A stretch of 37,315 bases of DNA from NCBI GenBank assembly GCA_014802705.1, contig JAAVBR010000007.1, positions 1 to 37,315 of the forward strand, in the 5' to 3' direction. This DNA is from a bacterium. Lineage in GTDB: Bacteria; Pseudomonadota; Alphaproteobacteria; Rs-D84. Position numbers and translations under genes: made by a program. Shown here in pieces: positions 1 to 37,315 of this stretch. Under the pieces are notes generated by a model. That model did no database searches. It was not told where the DNA came from and saw nothing but the letters and a program-made list of their open reading frames with translations. The number at the start of each line of letters is the position of its first letter. Positions within the stretch are counted from its first letter, which is position 1.

Positions 1-1
1 C

Positions 2-280
2 GAAGATTGGACCTTGAATGCAGAGGCGGTCTTTGGACATTATGATTGGCATCAACAATTGTCGATCAAGGGCGCCATCGGGTGGCAACCGAACGCATGG
101 ATGGCCCTGAACCTGTATGCCAAGACGACATTGTTTGACACCGCCAACGACAAAAATCTGGATCTGTTTTGGCGCGAACCCGGCGCCCTGGGGACGGGTG
201 ATTTTGTCAGAATCGGGGATACGTCGATCGACAAATATCGTGAAACCAGTGTCGGCGTTCAGGCAATCTTTTATTTCTAA
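2..280 (+). CDS. outer-membrane beta-barrel protein, C-terminal fragment (5' end outside window)
   Basis: The frame stays open to the window edge upstream of the listed TTG at 14. It ends ...VGVQAIFYF, the aromatic terminal strand typical of OMP barrels, and the next ORF ends the same way. Confidence 0.5.
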   Translation, partial: EDWTLNAEAVFGHYDWHQQLSIKGAIGWQPNAWMALNLYAKTTLFDTANDKNLDLFWREPGALGTGDFVRIGDTSIDKYRETSVGVQAIFYF

Positions 281-292
281 AGGAATAGGGGA

Positions 293-1012
293 ATGAAACA
301 CATGCGTAAAATTTTATGGGGGACGATGGCGATGCTGATGCTGGCGCCGAGGGTGGCAGCGGCGGCGGCCCACGATACAGCCGATCCCCTGTACTTGGCG
401 GGCGATCGTGACTTTGTGTCGCGGACATCACTGACCTATTGGGACAGCACCCTGCGCCTGGGCCAGGATTTTTCATACGGATTGGGTGGGCGCTTTGTGA
501 TTGGGGGCAATGTCCATTATCAAATCGATTTTGATGGTCACGAAGATGGATTTTCCAATTTTGACCTGGGCGGGATTTATCGATTGGGGCTTGCCGCCGA
601 TAATGAATCCAAGATCATATCCGATTTGTTGTTCGGGATTAAATTCGGCGGATCGTCACATGTGCGTACCCCCGAATATGCCGATACCATTTATTATGCC
701 GGGGTGCGTGTGGGCCGCGAATGGGCGGGGGTAACCCTGGCCGCGACATTGAAAAGCAGTTGGATTTTTGATGACGCGCGCGGTATGGCCTATATCGATT
801 TTGCGCCAGAGGCTTATTTTCGTCTGAATCCCGATTGGCGTGCGGGGGCGGGCGTTACCCTGCGCAAGGCCACCAAACCCCATTACGACCAGGAATGGGC
901 GAACTTTAAATTGGTGCGTCAATATGGTCGGACCCAATATGTCGGCCATGTGGATTACGAATTTGAAAGTGACGAAGTCCAGGTCGGTATCAAAGTCAAT
1001 ATTGTGTTTTGA
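293..1012 (+). CDS. outer-membrane beta-barrel protein with signal peptide
   Basis: SD AGGGGA lies upstream. The N-terminus MKHMRKILWGTMAMLMLAPRVAAAAA is signal-peptide-like. The body has alternating amphipathic strands rich in G/Y/D and ends ...GIKVNIVF. Confidence 0.6.
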   Translation: MKHMRKILWGTMAMLMLAPRVAAAAAHDTADPLYLAGDRDFVSRTSLTYWDSTLRLGQDFSYGLGGRFVIGGNVHYQIDFDGHEDGFSNFDLGGIYRLGLAADNESKIISDLLFGIKFGGSSHVRTPEYADTIYYAGVRVGREWAGVTLAATLKSSWIFDDARGMAYIDFAPEAYFRLNPDWRAGAGVTLRKATKPHYDQEWANFKLVRQYGRTQYVGHVDYEFESDEVQVGIKVNIVF

Positions 1013-1029
1013 TGGGAATGAATGAAAAT

Positions 1030-1069
1030 GCGCTCTATGCCGGGTTCCCAGCATAGAGCGCGTTTTTTT
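1030..1069. terminator. bidirectional rho-independent terminator between convergent genes
   Basis: An 11-bp stem GCGCTCTATGC / GCATAGAGCGC with a 10-nt loop, followed by T7, with an A-rich 5' flank. Confidence 0.8.
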
Positions 1070-1077
1070 CCCTCGGA

Positions 1078-2349
1078 TTATTTCTTGCGGAAACTGTCCC
1101 AATATTCCAGGCGTTTTTTAATCTCGCGCTCAAACCCGCGTTCGATGGGGCGATAAAACTGTTGCCGGGCCATGTCTTCGGGGAAACAATTTTGACCACT
1201 GCATCCGGATGCCGTGTCGGGGTCATAGACGTATCCCGCCCCATAGCCCATGTTTTTCATCATTTTGGTTGGCGCGTTTAAAATATGTTTGGGGGGCATC
1301 AGGCTGCCCGTTTCGCGGGCGACGGCGTACGCCGCTTTTTGCGCCTTGTAATTAGAAACGCTTTTGGGCGCCGTTCCCAAATAAATCACCAATTGCGTCA
1401 GGGCCAGGTCTCCCTCTGGGCTGCCCATGCGTTCATAAATCTGCCACGCGGTCAGCGCCATTTGCATCGCGTTCGGATCGGCCAGGCCCACGTCTTCCAT
1501 CGCGAAACGTGTCAATCGCCGGAACAGGTACATCGGATCTTGGCCCGACGTCATCATGCGCGCCACCCAATACAGCGCCGCATCCGTATCCGACGCGCGC
1601 AGGGATTTATGCACCGCCGAAATTAAATTATAATGTTCGTCGCCCGATTTGTCCGACAGGGGCGCCCGCTTTTGCACGGCGGCATCCAGGGCGTCCGCAT
1701 CCAAATCTTTTTTAAATTTGGCCGTCGTTAAATATTCAACCGTATTCAATAAAAACCGTGCGTCGCCGTCCGCCATCTGGGCCAGGTGCGTGCGCGCCGC
1801 GTCCGTCAAGGGCAGGCGTTTATCCAAGAATTCTTCGGCCCGGGTCATAAGTTGCAACAGGTCTTCGGTCGCCAGTCCCGTCAACACCCCCACGTGACAG
1901 CGCGACAGCAACGCGTTGTTCAAATTAAAACTGGGGTTTTCCGTCGTCGCCCCGATAAAGACGACGGTGCCATCCTCTAAGTACGGCAACAGGGTATCCT
2001 GTTGCGTTTTGTTAAAGCGATGAATTTCATCAATAAACAACAAGGTATTGCGCCCAATGTCCCGGTTCATGCGGGCGGCATCCATGGCCTTTTTAATATC
2101 GGCCGTGCCGGAAAAGACCGCCGACATCGGCATAAAATCCATGTCCACCGAATGGGCCAAGGCCCGGGCAATCGTCGTCTTGCCGCATCCGGGCGGCCCC
2201 CATAAAATCAGATTTGATAATTTGCCCGCGTCCACCATGCGGCGCACCAACCCGTTTTCCCCGAGTAACGTCCGCTGGCCCACCACGTCGTCAATCGTCG
2301 CGGGACGCATTAAATCGGCCAAAGGGCGTGTGTCGTTCGGGGTTTTCAT
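1078..2349 (-). CDS. rarA: replication-associated recombination protein A (AAA+ ATPase RarA/MgsA)
   Basis: Walker A GPPGCGKTT, Walker B LFIDEIHRFNK, and a MgsA-type C-terminal domain (HYNLISA..KS.R.SD.DAALYW..RM). Full length, 423 aa. Confidence 0.92.
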   Translation of the reverse strand: MKTPNDTRPLADLMRPATIDDVVGQRTLLGENGLVRRMVDAGKLSNLILWGPPGCGKTTIARALAHSVDMDFMPMSAVFSGTADIKKAMDAARMNRDIGRNTLLFIDEIHRFNKTQQDTLLPYLEDGTVVFIGATTENPSFNLNNALLSRCHVGVLTGLATEDLLQLMTRAEEFLDKRLPLTDAARTHLAQMADGDARFLLNTVEYLTTAKFKKDLDADALDAAVQKRAPLSDKSGDEHYNLISAVHKSLRASDTDAALYWVARMMTSGQDPMYLFRRLTRFAMEDVGLADPNAMQMALTAWQIYERMGSPEGDLALTQLVIYLGTAPKSVSNYKAQKAAYAVARETGSLMPPKHILNAPTKMMKNMGYGAGYVYDPDTASGCSGQNCFPEDMARQQFYRPIERGFEREIKKRLEYWDSFRKK

Positions 2350-2385
2350 TTTTATTTTACTTTTGTTTTATTTGGGCTTTATTTG

Positions 2386-2394
2386 TGATATAAT
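2386..2394 (+). promoter_or_regulatory. extended -10 promoter element (TGaTATAAT) in the rarA/mucR divergent region
   Basis: TTTGTGATATAAT lies 32 nt upstream of the ATG at 2426. The same 13-mer type recurs at 15856 and 28343. Confidence 0.4.
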
Positions 2395-2425
2395 CTATTT
2401 TAGTACAAACCATAAGAAAAATAAA

Positions 2426-2791
2426 ATGAAAAATAACGAATTCACCTTGGCGGTGGCAAATCTGGCGGCGGCGGCCATGGCGGCCAATCCCGGCCTGTCC
2501 ATGGCGGATGCGGTGCGCGACGCCACGGAAAACCTGCGCGGGGCCTCCATCAGCCCCCAAAAAATCAAGGATTCGGTCAAACCCGATAAAATCCAGTGTC
2601 TGGAAGACGGCACCTGGCACGTGATGCTGCGCCGCTATATCCGGCGAAAGTTTAATATGAGTCCGGAACAGTACAAGGCCAAATGGGGATTGCCGGATGA
2701 TTATCCGATGGTGGCGCCGACGTATGCGGCGCGCCGGTCAAAAATCGCAAAAAAAACAGGATTGGGTAAAAATGGCAAAAGAAATTCGTAA
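2426..2791 (+). CDS. mucR: Ros/MucR family transcriptional regulator with degenerate zinc-ligand set
   Basis: The C-terminal half IQCLEDG...SPEQYKAKWGLPDDYPMVAPTYAARRSKIAKKTGLG matches the Ros/MucR signature (..YR.KWGLP.DYPMVAP.YA..RS.LAK..GLG). The internal ATG at 2426 is preferred over the 2048 ORF start, which is antisense to rarA. Confidence 0.85.
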   Translation: MKNNEFTLAVANLAAAAMAANPGLSMADAVRDATENLRGASISPQKIKDSVKPDKIQCLEDGTWHVMLRRYIRRKFNMSPEQYKAKWGLPDDYPMVAPTYAARRSKIAKKTGLGKNGKRNS

Positions 2792-4433
2792 CAATAAATA
2801 CCTATCCGGCCTGTATCAGTTCTTGGGATGGGCGATCAAATACGCGACATGGGACAATCCCATTGTGCGTGGCACAGACGCGGCGATCAAGGCGGTTTCG
2901 GCGACGCCCGCGATGCCCCAGGAAACATGGTTTGAACGTCATTCCACGGTTGCGGCGCGTGTGGTTTGGTGGTGCGCATTGTGCGGCGCCCTGTTGAAAG
3001 AGGGGACCATTGATGTCGCCCCCGTCGTGGATGCCATGGGCCATTGGATCACACAGAATAATTTTGAAGATCTGAAATTAAATCCCAAAAATTCCGAACG
3101 CTGGGCGGATGCGGTGGTGGGGATTCATCCCTATGTCTTGGCGCATATTATTTCCAGCGAAGGGTTTATTGAAAAGGCCTATGACGACAATGGGGGCAAT
3201 GGGACGTTGACCCTGGGCAGTGGATTTACCATCAACGATAAAATACATCGTGATTTTGCAAAAAAAATATTGGGCCGCCATGTGGGAAACGGGGCGTCTA
3301 TTACCGTTGCGGAAAATCGGATCTTGGTATCCGAATGGTTAAAACAAAAAATCTATCCCCAAATTCAACAGAATCTGACCCGATCCATCGACAGTCGTCT
3401 GTTTGTGATTTTGGCGGTGGCGGCGTATAACAAAGGGTCCAATACCTATGCCCCTGGCAACAGCGGCCATCCCGTGATCCAGGCCATCAATGACGGCAAA
3501 AGTCCCGACGAAATTGCCGCGACGTATGTGCGGGCCTTTTCGGGAATCCAGGGCACCAAGTGGGGGGGGCTGCCCAACAAATTTGGTTTAAGCGCCCTGT
3601 ATTATCAGGGGGCGGTGCAAGACACAACGATTTTGAATGCCATTGCCGAGGCACCCTATACCCTGGAAAAACATATTCGCCAGAATAATAATCGGCTGGT
3701 GACCTATGACAACAAAACGAATGCGGCGCGGGCCAATGGATTGTATAATCCGGGTAATATTGATTCACTGATGCTGTTGACCAAATACCGCAAGACCCAG
3801 GGAACCGCTCAAGAACCGGTGAAAAATTATTTAACCCCGCATCAATGTGATGTGATTCAACAGGGAAAATTGGCGGCCCATGTGGCGGATTTCCAGGATT
3901 CGATTGTTCATGTCACCCCCCAGAAAATGGATGCGTCGGATGAGTTAAATGCCGCCGGCGAAGAATTTTATTTTGATAAAAAGTATGCCCAGGCGGTTGA
4001 AAAATTCAAAGCGGCCATCCAGAAAAAACCGCAGAATTACATCGCATACAGCAATTTGGCCATTTCATATTACAAAATGGATAAATACGCCGATGGGTTA
4101 AAGGTGGTCCAGGATCTGATCAAATCATCGCACTTTGCGGGCATGCCGGACGACATTCGGGGCTATACCTATTATAATGTGGCGTTGTGTCGGATGGCCC
4201 TGGGGGACAATGCCCAGGATACCACGGCCGCCGCGGAACATTACACATTGGCCCGGGCAAATTTAAAGTTGGCCGAAAAATTCAGCGGCTGTGTGCACGA
4301 AGACATGCGCAAAACGTTGGATGCCAAAATAAATCCGGCGCCGCATATGCGCGCCGCCGCGGCCAAGGTCAAAAGCCAATCGGCCCCCCAAAAAGGCCGG
4401 GCGCCCGTGCGTCCCAAACAAGAGGGCAGATAA
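2772..4433 (+). CDS. membrane-anchored GH24 (T4-lysozyme-like) muramidase domain protein with C-terminal TPR repeats, paralog A
   Basis: SSEGFIEKAYDDNGGNGTLTLGSGFT reproduces the Glu-8/9-Asp-5-Thr spacing of the T4 lysozyme catalytic triad. A hydrophobic segment VVWWCALCGALL is present. The C-terminus is TPR-like (FYFDKKYAQAVEKFKAAIQKKPQNYIAYSNLAISYYKMDKY). The start at 2772 is chosen over 2697. Confidence 0.7.
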   Translation: MAKEIRNNKYLSGLYQFLGWAIKYATWDNPIVRGTDAAIKAVSATPAMPQETWFERHSTVAARVVWWCALCGALLKEGTIDVAPVVDAMGHWITQNNFEDLKLNPKNSERWADAVVGIHPYVLAHIISSEGFIEKAYDDNGGNGTLTLGSGFTINDKIHRDFAKKILGRHVGNGASITVAENRILVSEWLKQKIYPQIQQNLTRSIDSRLFVILAVAAYNKGSNTYAPGNSGHPVIQAINDGKSPDEIAATYVRAFSGIQGTKWGGLPNKFGLSALYYQGAVQDTTILNAIAEAPYTLEKHIRQNNNRLVTYDNKTNAARANGLYNPGNIDSLMLLTKYRKTQGTAQEPVKNYLTPHQCDVIQQGKLAAHVADFQDSIVHVTPQKMDASDELNAAGEEFYFDKKYAQAVEKFKAAIQKKPQNYIAYSNLAISYYKMDKYADGLKVVQDLIKSSHFAGMPDDIRGYTYYNVALCRMALGDNAQDTTAAAEHYTLARANLKLAEKFSGCVHEDMRKTLDAKINPAPHMRAAAAKVKSQSAPQKGRAPVRPKQEGR

Positions 4434-6206
4434 ATGGCACAACGGTTTCAAAAAATTGTCGGCGCGCCCCAGCATACATTTGAACGGGCCCGCAAAAAAA
4501 TAACGGCATGGCATCCCCGCACACCCGTGGGGCATGTGGGGCGCCTGGTCGGGATTTCGGGGACGGGGATATTTGAATTTTTATTGTGGGCGGTCAAATA
4601 CGCCACATTGGATAATCCGATGTTGCGCGATATGGAAGACAAGATACGAAATCTGCAAACCAATTCCATTTGGTGGCGTCATCCCAATTTGTCGGCGCAT
4701 GTGTTGTGGTGGTTTATGTTGGGGGGCGTGGTTTTGTCCGCGTGGCCCCAAAGCGATGAAATGGAAGAGGGAACAGAACCCTTTTATGAGACACACAACA
4801 GCGCCACCGATGTCCCGCCGGTCGCGGAAAAAAAGTTTGCGGGTTTTTGTCTGAATCCCCTGGATCAACAGGCGTGGCGCGCCGATGTGATGGGCGTGCA
4901 TCCCTATGTCTTGGCGCATATTATTTCCAGCGAGGGCTTTATCGAACGGGCCTATGACGACAATGCAGGCAATGGAACGTTGACCCTGGGCAGTGGTTTT
5001 ACCATCGATCACGCGGCGCATCGGGCGTTTGCCCAGCAAATATTGGGCCGCCGGATTGGCAATTGGGCGCGGATTGATGTGGATGAAAACCGTGTGTTGG
5101 TGTCCGAATGGCTGCGCCAGGTGATTTATCCCAATATTCAACAGAATTTAACCCGACCGGTGGATGGGCGTTTGTTTGTGATTTTGGCGGTGGCGGCATA
5201 CAACAAAGGGCACAATATCTATGCCCCCGGCAACAGCGGCTATCCCGTTATCCAGGCCATCAATGCCGGCAAAAGTGTGGATGAAATAGCCAATGCCTAT
5301 GTGCGGGCCTTTGCGGGGCCGCGCGGCACGCGTTGGCCGGGATTGATCAATAAATATGGCGTCTGTGCGTTGTATTACAAGGGTAACATTTCCGATGGGG
5401 CCATCTTGGCCTCGGTGGCAGAGGCACCTTATCGTCTGGAAAAGCATATTCGCCAGAACCGGGGACGGTTGGTCACCTATGACGGGTCGGGCGAAGATGC
5501 CCGCCCCAATGGTGTCATTGATCATAAAAAAATGGATTCCCTGTTGATGATGGTGCCAAAGCACAAGACCAAGGGTACCCTGCAGGATACGGTCGGGACG
5601 TATTTGAACGCGGCACAATGTGATGCGATTTCGCGTGGCGTTTTGGCCGGGGCGGATGCCTGTTTCCATGATTTTATGCCCAAAAAAACGGCGGAAAGAT
5701 TAAGTCGATCGGACGCGTTAAACATTACGGGCGAAGAATTGTATTTTGATAAAAAATACAGCGCCGCCATCAAAAAATTCCAGGCGGCCCTGGATAAAGA
5801 TCCGCGCAATTATATCGCGTACGCCAATATGGTGATTTGTTATTGCAAAATGGGGCGGCCCGAACGGGGATTGGCCGTGATGCAAAACCTGATGGGGACC
5901 GGTCTGTATACCGACATGCCCGGCGATATGCGCGGCGCCATGTATTACGGGGCGGCCCTGTGTCGCGTGGCATTGGGCGACGCCGCCACACGGGATGACG
6001 TGCGCCGCACGCATTATACCGCGGCATTGGAAAATTTAAAGTTGGCCGAAAAATTTAGCGGTGACCCGCACGAGGGGATCCAAAAAGCCGTCCAGGCAAA
6101 GATAAATCCGGCGCCGCAGATGCGCGCCGCCGCGGCCAAGGTCAAAAGTCAGACGCGTGTTCCCACCGCCAAAGGGAACGTGGTGACCAAAAATGAGGGC
6201 AGATAA
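4434..6206 (+). CDS. membrane-anchored GH24 lysozyme-like / TPR protein, paralog B
   Basis: Same architecture as 2772-4433 (SSEGFIERAYDDNAGNGTLTLGSGFT, a TPR tail, and an identical ...NLKLAEKFSG...AKINPAP.MRAAAAKVKSQ end). The ATG directly abuts the upstream TAA. Confidence 0.7.
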   Translation: MAQRFQKIVGAPQHTFERARKKITAWHPRTPVGHVGRLVGISGTGIFEFLLWAVKYATLDNPMLRDMEDKIRNLQTNSIWWRHPNLSAHVLWWFMLGGVVLSAWPQSDEMEEGTEPFYETHNSATDVPPVAEKKFAGFCLNPLDQQAWRADVMGVHPYVLAHIISSEGFIERAYDDNAGNGTLTLGSGFTIDHAAHRAFAQQILGRRIGNWARIDVDENRVLVSEWLRQVIYPNIQQNLTRPVDGRLFVILAVAAYNKGHNIYAPGNSGYPVIQAINAGKSVDEIANAYVRAFAGPRGTRWPGLINKYGVCALYYKGNISDGAILASVAEAPYRLEKHIRQNRGRLVTYDGSGEDARPNGVIDHKKMDSLLMMVPKHKTKGTLQDTVGTYLNAAQCDAISRGVLAGADACFHDFMPKKTAERLSRSDALNITGEELYFDKKYSAAIKKFQAALDKDPRNYIAYANMVICYCKMGRPERGLAVMQNLMGTGLYTDMPGDMRGAMYYGAALCRVALGDAATRDDVRRTHYTAALENLKLAEKFSGDPHEGIQKAVQAKINPAPQMRAAAAKVKSQTRVPTAKGNVVTKNEGR

Positions 6207-6207
6207 C

Positions 6208-8163
6208 ATGCATATTTATATTGATGATCAGGATAAGCGTTGGAACAAATATAAAATCGATTTTGATGGGGTGGCCCGTCGGGCGGCGGATGTCGCCGGC
6301 GCCGCGCCTGAGGCAGAAATATCGATTATCCTGACCGATGATGCGCACATTCATGAACTGAACCGACAATATCGTCAGATTGATCGGCCGACCAATGTGC
6401 TGTCCTTTGAATTGGGGGATCCCCAATTGTTGGGCGACATTTATATATCCTTGGACACGGTCCAGCGCGAGGCCCATGATTTAAATATCCCTGTGGCCGA
6501 TCATACGGCGCATATGGTGGTGCACGGGGTTTTGCACCTGATGGGGTATGATCATATTGATGATGCGGATGCGGTGCGGATGGAAAAATTGGAAACCCAA
6601 ATTTTGGGGGATATGGGAATTAAAAATCCCTATGCGTCGGACGGGGATGTCGTGGCCAGGCGGGGAATGCGCCCATGGGGATGCGCGGCGCTCTATGCAC
6701 TCTGTGGGGCGGTGGCCGTGTTGGGGTTTGCGCCCATGGTTTTTTGGTGGGCGACATGTATCGGCATCGGCGGGGCATATTACCTCTGTGTTCGTGACGG
6801 GGACGCGCCCATTGGATTGGGACGCGGATGGATGCGGGCGTTTCCCTTTGGGGCAATGTACGCCGTGGGGATGTTTTGGTGGATGCTGAATTCGATTTTT
6901 GTGGTACCGGAATTGATGCATCAATTTGCGATTTGGACATTGCCCGCATTGATGGGGATCGCGTTGGCGGGGGGGATTATTTTCGCCGCGCCGTTTGCCG
7001 TTGTGTCTTCTATGCGCCGGAATCCGGCATATACACCGATTTATTTTGCAACCGCCTGGACGTTGGTGTTGTGGTTGCGGGAATGGGTGCTGACCGGATT
7101 TCCATGGAATCCGTTGGCGAACATTACGTTGAATATGCCGTTGATCGCCAATTCCATGTCGCTGTGGGGGGCATTGGGATTGACGTTTGTGGTGGCAGGC
7201 TTGATCGCATCGGGGGTGGAATGGATCCGCACGCGGCGCCGTGATGTCGTGACCACATTTTTGATGTTTGTGGTGGTATTGGCCGCCGGCGCGGTTGCAG
7301 GATATATCAATATACTGCGTGCGGCCGTGGATACCGATAAACCGGCCCCTGTGATTCGTATTGTACAGCCCGCCATGTCCCAATCGCAAAAGATGACGCG
7401 CGATGCGGCGGTGGAAAATCTGAAACGTCTGATGGAACTGGGGTGGGGCGATGATGCCGGGGCGCATCCCGATTTGATTGTGTATCCGGAAACCACCTAT
7501 CCGGCGGTGATGGAGGCTGATGATGATATGCCCATGGCGCGGGCCTTGGGCAAACCGGTGGTGATGGGGACGTTATCCTGGGATGGGCGGCATGTCTATA
7601 ATTCCATGGCGGTGGCGGGAAATGACGGGACGTTAAATCACCTGTATCACAAATCGCATTTGGTGCCGTTTGGGGAATACGCGCCGCTGGGGGGACTGAT
7701 GCCGGCGCCGGGGAATTTAACCCCCGGCACAGGGCCGGCCCTGATCACGCTGGATCTGGGGGGGCGTGCCTTTACCTTTGCGCCCGCCATTTGTTACGAG
7801 ATTATTTTTACAGATTCCCTGGTGCGTTCCGCGGCGCCCATCGACGCGGTGATCAATATGACCAATGACACATGGTTTGGCCGCACCCCCGGCACGTACC
7901 AGCACTTGGATATGGTGCGGCGCTATGCGATTGAATCAGGGCTGCCCATTGTGCGGGCCAATTATTCGGGGATCAGTGCCCTGGTCAACAGTGCGGGTGC
8001 CGTCACGGCCCGGATTCCCATCGGGGCCACAGGGATCTTGGACGGCACGGTCGGGGGCGCGCACCAAACGCCATATCGATGGATCGGGCGTGACGGATGG
8101 ATGATTCTTATTTTGATCTTTGCCCTGGGGGCCGTGGCCGTGCGCCGGCGGTTCGGAAAATAA
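6208..8163 (+). CDS. lnt: single ORF joining YbeY (rRNA maturation endoribonuclease) to apolipoprotein N-acyltransferase Lnt
   Basis: Residues about 1-150 carry the YbeY motif HGVLHLMGYDH and end ...GIKNPY. From M at 6667 the ORF is Lnt-like: multi-TM N-terminus, then a CN-hydrolase domain (DLIVYPET, HKSHLVPFGEY, ICYE). No stop separates the two parts. GAGGG lies upstream of ATG 6208, and the alternative start 6193 overlaps the upstream gene. Confidence 0.8.
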   Translation: MHIYIDDQDKRWNKYKIDFDGVARRAADVAGAAPEAEISIILTDDAHIHELNRQYRQIDRPTNVLSFELGDPQLLGDIYISLDTVQREAHDLNIPVADHTAHMVVHGVLHLMGYDHIDDADAVRMEKLETQILGDMGIKNPYASDGDVVARRGMRPWGCAALYALCGAVAVLGFAPMVFWWATCIGIGGAYYLCVRDGDAPIGLGRGWMRAFPFGAMYAVGMFWWMLNSIFVVPELMHQFAIWTLPALMGIALAGGIIFAAPFAVVSSMRRNPAYTPIYFATAWTLVLWLREWVLTGFPWNPLANITLNMPLIANSMSLWGALGLTFVVAGLIASGVEWIRTRRRDVVTTFLMFVVVLAAGAVAGYINILRAAVDTDKPAPVIRIVQPAMSQSQKMTRDAAVENLKRLMELGWGDDAGAHPDLIVYPETTYPAVMEADDDMPMARALGKPVVMGTLSWDGRHVYNSMAVAGNDGTLNHLYHKSHLVPFGEYAPLGGLMPAPGNLTPGTGPALITLDLGGRAFTFAPAICYEIIFTDSLVRSAAPIDAVINMTNDTWFGRTPGTYQHLDMVRRYAIESGLPIVRANYSGISALVNSAGAVTARIPIGATGILDGTVGGAHQTPYRWIGRDGWMILILIFALGAVAVRRRFGK

Positions 8164-8204
8164 AAAATGCGAACCGGCGCCGGTTCAATGACATCATGTT
8201 TCCA

Positions 8205-8239
8205 AAAATAAACCGCCCCACAAGGGGGCGTTTAATTTT
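8205..8239. terminator. bidirectional terminator hairpin between lnt and tRNA-Cys
   Basis: CGCCCC-ACAAG-GGGGCG with T-runs on both strands (TTTAATTTTT on +, TTTATTTTT on -). Confidence 0.6.
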
Positions 8240-8313
8240 TGGAGGCCTGGGTCGGAATCGAACCGGCATACAAGGATTTGCAGTCCTCTGCATAACCACT
8301 CTGCCACCAGGCC
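8240..8313 (-). tRNA. tRNA-Cys (anticodon GCA), CCA encoded
   Basis: The reverse complement reads GGCCTGGTGGCAGAGTGGTTATGCAGAGGACTGCAAATCCTTGTATGCCGGTTCGATTCCGACCCAGGCCTCCA. It has a 7-bp acceptor stem, anticodon loop CT-GCA-AA and T-loop GGTTCGATTCC. Confidence 0.92.
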
Positions 8314-8409
8314 ATTGGATGGGCGAAAGCATCCTAGGCAAAATTAAAAAAGAATTCAATAGAAAAATTAAAAAGATTGTGATACAGTATTTCCCAGAGA
8401 GAGTTTTTT

Positions 8410-9744
8410 ATGAAATCATGGATATTTTGTCTGATGTTGTTGCCGTCGGCGGTGTTTGCCGCCCCGGATTGTGCCACCCGGCGTGCAGTGCCCGATGGAA
8501 AACTTACGTTGCAAGAGGTTATTGAACTCGGGCTTTGTCGTAATCCCCAGACGGCCGCCGCCTATTTATCCCTGGAATCGGCCCGATTTGCCAAGAATGC
8601 CGGTTATGCGGATTATTTGCCCAATGTGTCGGCATCGGCGTCCGGCACGTTGCCGTATCGTAATGAAGAGTGGGGCGATTGGTCCTGGGGGGCGTCGCTG
8701 TCGGCGTCGTATCTGATTTTTGATTTTGGTCGGCGCCTGTCGGATATCAAGACACTGACGGCGGTGTGGCGCGCCACGGGGTTTGATTATGACGATGCGG
8801 TGCAAAATTATGTCTATGGCATTATCGGGGCGTATTACACATTGCTGAATACCAATGCCGATGTGGACGCGGCGTCGGCGTCGCGTGCCGTGGCCCAGAC
8901 CGCGTTGGACACCGCGCAAAAGAAATTCAAGGCCGGTGCCGTCGCCCGTGCCGATGTGTTAAAGGCGGAAACGACCCTGGCGACCCGTGATCTGGAATTG
9001 GAACGGGCCAAAAATAATCGCGAAATCGCCAAGGGAACATTGTTGAGCAAATTGTCCTTTGCGGCGGACGGGGATATTGAAATTGCCGATATGCCCTCTA
9101 ACTTTGGCAGTCGGGATGAAAACAAAAGCATTGATGATTTGATTGATATGGCGCAAACGCGGCGGCCGGATTTATTGCGGGCATCGGCCGATGTGGACGC
9201 GGCGTGGCACCGGCGCAACAGTTCGTTCCTGAAAAATTTGCCGTCGATTTCGGCGTCGGGAACATTGTCGTGGAACGATACGCCGTCCGAATCATTTAAT
9301 GCAGGCCATAATCACATCAGCGGATCCATCGGCGTGCGGGCATCGATGCCGATTTTTGCGGGTTTTGCCAATATGTATGGCGTGCGCAGCGCCCAGGCCA
9401 ATTACGATCGTGCGCTGGAAAATCAGCGGGCGTCCCATGATAACGCGGTGCTGGATATCTTTACCGCCTATCAAAATTATAAGACGGCGCAAAAGGTGTT
9501 GGGCCAAACCCAGGCCTTATTAAAATCGGCGACGGAATCCGAACGCGTGACGTCCGGCATGTACAAGGTGGGCAAGGCCACCATGCTGGATTGGCAGACG
9601 GCGCAATCGGAATTGGTCGATGCCCAAAAACAAAACAATGCGGCCAAATACGACCTGTTTACCAAACGGGCGGCGGTGGCGCTGGCAATCGGGGATATTC
9701 AATCCGGTTTGATGACCCAAGAACAGGGAGGGGATAATGATTAA
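8410..9744 (+). CDS. TolC-family outer-membrane efflux protein
   Basis: Signal peptide MKSWIFCLMLLPSAVFA, then two repeated coiled-coil/barrel halves with typical TolC patterns (L.L.E....AL..NP......, ...A...Y....A..). 444 aa. Confidence 0.8.
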   Translation: MKSWIFCLMLLPSAVFAAPDCATRRAVPDGKLTLQEVIELGLCRNPQTAAAYLSLESARFAKNAGYADYLPNVSASASGTLPYRNEEWGDWSWGASLSASYLIFDFGRRLSDIKTLTAVWRATGFDYDDAVQNYVYGIIGAYYTLLNTNADVDAASASRAVAQTALDTAQKKFKAGAVARADVLKAETTLATRDLELERAKNNREIAKGTLLSKLSFAADGDIEIADMPSNFGSRDENKSIDDLIDMAQTRRPDLLRASADVDAAWHRRNSSFLKNLPSISASGTLSWNDTPSESFNAGHNHISGSIGVRASMPIFAGFANMYGVRSAQANYDRALENQRASHDNAVLDIFTAYQNYKTAQKVLGQTQALLKSATESERVTSGMYKVGKATMLDWQTAQSELVDAQKQNNAAKYDLFTKRAAVALAIGDIQSGLMTQEQGGDND

Positions 9745-10924
9745 AAAAATCGGGCGCTGGATCTGGCGCCAGAAATGGTGGATTTTGATTTTGGTATTGT
9801 TGGGGGTGGGGGGCTGGTTTTTGTGGGGCCGATCCGGTTCTGAGAAATCCAGTTTTTCAACCGTGGCCATTACGCGCGGTGACATTCGCCAGGTGGTTAC
9901 CGCCACCGGGGAAATTCAGCCGGTCAACACCGTCAGCGTTGGATCCCAAGTATCGGGCACCATTGACCAGATCTTTGTGGATTATAATGCGACCGTCAAA
10001 CAGGGCGACATTCTGTTGACCATTGAACCGTCGGTCTTGCAGGCCTCGGTCGACGAGGCGAAGGCATCCCTGGTGTCGGCCGAATCGCAACGCAATTATG
10101 CCAAAAACGAATATGACCGGAACAAGACGCTCTATGCCGACGGCTTTATCGCCCGGGCGGAAATGGAACAGTCACAAACCGCCTATGAACAGGCGGAACA
10201 ATCGGTCTTGCGCGCCCAATCCCAATATGATCGGGCGGTGACGAATTTGGGCTATGCCACAATTACGTCGCCGGTTGACGGCACCGTTATTTCGCGCAAG
10301 GTGGACAAGGGTCAAACCGTGGCCGCATCGTTCCAGACGCCGGATTTGTTTGAAATCGCCGAAGATTTAACCAAGATGCAGATTGAAACATCCGTGTCTG
10401 AGGCGGATATTGGTATGATTGCCGATGGCCAGCATGTGACATTTACGGTGGACGCATACCCGACGCAAACATTTGACGGGGTGGTGCGGCAAATTCGTCT
10501 GTCGCCGACAACGACATCCAACGTTGTGGTGTACACTGTGGTGATTGATGTGGATAATTCGGATCTGCGCCTGATGCCGGGGATGACGGCGTTCGTGACG
10601 ATTATTGTGGCGGAAAAGATGGATATTTGGAAGGCCCCCAATGCGGCGTTCTTGGTTCGCAATTTCACAAATATTGTGGATGAACCGGGCGATGCCACGC
10701 CGACAACCCATCTGGCGATTCAGCGGGCCAATGCCCTGAACGACGGGATTATCTTGGTCCCGTATACCAAGGGTTTGGCCACCGCGACGGAAACAGAAAT
10801 TGTGGCGGACGGCATTATGGCGGGCGATCGGATTGTGGTGGGACGCATTGGCGCGACAACATCCGGGACACAAAAGCAACAGTCAACCATGCGCATGGGA
10901 CCCGGGGGCGGGGGACCGCGCTAA
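9737..10924 (+). CDS. periplasmic adaptor (HlyD/MacA-type membrane fusion protein)
   Basis: N-terminal TM segment, a lipoyl/barrel-sandwich hallmark (V..V.V..G..VK.GD.L..I.., ..A.I.SP.DG.V....V..GQ.V) and a coiled-coil hairpin. Its ATG overlaps the tolC stop (ATGATTAA). Confidence 0.85.
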   Translation: MIKKIGRWIWRQKWWILILVLLGVGGWFLWGRSGSEKSSFSTVAITRGDIRQVVTATGEIQPVNTVSVGSQVSGTIDQIFVDYNATVKQGDILLTIEPSVLQASVDEAKASLVSAESQRNYAKNEYDRNKTLYADGFIARAEMEQSQTAYEQAEQSVLRAQSQYDRAVTNLGYATITSPVDGTVISRKVDKGQTVAASFQTPDLFEIAEDLTKMQIETSVSEADIGMIADGQHVTFTVDAYPTQTFDGVVRQIRLSPTTTSNVVVYTVVIDVDNSDLRLMPGMTAFVTIIVAEKMDIWKAPNAAFLVRNFTNIVDEPGDATPTTHLAIQRANALNDGIILVPYTKGLATATETEIVADGIMAGDRIVVGRIGATTSGTQKQQSTMRMGPGGGGPR

Positions 10925-10945
10925 GGCGCATAGGGCCCGGGGACA

Positions 10946-10967
10946 AAAGCCGGCATGCCGGCTTTTT
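10946..10967 (+). terminator. hairpin plus T-run inside the exporter gene cluster (possible attenuating terminator)
   Basis: AAAGCCGGCATGCCGGCTTTTT lies between the adaptor stop and the ATPase start. Confidence 0.5.
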
Positions 10968-10994
10968 CCAAAAAAAAGACAAACGGAAACGGAT

Positions 10995-11771
10995 ATGCAA
11001 AAGAAAAAAGAATCCCAAACGGATATCATTATTTCCATGGCCGGTATCAATAAAAGTTTCCCCTTGGAAATGGGGGGCGAACAACAGGTGCTGTTTGACA
11101 TCACCTTTGACGTGCATGCGGGGGAATTTGTGGCCATTATGGGGCCGTCGGGGTCGGGCAAATCCACATGCATGAATATCATCGGCGCGCTGGATACGGC
11201 CACATCCGGCACATACAAATTGTATGGCACGGATATTTCCAATTTTTCGTCCGACGAATTGGCGATGGTGCGCAATGAACATATCGGCTTTGTGTTCCAG
11301 AATTTTAATCTGTTGTCCAAACGCACGGTGTTGGATAACGTTATGTTGCCATTGATGTATCGGGGCATGAGTATGGATGAACGCCGCCGGCGGGGCCGCG
11401 AAATGTTACAGCGTGTGGGCCTGGAACGCTTTGAAAGTTATCTGCCATCGCAACTTTCGGGTGGTATGCGCCAGCGTGTGGCGATCGCCCGCGCATTGGC
11501 AGGCGATCCGAAATTGATTCTGGCGGACGAACCGACGGGGGCCCTGGACAGTAAAATGGGGCACGAGATTTTACAGTTTTTCAAACAACTCAATCACGAT
11601 ATGGGGATCACCATTGTGATGATCACGCACGAATTTGATATTGCCAAATATGCGTCGCGCCTGATTCATATTTATGATGGTCGCGTCAATTATGACGGCC
11701 CGATTCCATCCAGCGAGGCTGTATTGGTCAAATCTGAAACATCGCCAAAGCCCAAGGGACGCAAGAAATGA
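10995..11771 (+). CDS. MacB/LolD-type ABC transporter ATP-binding protein
   Basis: Walker [11 protein letters not shown]-loop, signature [15 protein letters not shown], Walker [14 protein letters not shown]-loop ITH. The internal ATG at 10995 lies downstream of the hairpin; the ORF-track start at 10800 overlaps the adaptor gene. Confidence 0.9.
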
Positions 11772-12985
11772 CATTTAACGATATTTTAAAAGAATCCTGG
11801 TTTTCGATCAGCGGTAATAAAATGCGGTCATTTTTGACCGTGTTGGGGATTATCATCGGGGTGATGGCGGTGGTGATTATGGTGGCCGTGGGCGAAACGG
11901 TCCAAAAACAGATCAGTGATCAGTTTTCGTCGCTGGGGACCAATACCATTATGATCCGTGCCGGCGCCGCCCAGACCGGGGGGGTGCGTACGGGTAATCG
12001 CCAGACATTGACCCTGGACGATGCGGAATTTATCGGCAAATTGCCCGATGTGATGGCGGTGTCCCCGGTTCAAAACAGCGCCGCCCAGGCCATTTATGGT
12101 AATAAAAATTGGGCGACATCCATGGTGGGGGTGTGGCCGGCCTATACCGTGGTCCAGAATATCGAAATAGAACAGGGGGCTTTTTTCGATCAATCGGCGG
12201 TGCGCAACGCGTCGACCTATGCCGTAATTGGGCCCACCACGGCCGAAGAATTGGGATTGCCCGATAACCCCATCGGCCAGGTGGTGCGGATTCAAAATAC
12301 GCCCTTTGTGATTGTGGGGGTGACCAAAGCCAAGGGCGATTCGGCCATGGGGTCCCAGGACGACATGATCATCATTCCGATCACAACATTGAAAAAGCGT
12401 CTGCAGGGTTCGCGCTTTCCCAACGCGGTCAGTATGATTGCCTTGAAACTCTATCCGGATGCGGATAATAATTTGGTGATTGAACAGATTACGGCGTTGC
12501 TGCGCCAGCGGCATAAATTAAAAGATGCCGATGCCGACGATTTTCAAATCATGGACATGAAACAGGTCATGGAAACCATGAACACGGTGACGGGGTATAT
12601 GAAACTGTTGCTGATTGCGATTGCGGGCGTGTCGCTGTTGGTGGGGGCGATCGGGATTATGAACATGATGCTGGTGTCGGTGGCGGAACGCACGCGTGAA
12701 ATTGGCATTCGCAAGGCCATTGGCGCACGTGAACGGCATATTATTATTCAATTTTTATCCGAATCGATTTTTATCTCCTTTATCGGATCCATGGTGGGAT
12801 TGATGTTGGGGCTGGGCCTGGCCCAGGGGGTGGGGCGATTGATCCTGCATTACAATGTGCCGTTTTCGGCATGGCCGGTGGTGTTATCCATCAGTGTGGC
12901 GGTGATTGTCGGCCTGGCATCCGGGGTGATGCCCGCGTACAAGGCGGCGAAATTAAACCCGATCGACAGCCTGCGCTATGAATAA
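11768..12985 (+). CDS. MacB/FtsX-type ABC transporter permease
   Basis: N-terminal TM segment, a large periplasmic domain and a C-terminal FtsX 3-TM bundle (ER.REIGIRKAIGA....I..QFL.ES). ATGA overlap with the ATPase gene. Confidence 0.88.
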   Translation: MTFNDILKESWFSISGNKMRSFLTVLGIIIGVMAVVIMVAVGETVQKQISDQFSSLGTNTIMIRAGAAQTGGVRTGNRQTLTLDDAEFIGKLPDVMAVSPVQNSAAQAIYGNKNWATSMVGVWPAYTVVQNIEIEQGAFFDQSAVRNASTYAVIGPTTAEELGLPDNPIGQVVRIQNTPFVIVGVTKAKGDSAMGSQDDMIIIPITTLKKRLQGSRFPNAVSMIALKLYPDADNNLVIEQITALLRQRHKLKDADADDFQIMDMKQVMETMNTVTGYMKLLLIAIAGVSLLVGAIGIMNMMLVSVAERTREIGIRKAIGARERHIIIQFLSESIFISFIGSMVGLMLGLGLAQGVGRLILHYNVPFSAWPVVLSISVAVIVGLASGVMPAYKAAKLNPIDSLRYE

Positions 12986-13013
12986 AAAAATCCCGGGGAT
13001 TCCCGGGATTTTT
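12986..13013 (+). terminator. rho-independent terminator after the permease gene (also the left end of cassette copy 1)
   Basis: AATCCCGG-GGATTC-CCGGGATT followed by TTT and flanked by an A-run. Confidence 0.7.
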
Positions 13014-13017
13014 CATG

Positions 13018-13046
13018 TTGCGCGAAACGGCGCAATCGGTTATAAT
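13018..13046 (+). promoter_or_regulatory. sigma70-type promoter of cassette copy 1
   Basis: TTGCGC, 17-nt spacer, TATAAT. The -35 is part of the inverted repeat TTGCGC-GAAACG-GCGCAA. Predicted TSS is near 13053. Confidence 0.6.
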
Positions 13047-13155
13047 CCGTGGGGTAGAGGGCGAAAATACTATGCCTAATCCAAAGGGACGTTTGCATAC
13101 GACAATAATCCCAAAATAAAAATCCCCAATTTCCGCACTTTTTCCTCCTGATTTT

Positions 13156-13647
13156 ATGCCTAATCCAAACGTCGGTTTGAATCCGGCCGTGGCCGCCGAA
13201 TGTCCAGCAAAGGTATGCGTGTCAGGCGAGCTGGGAATAATAGACGATTTGGATGGTACCGTTGATTTAGATAGCAAGGCGGCCAATTGCGCAACCACCA
13301 AGATGACATGTTACGGAGAGTCTGCTGAGGGATTTACTGGGGAGTCGACTGGTTTGGAATCGTGTGTGACATGTCTGGATGGATATGTCAAAGAAGAACG
13401 GACAGTTCCGTTTCAAGATCAACGGGGCAACGAATGTACGGTCACATATTACACCTGTGTCAAAGAGACAAAATGCCCCCAGGGACAATATAAACAGGGG
13501 ACGACCTGTGTGGCCTGTCCGTCATCGGGAACGACCGATGCAGCCGGCATGACGGCCGTGACGCAATGTTATCTTGCCGCCGGGACAGCCTTTTCCGATG
13601 CCAGCGGGGCAGGCGTTTACGCCGCCAAATGTCCCTGGGTGAATTAA
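13156..13647 (+). CDS. Cys-rich protein family member 1 (MPNPNVGL N-terminus, ephrin-receptor-like CxxCPxG C-terminal module)
   Basis: The C-terminus KCPQGQYKQGTTCVACPSSGTTDAAGMTAVTQCYLAAGTAFSDASGAGVYAAKCPWVN matches the GCC2/GCC3 (Ephrin_rec_like) pattern. No signal peptide and no SD are seen. Confidence 0.7.
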   Translation: MPNPNVGLNPAVAAECPAKVCVSGELGIIDDLDGTVDLDSKAANCATTKMTCYGESAEGFTGESTGLESCVTCLDGYVKEERTVPFQDQRGNECTVTYYTCVKETKCPQGQYKQGTTCVACPSSGTTDAAGMTAVTQCYLAAGTAFSDASGAGVYAAKCPWVN

Positions 13648-13649
13648 AA

Positions 13650-13678
13650 TTGACATTTTTCGTCCCGCGCGTTATGAT
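13650..13678 (+). promoter_or_regulatory. canonical sigma70 promoter upstream of the Thr-rich mini-ORF and thrS
   Basis: TTGACA, 17-nt spacer, TATGAT. Confidence 0.6.
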
Positions 13679-13685
13679 GCAAGGC

Positions 13686-13742
13686 ATGAAGTATTTATAT
13701 ATGACTTTGACGACAACCACGACGACCCCTTTGGGGGTGTAA
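13686..13742 (+). CDS. candidate Thr-rich leader peptide (MKYLYMTLTTTTTTPLGV)
   Basis: An 18-codon ORF with six consecutive Thr codons (ACG ACA ACC ACG ACG ACC, 13710-13727), 78 nt upstream of thrS. An alternative ATG lies at 13701. It is too short for the ORF track. Confidence 0.5.
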   Translation: MKYLYMTLTTTTTTPLGV

Positions 13743-13749
13743 TTTCTGT

Positions 13750-13778
13750 TTGCGGTTTTTCCCGCGTATGCTTATAAT
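13750..13778 (+). promoter_or_regulatory. possible proximal thrS promoter
   Basis: TTGCGG, 17-nt spacer, TATAAT, 42 nt upstream of the thrS ATG. This is a motif match only. Confidence 0.35.
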
Positions 13779-13819
13779 CATCAATTGGAATAAAAATAAA
13801 AAACAAAGGGACTTTTGTT

Positions 13820-15553
13820 ATGTCTTACGAAATTGAAACCATTCGGCATTCGCTGGCGCATGTGATGGCGGCGGCGATTCAAAAATTACACCCCGACGTC
13901 AAATTTGCGGGTGGCCCGGCCATTGAAAACGGATTTTATTACGATTTCGATACCGATTATCGCTTTTCCGAAGAAGACTTTGACGCCATTGAAAAGGAAA
14001 TGCGCGCCTTGATCAAATCCGACGGCGCGTTTGTCCAACGCAACGTCACCGCGGCCGAGGCCAAGGAGATTTTTGCCAACCAGCCGTACAAAATGGAATG
14101 GTTAAATGAATATGATGCGGCCGGCGACGCCCTGTCGATCTATACATTCCGCGACTTTACCGACCTGTGCCGGGGGCCGCATGTGGCGTCATCCAAAGAC
14201 CTGCCGCGCGACGGGTTTAAAATCCGCAGTGTGGCGGGCGCCTATTGGAAGGGCGACGCCAAAAATAAAATGTTGCAGCGTATCTATGTGGATGCCTTTG
14301 CGTCCAAGGAAGATTTGGACGCGCATCTGAAAATGATGGAAGAGGCGGCCGCCCGCGACAACCGAAAACTGGGGCGCGATATGGATCTGTTCCATTTTGA
14401 ACCGGAATATGCGCCCGGGGCGGTGTTCTGGCATGACAAGGGGTATCGTATTTATCGGCGCCTGATCGATTATATCCGTATGCGCCAGGAACGCGCCGGT
14501 TATCTGGAAATTTCGACCCCGTCGGTGATGGATCGGTCCCTGTGGGAAAAATCGGGCCACTGGGCGAAATATGGGGAACATAACTATTCGGGCAAGACCC
14601 AGGATGGCAAAACGTTCTGTGTGAAACCGATGTCGTGCCCGGGCGGCATGTTGGTGTTCGGCCAGGGAACGCGTTCGTACAAGGATCTGCCGCTGTATCT
14701 GTCGGAATTCGGCAAGGTCAATCGGTACGAGGCGGCCGGGGGCCTGGCCGGGCTGATGCGTGTGCGTGAATTCACCCAGGACGACGCGCATATCTTCTGT
14801 ACCGAAGATCAGTTTGAAACCGAAATCGTCAAAATCTTGTCTTTTGTAAAAGATATTTATGCGAAATTCGGCTTTGATCGGGTGTGGATGAAATTGGCCA
14901 CCCGCAAGGAATCGGAATTCCGAATCGGGTCGGATGAAATCTGGGACAAGGCCGAAGAGGGACTGCGTCATGCGCTGGAGGCCAATAATATTGAATTCGA
15001 AGTGGCGACCGGGGACGCCGCCTTCTATGGACCCAAAATCGATATTTATCTGAAAGATTCGATTGGCCGCACCTGGCAATGCGGGACGGTTCAATTGGAT
15101 ATGAATCTGCCGGAACGCTTTGATTTGTCGTATATCGGCGAAGACGGGGAAAAGCATCGTCCGATTATGTTGCATCGCGCGTTGCTGGGGTCGATTGAAC
15201 GCTTTATGGGCGTATTGTTGGAATCGACCGGCGGGCATTTGCCGCTGTGGTTATCGCCGATGCCGGTGGTGGTCACCCCCATTTCGGAAAAGCAGCGCGA
15301 CTATGCCATCGCCGTGGCGGATGCGTTGACGGCCGCGGGCGTCCGGTGCACGACCGATCTGCGCGATGAAAAGGTCAATTACAAAGTCCGTGAATTGTCC
15401 GTCGCCAAAACCCCCATTATCGCGGTGGTGGGCGACAAAGAAATGGCCGACCAGACTGTGACCCTGCGCCGTTTGGGTGTGGAACAGCAGGAAACCGTTT
15501 CCTTGCAAGACTTTGTGGAACAAATGCGCGCCGCGGTGCAATTGCCGGCGTAA
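13820..15553 (+). CDS. thrS: threonine--tRNA ligase lacking the N-terminal TGS domain
   Basis: It starts at the editing-domain motif (IRHSLAHVMAAAIQKL..GP.IENGFYYDF). CRGPH is present, as are class II motifs (FCVKPMSCPG, RVREFTQDDAHIF, GDAAFYGPKID) and an anticodon-binding domain. Length is 577 aa, against about 640 aa for E. coli ThrRS. Confidence 0.93.
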   Translation: MSYEIETIRHSLAHVMAAAIQKLHPDVKFAGGPAIENGFYYDFDTDYRFSEEDFDAIEKEMRALIKSDGAFVQRNVTAAEAKEIFANQPYKMEWLNEYDAAGDALSIYTFRDFTDLCRGPHVASSKDLPRDGFKIRSVAGAYWKGDAKNKMLQRIYVDAFASKEDLDAHLKMMEEAAARDNRKLGRDMDLFHFEPEYAPGAVFWHDKGYRIYRRLIDYIRMRQERAGYLEISTPSVMDRSLWEKSGHWAKYGEHNYSGKTQDGKTFCVKPMSCPGGMLVFGQGTRSYKDLPLYLSEFGKVNRYEAAGGLAGLMRVREFTQDDAHIFCTEDQFETEIVKILSFVKDIYAKFGFDRVWMKLATRKESEFRIGSDEIWDKAEEGLRHALEANNIEFEVATGDAAFYGPKIDIYLKDSIGRTWQCGTVQLDMNLPERFDLSYIGEDGEKHRPIMLHRALLGSIERFMGVLLESTGGHLPLWLSPMPVVVTPISEKQRDYAIAVADALTAAGVRCTTDLRDEKVNYKVRELSVAKTPIIAVVGDKEMADQTVTLRRLGVEQQETVSLQDFVEQMRAAVQLPA

Positions 15554-15556
15554 AAA

Positions 15557-15588
15557 AATCCGGGTGCGGGAATCCCGGGGGATATTTT
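15557..15588 (+). terminator. probable thrS terminator
   Basis: An A-run, then CCGGG..CCCGG hairpin, then GATATTTT. The stem is imperfect. Confidence 0.45.
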
Positions 15589-15650
15589 CCCTGTGGTCCG
15601 TGCCCGGCATTCTTTTATAATCAGATATGAAAGAGCAGGGGGATAAACAA

Positions 15651-15788
15651 ATGAAAAAAGCAATGTGGATTGGTGTCTTGGGCGCCTTGTTGTGCGGGGC
15701 ATGCATGCAAAAGTGTGAAGTCGAACCCATCGTCGAACAAAATCACAAACTGATTGTGCCGCCGAATTTTGGCCAGATGCCGAAATAA
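15651..15788 (+). CDS. small putative lipoprotein (45 aa)
   Basis: MKKAMWIGVLGALLCGAC... is a signal peptide with a lipobox-like LLCGAC. SD AGGGGG lies 9 nt upstream, and a terminator follows. Below the ORF-track size cut-off. Confidence 0.5.
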   Translation: MKKAMWIGVLGALLCGACMQKCEVEPIVEQNHKLIVPPNFGQMPK

Positions 15789-15793
15789 AATCA

Positions 15794-15822
15794 AAAACGT
15801 TTCCGATGGGGAACGTTTTTTT
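15794..15822 (+). terminator. rho-independent terminator
   Basis: AACGTTTCC-GATG-GGGAACGTT (one mismatch) followed by T7. Confidence 0.65.
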
Positions 15823-15859
15823 GATGTGGGCATATTCGCTTGGGGAACGGGATTTTTTG

Positions 15860-15868
15860 TGATATAAT
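15860..15868 (+). promoter_or_regulatory. extended -10 promoter element (TGaTATAAT)
   Basis: TTTTGTGATATAAT lies upstream of the SPOR gene. Confidence 0.4.
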
Positions 15869-15883
15869 AAACGCAAAGAAATA

Positions 15884-16687
15884 ATGGGGGACGTTATGAA
15901 TGACGACGAGAATTTAGATTTATTAGACCTGGACGATGATGCATCGCTGGATACGTTGCCGGATGCCGCGCCCTTTGCCAGCCCGCGCCCGAAAAAGCCG
16001 TGGCTGTTGCTGGGGGTGACGTTGGGGGTTATTGTCTTGGTGACGGTGGTGGTTATTCGGATGATTGGATCCGATTCGTCATCGACGATTGAAATCGATT
16101 TGGATGCGCCGGCGGTGGTGACATTGGATACGTCCGTGCCGGGTCCCCAACCGGGGCCTGTTGCGGTGCCGGATACGTCTGTGGTGCCGGGGCCCGCGCC
16201 CAAGAATCCGCCCAAGCCTGTCCCGGCCGAAACGGTAACACCGAAACCTGCGCCGACACCGGCGCCCGCCCCGGATGCGTCTAAGCCGACGCCCGGCATG
16301 CCGGTTCGCGTGGTGGAACCGCGGCGTGATAACGTGACCTTTAACCCCGATAAACCGGCGGCCAAACCCGCCCCGCGTCCGGAATCGAAAAAGCCGGCCG
16401 CGGCCCCGAAAAAGCCCGCCCCCAAACCCCAGGTGGCCCCCAAGAACGCATGGTATGTGCAGTTTGGGTCGTACAGCACCCGCGGGGCGGCGGAAAATGC
16501 CGAACGCCAGATTCGCCGGGCACACAGTGGTCTGTTCGGGGACCAGCAATTTGTGATCTTGGCGGCGGTGCTGAACAACGGGACGACGACGTATCGGTTG
16601 CGGATGGTGTTCCCGGATTCGGCGTCGGCCAACGGATTTTGCCGCAATGCCAAATCGGATGGTCTGGATTGCTATGTCGCGAAATAA
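15884..16687 (+). CDS. SPOR domain protein (TM anchor, Pro/Ala/Lys-rich linker, C-terminal SPOR)
   Basis: The C-terminus WYVQFGSYSTRGAAENAERQIRR...YRLRMVFPDSASANGFC is SPOR-like. TM segment WLLLGVTLGVIVLVTVVVI. An alternative start at ATG 15896 is preceded by GGGGGA. Confidence 0.8.
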   Translation: MGDVMNDDENLDLLDLDDDASLDTLPDAAPFASPRPKKPWLLLGVTLGVIVLVTVVVIRMIGSDSSSTIEIDLDAPAVVTLDTSVPGPQPGPVAVPDTSVVPGPAPKNPPKPVPAETVTPKPAPTPAPAPDASKPTPGMPVRVVEPRRDNVTFNPDKPAAKPAPRPESKKPAAAPKKPAPKPQVAPKNAWYVQFGSYSTRGAAENAERQIRRAHSGLFGDQQFVILAAVLNNGTTTYRLRMVFPDSASANGFCRNAKSDGLDCYVAK

Positions 16688-16699
16688 AGGAAACCAAAG

Positions 16700-16927
16700 A
16701 TGAGAGCAGGATTTTGGGAAATTGTTTTAATTGTCGTGTTGGTCTTGATTTTGTTCGGCCATAACAAGATTCCGGGTTTGATGAAAAATCTGGCCAATGG
16801 GATCAATGTGTTTAAGAAAGAAATCAAGGACACCAAAGATGGCGCCCGTGCGGCCGTGCAAAAGGGGGCCGTGGCCCACGAAAAACGGATGGCCGCCAAA
16901 AAGAAAGCCGCCGCGCCCAAGAAATAA
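16700..16927 (+). CDS. tatA: twin-arginine translocase subunit TatA/E
   Basis: N-terminal TM segment plus amphipathic helix FWEIVLIVVLVLILFGHNKIPGLMKNLANGINVFKKE. 75 aa. Confidence 0.85.
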   Translation: MRAGFWEIVLIVVLVLILFGHNKIPGLMKNLANGINVFKKEIKDTKDGARAAVQKGAVAHEKRMAAKKKAAAPKK

Positions 16928-16954
16928 AAAATCCCGGGGATCACCGGGATTTTT
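16928..16954 (+). terminator. rho-independent terminator after tatA (also the left end of cassette copy 2)
   Basis: AATCCCGG-GGATCA-CCGGGATT followed by TTT. Confidence 0.7.
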
Positions 16955-16958
16955 CATG

Positions 16959-16987
16959 TTGCACGAAACGGCGCAATCGGTTATAAT
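16959..16987 (+). promoter_or_regulatory. sigma70-type promoter of cassette copy 2
   Basis: TTGCAC, 17-nt spacer, TATAAT. Confidence 0.6.
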
Positions 16988-17097
16988 CCGTGGGGTAGAG
17001 GGCGAAAATACTATGCCTAATCCAAAGGGACGTTTGCATACGACAAAATTCCCAACAAAAAAATCCCCAATTTCCGCATATTTTAACCCCTCGTTTT

Positions 17098-17781
17098 ATG
17101 CCTAATCCAAACGTCGGTTTGTTTTCGGCACCGACATATGCCGCCACAGATGCTTTGACGGATTATCCGAACATCTACACGTGTCGGACTTGGCAATTTT
17201 TTTGGTCTAAATTGTCTGAGGCTTTACACACCTATGATACCACCAGTGGAAATGTAGACAATATGTCCACGACAATTTTTAGTACAATCTTTAATCAGGT
17301 CAGAGAGGATATTTATAAAAATTATACCCAATATACATTTGAGGGGTGGTCGTTGTCGCAGCCAGCTGTCAGCTATCTTTATGCGAAATTAAGTACCGGC
17401 GAAATTGCCAAGGAATTGTACGACACCTATGGGCCAAAAGGAATCTGGTCTTATCCCTACTGCCCAGATCCGGTTTATAAAGATCCGCATTTTAAATCAA
17501 CGGCCACCTTTTGTGGTTGTGATGCCATGATAAAGACCGCGATGTTGGATGGGGAACCGTTGAGCCAACGAGCCTTGCAATGTATATGCAAAGCGGGATA
17601 TTATGGCGTTTTAAACCTGACCGATGCGACCACAACAGGATGTTTGGCCTGTCCGGCGTCTGGGACCAGTGTGGCCGGTCAGAACACAACGATCGCGGAT
17701 TGTTATATTGATCCGGGGGATAGCCATACGGATGCCACGGGGACATGGGAACCCATCAATAAATGTTATTATTCGCAATAG
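17098..17781 (+). CDS. Cys-rich protein family member 2 (MPNPNVGL N-terminus, ephrin-receptor-like C-terminal module)
   Basis: MPNPNVGLFSA... leads to ...CICKAGYYGVLNLTDATTTGCLACPASGTSVAGQNTTIADCYIDPGDSHTDATGTWEPINKCYYSQ. The gene is visibly AT-richer than its neighbours. Confidence 0.7.
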   Translation: MPNPNVGLFSAPTYAATDALTDYPNIYTCRTWQFFWSKLSEALHTYDTTSGNVDNMSTTIFSTIFNQVREDIYKNYTQYTFEGWSLSQPAVSYLYAKLSTGEIAKELYDTYGPKGIWSYPYCPDPVYKDPHFKSTATFCGCDAMIKTAMLDGEPLSQRALQCICKAGYYGVLNLTDATTTGCLACPASGTSVAGQNTTIADCYIDPGDSHTDATGTWEPINKCYYSQ

Positions 17782-17981
17782 GGGGCAGTTGTCTGGGCCA
17801 AAATCCACACGCGCAGGGCAGAGGATAAGTTGCGGCGCCCGCGGGTGGCATCAATATCGGCAATGATGGATGCCACCGATCGGCCGCGTGCCGCGGCAAT
17901 CCGGCGCAGGGCGTCGATAAATTCTGGTTCCAGCGACAGACTGGTTTGATGTCCCGACAAAGAAACAGATATTTTTTGCAT
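17769..17981 (-). CDS. ribbon-helix-helix (RHH_4-type) protein
   Basis: ISVSLSGHQTSLSLEPEFIDALRRIAAARGRSVASIIADID....RRNLSSALRVWIL matches the alphaproteobacterial RHH_4 pattern. The internal start MQKIS at 17981 is preferred. Confidence 0.7.
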   Translation of the reverse strand: MQKISVSLSGHQTSLSLEPEFIDALRRIAAARGRSVASIIADIDATRGRRNLSSALRVWILAQTTAPYCE

Positions 17982-17983
17982 CG

Positions 17984-18418
17984 TTAAATCTGGCCCACCG
18001 CCATGCAATCGGTCATCGCGCGATAGGGGTCGTCGTATTGCCGCAAAACCTTTAAGGTCAGGTTATCCAGCATATAGCACACGCCAAACGCATCGAACGC
18101 AAACCAAAACAGATTGTTGCGGGCAAAGACCGTTTTGCCCCGCATGGTATCCATGTCTGCGATTTCTTCGTTGATTTGCATGATGCTGGGGATCGGAAAA
18201 CCCAATCCCACCGGGGTGTCCGTTGGACCAAAGATCGCGGCGCATCCCAATTCCATGCCGCCCGCCATCGCGTATAAATCGCGCATAAAGGCCGGCAACA
18301 TGGCCGCCCGGATTTGCATCAACCGGGCGTTTGCCAATTGGATGGCGCTGTCATCCGCCGGCGCGCCGACTGTGGCGCCGTGTTTTTTGATCAAGGTTAA
18401 AAAGGCATCTGGTGTCAT
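17984..18418 (-). CDS. SMI1/KNR4 (SUKH-1)-like protein, possible immunity protein
   Basis: A pattern I..A...L......LP.F...LY...GG... followed by NNLFWFAFDAFGVCYMLD resembles the SUKH-1 core. This is a by-eye call. Confidence 0.5.
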   Translation of the reverse strand: MTPDAFLTLIKKHGATVGAPADDSAIQLANARLMQIRAAMLPAFMRDLYAMAGGMELGCAAIFGPTDTPVGLGFPIPSIMQINEEIADMDTMRGKTVFARNNLFWFAFDAFGVCYMLDNLTLKVLRQYDDPYRAMTDCMAVGQI

Positions 18419-18433
18419 ATTATCGTTTCCCCG

Positions 18434-18940
18434 TTATTCCATACCGCGCGATGATGCGATTTGCGCCGCCATCTGGGCCAGGCGATCTTCGGTGGCGTTG
18501 CCCCCGGTGCCGCCACTGGCGGTGTGGGCCGGGACATAGATCTTTTTCACGGGATTGGGCAACCATATTTGTTTGGCCCCGTTTTGTTCAATAATAAATC
18601 GGTCCATATTATGGCTGTGCGGGAATGTGCGGCACATAAACATATTCGACGGATCAATCGCGCCGCCCCATGTGATGGGTACACGCGTGCGCACGCACAG
18701 ATTGACCGGCATTCGTCGGCCCATCAACAGGTCGGTAAATTCCGTCTGGGACAGGCCCAGGAACGCAATCTCTTCGATCGAATCGGTCAGGGATTGAATA
18801 AACGCACGTCGCGCCGCGCGATATTTGGGAAACCAATCGGCCGCGACCGGCGCCGATATCGGGGTAAATTCCATCAGGGGCATATCATCCATCCCCAGGG
18901 CGGCGATCCGTTGTTCGGCAGATGTTTTGGTCCATTCCAT
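18434..18940 (-). CDS. hypothetical protein with degenerate HNH/colicin-DNase-like motif
   Basis: RTRVPITWGGAIDPSNMFMCRTFPHSHNMD aligns with colicin E7/E9 HH.KPISQ.GGVYDMDNI.V.TPKRHIDIH (PI..GG, the N, and an H nine residues after N). The leading HH is replaced by VR. Confidence 0.35.
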   Translation of the reverse strand: MEWTKTSAEQRIAALGMDDMPLMEFTPISAPVAADWFPKYRAARRAFIQSLTDSIEEIAFLGLSQTEFTDLLMGRRMPVNLCVRTRVPITWGGAIDPSNMFMCRTFPHSHNMDRFIIEQNGAKQIWLPNPVKKIYVPAHTASGGTGGNATEDRLAQMAAQIASSRGME

Positions 18941-18954
18941 CGGGTGTCCCCCAC

Positions 18955-19854
18955 TTACATTTTATTCAGGTAATTGACCACCGTGTCGATATATTCGCCA
19001 TAGGCGTTAAAGTCTTCTATCGCATCCGTTGCGATAACCATTGCCGGGTGCGTCGCCATATAATCGCGCAGGGCATCGACCGTTTCAAAGACCAAAATAC
19101 CATCATCGTCGCGGTGGTCGTCGGCGCGGCCCACGATAAAGGCATGGATATGAATTTGAATGTCATCCAGGGTGTCGGTAAAGACAGAATTTAAGCGATC
19201 CACGGCCGCCGTCATGCGTGACGCGGGGGTATCCACCGCCCCCATCCACAGATTTTCGCCCCCACCAATGGCAAACACAGCAGGGCGCAGGCCCGCCATA
19301 CGGGGTGAATCCTTGATCGTGTATCCGGCGTCGGTAAAGATACGGCGGATGTCTTCAAAGTCACCGGCCGCGGTCGGGGTCGGATTCGGGATTGGGGCCG
19401 GGCCGGCATTGGCCGGGGCGGCGGGTGCCGGGGATACCGGCGTGGTGGTCACGGCGCCCAAATTTAACCGGGGCGGCCGCGGGGGCGCGGGCGTCGTTTG
19501 GGGCGGTGTCGCCGGGGGAACGGCCGCGGGCAAATCAATGCGCGACGCGTCCGGGGCAGAATTTCCCTGCCGTTCGGCGGCCATTTTTTCGGCGATGGCC
19601 CGCCGCATGCGCCGCCGGCGCGGCACGATCAGCAGATACAATCCCCCGATTCCGATCACCACCACCAGCACCAGCGAGATGTAAAACAGCGGCTGCACCG
19701 GTGTGCCGGCGGCCTGGATCTGACCCAGATAGCGCCAGTGGCCGCCACTGAAAATATTAAACCCGAATTTGGTGTTAAACCAAAATCCCGCCCCCAGCGC
19801 CAGCGTTAGCGCCCACAACAGGCCCAATAAAAGAGAATCTATTTGTCGTTTCAT
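18955..19854 (-). CDS. hypothetical membrane protein (2 TM, Pro-rich linker, globular C-terminal domain)
   Basis: TM segments LLLGLLWALTLALGAGFWF and LFYISLVLVVVIGIGGLYLLIV, then a RRRRMRR stop-transfer and a PAPP-rich linker. It is the first gene of a tightly spaced minus-strand operon. Confidence 0.55.
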   Translation of the reverse strand: MKRQIDSLLLGLLWALTLALGAGFWFNTKFGFNIFSGGHWRYLGQIQAAGTPVQPLFYISLVLVVVIGIGGLYLLIVPRRRRMRRAIAEKMAAERQGNSAPDASRIDLPAAVPPATPPQTTPAPPRPPRLNLGAVTTTPVSPAPAAPANAGPAPIPNPTPTAAGDFEDIRRIFTDAGYTIKDSPRMAGLRPAVFAIGGGENLWMGAVDTPASRMTAAVDRLNSVFTDTLDDIQIHIHAFIVGRADDHRDDDGILVFETVDALRDYMATHPAMVIATDAIEDFNAYGEYIDTVVNYLNKM

Positions 19855-19898
19855 TTGTTTTTCATTCTATCACATTTTTATGATAAAGTGAAAAGCAA

Positions 19899-20555
19899 AT
19901 GATAACAGATGAAGGCTTTTTAGAGGGGGCAACGCCCGGCCTGTGGGTGGGGAATGGGGTGGACCCCAGTGACCTGGCCGGGGCGGCCGCCATTGCGAGC
20001 GCACGGGGCATCGGGGGGATTTCGGCGCCGGCGTCGGCGATGGGGACCCTGTGGCCGTGGGTGGAACGGTCGCCCATCGTGTTACAGGCGCGTATCCCGG
20101 CCCAGCGTGTGGGGGATGCGGCTGCGACCATTACCGCCGCGTTCAAGCATGGCGCGTCCAGTGCCCAAATTTTATTGCCGGCCAAAAAATTCGGATCGTT
20201 TGTGGATGAACTGTGCCCCATTCGGGATGATCTGTTTTTTAACAAAGAATTGATTTTGGGATTGGCATTAAATGACATGGATCCGTTGTCCTGGGCGGAT
20301 GTGTTCGACGGGGTGCGCCGCGTGCGGGCGGACGGATTATTGTTGGACGCGACGGGGGATATGCCGGACTTTGTGGGCCGGATCTTTGGGATGCTGGACG
20401 CGTGGGACGATGCGTTTGACGGGGCGTTACAGATCTGGGCCGATCATGATGGGGCGCGGATGGAACAGGCGGTGCGTCTGATCCAAAAAATGCGGCCCCG
20501 CGTCTTAGGCCGCACGTGTGTGTTTATGAGTCCCGCGACAATATCAGATATTTAA
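19899..20555 (+). CDS. hypothetical protein
   Basis: The longest ORF in this interval, divergent from 19854. No motif was recognised. Confidence 0.4.
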   Translation: MITDEGFLEGATPGLWVGNGVDPSDLAGAAAIASARGIGGISAPASAMGTLWPWVERSPIVLQARIPAQRVGDAAATITAAFKHGASSAQILLPAKKFGSFVDELCPIRDDLFFNKELILGLALNDMDPLSWADVFDGVRRVRADGLLLDATGDMPDFVGRIFGMLDAWDDAFDGALQIWADHDGARMEQAVRLIQKMRPRVLGRTCVFMSPATISDI

Positions 20556-21153
20556 CCGCCGGTGTGCCCGCCATATTTTTGCGACAATACCGCGTTTGAA
20601 TGGTTTCAAAATCCGCAGATTCCATGCGCATAGACGTGTTTTTAATCTGATCCACAATCCAATCAAAATAGTCCCAATGATCGGTGCCGATGATGATGCG
20701 GCCCCGGGGGGCCAGGTGGACCGACAGCATTTGAATAAATTCGGCCTGTAACAGGCGCCGCTTTTCATGCCGTGCCTTGGGCCAGGGGTCCGGGTGCAGA
20801 ATCCAGATCTGATCAAATTGATAGGTGTGGTTTTTCAGCAATAACCGCACATCGTCCGGGTAGATGCGGATATTTTTGTATTCATCCCGCACCGTATCGG
20901 TCGCGGCATCTGTGATGGCGGACAGCAAACTCGCCACCCCATTCATAAAGGGTTCGGCCCCGATGATGATTTTGTCGGGGTGGTGCAGGGCCAATTCGCG
21001 GACATGTTCCCCCGCGCCAAAGCCGATTTCCAAAATATCGGCCGCATTCCCCGGCGCGATGCGCGGCAACAGGTCGCGGATCAAGTGATCCTGGCGGGCG
21101 GACAATTTTTTGCCGTGCCGCCGCCCAAAAGTTCTTATTTCTTGTTTTTCCAT
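20524..21153 (-). CDS. trmB: tRNA (guanine46-N7)-methyltransferase
   Basis: SAM motif EIGFGAGEH, HPDPWPKARHEKRRL, and the expected length and order of motifs. Confidence 0.88.
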   Translation of the reverse strand: MEKQEIRTFGRRHGKKLSARQDHLIRDLLPRIAPGNAADILEIGFGAGEHVRELALHHPDKIIIGAEPFMNGVASLLSAITDAATDTVRDEYKNIRIYPDDVRLLLKNHTYQFDQIWILHPDPWPKARHEKRRLLQAEFIQMLSVHLAPRGRIIIGTDHWDYFDWIVDQIKNTSMRMESADFETIQTRYCRKNMAGTPAVKYLILSRDS

Positions 21154-21199
21154 ATATTTAGTTTAAAATGTGTTGGATCAGAAAACAAGGTAAAAGAAT

Positions 21200-22774
21200 A
21201 TGAGACAAGGTTTATCAGCGGATTTAATTGCACGTGTCTTGGGGGCGGCGCCAAAGTATACGTTGGCGGAATTAGAGGCAAAATTTCCCCCACGCAATTT
21301 GCCCGATGGGGCATTCGTGACACGTTTCGCGCCGAGTCCCACGGGGATGATGCACTTGGGCGGCCTCTACGGGGCGTTGATTGATTGCAAATTGGCGCAA
21401 ACGACAAACGGTGTCTTTATGCTGCGGATCGAAGATACCGACACCAAGCGCGAGGTGGCCGACGCCGTCGATATTATCAAAAAATCGCTGGATAAATTTG
21501 GCTTGGCATACAACAACGATCCGGTGTACGGCCCGTATTATCAATCGATGCGGCGCGATATTTATCATTCGGTGGCGGCGGATTTATTGGCGCGGGGCTT
21601 GGCCTATCCGTGTTTTTTAACCGGGGACGATATGGAACGTATCCGGGATAATCAAAAGGCGGCGGGTTTTCCCACCGGGATATACGGCGAATTTGCGCGG
21701 GATCGCGATTTGACCGACGACGAAATCATGGCGCACCTGGATGCCGGGGACACGCCGACCATCCGTCTGTATTCGACCGGCAATCCCGAAAATAAAATAT
21801 TCTGTAAAGACGTGGTGCGTGGATCCATCGGGTTCCCGGAAAATAACGAAGATCTGGTCTTGATCAAATCCAATGACGGTCTGCCGACGTATCACTTTGC
21901 GCACTTGGTGGACGACCACTTTATGCGCACGACGCATGTGGTGCGCGGCGAAGAATGGTTGCCGTCGTTCCCGCTGCATGTGCAACTGTTCCGCATGATG
22001 GGGTGGAACGCGCCGAATTATATTCATACGTCGACCATTGATAAAATTGATGATGAGACGGGCAAGCAACGCAAATTATCCAAGCGCAAAGATCCCGAGG
22101 CCAACGTGGATTTCTTTATCCGCGATGGGTGGCCGGTGGATGCCGTGATGGAATATCTGTTTAATATCGCGGCGTCGGGATATGAAGAGGCGAAAACCAA
22201 AGGCGCCGTGAAAACCATTTGGGAATATGACATGCGACCCAAAAAGATTCCGATGTCGGGCGCGCTGTTTGATATGAAGAAACTGGAATGGTGGGCGCGT
22301 GAATTTATCGCGACGCTGCCGGTCGACGCATTGGTGGATCGCGTTGTTGCCTGGGCAAACGAATATAGCGACGAACATCAGAAAATGCAGGTGGCGGACA
22401 CAGCGTATCTCTCCGCGGTGCTGGGCATTGAACGCGATAACCCCAAACGCATCCGCAAAGACTTTATCACATGGCGCCAGACGCTGGAAACCGTGGCATT
22501 TTTCTGGGACGACCTGTATATACCGAACACCGAATTTGAATACAATCGGGACGCGTTACGGGAATTTTTGGCCGTCTATGATGCGGGGGATGATAAAGAC
22601 GCATGGTGGAATAAAGTCGTGGCGATTGCCGAAAAGTTGGGCATTAAAAATGGCGACGTGGCGATGAACCTGCGCGTGGCATTATCGGGCCGCACCAACA
22701 CACCGGATTTGTATTCGATGATGACGGTGATGGGCGCGGCGCGCGTTCAACAAAGGATAAAGAATGTTCTTTAA
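21200..22774 (+). CDS. gltX: glutamate--tRNA ligase (class I, GluRS-type)
   Basis: HIGH-type TRFAPSPTGMMHLGG, RIEDTD, VVRGEEWLPSFPLHVQL, and KMSKS-type KLSKRK. A C-terminal helical domain is present. Confidence 0.85.
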   Translation: MRQGLSADLIARVLGAAPKYTLAELEAKFPPRNLPDGAFVTRFAPSPTGMMHLGGLYGALIDCKLAQTTNGVFMLRIEDTDTKREVADAVDIIKKSLDKFGLAYNNDPVYGPYYQSMRRDIYHSVAADLLARGLAYPCFLTGDDMERIRDNQKAAGFPTGIYGEFARDRDLTDDEIMAHLDAGDTPTIRLYSTGNPENKIFCKDVVRGSIGFPENNEDLVLIKSNDGLPTYHFAHLVDDHFMRTTHVVRGEEWLPSFPLHVQLFRMMGWNAPNYIHTSTIDKIDDETGKQRKLSKRKDPEANVDFFIRDGWPVDAVMEYLFNIAASGYEEAKTKGAVKTIWEYDMRPKKIPMSGALFDMKKLEWWAREFIATLPVDALVDRVVAWANEYSDEHQKMQVADTAYLSAVLGIERDNPKRIRKDFITWRQTLETVAFFWDDLYIPNTEFEYNRDALREFLAVYDAGDDKDAWWNKVVAIAEKLGIKNGDVAMNLRVALSGRTNTPDLYSMMTVMGAARVQQRIKNVL

Positions 22775-23459
22775 GCCGAACTTTGATTTATACCGATTCC
22801 AAGACGATGTGTCGTCCCATCTGACAATACCGCGGTCACCCTTTGTCGCGGTATTTCGCCGTGGGGGCAAAACACTGGTTTATTTGTGTGATCGGCATCG
22901 CATCAATCGGTCGTTTGATATGGTGGATTGGGTGTTTGACCAATCGTCACTTCCCCGGCCGGATGTTTTCTTGGTGGAAAAGGAAAATGATCACCCGGGC
23001 AATGTCGGAACGTGCAACGATAATTCAATGTTCTATGCGGCGGCCCGCGCGACAGAGCGGGACATTCCCGTTGTCTTTGCCGATTTATCAGAAGATCAAA
23101 TGTTGGCGGTTTTGGCGGCGCGTTTCCCGGGGGTGAATTTTTCGTCCCGCCGGTTACATCAAATTTTAAAGGGTGGCCCCATCCGGTCGCGTGGGGTGGA
23201 TGGCGAAATGGATATCGATTTGAATCGGTACGGACGCGATAAATTTATGATGGAAAATATTGCCGCGGCCCTGAATCAATATGACACGGTCTGGGGCATA
23301 TTTGGCGCCGGGCACTTTCGGGCCCAAGAATCGATGCTGACCGACATGTTGGGGGCGCCGGAATATATGGACCGGATTCCCAATATGCGGCGGGATTTCG
23401 GGCGTATGGAAATTAAACCGATAAAATTGATTGATTTTGATATGGGGGATGAAAAATGA
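22764..23459 (+). CDS. hypothetical protein (weak TraB/GumN/Tiki-like GxxH hint)
   Basis: RDKFMMENI...VWGIFGAGH resembles the TraB/Tiki family. This is a very tentative call. Its start overlaps the gltX stop and its stop overlaps the hlyIII start (ATGA). Confidence 0.4.
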   Translation: MFFKPNFDLYRFQDDVSSHLTIPRSPFVAVFRRGGKTLVYLCDRHRINRSFDMVDWVFDQSSLPRPDVFLVEKENDHPGNVGTCNDNSMFYAAARATERDIPVVFADLSEDQMLAVLAARFPGVNFSSRRLHQILKGGPIRSRGVDGEMDIDLNRYGRDKFMMENIAAALNQYDTVWGIFGAGHFRAQESMLTDMLGAPEYMDRIPNMRRDFGRMEIKPIKLIDFDMGDEK

Positions 23460-24202
23460 CGAAAACGAAAAAACAGGTTAAAACAAAATTAAAGGCGGTG
23501 AAACGTGATTCGCACGCCATGCAGATCTTGAAAGTTTTGCGGGCGACAGGCGTGTTTCGTTGGGAACGCCCCAGTACCCGTTCTGAGGAGGTGTTAAACA
23601 TCCTGACCCACGGGATCGGCATCGGGATTGCGATGGCCGCCCTGGTGATCCTGGAGGTGTTTGCTGTCCTGACCCATAATGTCTGGGCGATTGTGGCGTG
23701 TGCGGTGTTTGGGCTGACCATGTTCACGCTGTATTTCGGGTCCACAATGTGCCATGCCATGATCGGACAAAAGAGCGAATGTTTTTTCGAGGTCTGGGAC
23801 AGCGTCGCCATCTATGCCTTGATTGCCGGCACATACACGCCGTTTTGTTTGGTGAATTTACGCGGGGGACTGGGGTGGACGGTGTTCGGGATCCTGTGGG
23901 CGATTGTGATTTTCGGCGCGATTATGAAAATCCGCAACCCCAAGCAGCAACCGAAATGGATGGTGGGCCTGTACCTGGTGATGGGCTGGACGCTGGTCTT
24001 TATCCTGCCTGCGATGTTGCGCGCCATATCGGCCCGCGGCATGTGGTTTATTTTGGCGGGGGGATTGTCATATTCGCTGGGGGTGATTTTCTATCTGTGG
24101 CGGCGCATGAAATATTCGCATGCGGTATGGCACCTGTTTGTGATTGGCGGGACGGTTTGTTTCTTTTTCGCCGTGCTGTTCGGATGTATTTTGGATTTTT
24201 AA
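23456..24202 (+). CDS. hemolysin III / PAQR family membrane protein
   Basis: EEVLNILTHGIGI, YALIAGTYTPF and HAVWHLFVIGG motifs, with 7 predicted TM segments. Confidence 0.88.
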   Translation: MTKTKKQVKTKLKAVKRDSHAMQILKVLRATGVFRWERPSTRSEEVLNILTHGIGIGIAMAALVILEVFAVLTHNVWAIVACAVFGLTMFTLYFGSTMCHAMIGQKSECFFEVWDSVAIYALIAGTYTPFCLVNLRGGLGWTVFGILWAIVIFGAIMKIRNPKQQPKWMVGLYLVMGWTLVFILPAMLRAISARGMWFILAGGLSYSLGVIFYLWRRMKYSHAVWHLFVIGGTVCFFFAVLFGCILDF

Positions 24203-24210
24203 AAAAGACA

Positions 24211-24239
24211 TGGATAAAATCAGCGGAACCTGATATAAT
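24211..24239 (+). promoter_or_regulatory. sigma70-type promoter of cassette copy 3
   Basis: TGGATA, 17-nt spacer, TATAAT with an extended -10 TG (TGATATAAT). Confidence 0.55.
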
Positions 24240-24381
24240 CCGTGGGCTAGAGGGCGAAAATACTATGCCTAATCCAAAGGGACGTTTGCATACAACAAAA
24301 TTCCCAAAATAAAAATCCCCAATTTCCGCATCTTTTCCCCCTGATTTTATGCCTAATCCAAACGTCGGTTTGTTTTCGGCA
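24217..24381 (+). repeat. conserved promoter/leader/mini-ORF cassette, copy 3
   Basis: From TATAAT (24234) to 33 nt inside the ORF it is near-identical to copies 1 and 2. Mini-ORF 24265-24312 encodes MPNPKGRLHTTKFPK. Confidence 0.9.
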
Positions 24382-25018
24382 TCTGGCGCCCACGCCCAGA
24401 TGATTTGTGGGGATTATACCCCAAGTGGTACAAATTCGGGCGAGGGATTTTTGGGGAATAATGAGGCTGTGTATGTGATCGATTCGGAGCTCATTGATTT
24501 AAACAAGTACCGGGTAGCCGCCCATTGTCTGGAATGTGATAAAATTGAGGATATAAATAACGGTTACAAAAGAGCCACAAATTGCACGTACAAGGAAGCA
24601 TTGTGCCCAGGGGAATATTTTCTTTTTAGCCAGGCCGATCAGAAAACGTGTTATCCGTGCGGCACTTATGAATCTAGTTTAACTTATCGGGATTACACAA
24701 ACTTTCATAAGGAAATAGGAAATAATTGGCTAAGTTCGGCGACCAGTTGTGATTATTGTCTGTCTGGCTATTACCGCAGTGGGGCGCCCTGTGTTCCATG
24801 TCCTACGACCCAAAATATACCCGTCGAATCAGTAACAGTGGTGTCGGTGGCGTCTTGGGGGGGACGGTGGCGTTGAAACGTGTTTTCTGGCGATTTCAAC
24901 AGATAATCTGGAAAACGTGACCGGCAATGATGAATCGGGTACCTTTGTTCGATCGTATGAACGACATGAAATCGGTGATCTTTTGGGGATGGAAACTGTT
25001 ATCTGTCCCTATCAATAA
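24349..25018 (+). pseudogene. Cys-rich protein family member 3, interrupted by a frameshift at a G7 tract (pseudogene, phase-variable, or recoded)
   Basis: Frame 0 (24349-24876) ends shortly after G7 (24857-24863). The +1 frame continues ...DGGVETCFLAISTDNLENVTGNDESGTF...VICPYQ* to 25018, supplying the family's conserved C-terminal C-[YF]...D..G...C.Y end. Confidence 0.65.
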
Positions 25019-25052
25019 TAAACACAAAAATATATTTTGTATAAAAAATAAC

Positions 25053-25080
25053 TTGAAATGGGAAATGAAACCCCTATAAT
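25053..25080 (+). promoter_or_regulatory. sigma70-type promoter for the small CxxC protein pair
   Basis: TTGAAA, 16-nt spacer, TATAAT. SD AAGGGG precedes ATG 25102. Confidence 0.55.
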
Positions 25081-25101
25081 AACAAAAAACGTAAGGGGTT
25101 T

Positions 25102-25395
25102 ATGATGCCAAAATGCGATTTTAAAGAGGATTTAGAGGTTGTCTTGTTGGACAGTCCCGTTGGAAATTGTTCCAAATGTATTTTCCACGAATGTTTTCAG
25201 ATCTGTGATAACTATATGATCTGTCGGGATGATAACGGCATGGCGGTCAATTGGAAAATGCGGCGCGGGGGGCAATGTGATGCCATTTTGGCGGCGCAAT
25301 ATGCCTGTAATCGTGGTGTGGATACACAGAATGTATGTCGTCAAAAGATCGCGGCGGCGATTCGTGCCCGCTGTGACCAAGAATATTCGGCCTAA
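25102..25395 (+). CDS. small Cys-rich hypothetical protein, paralog A (97 aa)
   Basis: GNCSKCIFHECFQICDNYMICRDDNGMAVNW...VCRQKIAAAI. It has its own promoter and SD and lies in an AT-rich stretch. Confidence 0.55.
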   Translation: MMPKCDFKEDLEVVLLDSPVGNCSKCIFHECFQICDNYMICRDDNGMAVNWKMRRGGQCDAILAAQYACNRGVDTQNVCRQKIAAAIRARCDQEYSA

Positions 25396-25399
25396 TGAT

Positions 25400-25681
25400 A
25401 TGAAACAGAAATTTGATACGTACGATTTTTATATGCAATTAAAGCCGGTGCCCATCGCGGCGACGGGGGATTGCATGTTTTGTGTGTTTCGGAATTTGCC
25501 CGGCTATTGCGAACAAATGGTGTGTCGCGACGATAATTATCGTCATGTTTATTGGACATTTCGTCATGCAACCGCGTGGGAGGCATTAGATATTTTTAAC
25601 AACGCGGCGATTCGCAAAATTGATATTCCGGCCGCCTGTCGGCGCAAAATCGCCCAGGCATACGGCGTGCATAACAAATAA
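25400..25681 (+). CDS. small Cys-rich hypothetical protein, paralog B (93 aa)
   Basis: GDCMFCVFRNLPGYCEQMVCRDDNYRHVYW...ACRRKIAQAY aligns with paralog A. The internal ATG at 25400 of ORF 25229-25681 is used. Confidence 0.5.
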   Translation: MKQKFDTYDFYMQLKPVPIAATGDCMFCVFRNLPGYCEQMVCRDDNYRHVYWTFRHATAWEALDIFNNAAIRKIDIPAACRRKIAQAYGVHNK

Positions 25682-25709
25682 AAAATCCCGCGGTGATCGC
25701 GGGATTTTT
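25682..25709. terminator. bidirectional terminator between convergent genes
   Basis: ATCCCGCG-GTGAT-CGCGGGAT flanked by A5 and T5. Confidence 0.75.
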
Positions 25710-25717
25710 ATCGTGAT

Positions 25718-26149
25718 TTAACGACGATTTTCGTATTCTTCCTGTTCTTCGATCGTCATGGTGGCCAAGGGGCGCGCCAACATGCGCGACAATCCGATTT
25801 CGTCACCCGACACGACGCTGTACCCGAATGTTCCGTTTTCCATACGTTCCAGGGCCGCGTTGATTTTCTGTAACAGGTTGTTATCCCGTTGCGACATGTG
25901 CAGGTTCATGGTGATTTCCTGTTCCAGTGTCGCATTGTCCGTGTCGTCGCCCACGCCCGCCGATGCGGTTTTGTCCGCCAAACGCACCGCGTTCAAGACG
26001 TCGCCACCGTCACTGAGTAATTCTTCGCGTTGGGCCGTCAATAACTGGTAAAAATAGGCCAGTTGTTGCGGGCACATATACGGTTCCGATTTTTTCGGCA
26101 CGTATTTGGGGGGCAATTCCAACGTCTTGTAATTTTCTTTGTCTGCCAT
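25718..26149 (-). CDS. dksA: DksA-family RNA polymerase-binding transcription factor, Cys4-less variant
   Basis: Coiled-coil tip DDTDNA (DxxDxA) is present. In the C-terminal region GTFGYSVVSGDEIGLSRMLARPLATMTIEEQ all four zinc Cys positions are replaced. Confidence 0.85.
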   Translation of the reverse strand: MADKENYKTLELPPKYVPKKSEPYMCPQQLAYFYQLLTAQREELLSDGGDVLNAVRLADKTASAGVGDDTDNATLEQEITMNLHMSQRDNNLLQKINAALERMENGTFGYSVVSGDEIGLSRMLARPLATMTIEEQEEYENRR

Positions 26150-26153
26150 TGTT

Positions 26154-26471
26154 TTATCCCTTTAATTCCTGGACCCAGGCGGCAAAAGTTTCCGCATCCA
26201 TCAGGCCGGTACGGGCCTCGATCAATTCGCCGTCTTTGAACGCCAAAATGCTGGGGATGCTGCGAATGCCGTATTTGGCCGGGGTGCGGCGGTTGGATTC
26301 GTCGATTTCAAATTTAACAAAGCGCACATCCGGGAATTGATTCGATACCGCTTCGAAAATCGGGCCAAACATTTGGCACGGCCCGCACCAAGACGCCCAA
26401 AAATCCACCAGTGTCACGCCGCCAGCGACCATATCGGCAAAGTTTTCATCGTTTGCATGTTCCAAAGCCAT
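26154..26471 (-). CDS. trxA: thioredoxin
   Basis: WASWCGPCQMF active site. 106 aa from the ATG preceded by AAGGAG; the ORF-track start at 26531 is rejected. Confidence 0.9.
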   Translation of the reverse strand: MALEHANDENFADMVAGGVTLVDFWASWCGPCQMFGPIFEAVSNQFPDVRFVKFEIDESNRRTPAKYGIRSIPSILAFKDGELIEARTGLMDAETFAAWVQELKG

Positions 26472-26544
26472 CTTTTTCTCCTTAGTTATTGATATTTTTA
26501 ATGAGTGTATTATAATCGCCATAAAATGCAAGGGAAATCATAAA

Positions 26545-27660
26545 ATGAATAAAATCATATACTTAGATGCCGCGGCCAGTGCCCTGAAACCGCGCGTCGT
26601 GGTGGATGCCGAAAGGGATTTCTTGGATCATCAATACGCCAATGCCGGCCGGGGGGTCTGTGCGCGGGCGGGCGCGGTGGATCAAATGGTGGCCACGACG
26701 CGGGCCGATGTGGCGGCCTGGATCCATGCCGCCCCGCGTCAGATTGTGTTTACCGCCAACGCGACCGATGGGCTAAACCGGGCGGCGGCCATGATTATGG
26801 ATGCGTGGCGCGCCGCCCCTGTGCCGACCGTCGCCGTATCTGATTTGGATCATCACAGCGCGCGTTTACCCTGGCAACAACGGGCGGGGGCGGGGCGGTG
26901 TCATTTGGTGACGATGCCCCTGGATGCGGCGTACAATATTGATGGCGCGCAAATCCCGCGGGCGGACGTGATGGTGGTGACCGCCATGTCCAATGTGATG
27001 GGTATGCCCCAGGATGTGTCGGCGATTGTGGCATCGGCCCGTCGCCAAAATCCCGATGTCGTGGTGATCGTCGATGCGGCGCAATACGTCGCGCACCGGG
27101 AAATTGATGCCCAGGCCTGGGGGGCGGATTTTATTTGTTTTTCGGGGCACAAAATCGGGGCCGATACAGGCGTTGGGGTGATGTATGTGGCGGATCCGGA
27201 TCGCTGGGGGCCGACCGTGTTCGGTGGCGGCATGGTCAATCGGGTGGGGGCCGATGGGACTTGCATCTGGCATGATGCCCCCCATCGGTTTGAGGCCGGC
27301 ACCTTGCCCCTGACGCAGATTGCCGGTTTGTCCCCCGCGATTCATGCCTGGCGTGCATGGGGCGGGGCGGGGCCGTTGGTTCATCTGATGCATGACCGGT
27401 TGGCAAAAATGCCGGGGATGCGTTTAATCACGGGGCCGGATGCGTCGGTCGTGACGTTTGTGCCCGGAAATATGCATGTGCTGGATTTCGGGGCACGCGC
27501 CGGCGCGCGGGATGTGTGCCTGCGGGTGGGGAATATGTGCGCATCGTGGATGATGCGCGCGCTGAATATCGACGGGGCGGTGCGCCTGTCGGTGGGGCCA
27601 TGGAACGATACGGACGACGTGACGCGGGCCATGGATATTATTGAAAAAATTATGGCGTAA
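26545..27660 (+). CDS. cysteine desulfurase (class V aminotransferase, SufS/NifS-like)
   Basis: YLDAAASALKP, FSGHKIGADTGVG (PLP lysine), and RVGNMCASWMM (catalytic Cys loop). Confidence 0.8.
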   Translation: MNKIIYLDAAASALKPRVVVDAERDFLDHQYANAGRGVCARAGAVDQMVATTRADVAAWIHAAPRQIVFTANATDGLNRAAAMIMDAWRAAPVPTVAVSDLDHHSARLPWQQRAGAGRCHLVTMPLDAAYNIDGAQIPRADVMVVTAMSNVMGMPQDVSAIVASARRQNPDVVVIVDAAQYVAHREIDAQAWGADFICFSGHKIGADTGVGVMYVADPDRWGPTVFGGGMVNRVGADGTCIWHDAPHRFEAGTLPLTQIAGLSPAIHAWRAWGGAGPLVHLMHDRLAKMPGMRLITGPDASVVTFVPGNMHVLDFGARAGARDVCLRVGNMCASWMMRALNIDGAVRLSVGPWNDTDDVTRAMDIIEKIMA

Positions 27661-27662
27661 AT

Positions 27663-27974
27663 ATGACAGCGACCAAAGAAGACATTATCAATGCGTTAAA
27701 AACGGTCTATGACCCGGAAATATCGGTCAATATTTGGGACCTGGGGTTGGTGTATGATATTGCAACTCAGCCTGATGGTGTCGTGATCACGATGACGTTT
27801 ACCAGTCCGACCTGTCCCATGATGGAAGAATTGTTGGACAGTGTCCGCACCGCCGTCGCGGCGGCAACGGGCATGCCGGTGCGGGTGGATTTGGTCTGGG
27901 ATCCGCCGTGGGATTTGTCCCGTATGTCGGATGCGGCGCGGCTGGACCTGGATTTGACCGAACAAGGCTGGTAA
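27663..27974 (+). CDS. DUF59/MIP18-family Fe-S assembly protein (SufT/PaaD-like)
   Basis: ALKTVYDPEISVNIWDLGLVYDI....ITMTFTSPTCPMME. Confidence 0.8.
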   Translation: MTATKEDIINALKTVYDPEISVNIWDLGLVYDIATQPDGVVITMTFTSPTCPMMEELLDSVRTAVAAATGMPVRVDLVWDPPWDLSRMSDAARLDLDLTEQGW

Positions 27975-27980
27975 GAGGAT

Positions 27981-28349
27981 ATGCCCATGACGTATGCAGA
28001 AATCAAAGATATGTTGATGATGTTGGCCGATCCCGCCGACCGGTTAGAGGCGGTAATGGACCTGGGGGCGCATTTGGCCCCCGTTCCGGATGCGGCGACC
28101 TGTCACGAAATTGCAGGCTGCGCCTCACGCGTGGTGCTGTGTCGCGTGGGGAATCGATTTTATGGCGATGCGGATGCCGCCCTGGTTCGCGGGATTGTGG
28201 CGATTTTAATCACCATGGTGGACGGACACAGCCCGGATGAAATCCGGCGTATGGATTTGGCGGGGGATTTTTCGGCCTTGAGGATTCAATTGGGGGCGGG
28301 GCGTCTGTCGGGATTGGATTCTATGATTCGTTTTTTACAGAATTTGTGA
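27981..28349 (+). CDS. sufE: SufE-like sulfur acceptor protein
   Basis: IAGCASRVVL (SufE V.GC.S.VWL motif) and a C-terminal ..SGL.SMIRF. Confidence 0.75.
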   Translation: MPMTYAEIKDMLMMLADPADRLEAVMDLGAHLAPVPDAATCHEIAGCASRVVLCRVGNRFYGDADAALVRGIVAILITMVDGHSPDEIRRMDLAGDFSALRIQLGAGRLSGLDSMIRFLQNL

Positions 28350-28355
28350 TAGAAT
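28347..28355 (+). promoter_or_regulatory. extended -10 element (TGaTAGAAT) overlapping the sufE stop, upstream of ftsL
   Basis: ATTTGTGATAGAAT is the same 13-mer type as at 2382 and 15856. Confidence 0.35.
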
Positions 28356-28392
28356 ATATCTGAAACAAAATTTGGGGGGGTGGGAACACGGT

Positions 28393-28680
28393 ATGAATGA
28401 AGATGAAATAATGTTTCGTTGGGGCGTGGCGGCGGCGGCGGCGGTGCTGTTATTGACGGCGGGATTACAGGTTTGTTACCGTGTTCAAAATAAGACATTG
28501 GCCCGTGTACACGCCGAAACCGTGCGTACACAACAGGAAACCGCCACGTTAGAGGCCAGTTTTGCCAGTTTTGTCCGGCCCGAAATTCTACGGAACCTGG
28601 TCACCAGTATTTACCCCAAGGCCGAGGTTATCGGCTTTCGCAAATCGGTGGCGATTGATGAATTACCGGTCAAAGAATAA
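28393..28680 (+). CDS. ftsL: cell division protein FtsL-like (small bitopic membrane protein)
   Basis: A single TM segment WGVAAAAAVLLLTAGL followed by a coiled-coil. It lies immediately upstream of ftsI, whose ATG follows its stop codon directly. Start is ATG 28393 (GGGAAC upstream) or TTG 28372. Confidence 0.6.
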   Translation: MNEDEIMFRWGVAAAAAVLLLTAGLQVCYRVQNKTLARVHAETVRTQQETATLEASFASFVRPEILRNLVTSIYPKAEVIGFRKSVAIDELPVKE

Positions 28681-30309
28681 ATGTTCGAAGTGGGTCGTGA
28701 TCTTTTAAAAAATGGTTTGATTCGCCGTGCGGCGGATACGGTGCCGCATCAACGGTTGCGCTTTATCTATTCGTTGTTTGCGCTGGCCTTTGCGGTATTT
28801 ATTGGCAAGACATTATATCTGGGGATTCAGGGCACCGATCAATCGCGCCGCGGGACCGGGGATGCGGTCTGGACGGCGTCGCGCGCGGACATTGTGGATC
28901 GTAACGGGGACATTTTGGCCAAGAATGTGATGTCGGGGCATATTACCCTGCGGCCGGGATTGGTGACCGATCGGGATGCGGCGGCGCGCCTGATCCACGA
29001 CACATTGCCGATGGAATATTCATTAAAGGATGCGTTGCGTTTGGTGGCCGAAAAGCGGCGCTTTATCTATGTTAAAAAATTGGCGACGGATGCCGAACGC
29101 GCCGCGGTGCGCCGTGCGCACATCGCCGGTTTGGACGTCGAAGAGGTTCAAGCCCGCCGTTATCCTAAGCGCCGCCTGTTTTCCCACATCGTCGGTTTTG
29201 TCGGCCAAGATGGCCATGGACTGGAGGGGGCCGAACGCGTCTGGGACGATTATCTGCGGGAAAATACGGATCCGCTGCGATTGTCGCTGGATGCACGGAT
29301 TCAGTCGGTTTTTTATGAACAATTGACGCACGCCATGCAGACCTATCAGGCCAAGGGGGCGATGGGATTGTTGATGGATGCGCGCACCGGCGAAATGATT
29401 GCGATGGTATCCCTGCCGGATTTTGATCCGGAAAATCTGGGGGCCAGTTCGGCCGCCGCCCGCCGATTCGCCCCGATGCGCGATCTGTTTGAAATGGGGT
29501 CGATTTTCAAAATTTTTAATACGGCGCTGGCGATGGAAAATGGAATTCGGCGGGAATACCCGGTGGCGTCGCCGTATAAAATCCTGGATAAATTCGGACG
29601 CACGGCGGCCAAGATCAGTGACGTGCGCAGTTTCAAGCCCCCACGGCCCGAATTGTCGGTCGAAGAAATCATGTTGCATTCCTGTAACGTGGGCAGTGCC
29701 CAAATCGCCCTGGATTTGCCAGATGGCGCCCAGCGGGAATTTTTACACCGTATCCACATGGATGACCGGTTGGATTTGGAATTTGGGCGAACCGAACGGG
29801 CGTTGCCCCCGGCCAAGTGGGGCCCGGTGGAACGGGCGGTGTTGTCGTTCGGTCACGGGATATCGGTAACGCCGATGCACCTGTTGCTGGGGGTCAATGC
29901 CATGACGAACGGGGGGATTTATATTTATCCGACATGGCTGCGGCGCCGTGTGGGCGCCGTGCGCGGGGAACGCGTGATCACGCCGGAAATATCAACCGCG
30001 CTGCGGTCGGTGATGGTGCGCATTGCCGAAGAAACCAGTGGCAAAAAGGCGCGCGTATCGGGGATTGAAATCGGGGGGAAAACCGCCACCGCGGAAAAGC
30101 GTAACCCGGACGGTACCGTCGACCGGAAAAGAAACCTGACCGCGTTTGCAGGAATCTTTCCCGCCAGCGCCCCCCAATACACAATCTTGGTTTTCTTGGA
30201 TGAACCCCAGGGAACGCCGGAATCGTTCGGTTTGCGGACGGCGGCGTGGAATGCGGTGCCGACAACGGGTAAAATTTTGGACAGTATCCTGCCGTTGCTA
30301 TTTGAATAA
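28681..30309 (+). CDS. ftsI: peptidoglycan D,D-transpeptidase FtsI (PBP3)
   Basis: TM anchor, dimerisation domain, SxxK (GSIFK), SxN (SCN), and the third motif reading KTA (GGKTATAE) instead of KTG. Confidence 0.88.
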   Translation: MFEVGRDLLKNGLIRRAADTVPHQRLRFIYSLFALAFAVFIGKTLYLGIQGTDQSRRGTGDAVWTASRADIVDRNGDILAKNVMSGHITLRPGLVTDRDAAARLIHDTLPMEYSLKDALRLVAEKRRFIYVKKLATDAERAAVRRAHIAGLDVEEVQARRYPKRRLFSHIVGFVGQDGHGLEGAERVWDDYLRENTDPLRLSLDARIQSVFYEQLTHAMQTYQAKGAMGLLMDARTGEMIAMVSLPDFDPENLGASSAAARRFAPMRDLFEMGSIFKIFNTALAMENGIRREYPVASPYKILDKFGRTAAKISDVRSFKPPRPELSVEEIMLHSCNVGSAQIALDLPDGAQREFLHRIHMDDRLDLEFGRTERALPPAKWGPVERAVLSFGHGISVTPMHLLLGVNAMTNGGIYIYPTWLRRRVGAVRGERVITPEISTALRSVMVRIAEETSGKKARVSGIEIGGKTATAEKRNPDGTVDRKRNLTAFAGIFPASAPQYTILVFLDEPQGTPESFGLRTAAWNAVPTTGKILDSILPLLFE

Positions 30310-30351
30310 AATTTGATTATAATAATTTCGATAAGAAAAAAAGAGATTAGC

Positions 30352-32124
30352 GTGAGAAAGATAGTAGAGAAATCCATGCTGGGCCGGGCATGGATATCGG
30401 CGGCGGTGGACGGCGCCGGTGGCCTGGATATGACGACCGATACGGATAAATTGCTGCGCGACATTTTGGCCAGTCGCGGGGTCACAGGTGATGCCGAGGT
30501 TCAGCGATTTTTAAATCCGACGATCAAAGAGTATATGCCCGATCCGTCTGTCTTGCAGGATATGGACACGGCGGCGCGTTTGATTGCCGATGCCATTGTG
30601 ACGGGCGATCGGATTGCGATTTATGGCGACTATGACGTTGACGGCATTACGTCGACGGCGATTTTTGTGAAATATCTGCGGGGCCTGGGGGCGGATGTCA
30701 TCTGGCATTTGCCCACCCGCGAAGGCGAAGGATACGGTCTGAATGTGGCCGCGGTCGAAGAAATCGCCGCCCAGGGGGCCAAATTGCTGGTAACGGTCGA
30801 TTGCGGCATCAGTGGCGCCGTTGAGGTTGCGCGGGCCCGCGATTTGGGCATGCGCGTGGTGGTGACCGATCATCATTCGCCGGACGCCGTGTTGCCGGCG
30901 GCCGATGCCGTGGTCAATCCCAAACGCACGGATGATACGTCGGGTTTATCCTATCTGGCCGGCGTCGGGGTGGCGTTTTTGACCCTGGTGGCGTTGAATC
31001 GGGAATTAAAGGCCCGTGATGTCACGCCCGCGATGCGGACGGCGTTGGACAACATCAATCTGATGGAATACATGGACCTGGTGGCGTTGGGGACAATTTG
31101 CGACACGATGCAATTGATCGGCCTGAATCGGGCGTTTGTGGCAACGGGCCTGCGGGTGATGGATCTGCGCCAGAATTTGGGTCTGCGCGTTTTGATGGAT
31201 ATTGCCGGGATAAAAAAATCATCGGTCTATGCGGCCGGCTTTGCGATTGGACCGCGGCTGAATGCGGCGGGGCGCCTGGATTCGGCGGCGCCGGCGTTGG
31301 AATTGCTGTTGACGGACAATCCCTTGATCGCCCAGGATTTGGCCGCACGCCTGCATCAAATGAACCAGGAACGGATTGATATTCAAAACGCCGTGATGAT
31401 CCAGGCATCCGACATGGCCCAGGCCGCCGCATCGGCGGGGCAATACAGTCTGTTTGTCTGTGGGGACAATTGGCATGGCGGCATTATGGGAATTATTGCC
31501 GGACGGTTAAAGGATAAATATAATCTGCCGGCGTGCGTTGCGACGCGTTGTGACGGGACCATCAACGGATCGGGCCGATCCATTCCGGGGGTGGATTTGG
31601 GGCGGATTATACACGATGCACTGGCGGCCGGTGTGGTACAAGAAGGGGGCGGTCACGCGGCGGCGGCGGGCTTTACCCTGGCCGCGGATAGGGAAGGGGA
31701 TTTTAGAGAATTTCTGGAACAGGGTGTTCGGGCCCAATGCGGCGGATGTGTGCCGGTGCCGGAAATTGTGGTGGATGCCGAATTGGATGCGGCCGGGGCA
31801 AACAGGGGATTGGTTCAGAAACTGGCGGCGTTGGAACCCTTTGGCCAGGGAAACCCCGAACCGATGTTGGCCCTGCGGGGGGCGATTGTGAAATCGGCGG
31901 TGACGATGGGGCGGGGCGCCCATTTGCGCGGGATGGTCACGACGCGGGCCGGGGGGCATTTGGCCTTTGTCGGCTTTAACCTGGTGGGGACGCCGGTGGG
32001 TGACTTTTTGCTGGACGACGCGCATACAAACACTACAATAACCATGTTGGGCCGGTTAAAGGAAAATGAATACAACGGACGGGTGTTGATCCAATTTATG
32101 TTGGAAGATATCGTGGTGCAATAA
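30352..32124 (+). CDS. recJ: single-stranded-DNA-specific exonuclease RecJ
   Basis: DHH motifs (GDYDVDGITS, TVDCGIS, VVTDHH), a DHHA1 motif (GGGHAAAAGF) and a C-terminal OB region. The start is uncertain (GTG 30352, ATG 30376 or TTG 30313). Confidence 0.9.
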   Translation: MRKIVEKSMLGRAWISAAVDGAGGLDMTTDTDKLLRDILASRGVTGDAEVQRFLNPTIKEYMPDPSVLQDMDTAARLIADAIVTGDRIAIYGDYDVDGITSTAIFVKYLRGLGADVIWHLPTREGEGYGLNVAAVEEIAAQGAKLLVTVDCGISGAVEVARARDLGMRVVVTDHHSPDAVLPAADAVVNPKRTDDTSGLSYLAGVGVAFLTLVALNRELKARDVTPAMRTALDNINLMEYMDLVALGTICDTMQLIGLNRAFVATGLRVMDLRQNLGLRVLMDIAGIKKSSVYAAGFAIGPRLNAAGRLDSAAPALELLLTDNPLIAQDLAARLHQMNQERIDIQNAVMIQASDMAQAAASAGQYSLFVCGDNWHGGIMGIIAGRLKDKYNLPACVATRCDGTINGSGRSIPGVDLGRIIHDALAAGVVQEGGGHAAAAGFTLAADREGDFREFLEQGVRAQCGGCVPVPEIVVDAELDAAGANRGLVQKLAALEPFGQGNPEPMLALRGAIVKSAVTMGRGAHLRGMVTTRAGGHLAFVGFNLVGTPVGDFLLDDAHTNTTITMLGRLKENEYNGRVLIQFMLEDIVVQ

Positions 32125-32126
32125 CA

Positions 32127-33092
32127 ATGAATGATATAAAAGAAAAATTGAACCAGTTTGCAGAGATGGTTGCGCAATCGGCGACCATCGCGATTATGGC
32201 ACATAACAATCCCGATGGGGATGCGCTGTGCAGTGTGTTGGGATTGTGTCATTTAATCGAATTAAATTTTGGAAAAAGCCCCGTATGCCTTTATGACGGG
32301 AATATTCCGGGATATTTGGATGTGGTGCCCCTGCGGGATAAAATGGTGTGTGTGGAACAGGCCCCGGCGGAACCCTTTGATCTGGTGATTGTGTTGGATT
32401 GCGGGGCCCTGTATCAAATGGCGCGGGGCACGGCGATTTTGGCGGCGGCCAAGGATAAAATTGAAATCGATCATCATCACAAAGAAGATGACGGGGCGTT
32501 GGCCGAATTAAACTTTAACGACGATACGCGATGCGCCACGGCGGAAATTATTGATCAGATGATGCGGGCGGCCGATTGGGTGTATGACATGGATGTGTTG
32601 AATTTGTTGACCATCGGCGTGTTGACGGATACCGGAAATTTACGGTTTGTGCGGCAATCGGATCCCCTGCGGATGATGGCGGATTTTGTGGATCGCGGCA
32701 TCAATATCGGATATTGGATGGACGCGTTGGCCGTCAATCCGCGGCGCGCCGTCTTGACCGAGGCAGCCGTCACATCCCGCGCAGAATTTTTTCACAATGG
32801 GCGCCTGGCCCTGGCCACGGTCCCGCGCAGCGACTATAAAAATTTGGATGGCAAAGGGGCCCTGATCATGAATCTGCTGGGGCAAATCCGCGGGGTGGAA
32901 TATGTCGCAGTGTTAAAGCAGCAACGCCCCGATCAGATTGGCGTGTCCCTGCGCAGTCGGACCCATCCGGTGGATGGTTTTGCCCGGGCGCTGGGGGGTG
33001 GGGGGCATACGTATGCGGCCGGCGCCGTGGTACGGGATACCCTGGAAAACGTGCGTCAACGCGTGATAGATTTGTTTAAAGGAGAGGAATAA
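32127..33092 (+). CDS. nrnA: DHH/DHHA1 phosphoesterase (NrnA-like oligoribonuclease/pAp phosphatase)
   Basis: HNNPDGDALCS, VLDCG, IDHHH, GGGGHTYAAG. Confidence 0.8.
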   Translation: MNDIKEKLNQFAEMVAQSATIAIMAHNNPDGDALCSVLGLCHLIELNFGKSPVCLYDGNIPGYLDVVPLRDKMVCVEQAPAEPFDLVIVLDCGALYQMARGTAILAAAKDKIEIDHHHKEDDGALAELNFNDDTRCATAEIIDQMMRAADWVYDMDVLNLLTIGVLTDTGNLRFVRQSDPLRMMADFVDRGINIGYWMDALAVNPRRAVLTEAAVTSRAEFFHNGRLALATVPRSDYKNLDGKGALIMNLLGQIRGVEYVAVLKQQRPDQIGVSLRSRTHPVDGFARALGGGGHTYAAGAVVRDTLENVRQRVIDLFKGEE

Positions 33093-33706
33093 TGAAAAAA
33101 ATAATCGCATTGCTGGTGGCGGTGTTTGTGGGGGGCGGCGCGTTTGCCGCGGTGGATTCTGCCCTGGTGGGGCGGGCCGAAGATTACCTGAATGGGGTGA
33201 CGGGCCTGACCGGGGATTTTGTTCAAACGTCAAACGGGAAATCCGAACAGGGAACCTTTTCCATGTATCGGCCCGGACGTGTGCGATTGGATTACAAAAA
33301 ATTGCCGATCCAATTGATTTCGGACGGATCGGATTTATATTTTTTTGATCGATCCCTGGATCAAATCACGACGGTCCCGTTGACCAGTACGCCGGCCGGC
33401 ATTTTGGTGCGAAAAAACATCAATCTGCAAAATGCCGATATTGTGGTGTCCGATACGGCGCAAACGGATCAGACATTTTCATTGACCATGCACCTGCGGG
33501 ATCAAGAGGGGGTCGGCAACATGACCGTTGTCTTTGATCAAAAACCGGTGAAATTAAAGTCATGGACCGTGGTGGATGCGACCGGCAACCGGACGGACGT
33601 GGCGTTCAAGAATCTGAAAACGAAAACGGATTTTGGCAAAAATTATTTCCAGATCCAGCGGCATAAAACGGTATCGACATCCGGCGGGGATGCCTATTAC
33701 GATTAA
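33092..33706 (+). CDS. lolA: LolA-family outer-membrane lipoprotein carrier protein
   Basis: Signal peptide MKKIIALLVAVFVGGGAFA. GDFVQTS..GKSEQGTFSMYRPGRVRLDY is a LolA-like pattern. Confidence 0.7.
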   Translation: MKKIIALLVAVFVGGGAFAAVDSALVGRAEDYLNGVTGLTGDFVQTSNGKSEQGTFSMYRPGRVRLDYKKLPIQLISDGSDLYFFDRSLDQITTVPLTSTPAGILVRKNINLQNADIVVSDTAQTDQTFSLTMHLRDQEGVGNMTVVFDQKPVKLKSWTVVDATGNRTDVAFKNLKTKTDFGKNYFQIQRHKTVSTSGGDAYYD

Positions 33707-33718
33707 ACGGCGAAACAC

Positions 33719-34006
33719 ATGTTCGGCATCAGTTGGGCGGAATTTTTGGTGATCTTGGTGGTGGCGATTGTCATCATTCCGGCAAAACATTGGCCGGATG
33801 TGGCGCGTATTTTGGGGCGCGCGGTGCGCTTTGTGCGGCAAATCATTTGGAAATTGTCCGATATGTCCGAACAGATTTGTCAGCAAATTGATCTGCAACA
33901 ACCCATTGATGACCTGATCCGGACGACAACAGATGATGTGTTGGATGCCTTTTCCACACGACGCCCCCCAAAAAAATCGGTGAAAAAAGCGGGGCGCCGG
34001 AAATGA
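33719..34006 (+). CDS. tatB: twin-arginine translocase subunit TatB
   Basis: MFGISWAEFLVILVVAIVIIPAKHWPDVARILGRAVRFVRQ. It lies immediately upstream of and overlapping tatC. Confidence 0.8.
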   Translation: MFGISWAEFLVILVVAIVIIPAKHWPDVARILGRAVRFVRQIIWKLSDMSEQICQQIDLQQPIDDLIRTTTDDVLDAFSTRRPPKKSVKKAGRRK

Positions 34007-34707
34007 AGAAAATGACGTGGATGCAGCATTTCGCCGAATTGCGCCGGCGCGTCCTGTGGACGGTGGCGGTGTTCGTGATCGGATTTGGGGTGGGATGGGC
34101 CGTCGCGCCGGTGGCCTTGACATGGATGACGGGGCCCTTGATGGCGGTGTGGCCGGATGGCAATTTGCTCTATACAGGTTTAACCGACGGGTTGATGGTG
34201 CGTTTTTCCCTGGCCACCTTGATCGGGTTGTTGGTGACGGCACCGATGGCGTTGGGGCAATTGTGGGCGTTTGTGGCGCCGGGGCTGCATGCGCATGAAC
34301 GGCGGGTTGTGTGGCCGATTTTGGTGTTGTCGCCCGTCCTGTTTGTCATGGGGGCGGCGTTTGCGTTTTACATTCTGTTCCCGACCGTGTTTCGATTTTT
34401 TATGGAATTAAATCTGGATGCCACGGTGCCAACAATCGTGATGCCGGTCACGCGCGATTATGTGTCGTTTGTGATCGGATTGTTAAAGGTGTTCGGCATC
34501 GCGTTTCAGTTGCCATTGCTGATGGTGTTGTTCAATCGGGCGGGGATCCTGTCGCGGGGCGCGGTGGTGCGCGCCCGCCGCTATGCGATTGTGGGGATTA
34601 TCATTGTGGCGGCCATTTTAACGCCGCCGGACGTGGTGTCGCAATTGCTGTTGGCATTGCCCCTGTGGGGATTGTTTGAGGTGGGGATTTTCTTTCTGCG
34701 GGACTGA
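34003..34707 (+). CDS. tatC: twin-arginine translocase subunit TatC
   Basis: HFAELRRRVLW and six TM segments, with ..FV.PGL...E.. and LTPPDVVSQ motifs. Confidence 0.9.
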   Translation: MKKMTWMQHFAELRRRVLWTVAVFVIGFGVGWAVAPVALTWMTGPLMAVWPDGNLLYTGLTDGLMVRFSLATLIGLLVTAPMALGQLWAFVAPGLHAHERRVVWPILVLSPVLFVMGAAFAFYILFPTVFRFFMELNLDATVPTIVMPVTRDYVSFVIGLLKVFGIAFQLPLLMVLFNRAGILSRGAVVRARRYAIVGIIIVAAILTPPDVVSQLLLALPLWGLFEVGIFFLRD

Positions 34708-34761
34708 TGCCCCGGCCACAGATTGTTTTATTTTGCGGCCCGATTATGATATAATGGGAAC

Positions 34762-36294
34762 GTGAAGAAATTCTTACAATTTTTTTCCGGTGTTTTGGGA
34801 ACGCTGTTTTTGGCGGCCGGGTGTGATTTACAGCCGCGAATTGTATCCCTGCCGGATTCGGTGGGGGACTTTATTTCCACGCGGTACCCAGCGTTGTTGG
34901 CAGACCCCGAGACTGAGGCAGAAATCTATAACTCGGCCGCGACCGACTATGGCGTGTATGCGTCGCCGGAACTCTATGGATCGGTGGAATCAGACGATTA
35001 TTTATTGTACGCCAGCGTTGATGACTATGTCCTGGGGCCGCAAGACGTGGCGGATGCCAACAATGCCCCTGTCGCGGCGGGGGAAAATGATGGGGCGGCC
35101 CCGGCGGTGTCCGCACCGGATGATGGACCGGCGCCTGTGGCCGACACACCCGGGGATCAGACGCCCGCAATGGATGAATATTTAATGGTGCCGATGTATG
35201 GCGGGACGCCCGATGCAGCGGCGGCTGCGCCGGCGCCGGATACAATCACGGTGGCGCGGGGCGACACCCTGTATTCTTTGGCCAAAAAGTATGGCACCAC
35301 GGTGGATGAATTGGCCGCCCGGAATCATTTGGCGGCCCCCTATGCCCTGCGCGTGGGCCAGAAATTGACCCTGGGGCCCGCCGTGGCGGATGCCCCGGCA
35401 TCGGTCGCGTCGGCACACACCCCGGCGCCATCGGTCAAGACAGAAACGCCGGCCGATCAAATCACCGTGCCGGCCCGCCGCACGGCAACCACCACCATGG
35501 TGGAATTGCAAGATGTGATCGTGGGACCGGGCGATACGCTGTATTCCTTGTCGCGACGCTATGCGACGCCGGTCAATGATTTGGCGGTGATGAATAAATT
35601 GTCGGCGCCGTTCACGTTGGCGGTGGGTCAAAAATTGCGCGTGCCGAAATTGGCCGGGGTGCCCGTGCACCCCGTGGTGACGCCGGTCAAATCGGATCCT
35701 GCGCCCGGGACCAAAGATGGCAAATCAGCGCCGGCGGCCCCGGCCAAAGATAGCAAGACGCCCGTGACCAAGCCCGCCGTGGCCCCGGCAAAATCAGACG
35801 CCAAACCGTCAAAGCCCGCCGTGCCTGCCGCGTCCGCGGCCCCCGCAAAACCGGCCGCGGCGCCAGCCAAAATTTCGTCCAATCCGGCCAAGAAATTACC
35901 GGCCCTGTCGGCGCGGTCGTCGTCCAAATTTGCGTGGCCGGTCCGCGGAACGATTTTGTCCCAGTTTGGGGCGAAATCCGGCGGCCTGTTTAATGATGGG
36001 ATCAATATCGCCGCGGCCCGCGGTACCGCGGTTCGGGCGGCGGAAAACGGTGTCGTGGCCTATGCCGGGAACGAGGTTAAGGGCATGGGCAACCTGGTCA
36101 TTGTGCAACACAGCGGCGGGTGGATGACGGTCTATGCCCATATGGATTCGATGGGGGTGCGCCGTGGCACGCGGGTCAATGTTGGCCAGAAGATCGGCGC
36201 CGTCGGCCAAACGGGCAAGGTCACCAAACCCCAATTGCACTTTGAAATCCGCAAGGGGACCAAAGCCTATAACCCCACGTCATATTTGAAATAA
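34762..36294 (+). CDS. LysM x2 / degenerate LytM (M23) lipoprotein, NlpD/DipM-like
   Basis: Lipobox LAAGC. Two LysM repeats (GDTLYSLAKKYG..., GDTLYSLSRRYA...). The M23 domain has its metal ligands replaced (NDGINI for HxGxD, PQLHFE for PHLHFE). GTG start. Confidence 0.85.
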   Translation: MKKFLQFFSGVLGTLFLAAGCDLQPRIVSLPDSVGDFISTRYPALLADPETEAEIYNSAATDYGVYASPELYGSVESDDYLLYASVDDYVLGPQDVADANNAPVAAGENDGAAPAVSAPDDGPAPVADTPGDQTPAMDEYLMVPMYGGTPDAAAAAPAPDTITVARGDTLYSLAKKYGTTVDELAARNHLAAPYALRVGQKLTLGPAVADAPASVASAHTPAPSVKTETPADQITVPARRTATTTMVELQDVIVGPGDTLYSLSRRYATPVNDLAVMNKLSAPFTLAVGQKLRVPKLAGVPVHPVVTPVKSDPAPGTKDGKSAPAAPAKDSKTPVTKPAVAPAKSDAKPSKPAVPAASAAPAKPAAAPAKISSNPAKKLPALSARSSSKFAWPVRGTILSQFGAKSGGLFNDGINIAAARGTAVRAAENGVVAYAGNEVKGMGNLVIVQHSGGWMTVYAHMDSMGVRRGTRVNVGQKIGAVGQTGKVTKPQLHFEIRKGTKAYNPTSYLK

Positions 36295-36327
36295 AAAAAC
36301 ACGCTATATGCCGGATTTTGTGCATAC
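36295..36327 (+). repeat. direct repeat, copy A (left flank of the GNAT gene)
   Basis: AAAAACACGCTATATGCCGGATTTTGTGCATAC compared with copy B AAAAACACGCTATGCGCCGGATTTTGTGCACAT. Confidence 0.7.
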
Positions 36328-36352
36328 AAAAAGGTAAAAAAAGGATTTTTAA

Positions 36353-36769
36353 ATGGAAATTAAAATTCGTCGTGCACAGGACGCAGATGTTAAACAGGTT
36401 ATGGCGTTGTTGCATACGACGAATCTTATAGATAAAGAAACGCCCTATAACAGTGCAGAATATTTTATGCAATCATGTCGTGATGGTGTGTTTTTGGTGG
36501 CGACATATGATGACAAAATCATAGGCATGATTCATGGCGAAATGTTGATGGGGCGTGGTTGTGTGGTGTGGTATTTTGTCGTTGATGAAAAAATGCGTGG
36601 GCATGGCATTGGTCGACAATTGTTTGGTGCCTTTGAAACCGAATGTAAATCACGTGGCGCGTCATGGTTATTTGGATCCAGTGACATCAATGCCAAGACA
36701 ATGAATTTCTATCGAAAGAACAATTGTGAATTTGATGATGCCTATATGGAATTTTGCAAAAATATTTAA
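36353..36769 (+). CDS. GNAT family N-acetyltransferase
   Basis: VVDEKMRGHGIGRQLF (the R/Q-x-x-G-x-G/A acetyl-CoA loop). 138 aa, AT-rich. Confidence 0.8.
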   Translation: MEIKIRRAQDADVKQVMALLHTTNLIDKETPYNSAEYFMQSCRDGVFLVATYDDKIIGMIHGEMLMGRGCVVWYFVVDEKMRGHGIGRQLFGAFETECKSRGASWLFGSSDINAKTMNFYRKNNCEFDDAYMEFCKNI

Positions 36770-36775
36770 TTTTAT

Positions 36776-36815
36776 AAAAAACACGCTATGCGCCGGATTT
36801 TGTGCACATAGCGTG
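36776..36815. repeat. direct repeat, copy B, which is also a bidirectional terminator hairpin
   Basis: A 9-bp stem CACGCTATG / CATAGCGTG around CGCCGGATTTTGTGCA, between convergent genes. Confidence 0.7.
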
Positions 36816-36821
36816 ATTTGA

Positions 36822-37315
36822 TCAGGGTTGATAATAGCATGTTTGACTGGCATAGGTGCCGGTTGAATCTGTCTGGATGCCAGTTAAAACATAACAGTCG
36901 GTAATGGATTGACTGTTATAACCTGAACCAGCAGTTCTGGTTGCGTCCTCTGGGCACTTTACACACGATGAGCCGTTTTTATAATAACCTAGGTCGCAAT
37001 AATTGCATGAGCTGTTGGTGTGTAGAGAATCTAAATATGTTACTGCGCCGTTGGGGTCACTCCCAATATATCCTTTGGGACAAAAAACGCATCCATAAGG
37101 ATTATAAGAGGAATTGTACATGCATTTCAGACTGCTAAAATCAATGGTTCCTTGTGAAAATGTAAATAAAGGCGCCTGGGAATAATCGACGGGGGGAACG
37201 CATTCAATACAAATATGACTAAACCCCTGTGACATCATCCATCCTAATTGAGAGGTTAGATTCGTAATGGATACAAAATTTCCGCCCAAGTAACTAAAAT
37301 CTTGTGGGACTTCGC
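36822..37315 (-). CDS. Cys-rich protein family member 4 (5' end outside window)
   Basis: The frame is open to the window edge beyond the listed TTG at 37289. The C-terminus CNYCDLGYYKNGSSCVKCPEDATRTAGSGYNSQSITDCYVLTGIQTDSTGTYASQTCYYQP matches members 1-3. Confidence 0.7.
   Translation of the reverse strand, partial: EVPQDFSYLGGNFVSITNLTSQLGWMMSQGFSHICIECVPPVDYSQAPLFTFSQGTIDFSSLKCMYNSSYNPYGCVFCPKGYIGSDPNGAVTYLDSLHTNSSCNYCDLGYYKNGSSCVKCPEDATRTAGSGYNSQSITDCYVLTGIQTDSTGTYASQTCYYQP

Follow-up and report, generated by a model that had tools for sequence, protein, structure and literature searches.

A conserved threonine-codon leader ORF precedes thrS in Candidatus Enterousia and probably reports the supply of charged tRNA-Thr

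Introduction

The gene for threonyl-tRNA synthetase (thrS) in Candidatus Enterousia is preceded by a compact module, consisting of a promoter (P1), a short leader ORF rich in Thr codons, a hairpin (hairpin 1), a U-rich linker, a second hairpin (hairpin 2) and a second promoter (P2), which was found upstream of thrS in all 49 of the sequences that we compared from this clade. Judged from its sequence, the module most likely contains a genuine Thr-tRNA-sensing leader peptide for a synthetase gene, and we consider it probable, if far from certain, that this leader peptide acts in cis to report the supply of charged tRNA-Thr to thrS.

The known controls of thrS are the T-box of Bacillus and the tRNA-mimic translational operator of E. 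coli, both of which serve the same gene as the Enterousia leader and presumably respond to the same signal, i.e. the state of tRNA-Thr. In pheM-pheST of E. coli, an ORF rich in the cognate codon lies before a synthetase gene and the position of the ribosome on it is the sensor, which is read out through alternative hairpins and a strong terminator with a U-run. To our knowledge, pheST is the only case in which amino-acid-specific control of synthetase genes by a leader peptide is firmly established. A different arrangement is found in the pyrBI and pyrE leaders of E. coli, where the translated ORF extends into one terminator hairpin without any antiterminator, and termination is prevented when a ribosome follows the polymerase closely.

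The source of the DNA analyzed here (the window, i.e. the whole stretch of 37,315 nt) is Candidatus Enterousia, an alphaproteobacterium of the gut that has a genome of less than 1 Mb and lacks amino-acid biosynthesis (PMC12306168).

Results

Conservation of the module upstream of thrS

We compared the window with 48 loci from related species for which upstream DNA was available, giving 49 sequences, of which 47 are distinct. The features of the window are listed in Table 1. The thrS product contains the tRNA_SAD, class II core and anticodon-binding domains and was aligned to residues 68-630 of E. coli ThrRS (1qf6); across the Enterousia clade compared, ThrRS identity is 74-89%. Between the leader stop codon and the thrS ATG there are 77 nt, and the UTR upstream of thrS is almost free of G.

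Table 1. Features of the thrS leader region in the window
Feature	Position	Strand	Description
Promoter P1	13650..13678	+	-35 TTGACA 13650-13655, 17-nt spacer, -10 TATGAT 13673-13678
Leader ORF	13686..13742	+	18 codons plus stop, encodes MKYLYMTLTTTTTTPLGV; ATG 13686, TAA 13740-13742; no Shine-Dalgarno
Thr codon run	13704..13727	+	ACT, TTG, then ACG ACA ACC ACG ACG ACC; proposed sensor of charged tRNA-Thr
Hairpin 1	13725..13738	+	ACCCC-TTTG-GGGGT; formed within the last codons of the ORF; the stop codon comes next
Stop codon and U-rich linker	13739..13750	+	TAA (13740-13742) and AATTTCTGTT(T); tail of hairpin 1 and upstream flank of P2
Promoter P2	13750..13778	+	-35 TTGCGG 13750-13755, 17-nt spacer, -10 TATAAT 13773-13778; wraps hairpin 2
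Hairpin 2	13751..13766	+	TGCGG-TTTTTC-CCGCG; inside P2 (last -35 bases and part of the spacer)
A-rich 5' UTR of thrS	13779..13819	+	Shine-Dalgarno AAGGGA (13806-13811); no conserved structure
thrS, threonyl-tRNA synthetase	13820..15553	+	577 aa; ATG at 13820; without the N-terminal TGS (N1) domain

A run of the form (ACN)6 occurs once in the window, counting both strands, and any such run appeared in just 1 of 300 mononucleotide shuffles of the window. The leader is also the sole intergenic short ORF in the window with at least four identical residues in a row. The recurrence of the module at all 48 related loci settles the question of chance. A covariance model comprising hairpin 1, the linker and hairpin 2 gave one match at each Enterousia locus (48 matches) and one in the window, and had no match in 30 more distant loci. 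Neither the window nor ~330 kb of flanking Enterousia sequence yielded a further leader ORF containing an amino-acid run. Elsewhere in the window, gltX (21200-22774) has an upstream gap of just 46 nt.

The leader ORF and its Thr codons

An ORF of 17-23 codons was found in 49/49 sequences, and each has between 4 and 8 Thr codons among the last ten codons up to hairpin 1; the short cognate-codon-rich ORF upstream of the gene that is expected of a classical attenuator is thus present in 49/49. In the window six consecutive Thr codons occupy 13710-13727 and the ACT at 13704 is a seventh. Numbering the last codon of the run as position 0, Thr is encoded at positions 0 and -1 in all 49 sequences, at -2 in 47, at -3 in 42, at -4 in 38 and at -5 in 35. 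These codons are constant at their first two bases, whereas any of the four bases can occupy the third, and codon use in the run therefore varies synonymously (ACA 61%, ACT 26%, ACG 9%, ACC 5%). The reading frame from ATG to stop is preserved despite changes in ORF length. As the Thr codons vary synonymously, the leader ORF is under selection as coding sequence. The N-terminal half of the predicted peptide is consistently hydrophobic and Phe-rich, and its sequence varies widely. The ORF is probably translated, as suggested by i) the synonymous variation of the Thr codons, ii) the preserved frame, and iii) a promoter that is placed for a leaderless ATG.

Promoters P1 and P2

P1 scores 11/12 and is the best promoter-like site within 12500-15000; it recurs as TTGAC[AT] or TTGATT, a 17-nt spacer and TAnnAT in 47/49 loci. 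The leader ATG starts 7 nt past the P1 -10 in the window, and the corresponding gap is 6-10 nt in 40/49 sequences, the rest being misassignments by the automatic promoter or start-codon picker. As the -10 ends 6-10 nt before the ATG, the leader mRNA is expected to be leaderless or nearly so. P2 takes the form TTGCNN-17-TATAAT, AATAAT or TAAAAT in 43/49 sequences, with an 18-nt spacer in the others, and this spacing is kept even though the loop of hairpin 2, which lies within it, ranges from 3 to 9 nt. In 45/49 sequences the stop codon and the P2 -35 are separated by 6-8 nt, and nearly all loci have 38-55 nt between the end of the P2 -10 and the thrS ATG. The comparison shows both of these putative promoters to be conserved, and P2 is likely to fire and to serve as a Thr-independent promoter for thrS.

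Hairpins 1 and 2

Hairpin 1 is built from the codons ACC-CCN-NNG-GGG-GUN, i.e. the last Thr codon, a Pro codon, the third base of the next codon, a Gly codon and the GU of a Val codon, and its five pairs are invariant across the 47 distinct sequences. The last Thr codon is ACC in 49/49, versus 5% elsewhere in the run, and the Gly codon is GGG in 49/49, versus 20% of the Gly codons in thrS; in addition, the third base of the penultimate Thr codon is a purine in 49/49 and pairs with the U of the Val codon. By these measures of codon choice hairpin 1 is constrained at the nucleotide level, and the conserved C-terminus of the peptide (TPxGV) is fully accounted for by the bases of the hairpin.

With 5 pairs, hairpin 1 has a mean stability of about -9 kcal/mol. 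It was flagged in a terminator consensus scan, with a tail that mostly has at most 3 consecutive U; the 12 nt after the stem contain 5-7 U, and the U-rich tail begins 3-5 nt downstream of the stem. Terminators of this genus have 7-11-bp stems and a U-rich tail that follows directly, with at least 6 U in 8 nt, and by that standard hairpin 1 is a poor, i.e. weak, terminator. We infer that it acts on RNA polymerase.

Hairpin 2 shows a different pattern of conservation: 95.7% of its cells are paired, and two of its pairs show compensatory changes (GC/AU for one; GC/CG/AU/UA plus wobbles for the other). Its covariation score is 0.161 compared with 0.073 in shuffles, and none of 500 shuffles reached 0.161. 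The G.U wobbles are compatible with the + strand only; as a + strand RNA element, hairpin 2 is part of P1 read-through transcripts. It was ruled out as a terminator, having no U-rich tail, and is unlikely to be a protein-binding palindrome, as its arms covary, its loop varies from 3 to 9 nt and its G.U wobbles fit one strand only. Overall, the pattern of conservation shows the ORF, the Thr run and both hairpins to be under selection.

A preliminary description of this DNA had picked out P1, the leader ORF with its six-Thr run and the second promoter-like motif (TTGCGG-17-TATAAT), and had proposed a cognate-codon leader tied to thrS; all of these hold, with every coordinate confirmed, and the run and two hairpins are kept in 49/49 sequences. 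It had also listed three hairpins, each of which is present as described, and the comparison separates them, in that the first (13726-13736) is invariant, the second (13752-13765) covaries and the third, AACAAA/TTTGTT at 13802-13819, is unconserved. Two features had escaped that description, namely the leaderless start implied by the short distance between the P1 -10 and the ATG, and the construction of hairpin 1 from the final codons of the ORF.

Alternative structures in the leader

The preliminary description had likened the locus to textbook attenuation in the sense of thrL, hisL and pheM, and had seen no clear terminator/antiterminator pair by eye. The second point agrees with our tests of alternative structures, which likewise found none; the first is not supported, as there is no antiterminator, hairpin 1 is a poor terminator and hairpin 2 has no U-tail. 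The pairing tests compared cognate with non-cognate combinations of segments. For the classical 1:2 / 2:3 / 3:4 scheme, the 3' arm and linker of hairpin 1 were paired with hairpin 2, the UTR and the thrS start, and in none of these was the cognate pairing favoured. Pairing of this arm and linker with the hairpin 2 region as an antiterminator gave -5.86 kcal/mol for cognate versus -6.59 kcal/mol for non-cognate combinations, so that such pairing is, if anything, avoided. Among all the other segment pairs, 1/36 passed z < -3 (z = -3.2), which is not significant given 36 comparisons. A long-range helix closing the leader, from the 5' part of the ORF to downstream sequence, was also rejected for Enterousia, being borderline in 1/36 pairs and giving p = 0.65 in a whole-leader test; the whole leader did not fold better than shuffled sequence (z = +0.75). 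Apart from hairpins 1 and 2, no lineage-specific pairing of segments was found in the Enterousia leaders. With no antiterminator alternative, textbook competition between hairpins cannot be the mechanism.

The lack of an intrinsic terminator/antiterminator pair would suit Rho-dependent attenuation of the tna type, in which, once the ribosome has terminated normally at the leader stop codon, Rho would load onto the naked leader RNA and halt the polymerase ahead of thrS translation, and a ribosome stalled on the run would hide the loading site. The Thr run is C-rich and G-free, the UTR is nearly G-free, and the response would be in the expected direction. However, the untranslated stretch is just ~77 nt long and is A/U-rich rather than C-rich, and the model gives the two GC hairpins no role; we regard it as very unlikely.

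Rfam gave nothing at gathering score over the window, Thr_leader (RF00506) and T-box included, and no match at E <= 10 in 13600-13860. In addition to the lack of an Rfam match, the leader, at ~135 nt, is too short and too unstructured for a T-box riboswitch. An operator of the E. coli thrS type was rejected as well: the loops are variable (3-9 nt) with no conserved NGU, the hairpins have no anticodon-like loops, unlike those of the E. coli operator, and the thrS initiation region has no conserved structure. The Enterousia hairpins, at ~55-95 nt upstream of the thrS start, are also too distant to compete with ribosome binding as in E. coli.

Access to the thrS ribosome-binding site

Sequestration of the thrS ribosome-binding site was not found in leader-to-SD pairing (p = 0.40), in the whole leader (p = 0.65) or as a local hairpin. 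In the first of these, the Phe codons UUUCUUU before the run were considered as an anti-SD and rejected, since the cognate value was -6.55 kcal/mol and the non-cognate value -6.48 kcal/mol; a local hairpin in the SD region was unconserved (cognate -1.35 versus non-cognate -1.30 kcal/mol, p = 0.36). In some species UUUCUUU can pair with the thrS SD, e.g. over 11 bp in locus L015. Translational attenuation of the erm / cat type was rejected, as there is no sequestering structure over the thrS ribosome-binding site. For the SD, the predicted accessibility is 0.45 when transcription starts at P1 and 0.52 when it starts at P2.

These values bear on an erm-like effect on the stability of the P1 mRNA, whereby a ribosome held on the Thr run would protect it from decay that depends on the 5' end, so that the mRNA would persist longer when Thr-tRNA is scarce, with the hairpins acting as barriers to decay or insulating the folding. 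As the Thr codons begin ~8 codons from the 5' end, a stalled ribosome would be expected to cover most of the 5' segment; moreover, such an effect would be independent of any race between ribosome and polymerase, would respond in the expected direction, and would act on P1 transcripts that, to judge from hairpin 2, extend downstream. It would nevertheless leave unexplained the invariance of hairpin 1, its abutment to the run and the adjacent stop codon, and neither the lack of sequestration of the thrS ribosome-binding site nor the near-equal SD accessibility of the two transcripts favours it. We consider it an improbable account of the leader.

Related leaders in other bacteria

In a scan of metagenomes, the combination of a Thr run and this hairpin turned up in the leaders of thrA and thrB-like genes in other bacteria, and before thrS in Saccharimonadales. 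The thrA and thrB-like leaders (L138, L094, L088 and L115) precede aspartokinase / homoserine-kinase-like genes, and in these the Thr run likewise leads into an ACC-CCN-NNG-GGG hairpin that contains the stop codon or is closely followed by it. One of them, L138, has a clear antiterminator that starts 5 nt past the stop codon, together with a competing terminator. The thrL leader (Thr_leader, RF00506) likewise has a Thr codon run in a leader ORF, although its Rfam model fails to match the window; thrL and the metagenomic thrA/thrB-like leaders serve biosynthetic genes, whereas the Enterousia leader precedes thrS.

In the Saccharimonadales thrS leaders (L126, L142 and L201-L205), too, an ORF with a Thr run ends in a CCCC/GGGG hairpin with a U-rich tail before a TGS-less thrS in a reduced-genome host. 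They differ from the Enterousia leaders in that i) the stop codon is in the hairpin loop in most of them, rather than directly after the hairpin, ii) a long-range helix, unsupported in Enterousia, joins the 5' half of the ORF to a segment just upstream of the thrS SD, and iii) a counterpart of hairpin 2 or P2 is not evident. In more distant Saccharimonadales leaders a T-box was suggested by a GGUGGAACC motif and a terminator, and was unconfirmed by Rfam.

The recurrence of the hairpin also bears on whether the ORF is an independent small gene, encoding a micropeptide or an sRNA that ends at hairpin 1 or 2, which neighbours thrS and in which the Thr run is a property of the peptide. In favour of this, the unit includes a strong promoter as well as a hairpin trailed by U-rich sequence, the peptide is regularly hydrophobic and rich in Phe over its N-terminal half, and in Sinorhizobium a leader RNA and its peptide are reported to act in their own right (PMC6614838). 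However, the bases of the hairpin fully explain the C-terminus, the N-terminal sequence is highly variable, hairpin 2 indicates that transcripts run past hairpin 1, and a Thr run with the same hairpin recurs before thrS, thrA and thrB-like genes in unrelated bacteria. An independent small gene is therefore highly improbable.

Discussion

We propose that P1 would direct a transcription start no more than 3 nt from the A of the leader ATG, so that a 70S ribosome could load once the 5' end has emerged from RNA polymerase. The ribosome would then read 4-8 Thr codons that lead straight into hairpin 1; as the 5' arm of hairpin 1 consists of the last Thr and the Pro codons, the position of the ribosome would decide whether hairpin 1 folds. 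Three situations can be envisaged: the ribosome is stalled in the Thr run, it moves in step with the polymerase, or it has completed translation at the stop codon past hairpin 1. Hairpin 1 and its U-rich tail may be sensed by the polymerase as a pause or weak termination signal, 6-8 nt upstream of P2, and the fraction of P1 transcripts that pass hairpin 2 into thrS would in this way be set by Thr-tRNA, with P2 providing a Thr-independent floor for an essential gene.

The direction of the response is less certain. We lean towards more thrS when Thr-tRNA is scarce, on the grounds of physiology and by analogy with pheST and the T-box control of thrS. The geometry alone, i.e. a terminator-like hairpin without an antiterminator, more naturally fits less read-through when the ribosome lags. 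The footprints of the ribosome and RNA polymerase, on which a kinetic argument can be based, are established figures: a ribosome tightly coupled to a polymerase that stands at the hairpin 1 tail could have advanced no further than the Thr run. Hairpin 1 would therefore be suppressed as long as the ribosome stays in step with the polymerase and could fold when the ribosome lags, an outcome opposite to the expected logic.

This geometry is the basis for a translation-coupled read-through like that of pyrBI, with inverted logic, in which only a close ribosome suppresses hairpin 1 as a terminator. Fast decoding of Thr codons would let P1 transcripts reach thrS and slow decoding would end them before P2, so that the contribution of P1 to synthetase levels would be limited to conditions of ample Thr-tRNA and rapid translation, with P2 setting the minimum. 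The anatomy of the leader is indeed of the pyrBI type, as the ORF runs through the single terminator-like hairpin 1 with the stop codon directly after and no antiterminator; a leaderless mRNA would allow the earliest possible loading of a ribosome, the known footprints would place the A site of a coupled ribosome within the Thr run while the polymerase stands at the hairpin 1 tail, and a conserved internal promoter that guarantees a floor suits the design. However, inverted logic would amount to positive feedback on an essential enzyme, with low ThrRS leading to low Thr-tRNA and hence still less thrS; the characterised amino-acid-specific controls of synthetases (pheST attenuation and T-boxes) run the opposite way; and the same hairpin module precedes Thr biosynthetic genes, which a shortage must induce. 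We therefore consider inverted logic unlikely. A further difference is that pyrBI and pyrE sense UTP via polymerase pausing, whereas the Enterousia leader would sense an amino acid via a codon run.

As a leader peptide that reports charged tRNA-Thr, the Enterousia ORF resembles pheM in being rich in the cognate codon and lying directly before its own synthetase gene. Unlike pheM, it has a leaderless start and lacks an antiterminator, and it combines one invariant hairpin on the end of the ORF with a further, independent hairpin and an internal promoter. It is possible, although we hold this only tentatively, that Enterousia and, independently, Saccharimonadales use a minimal leader-peptide switch of an undescribed kind, with a leaderless or near-leaderless ORF, a codon run fused to a single GC hairpin and no antiterminator. 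Its read-out would be non-classical, e.g. ribosome-gated pausing by the internal promoter, and the second, promoter-embedded hairpin would act on polymerases that come from upstream. If this is true, the switch is a recurrent solution in host-dependent bacteria with reduced genomes, in a role that T-boxes fill elsewhere.

The Thr-codon leader is kept throughout an uncultured, amino-acid-auxotrophic gut clade and recurs in Saccharimonadales, which suggests that on at least two occasions thrS has come under a control that senses tRNA charging through the ribosome. The layout offers a compact, well-defined test case for a non-textbook read-out of ribosome position, and a handle on gene regulation in organisms that have so far not been grown.

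We found no Thr-run leader for thrS described in the literature apart from a prediction in Streptomyces lividans, where a leaderless thrL upstream of thrS was proposed from the transcriptome of that single organism (PMC8079986). The S. lividans thrL shares with the Enterousia leader its leaderless start, its 18 codons, its position upstream of thrS, the residues T-T-P-G and one hairpin without a clear U-run, but it has two Thr codons only, compared with 4-8 in Enterousia, where the leader is conserved in about 50 species. Homology of the two leaders is unlikely, and their resemblance looks convergent.

Conservation of a Thr-codon leader upstream of thrS

The preliminary description had placed a Thr-codon leader peptide with its own promoter ahead of thrS, and all of the elements that it listed were found in the window where it had put them. 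The (ACN)6 run occurs once in the 37-kb window and arose in 1 of 300 shuffled windows; among the intergenic short ORFs of the window, only the leader ORF contains a run of at least four identical residues.

Features of the thrS locus, of other genes in the window and of comparison loci (L-numbers, loci retrieved from genomes or metagenomes)
Feature	Position	Strand	Description
P1 promoter	13650-13678	+	TTGACA-17-TATGAT; score 11/12
Leader ORF	ATG 13686 to TAA 13742	+	encodes MKYLYMTLTTTTTTPLGV
Thr run	13710-13727	+	six consecutive Thr codons
thrS	13820-15553 (ATG at 13820)	+	threonyl-tRNA synthetase (ThrRS), 577 aa
First TPR ORF	2697-4433		578 aa
Second TPR ORF	4434-6206		590 aa
YbeY/LNT ORF	6193-8163		656 aa
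Cys-rich protein gene	13156-13647		163 aa
Glutamyl-tRNA synthetase-type gene	21200-22774		46-nt upstream gap
L138 leader	3850-4100	+	
Saccharimonadales thrS leaders	L126 930-1040; L142 1950-2060; L201-L205 about 590-700		
More distant Saccharimonadales leaders	L206, L207, L208, about 450-700		
ARAGORN 'tRNA' call	L208 309-399		91 nt, ACC at anticodon position

The nearest relatives of the window ThrRS (74-89% identity) come from animal and human guts, in MAGs called Candidatus Enterousia or 'Alphaproteobacteria bacterium'. Genomes of the order Rs-D84 group are smaller than about 1 Mb and lack amino-acid biosynthesis (PMC12306168). A scan with one genome per species gave 50 loci of the Enterousia clade, 48 of which include upstream DNA, and 30 loci (L051-L080, other gut Alphaproteobacteria) with ThrRS about 60% identical. 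Each of the 48 clade loci with upstream DNA has a leader ORF that follows the pattern M-(hydrophobic, Phe-rich)-T(4-8)-P-x-G-V-stop, and its distance from thrS is the same throughout. The preliminary description had named conservation of the Thr run in orthologous leaders as a check, and the run is present in all 49 sequences (the 48 loci plus the window): counting back from the last Thr, positions 0 and -1 are Thr in 49/49, -2 in 47/49, -3 in 42/49, -4 in 38/49 and -5 in 35/49. The codons themselves vary (ACA 61%, ACT 26%, ACG 9%, ACC 5%), and this synonymous variation is the mark of selection acting on codons that are translated. On this comparative evidence the Thr-leader module is real and strongly conserved, and the earlier core idea, that of a Thr-sensing leader for thrS, has good support.

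The N-terminal TGS (N1) domain is missing from the window ThrRS, whose alignment to E. coli ThrRS covers residues 68-630 of the latter. The ∼60% identical ThrRSs keep an N-terminal extension; in these 30 loci no leader was found upstream of thrS, and the preceding gene closely adjoins it. Domain loss and leader gain therefore coincide in the Enterousia clade, and Candidatus Saccharimonadales shows the same combination.

Two promoters and two hairpins

By consensus scoring, P1 outranks every other promoter-like site of the 2.5 kb around it, and it is conserved as TTGAC[AT] or TTGATT, 17 nt of spacer and TAnnAT. Across loci the leader ATG lies only 6-10 nt past the -10 element and has no Shine-Dalgarno (SD) sequence, whereas thrS has a normal one, so the leader mRNA is probably leaderless or nearly so. 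A second promoter, P2, lies 38-55 nt upstream of thrS and reads TTGCNN-17-TATAAT, AATAAT or TAAAAT in 43/49 sequences, the remainder having an 18-nt spacer.

Hairpin 1 (A-CCCC/GGGG-U) is invariant among 47 distinct sequences. Its bases come from the last Thr codon, a Pro codon (CCN), the final G of the codon after it, a GGG Gly codon and the GU of a Val codon, and it overlaps the end of the Thr run. The last Thr codon is ACC in 49/49 sequences, as against 5% elsewhere in the run, and the Gly codon is GGG in 49/49, as against 20% of the Gly codons in thrS; the third base of the penultimate Thr codon, which faces the U of Val, is always a purine. These base requirements explain the conserved C-terminus of the peptide at the level of RNA. 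The stop codon follows hairpin 1 directly in 44/49 sequences and one codon later in 5/49, after which a U-rich linker leads to the next element, 6-8 nt past the stop codon in 45/49. Hairpin 1 has a stability of about -9 kcal/mol and in most sequences a tail with no more than three consecutive U; the terminators of upstream genes at the same loci have 7-11-bp stems and directly adjoining U-rich tails with 6 or more U per 8 nt.

Hairpin 2 lies within P2 and pairs U-G-C-N-N with N-N-G-C-R, with 95.7% of cells paired in a covariance-model alignment. One compensatory pair is GC in 39 sequences and AU in 3, and another is GC in 19, CG in 11, AU in 3 and UA in 2, plus wobbles. Its covariation score of 0.161 (0.073 in shuffles) was reached by 0/500 shuffles and fell far lower when the partner was slid by 1-3 columns. 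An independent test gave a mean of 4.25 contiguous pairs for cognate sequences against 3.73 for non-cognate ones (p < 0.0002). The G.U wobbles fit the + strand only, so hairpin 2 is an RNA structure of P1 transcripts that extend past hairpin 1. The spacing of P2 is maintained while the hairpin 2 loop ranges from 3 to 9 nt, which points to a DNA-level constraint, i.e. a real promoter. Comparison of the 49 sequences shows selection on the leader ORF, its Thr run, the two hairpins and the two promoters.

In L002, L004, L019, L030, L036 and other Enterousia loci, the P1 -35 element shares bases with the U-tract of the upstream gene's terminator, e.g. CCCCTTGATTTTTTTT, 60-110 nt ahead of the leader ATG, and hairpin 1, the U-rich linker and P2 mirror this tight packing of terminator and promoter. 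In the window, no canonical terminator was found between the Cys-rich protein gene and P1. The spacers of P1 (TTTTTCGTCCCGCGCGT, 13656-13672) and P2 (TTTTTCCCGCGTATGCT, 13756-13772) are alike in the window, which may reflect local duplication or conversion; the likeness was not seen in other species.

Absence of an antiterminator

We compared pairing energies of cognate and non-cognate segments, the latter taken from different species, which detects co-evolving helices. Cognate pairing was not favored between the leader ORF and the thrS SD (p = 0.40), between the 5' ORF and all downstream sequence (p = 0.65), or between the hairpin 1 3' arm plus linker and the UTR or start region. A helix between the 3' arm of hairpin 1 and hairpin 2, tried as a classical antiterminator, was weaker in cognate combinations (-5.86 vs -6.59 kcal/mol) and was rejected. 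The textbook attenuation mechanism raised in the preliminary description is not supported, and a hairpin proposed there to cover the thrS SD is not conserved, the thrS start region being A-rich and unstructured. Hairpin 2 has no U-tail, folding of the whole leader was no better than that of shuffled sequence, and Rfam gave no match at gathering score in the window and none at E <= 10 in the leader region.

Lacking an antiterminator, the Enterousia leader was rejected as a classical attenuator and, on the defining test of each class, as a T-box, an E. coli thrS operator and an erm/cat-type control. Its closest counterpart in function is pheM-pheST, a cognate-codon leader for a synthetase, and in anatomy the terminator-only coupled attenuators. 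A thrS leader peptide, MKRVRPFLETTPGFVPAR, has been predicted from the transcriptome of Streptomyces lividans; it is leaderless, with two Thr codons and then a hairpin without a U-run (PMC8079986). We found no other mention in the literature of leader peptides for thrS.

Proposed working of the leader and direction of its response

We propose that the leader ORF would be translated from a leaderless mRNA, with the progress of the ribosome along the Thr run reporting charged tRNA-Thr and its position governing whether hairpin 1 folds. This hairpin, together with the U-rich tail, would then act as a pause or weak terminator for polymerase just before P2, making the P1 share of thrS mRNA dependent on Thr-tRNA, with P2 supplying a floor.

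By established footprints, about 12 nt lie under a ribosome on the 3' side of the first A-site base, and about 30 nt separate its P site from the polymerase active site. With polymerase at the tail of hairpin 1, a coupled ribosome would have reached the Thr run at most; one keeping pace would block hairpin 1, and one held at the first Thr codon would leave it free. As there is no antiterminator to invert the signal, Thr shortage would give less read-through, as in pyrBI. However, physiology points to the opposite direction, as do, by analogy, the control of pheST, the T-box control of thrS and the presence of the hairpin module before Thr biosynthetic genes. Two other read-outs of the stalled ribosome are possible, i.e. 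protection of the P1 mRNA or occlusion of a Rho loading site.

Related Thr leaders in other loci

A metagenome scan for four Thr codons followed by ACCCC-NNN-GGGG gave three kinds of match besides Enterousia. Leaders of aspartokinase genes end in TPxGV-stop in L138 and L094 and have the stop codon within the hairpin loop in L088 and its relatives, and gut-sample leaders ending ...TTTTTTPVGV-stop lie upstream of a homoserine-kinase-like gene. The Thr-run-plus-ACC-CCN-NNG-GGG hairpin ending, often in the form TPxGV-stop, was observed in L138, L094, L088, L115 and L099, which are aspartokinase or homoserine-kinase-like leaders of other bacteria. In L138 the hairpin is followed, 5 nt past the stop codon, by an antiterminator in competition with a good terminator; here the hairpin next to the codon run comes in addition, and the outcome turns on whether the antiterminator lies under a ribosome sitting on the stop codon. 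Enterousia hairpin 2, which starts at the footprint edge of a ribosome on the stop codon, resembles the L138 antiterminator by position but, unlike it, has no competing terminator. A hairpin set against the Thr codons seems to be a building block that recurs among Thr leaders.

The third kind of match consists of thrS leaders of Saccharimonadales (L126, L142), whose ThrRSs are 38-42% identical to that of the window. Seven such leaders retain both the Thr ORF and the hairpin, in most with the stop codon in the loop, and in addition a long-range helix pairs the 5' half of the ORF with sequence directly before the thrS SD; the helix sequences differ between lineages, but the pairing is kept. In more distant Saccharimonadales (L206-L208) a longer leader of ∼200 nt takes the place of the ORF; it contains a GGUGGAACC motif, and a canonical terminator adjoins the thrS SD. 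This leader looks T-box-like; the Rfam T-box model gave no match to it even at E <= 1. ARAGORN calls a 'tRNA' in L208.

Other genes in the window

The glutamyl-tRNA synthetase-type gene, a second synthetase gene, has no leader ORF, so the leader is not general to synthetase genes of this genome fragment. The Cys-rich protein encoded just upstream of P1 has no Pfam match. The two TPR-repeat ORFs are tandem paralogs with nearly identical C-terminal ends (MRAAAAKVKSQ...), and the first also has a lysozyme-like domain. A single ORF combines YbeY endoribonuclease and apolipoprotein N-acyltransferase (LNT_N and CN_hydrolase) domains, and represents either a fusion or an in-frame joining of two genes.

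Follow-up and report, generated by a model that had tools for sequence, protein, structure and literature searches.

In the 5'-UTR switches of the cwpV type in Clostridioides difficile, an invertible element sits downstream of a fixed promoter and ahead of the gene. The segments measure about 150-200 bp, the recombinase is the tyrosine recombinase RecV, and the coding sequence is left unchanged. DNA invertases of the Din family act on longer segments (about 1-4 kb), depend on an enhancer bound by Fis and switch genes for tail fibres or flagellin. The sites of this family (Hin/hix, Gin/gix, Cin/cix and Pin/pix) have the form TTC....AAACC NN GGTTT....GAA (PMC3241671, Table 3). [quoted passage not shown] 2003. 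Gene-altering or 'partial intergenic' invertons have been described by Milman et al. 2023 (PMC9881135) and Chanin et al. (bioRxiv 10.1101/2023.03.11.532203), mainly as shufflon-like domain exchange, recoding and premature stops; neither text speaks of signal peptides or of an exchange of translation starts.

We analysed a stretch of alphaproteobacterial DNA of 37,315 nucleotides (the window) that holds four genes, m1 to m4, for Cys-rich proteins. We estimate at roughly 0.8 the probability that each gene of this family carries an inverton straddling its start, that the genes were assembled in the OFF orientation, and that a flip to ON would give an exported pre-protein. The segment is apparently invertible and, as its opposite strand holds a ribosome-binding site (RBS), a start codon and a signal peptide, OFF is most likely the state in which the genes were assembled.

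Like the cwpV type, the window element follows a fixed promoter and precedes the gene. In some relatives (L003, L032 and, when OFF, the P0135 locus as seen in L063 and its like) the sites flank a hairpin with a T-run, which one orientation sets up as a terminator-like structure; unlike the cwpV type, the copies in the window lack a terminator when OFF. The likeness to the Din family lies in the sites, with their 12-2-12 layout, their inner consensus AAAC(C)-NN-(G)GTTT and a central dinucleotide that is common to both partner sites and inverted between them (36 of 37 pairs). They differ from Din sites in the outer half-site positions (CTA... here, TTC... in Din), and are only about 85 bp apart. 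As in B. fragilis, the host is a gut commensal in which many short, putatively invertible regions are scattered round the chromosome 5' of genes connected with the surface (in our case those of secreted Cys-rich proteins and of glycosyltransferases), and related genomes hold one conserved serine recombinase of the NCBIfam equivalog NF009949. However, the phylum is a different one, and the segment carries RBS, start and signal-peptide codons and no promoter, with one site within coding sequence. It is also only 82-83 bp long, a length that is nearly fixed, and the enzyme is linked to the sites by co-occurrence. The gene-altering invertons share with our element one coding and one upstream inverted repeat, and an inversion that rewrites part of the protein; unlike them, the flip proposed here would toggle translatability and export together.

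Members of the family and the sites at their starts

All four ORFs of the original prediction were present, as was the frameshift in m3 (Table 1). The C-terminal module is common to the four members, and the invariant MPNPNVGL start holds for the three complete genes m1, m2 and m3; the 5' end of m4 is cut off by the contig end, which places its start and any switch outside the window. The central regions had been described as unrelated, and pairwise BLASTP agreed, with similarity mostly confined to the module and the first eight residues. The genes had further been called AT-rich. This was found chiefly at third codon positions (GC3 of 0.43-0.51 vs 0.63-0.70 in core genes) and did not extend to the overall GC of m1, which at 0.528 is no lower than that of its neighbours. 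The proposed multigene family with a common control element proved real. About 170 nt are near-identical in the three copies, taking in the opening 24-33 nt of the ORFs.

We observed that this conservation is at the DNA level, third codon positions included, and that the motif ATGCCTAATCCAAANNNNNGTTTG has six exact occurrences in the window, against 0.03 expected by chance. The shared N-terminus is better described as half of a recombination site than as a protein signal. The 34-bp site is ATGCCTAATCCAAAC-NNNN-GTTTGGATTAGGCAT, and MPNPNVGL is its left half read as codons. A second, inverted copy lies 84-85 bp upstream in m1, m2 and m3. The two centres, GA and TC, are mutually reverse-complementary, so the sites are inverted relative to each other. 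The consensus is a 12-bp half-site, a 2-bp centre and a 12-bp half-site, CTAATCCAAAC(C/G)-NN-(C/G)GTTTGGATTAG. Among the 37 distinct site pairs across genomes, the spacing is 83-86 bp (mode 85), and complementarity at the core positions flanking the centre is looser (22-33 pairs) than at the central dinucleotide. As the enzyme, a tyrosine recombinase that works with a 6-bp overlap was discarded, since core positions 15-16 often differ between partners and the central 2 bp do not.

The first 11 codons of the assembled ORF fall within site B. The m2 promoter lies outside the segment, 25 nt 5' of site A; a consensus promoter scan missed it because its -35 matches at three of six positions only, while a perfect -10 (TATAAT) is kept in all three copies. 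A conserved box, AAAAATCCCnnATTTCnGC, lies mid-segment and in the flipped orientation encodes M-x-(Q)K-x-G-I-F.

Table 1. Positions of the family genes and of their switch elements in the window
Feature	Position	Strand	Details
m1 switch	13041-13189	+	-10 at 13041-13046
m1 site A	13072-13105	+	GA at 13088-13089
m1 segment, predicted to invert	13090-13171		
m1 hidden cassette		-	AGGAGG, then GTG 13138-13136; encodes (M)RKLGIFILGLLSYA
m1 site B	13156-13189	+	TC at 13172-13173
m1 ORF as assembled	13156-13647	+	163 aa
m1 C-terminal module	13438-13644	+	
m2 promoter	16959-16987	+	TTGCAC, 17-nt spacer, TATAAT; -10 at 16982-16987; read from sequence
m2 site A (left)	17013-17046	+	ATGCCTAATCCAAAGG-GA-CGTTTGCATACGACAA; GA at 17029-17030; 12-2-12 layout
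m2 segment, predicted to invert	17031-17113		83 bp between central dinucleotides; carries conserved box AAAAATCCCCAATTTCCGCAT
m2 hidden 5' cassette	17031-17092	-	GAGGGG 17087-17092, ATG 17079-17077, codons for MRKLGIFLLGILSYA
m2 site B (right)	17098-17131	+	ATGCCTAATCCAAACG-TC-GGTTTGTTTTCGGCAC; TC at 17114-17115; MPNPNVGLFSA as assembled
m2 ORF as assembled (OFF reading)	17098-17781	+	227 aa
m2 C-terminal module	17569-17778	+	Ephrin_rec_like/TNFR-like repeat, then family tail ...DCYIDPGDSHTDATGTWEPINKCYYSQ
m3 switch	24234-24382	+	-10 at 24234-24239
m3 site A	24265-24298	+	GA at 24281-24282
m3 segment, predicted to invert	24283-24364		
m3 hidden cassette		-	AGGGGG, then ATG 24331-24329; encodes MRKLGIFILGILLYA
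m3 site B	24349-24382	+	TC at 24365-24366
m3 ORF	24349-25018	+	frameshifted; first frame 24349-24876, then +1 frame to ~25018, past seven-G run 24857-24863; module runs on in +1 frame, ends ...VICPYQ
m4, 3' part of fourth member	36822 to beyond 37315	-	
m4 C-terminal module	36825-37022	-	

The hidden 5' cassette and inversion in a relative

We inverted in silico the 82-83 bp between the central dinucleotides of m1, m2 and m3. In all three genes this put a start codon behind a Shine-Dalgarno motif and brought MRKLGIF(I/L)LG(I/L)L(S/L)YA into frame, with AGGAGG, GAGGGG or AGGGGG placed 5-7 nt 5' of ATG or GTG; the m2 cassette, once inverted, is in frame with NVGLFSAPTY.... As assembled, the genes are preceded by a C-rich stretch, not by a Shine-Dalgarno motif. 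Such a motif was found before 19 of the 29 other window genes and before none of the MPNP ATGs.

Sec signals were judged by composition and Kyte-Doolittle values, looking for a basic n-region, a hydrophobic h-region of about 10-15 residues and small residues at -3/-1. The ORFs as assembled reached a best 10-residue mean of about 1.0, and their first five residues included neither Lys nor Arg. The flipped forms reached 2.5-3.1, as compared to 2.1-3.1 in natural family members, and had two basic N-terminal residues; their N-terminus follows the Sec pattern, with MRK, LGIFILGILSYA, and S-Y-A ahead of N-V. The absence of a signal peptide noted in the original prediction is thus correct for the ORFs as assembled and does not extend to the opposite strand of the short segment. 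The export route, which had been left unexplained, finds an explanation there, as RBS, start codon and Sec signal peptide all lie on that strand between the inverted sites.

The three hidden cassettes differ by substitutions (I/L, S/L, ATG/GTG), and despite these the sites, Shine-Dalgarno motif, start and open hydrophobic frame are intact in each. In a codon-position test of the hidden cassette, the group of the window and CAXHMP showed no synonymous excess (10 of 163 substitutions), and the JAITJD group did show one (35 of 109, vs 12-14% in other frames); the test thus supports coding in the latter paralogue group and not in that of the window. When a collection of 5.8 billion proteins was searched with a profile in which the predicted ON N-terminus was joined to the C-terminal module, none of the eight matches was an ON-form protein with MRKLGIF....

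The same element was found at many loci in metagenome-assembled genomes (MAGs) of gut Alphaproteobacteria, before secreted Cys-rich proteins and glycosyltransferases. The same flip logic was seen in about 20 loci of at least eight other MAGs, with diverged sequences such as MSQKSGIFKNKK..., MQKSGIFILGLL... and MSRNSGIFEIKK.... A homologous gene in a relative, that of the P0135 cluster, has the same C-terminal module, and its segment was found in both orientations, exactly reverse-complemented, on metagenome contigs with matching flanks. L060 and L061 read promoter, palindrome, GGAGG and then the ATG of MQISGIF...; in L063 and L065-L072 the 83-bp segment is reverse-complemented, and these contigs are collinear with L060/L061 over about 2.5 kb at 93-96% identity. 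ON forms were seen on seven contigs and OFF forms on at least 29, and each of two protein alleles occurred in both states. A further contig (L064) has flanks that are 98-99% identical and no site B. We infer that the m1, m2 and m3 loci of the window invert in the same manner.

A fixed ON-like gene from a sibling sample, P0161 (L062), starts MRIFKVFMAGLLLYANVDL and carries the ON junction predicted for the window, GTATGCAAACGTCG. Elsewhere, the sites flank a promoter (L043), are assembled ON-like before a GT1 glycosyltransferase (L013), or are reduced to a single site (L038). A site-pattern scan of the JGI metagenome collection returned seven stretches and no new orientations; three of them duplicate known loci (L054 = L024; L055 and L058 = L035), and the other four have no conserved leader and were set aside as chance matches.

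The fixed promoter (TATAAT) is followed 25 nt on by site A and 84-85 bp further downstream by site B. As assembled, which on the inverton reading is the OFF state, the gene starts at the site's own ATG (MPNPNVGL...), with no Shine-Dalgarno motif and no signal peptide. Inversion of the 82-83 bp between the centres would make site A a perfect palindrome and let the MRKLGIF... cassette read in frame into NVGL..., so that a pre-protein bearing a Sec signal peptide could be translated; the flipped junctions are predicted to be ...CCAAAGGGACGTTTGGATTAGGCAT... and ...GTCGTATGCAAACGTCGGTTTG.... By sequence logic expression would change with orientation, a Shine-Dalgarno motif, start and signal peptide being present in one orientation only. 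The mature proteins would be secreted, probably disulfide-bonded, and would end in the TNFR/Ephrin_rec_like-type Cys-rich module. The likely catalyst would be a 'master' serine DNA invertase of the Mpi family, with its gene in another part of the genome and with many such sites to serve.

Regex scans for tyrosine and serine recombinases found no recombinase gene in the 37-kb window, and a single serine recombinase (in L022) over all loci. The serine recombinases P0163 and P0261 from related MAGs (L022, L047) scored 313.4 and 311.9 bits on NF009949, the 'master DNA invertase Mpi family', for which the curated whole-protein cut-off is 272 bits. Their closest relative among solved structures is a 'DNA-invertase' of 193 residues (4m6f, 3uj3), which we take to be phage Mu Gin. 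Among the best 120 clusters listed, the candidate invertase is 77-100% identical, and the source-named ones come from Alphaproteobacteria or unclassified 'bacterium' MAGs. In one genome with this gene, site pairs lie 5-10 kb from it. Co-occurrence in related MAGs ties the Mpi-family enzyme to the sites and suggests that it is their catalyst.

Other readings of the leader

The switches of the window might be dead, even if those of relatives flip. In this case a repetitive palindromic element (REP- or MITE-like) would have wrecked the signal peptides of old genes for secreted proteins, having landed on their 5' ends or been duplicated along with them. As m3 is frameshifted, at least one copy may be decaying, although its G7 run could also be prone to slippage or be a mistake of the assembly. 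Decay would agree with the AT-rich, accessory character of the genes, with the missing invertase in the window and with the deletion variants in relatives (L064 and L038). It would agree, too, with the m1, m2 and m3 proteins each being the sole member of its own cluster in the protein collection, where a search with m2 returned m2 itself only. Degenerate outer half-sites are no sign of a dead switch, since those of the P0135 locus, which is proven to invert, are as degenerate as the window's. Against decay, all three copies keep the sites, the GA/TC centres and an intact hidden cassette in spite of their substitutions, and we consider it unlikely.

An RNA-level regulator is, in our estimate, a shade less likely again. 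Here two hairpins with complementary loops would act as an attenuator or translational switch, with no DNA inversion in this organism and with translation from MPNPNVGL. Such a regulator would fit a leader that is kept at the nucleotide level across genomes, with hairpins possible at both sites and with site A and site B cores that covary as complementary sequences. The strict complementarity, however, is limited to the two central bases, a pattern expected of a crossover dinucleotide rather than of a helix. Site A in some relatives forms a hairpin and is followed by a T-run, as in an intrinsic terminator, but site B lies 3' of the terminator-like hairpin and therefore cannot be an antiterminator. 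An RNA switch would also leave unaccounted for the in-frame Shine-Dalgarno motif, start and signal peptide found on the opposite strand in many lineages, and the homologous element inverts at the DNA level. An Rfam scan of the window (E <= 1) gave tRNA-Cys and chance matches only, with no family on the leader, and a riboswitch was rejected on this ground.

It is very improbable that MPNPNVGL(F/N)(S/P)A is a new targeting signal for non-Sec export: the N-terminus is invariant, the assembled ORFs have no Sec signal and m1 directly follows an OEP / HlyD-like / ABC / MacB-FtsX operon that could supply a MacAB-TolC-type pump, but no pump adjoins m2, m3 or m4, the MPNPNVGL ATG has no Shine-Dalgarno motif, family members elsewhere have ordinary Sec signal peptides, and the 24-nt motif, conserved as DNA down to third codon positions, also precedes glycosyltransferase genes and an HNH gene and forms 9-codon 'ORFs' within perfect palindromes whether or not a gene follows. 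From the sequence, MPNPNVGLGA... was also rejected as a lipoprotein signal, a type IV prepilin signal or a double-glycine leader, as it has neither a lipobox nor a hydrophobic stretch and is not long enough.

The C-terminal module and its wider family

The C-terminal module resembles Ephrin_rec_like (PF07699) in its pattern C-x-x-G-Y-Y...C-x-x-C-P...T...C. It differs from PF07699 and TNFR repeats in having a tail of about 25 residues at the extreme C-terminus, Y-I-P-x-G-T-x-x-x-D-x-T-G-x-Y-x-Y-T-x-x-C-Y-Y-S-N, and in standing singly at the end of small Sec-signal proteins, bacterial where traced. The kinship with Ephrin_rec_like that had been proposed stayed below threshold with single sequences. 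The PF07699 gathering cut-off of 23.1 bits was not reached by m1 (16.3) or m4 (17.5-17.6), m2 and m3 gave no match, and three of ten family members matched, every one under the cut-off. It did appear at the profile level: when a 141-sequence family profile was compared with repeats from PF07699-positive proteins (those scoring 104-745 bits on the model), hhalign gave a probability of 95.4% and E = 1.8e-8 over 44 columns. The family profile also retrieved multi-repeat PF07699 proteins from the whole library (E = 1e-23 to 1e-11). Judged by these profiles, the module is homologous to the Ephrin_rec_like repeat.

Structure prediction, which had been suggested as a check, gave a confident AlphaFold model and no significant fold match. 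The model from a 129-sequence alignment had a pLDDT of 85 (that from a 10-sequence alignment had a pLDDT of 53 and was unusable). With it, the best Foldseek E was 0.43 and none reached E = 0.001; the top 50 were nearly all TNFR-superfamily or sweet-receptor Cys-rich domains, over about 40 residues at an rmsd of about 3 A, and the best of these non-significant matches were CD40, HVEM, OX40, RANK and the sweet-taste receptor Cys-rich domain. A profile search of PDB sequences had EphA4 as its best match (E = 0.12).

The label 'eukaryote-type' was overstated. The module family comprises at least 1286 clusters at 50% identity, mostly of small proteins and most with a Sec signal peptide; the members traced to an origin are bacterial, in a library that carries no taxonomy. 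The models suggest that this large unnamed set of small secreted proteins, whose members pass no Pfam model, may have a TNFR/ephrin-receptor-like fold.

An inverton at the gene start would give a concrete mechanism for the apparent paradox of Cys-rich, extracellular-type proteins that have an invariant N-terminus and no export signal. The family proteins are presumably secreted. A variable surface or secreted repertoire, as originally suggested, is a reasonable reading, and we suggest that it may be phase-variable in the gut. If confirmed, the element would represent compact on/off switching by exchange of RBS, start codon and signal peptide rather than of a promoter, and would carry global invertase control of the Mpi type beyond Bacteroidales, to uncultured Alphaproteobacteria of the gut that occur in samples from mouse, deer and termite. 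The near-fixed 82-83 bp poses the question of how a serine invertase synapses two sites so close.

More tentatively, and at somewhat less than even odds, these could be the shortest known serine-invertase switches, self-contained cassettes with centres about eight helical turns apart, no remote enhancer, and both strands serving as a gene 5' end (one for an exported pre-protein, the other as a decoy start). One Mpi-family master invertase would then run dozens of them genome-wide, switching TNFR/ephrin-like secreted proteins and surface glycosylation genes in this uncultured gut alphaproteobacterial lineage.

Gene callers mis-start these genes when they are assembled OFF, at MPNP... or at an internal Met; at the P0135 locus the called lengths are 196 vs 224 aa.

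The shared leader and its hidden cassette

We observed that the four ORFs proposed in the original prediction (here m1 to m4; see table) were all present, and that the MPNPNVGL start was shared by m1, m2 and m3, m4 running off the contig. All four carry the C-terminal module C-x-x-G-Y-Y...C-x-x-C-P...(I)T-x-C-Y...D-x-(T/S)-G...C-(Y/P)-(Y/W). BLASTP similarity between members was found mainly in this module and the first eight residues, the central regions being unrelated, and the genes are AT-richer (GC3 of 0.43-0.51, in comparison to 0.63-0.70 in core genes). As the ORF coordinates, the module and the low GC3 all hold, the original observation stands. The frameshift in m3 was also seen: the module goes on in the +1 frame, and a seven-G run lies exactly at the break. 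Slippage at this tract (a second layer of phase variation) may be the cause, or else a pseudogene lesion reflecting decay, or an error of assembly.

MPNPNVGL had been taken as a conserved protein N-terminus. When we aligned the regions upstream of m1, m2 and m3, the conservation was found to sit in the DNA: about 170 nt were nearly identical, from a TATAAT box up to and including the first 24-33 nt of the ORF (third codon positions included), and the sequences had nothing in common beyond this leader, which matched no Rfam family. In the window, ATGCCTAATCCAAA occurs in two copies per gene, 84-85 nt apart. A scan for ATGCCTAATCCAAANNNNNGTTTG in one genome per GTDB species gave 48 stretches, with up to 10-12 from single MAGs. 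A few chance matches aside (Salaquimonas, Haliea, Chitinophagales and Melioribacter), the relatives bearing the motif are gut MAGs labelled Alphaproteobacteria or 'Rickettsiales'. Their isolate names suggest mouse and roe deer as hosts, and names of the Pcl/Cc/Gx type presumably denote termite-gut MAGs. In these relatives the motif opens ORFs with clear signal peptides (MPNPKGGLLCTILGMIMAVAVSVSTANG...), others without a signal peptide (MPNPNVGLGA...), and 9-codon 'ORFs' (e.g. MPNPNGRLD*) that are one arm of a perfect 34-bp palindrome, ATGCCTAATCCAAAC-GGCC-GTTTGGATTAGGCAT. Since it stands before ORFs of both kinds and inside palindromes, the motif is, on the sequence evidence, a half-site of a palindromic DNA element that contains an ATG by chance.

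The paired sites, A (upstream; ATGCCTAATCCAAAGG-GA-CGTTTG...) and B (overlapping the ORF start; ATGCCTAATCCAAACG-TC-GGTTTG...), are mutually inverted, as their centres GA and TC are reverse complements. In m3, the DNA between them reads, as reverse complement, AGGGGGAAAAG ATG CGG AAA TTG GGG ATT TTT ATT TTG GGA ATT TTG TTG TAT GCA AAC GTC. Flipped, it supplies a Shine-Dalgarno, then a start codon and the peptide MRKLGIFILGILLYANV, which reads on in frame into ...GLFSASGA... of the gene. The flipped segment of m2 encodes MRKLGIFLLGILSYANVGLFSAPTY, and that of m1 (GTG) RKLGIFILGLLSYANVGLNPAVAAEC, with a perfect AGGAGG ahead. As assembled (the OFF orientation), the MPNPNVGL ATG is preceded by the complement of a Shine-Dalgarno (CCTCC, CCCCT, CCCCC); the motif itself is present in 19 of the 29 other window genes. 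After flipping in silico (to the ON orientation), the most hydrophobic 10-residue stretch scores 2.5-3.1 instead of about 1.0, and Arg-Lys stand at positions 2-3; in both respects the new N-termini resemble natural family members. The original prediction had seen no signal peptide and left export unexplained; as the flip yields a Shine-Dalgarno, a start and a hydrophobic in-frame N-terminus, the 'missing' signal peptide is encoded on the opposite strand of the 82-83 bp segment. We infer that DNA inversion occurs at m1, m2 and m3. A codon-position test supported coding of the hidden cassette in one paralogue group only.

Two minor features accompany the leader. Almost identical G+C-rich hairpins, AAAAATCCCGGGGAT..CCGGGATTTTT, lie just 5' of the m1 and m2 promoters, and look like bidirectional terminators duplicated along with the switch. 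Site A as assembled opens a short ORF (MPNPKGRLHTT..., 15-30 codons), with GAGGG 11 nt 5' of it.

Coordinates of the features in the window and in related loci (L-numbers)
Feature	Sequence	Position	Strand
m1	window	13156-13647	
m2	window	17098-17781	
m3 (frameshifted)	window	24349-25018	
m4 (5' end cut by contig end)	window	36822-37315	minus
Seven-G run in m3	window	24857-24863	
G+C-rich hairpins	window	12986-13013; 16927-16954	
Short ORFs at site A	window	13072-13119; 17013-17105; 24265-24312	
TPR paralogues	window	2697-4433; 4434-6206	
YbeY-Lnt ORF	window	6193-8163	
tRNA-Cys (GCA)	window	8240-8313	minus
Two small Cys-rich ORFs	window	25102-25681	
31-nt direct repeats	window	36294-36324; 36776-36806	
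GNAT acetyltransferase gene	window	36353-36769	
Switch variant lacking 34 bp	L064	1400-1500	
Promoter joined to single site	L038	100-200	
Stand-alone family members	L050; L051	2634-2990; 2632-2988	
Structured leaders	L050; L062	2501-2593; 337-425	

Inversion at a homologous locus and predicted switches in other genomes

An exhaustive profile search with the C-terminal module found P0135, a related protein with an ON-type N-terminus (MQISGIFTKTKTTKLIGRLGVAKLGIFFMFST...). In its 90%-identity cluster, ON forms (P0135, P0158 and P0159) were present on 7 contigs, and forms called from an internal Met (MFSTICTG...) on others (P0156 on at least 23, P0157 on 5 and P0160 on 1). In L060 and L061, both of them ON contigs, the order is TATAAT, 24 nt, ATGCCGAATTTAAACCAC/CGTTTGGATTCGGCAC ATTTCGGAGGAATGAAAT ATG CAG ATT TCT GGG ATT TTT ... 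AATCG/GTCGGTTGG. In contigs from other samples (L063 and L065-L072) the flanks match, and the 83 bp between the slashes are exactly reverse-complemented. With blastn, ON and OFF contigs gave a single collinear match of about 2.5 kb enclosing a 97-nt minus-strand match. The crossover is confined to the 4 nt ACCG, central AC included. The alleles ILAIG..MSGK and ILTIG..MPGK were each found both ON and OFF, establishing repeated inversion. In the OFF orientation of this species, CCACC-loop-GGTGG beside TTTTTGTTTTT forms a terminator-like hairpin. P0161 (on L062, from a sibling sample in the study that gave the window) begins with MRIFKVFMAGLLLYANVDLHAANA, a fixed start of ON type, and contains the junction that the window's ON state is predicted to have; thus, in this lineage, reading the flipped strand yields a genuine signal peptide.

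We further flipped all site pairs 78-92 bp apart in the fetched related loci. About 20 loci, drawn from at least 8 MAGs and clearly diverged in sequence, gained a cassette in this way: GGAGG or GGGGGG, a 5-9 nt spacer, ATG and M-(S)-(Q/R)-K-(S/L)-G-I-F..., joined in frame to the gene. In the window's group the flip adds both n-region and hydrophobic core; in another group it adds a Lys-rich n-region ahead of an existing core (MSQKSGIFKNKKMPKINGGLLCTILGMIMAVAV...). Site spacing was 83-86 bp in 37 distinct pairs (85 in 23, 84 in 12). The central dinucleotides were complementary in 36 of the 37, and flanking core positions agreed in 22-33. One locus (L043) has a sigma-70-type promoter between the sites, and two (L003 and L032) have a palindrome followed at once by a T-run, where the gene behind it brings a ribosome-binding site and a signal peptide of its own; a GT2 glycosyltransferase lies downstream of the L032 switch. 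Copies assembled in the flipped state precede a GT1 glycosyltransferase (L013), an HNH gene (L007) and a secreted protein (L025). In L064 the missing 34 bp include site B, a deletion that would lock the switch; in L038 the promoter runs straight into one lone site, which looks like excision of the segment.

The candidate invertase

In layout the sites match those of Din-family invertases (12-2-12, TTC....AAACC NN GGTTT....GAA; gix is TTCCTGTAAACC GA GGTTTTGGATAA; PMC3241671), the consensus here being CTAATCCAAAC(C/G) NN (C/G)GTTTGGATTAG. As strict identity is confined to the central two bases, a serine recombinase fits better than a tyrosine recombinase. No recombinase gene was found in the window. 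A related locus (L022) encodes a 212-residue serine recombinase, with a homologue fragment at the edge of another (L047). It has a Resolvase domain, and scored 313 bits on NCBIfam NF009949 ('master DNA invertase Mpi family serine-type recombinase'; cut-off 272). Its best solved relative is a 193-residue 'DNA-invertase', which we take to be Gin of phage Mu. The best 120 clusters listed were 77-100% identical to it, and those with a named source were Alphaproteobacteria or unclassified 'bacterium' MAGs. In GCA_014803525.1, a MAG with a related recombinase, site pairs lie 5-10 kb from the recombinase gene. From this co-occurrence and the site type, we infer that an Mpi-family enzyme acts on these sites. 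In B. fragilis, Mpi is described as inverting 13 dispersed regions, 7 of them polysaccharide promoters (PMC4747536).

The encoded proteins and their surroundings

The proposed relation to Ephrin_rec_like held at the level of profiles, while single members stayed below the Pfam cut-off (16-18 bits against 23.1) and that of TNFR_ELAPOR1_6th (23-24 against 33.2). With hhalign, the C-terminal 72 residues of the family (141 sequences) matched 66 PF07699-type repeats at a probability of 95.4% (E = 1.8e-8, 44 columns). AlphaFold modelled the m2 module (129-sequence alignment) with pLDDT 85 and pTM 0.68. Foldseek gave no significant match for this model; its top matches were almost all TNFR-superfamily Cys-rich domains and the sweet-taste-receptor Cys-rich domain (about 40 residues, rmsd about 3 A). 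On this evidence an Ephrin_rec_like/TNFR-type repeat makes up roughly the first two-thirds of the module, and a family-specific tail the remaining 25 residues or so.

A ten-member profile searched against 1.84 billion representatives gave 1286 proteins at E <= 0.001 and 183 at E <= 1e-10. The best 150 were nearly all of 85-260 residues, with an MKK...-type Sec signal peptide and the module at the extreme C-terminus (...ITDCYIPSGTxxSDxTGxYxYTxNCYYSN). A few matches were long multi-repeat proteins; six of the seven checked scored 104-745 bits on PF07699 (3-29 repeats), and the seventh is a Sushi-repeat protein.

Stand-alone members are found in operons of two genes, paired with another small secreted Cys-rich protein. 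In L050 and L051 the member, of about 90 aa, is the second gene; the first encodes a small secreted Cys-rich protein (...CCCPNG...GYY...CYCKM) unrelated to the module. A conserved structured leader ending in a terminator lies 5' of two family genes (in L050 and L062), matching Rfam sRNA-Xcc1 (RF02221) at 41 and 34 bits, under the family's 53-bit cut-off; the non-invertible copies may thus have a control element of another kind.

The window genes encode Cys-rich proteins of a family that carries Sec signals elsewhere. In the ON state the products would be exported and disulfide-bonded, and the expression of each copy would be switched stochastically. As the switch also accompanies glycosyltransferases and other secreted Cys-rich families, this points to variation of a cell surface or secreted repertoire in the gut. 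An Mpi/Din-type inverton is in itself known. Two large surveys of gene-overlapping invertons (PMC9881135; bioRxiv 10.1101/2023.03.11.532203) are silent on signal peptides and on the swapping of translation starts, both of which are predicted to be exchanged here, and a full-text literature search gave no paper joining inverton, signal peptide and intragenic. What appears to be new is therefore the predicted toggling of ribosome-binding site, start codon and signal peptide together.

The window takes up almost all of a 37,323-bp metagenome contig (ENA ERZ27267591, k119_62244), whose genes bear HDR63_ locus tags at NCBI. Around the family genes lie ordinary genes of a Gram-negative chromosome, among them MgsA, a YbeY-Lnt ORF, a TolC/HlyD/MacB pump, a class II aminoacyl-tRNA synthetase (threonyl-type SAD domain), GltX, TatA, TatC, SufS, SufE, a penicillin-binding protein, RecJ, LolA and an M23 peptidase. 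The YbeY-Lnt ORF is a single frame of 656 aa (651 aa, likewise one product, by the source's gene caller) with a YbeY endoribonuclease domain and the LNT_N and CN_hydrolase domains of apolipoprotein N-acyltransferase (Lnt); it is either an unusual fusion or a read-through of two genes. The tRNA-Cys gene lies between the Lnt-like and TolC-like genes. Two neighbouring paralogues with TPR repeats (578 and 590 aa) share 72-89% DNA identity in several blocks at an offset constant at 1773 nt, indicating a tandem duplication. Just 3' of m3, an AT-rich stretch (GC 0.46) holds two small overlapping Cys-rich ORFs (97 and 150 aa) with the common motifs CRDDN... and ...CR(Q/R)KIA(A/Q)A... and no Pfam match, which may be a further small accessory family. 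Near m4, 94% identical direct repeats stand either side of an AT-rich (GC 0.39) GNAT acetyltransferase gene, which looks like an inserted cassette.

Follow-up and report, generated by a model that had tools for sequence, protein, structure and literature searches.

Downstream of the HlyIII gene, the window (the whole 37,315-nt contig C7 of the metagenome-assembled genome G000; assembly of 835 kb in 73 contigs, 53% G+C, 86% completeness) encodes a member of a Cys-rich secreted family, here called member 3, that is split between two reading frames at a run of G. Proteins 77-93% identical to that encoded by the adjoining HlyIII gene were identified in MAGs from the guts of animals and humans that are named Candidatus Enterousia or uncultured Alphaproteobacteria. 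Enterousia, a member of the order Rs-D84, has a genome size of about 0.75-1 Mb (PMC12306168). The contig identifier (ena:ERZ27267591:k119_62244) follows MEGAHIT-style naming, and the contig is taken from this naming to be a short-read (MEGAHIT/Illumina) assembly.

Direct reading of the window sequence confirmed that the run is exactly GGGGGGG and that it lies 77% along the gene. The assembled open reading frame encodes 175 amino acids and closes with the codons ...TCT TGG GGG GGA CGG TGG CGT TGA, where the TGA (24874-24876) is found three codons past the run. Removal of one G yields a product of 222 amino acids, ...SWGDGGVETCFLAISTDNLENVTGNDESGTF...VICPYQ, that ends at a TAA codon (25016-25018) followed directly by a second TAA, and the +1 frame after the run is free of stop codons up to that point. 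The extra G is the only lesion in the 222 codons, and the resulting frameshift costs the protein its final 51 residues and, with them, the final two conserved cysteines of the family's C-terminal module. The positions of the run and the open reading frame, and the translation, as given in the initial annotation of this DNA, were all correct when the coordinates and frames were re-read. The features of the locus are compiled in Table 1.

Table 1. Features at and upstream of member 3 (positions in the window) and clusters of the ATGCCTAATCCAAA site on other contigs of the genome.
Feature	Position	Strand	Description
Promoter-like site	24211-24239	+	TGGATA-17-TATAAT with TG extended -10; consensus scan 10/12, pattern match only
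Left inverted-repeat arm	24265-24291	+	27 nt, imperfect, 78% complementary to 24356-24382; holds site ATGCCTAATCCAAA
Putatively invertible segment	24281-24366	-	86 bp; SD AGGGGGA (24342-24336), ATG (24331-24329), signal peptide MRKLGIFILGILLYA
Assembled ORF	24349-24876	+	N-terminal three quarters of member 3; after ..SWG four out-of-frame residues (GRWR), then TGA
Right inverted-repeat arm	24356-24382	+	Overlaps apparent start MPNPNVGL (ATG 24349)
G7 run	24857-24863	+	+1 frameshift site; G6 (TGG GGG GAC = W-G-D) is the in-frame form
Displaced C-terminal end	24863-25018	+	51 codons and stop in the +1 frame: DGGVETCF...NDESGTF...VICPYQ
Multi-site ATGCCTAATCCAAA clusters (G000)	C48:1765/1798/1850; C55:1012/1045/1096; C30:1568/1620; C66:2116/2168/2201; C60:3983/4016/4067

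Both halves of the split gene are homologous to, and colinear with, the same paralogue and the same family model. The closest paralogue of member 3 in the genome (C45:4472, 225 amino acids) aligned with the upstream frame to residue 171 of both proteins (..SWG; E 3e-11), and its residues 173-224 (..CPYQ) aligned with the downstream frame. An HMM of the C-terminal module of the family, built with member 3 left out, matched the upstream frame at model positions 1-25 and the downstream frame at positions 30-58, such that the module pattern C..C.xGYY....C..CP...G....CY....D.(T/S)G......C(Y/P)Y is divided between two frames in member 3. When the tract was rebuilt at other lengths, G6 gave a score of 26.6 bits (E 5e-6, positions 1-53) and G9, which also restores a product in one frame, gave 25.0 bits, whereas G5, G7, and G8 gave truncated products with scores of about 17-18 bits over positions 1-25 (16.8 bits for G7). 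These results bear out two proposals of the initial annotation, namely that a +1 frameshift at the run of G divides a family member and that dropping one G gives back the conserved end of the family (222 residues, 26.6 versus 16.8 bits).

Genes that start with MPNPNVGL are repeated across the genome, and one subfamily of them ends in the C-terminal module. This module was detected in 51 of the 61 Enterousia genomes sampled, with as many as 35 copies in a single genome of about 1 Mb. The description of the family as variable and secreted or surface-exposed is correct. In searches against Pfam with curated cut-offs, member 3 scored 16.1 bits for both VSP (cut-off 31.4) and TNFR_ELAPOR1_6th (cut-off 33.2), below threshold in each case, while six of 19 family modules matched Ephrin_rec_like (PF07699) at E ≤ 0.01 (best 3.5e-8). 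Judged from sequence, the likeness of member 3 to Ephrin_rec_like and to the Cys repeats of Giardia VSP-type proteins is a resemblance, with membership below threshold.

Minimal members of the family, from other Enterousia species (loci L040-L048), consist of a signal peptide and a single module of ~60 amino acids in frames of 86-97 amino acids. The existence of such members suggests that the module is an autonomous unit. Module-bearing frames of 86-134 amino acids in other species were considered as frameshifted relatives of member 3 and rejected, since they are complete small proteins with a signal peptide and one module. Elsewhere in the window, another member with a full C-terminal module (36828-37313, minus strand; 57 bits) runs past the contig end, and its start and switch are missing. 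On the plus strand are two tandem small paralogues (25102-25395 and 25364-25681; 97 and 105 amino acids), whose common Cys pattern closes with M(I/V)CRDDN. There is no Pfam match on record for this pair, and the syntenic region, compared across 80 Enterousia genomes, yielded no relative.

The region immediately upstream of member 3 has the organization of an invertible switch. The site ATGCCTAATCCAAA is present in two copies, 84 nt apart, within the inverted-repeat arms; in the left arm it reads as a mini-ORF, MPNPKGRLHTTKFPK followed by a stop. In silico inversion of 24281-24366 yields AGGGGGAAAAG ATG and brings MRKLGIFILGILLYA in frame with NVGLFSASGAHAQMIC..., and the inverted start of member 3 reads AGGGGGA-N4-ATG MRKLGIFILGILLYANVGLFSASGAHAQMIC. 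The same site is found 84-85 nt 5' of 22 family genes, and in silico inversion at all 22 MPNPNVGL genes produces a Shine-Dalgarno sequence, a start codon, and a near-identical signal peptide from segments of 86-87 bp. In the assembly, all 22 (member 3 among them) are in the OFF orientation, and family members that lack the site have ordinary signal peptides. This arrangement leads us to infer that the 86-bp segment physically inverts. It also suggests that the ATG at 24349, which the initial annotation had used as the start of the gene, is probably not the real start and that MPNPNVGL is the conceptual translation of a recombination-site repeat.

The genome encodes two serine recombinases (213-216 amino acids) and three tyrosine recombinases. 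The serine recombinases (C33:3865-4293 and C22:4976-5401) are candidate enzymes for the 86-bp switches and are of the size of Hin/Gin invertases. The ATGCCTAATCCAAA site also occurs between divergent family genes as inverted pairs 33 nt apart with a third copy adjoining. Such clustered sites (Table 1) suggest, from their layout, multi-site (shufflon-like) inversion, and a tyrosine recombinase gene (C55:1901-2359) adjoins the cluster on contig C55.

The G7 run of member 3 is unique within the family in this genome. No G or C run of at least seven was detected in the 37 other family genes of the genome (26.5 kb), where the longest run is six, and a single G7, in frame, was detected among 46 family genes of other Enterousia species (26.7 kb). 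A search of other members for poly-G tracts, which the initial annotation had suggested as a check on contingency switching, therefore returned none of 37 in this genome and one in-frame tract among the 46 homologs of the genus. At the homologous Trp-Gly, C45:4472 reads TGG GGG ACC and is in frame without a shift, and GGG accounts for 33% of the Gly codons in this genome. Since GGG is common and the closest paralogue also encodes TGG GGG, the run of member 3 appears to be a by-product of coding for Trp-Gly-Asp that is one base longer.

Genome-wide, 75 runs of at least seven G or C were observed, as compared to about 112 expected from base composition. Sixty-one of the 75 are exact 7-mers, and six fall inside the window. 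Sixty are in frame in long ORFs, 14 are at gene edges or intergenic, and only the run in member 3 has the signature of a frameshift, defined as a long frame that ends just past the run while another frame takes over. The same test flagged five G6 runs, all of which are gene junctions or non-coding frames, and none of about 286 coding G6 runs shows a frameshift. The test was uninformative for A/T runs, since A runs at the ends of normal genes overlap with the stop codons. The lack of frameshifts at the other 60 coding runs of at least seven and at the G6 runs suggests that the assembly is not prone to homopolymer indels. Likewise, the finding that 60 of the 75 runs are in frame in ordinary ORFs suggests that a G7 is no marker of contingency genes in this genome.

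A longer tract was identified outside of the window. On contig C70, a G12 (C70:10471-10482; about 1424-1435 of locus L134) occupies the 18-nt spacer that separates TTGCGA from TAGAAT, 66 nt 5' of a gene for a protein of 236 amino acids (C70:10548-11258) with a signal peptide and a resemblance to outer-membrane beta-barrels. This G12 is a much better candidate for slipped-strand variation than the G7 of member 3. It was considered as a sign of a general strategy of simple sequence repeats, and this was rejected: the homologous genes of six other Enterousia species are without the tract. One of these six homologs has a G8 at its ribosome-binding site.

Genes for mismatch repair are intact in the genome, with frames of 862 amino acids for MutS and 630 amino acids for MutL. 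In a reporter in wild-type, repair-proficient Neisseria meningitidis, the rate of change from G7 to G6 was 6.5e-10, as compared to 2.4e-8 for G8 and 1.2e-7 for G10, and the G7 rate rose to 1.9e-7 in a mutL mutant (PMC4085013). The wild-type figure for G7, from the one organism in which it was measured, falls well short of the rates typical of phase variation. Natural tracts in Neisseria span 7-19 nt (PMC4085013), PhasomeIt applied a cut-off of at least nine G to Neisseria (PMC5953494), and Campylobacter surveys counted phase-variable tracts from a length of at least seven (PMC4965091). By these yardsticks, which come from other organisms, the G7/G6 pair would be at or below the edge of tracts treated as phase-variable. 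A return from G7 to G6 could in principle take place, but with MutS and MutL in the cell its rate would probably be close to that of ordinary mutation.

Other copies of the locus were sought in several collections. A search of a public protein collection with member 3 found only itself, and DNA patterns with exact flanks and 5-9 bases at the tract had no matches in genome or metagenome contig collections. Searches of 30 relatives recovered weak paralogous matches only. In 80 Enterousia genomes, the syntenic slot that follows HlyIII is either empty or occupied by other family members, and none of the 80 has member 3 there. Directly 3' of HlyIII, differing and highly divergent Cys-rich members were observed at seven loci (L054, L055, L056, L090, L104, L116, and L125; about 3300-3700 in each). 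The slot is a conserved hotspot of insertion and turnover in several Enterousia species.

Collectively, these observations suggest that member 3 is probably a young pseudogene of a Cys-rich secreted family of Ca. Enterousia that arose by recent +1 slippage of G in a silent copy, a reading that we hold with moderate confidence. Specifically, an ancestral TGG GGG GAC (Trp-Gly-Asp), with a G6 of the kind that is present by the hundreds in the genome, would have gained one G through replication slippage, and this G would have removed the last 51 residues of the protein. The mutation may then have persisted in a gene that was silent anyway, the 86-bp segment holding the ribosome-binding site, start codon, and signal peptide in reverse orientation. 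The G run would be the place of the lesion and not a device. Selection is relaxed on a copy that most cells keep silent in the OFF orientation, which would explain why the frameshift is tolerated. We infer that the G7 allele is real and not an assembly slip, and that the tract switches at no useful rate. A fixed pseudogene was among the alternatives listed in the initial annotation, and it is the one that we prefer. The damage is a clean single-base event in an otherwise undamaged gene.

The initial annotation had instead favored slipped-strand phase variation on the basis of the homopolymer, and under this explanation a toggle between G6 (ON) and G7 (OFF) would act as a second, translational switch atop DNA inversion. 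The frameshift does fall exactly at a homopolymer in a gene that is otherwise intact, which is also how an OFF phase variant would look, and the family is a variable secreted or surface one that reaches 35 copies in some genomes of ~1 Mb. Since the family is clearly of a contingency type, the prior for extra layers of switching is higher; moreover, the G12 on contig C70 indicates that long tracts do occur in this genome. Some surveys accept a G7, which is at the lower edge of the tracts reported for Campylobacter (at least seven; PMC4965091) and Neisseria (7-19 nt; PMC4085013). However, the tract does not recur in the 37 paralogs or the 46 homologs of the genus, runs of this length are not enriched and are mostly in frame in ordinary ORFs, and the ON length is just a G6 made of plain Trp-Gly-Asp codons. 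The tract is also far from the 5' end of the gene, the genes for mismatch repair are present, and a G7 changes at a rate of about 1e-9 in a repair-proficient bacterium (PMC4085013). We consequently regard phase variation of member 3 as unlikely. The specific combination of two stacked stochastic switches on member 3, in which inversion of the start codon and signal peptide is joined by an independent poly-G frame toggle, appears slightly less likely again. An assembly or sequencing error, in which the organism truly has a G6 and an intact gene of 222 codons, is similarly doubtful. Homopolymers are the commonest sites of indel errors, the contig is one of 73 in an incomplete MAG, and the collections searched hold no independent copy of the locus. 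Nevertheless, the naming of the contig points to MEGAHIT and Illumina data, no other coding G or C run of at least six carries a frameshift, and an error placed at random would hit a family gene in ~5% of cases (16 of roughly 300 coding G6 runs), whereas a genuine frameshift would be expected to last only in a gene that the cell can spare. That the sole frameshift falls in a dispensable, silent paralog leads to a real mutation being favored by roughly an order of magnitude.

Recoding, whether programmed +1 ribosomal frameshifting or transcriptional slippage at the run, would produce full-length protein from the G7 template. Within G GGG GGA, a tRNA-Gly decoding GGG can move ahead by one base and pair again without a mismatch, and the +1 frame is open and homologous. 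Yet C45:4472 is in frame at the same site and needs no shift, and neither the protein search nor the syntenic slot of 80 genomes provided an ortholog in which conservation might be evident. The shift site is without a stop or an obviously slow codon, the stop of the 0 frame being three codons on; the downstream RNA folds no better than shuffled sequences (z = 0.17); and a search against Rfam returned no matches. Known cases of transcriptional slippage in bacteria involve long A/T runs. The suggestion of +1 ribosomal frameshifting in the initial annotation thus finds no support in the paralog, the folding comparison, or Rfam, and recoding of either kind is very improbable.

If member 3 is a pseudogene, then it is best annotated as a frameshifted gene of 222 codons with its true start on the inverted segment rather than as a protein of 175 amino acids starting with MPNP. 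A single-base slip that disables one dispensable paralog is routine genome decay and carries little weight alone. It does serve as a negative control, in that finding a homopolymer where a gene is broken does not by itself indicate a contingency switch, and it contributes a small data point on the build-up of lesions in silent copies of an inversion-controlled family (one in about 38 here). Were the switches stacked after all, individual members could be withdrawn from the expressible set and returned to it at a later time. Reads with a mixture of G6 and G7 would make member 3 a modest case, in an uncultured symbiont of the gut, of phase variation in layers.

The intragenic poly-G/C loci of Campylobacter jejuni, Neisseria, and Haemophilus resemble member 3 in that a G run within the frame toggles, by one base, between full-length and truncated products. 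However, the tracts at those loci are typically at least eight in length (the Neisseria cut-off being nine), as compared to a G7 with G6 as the ON form here. Those tracts also recur across paralogs and strains at varying lengths and are over-represented, whereas the tract of member 3 is unique in its family and runs of at least seven G or C are under-represented across this genome. Campylobacter contingency tracts act without mismatch repair, whereas MutS and MutL are present here. With respect to the upstream region, the invertible promoters of Bacteroides fragilis (Mpi), the vsa genes of Mycoplasma pulmonis, and the mba genes of Ureaplasma likewise place short segments bounded by inverted repeats before many genes of a family. 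The segment described here, the inversion of which is predicted in silico, differs in its content, which is not a promoter but the ribosome-binding site together with the start codon and the signal peptide. Lastly, the non-phase-variable or inactivated homologs in the phase-variable modules of Neisseria (PMC5953494) offer a further comparison. The putative switch in Enterousia is a small invertible segment with a start codon and signal peptide and not a repeat tract, and the host is an uncultured gut alphaproteobacterium with a reduced genome. Like those homologs, though, member 3 is one copy with a single inactivating indel among intact siblings in a large, fast-diverging surface or secreted family, where a lesion in an unexpressed copy is tolerated.
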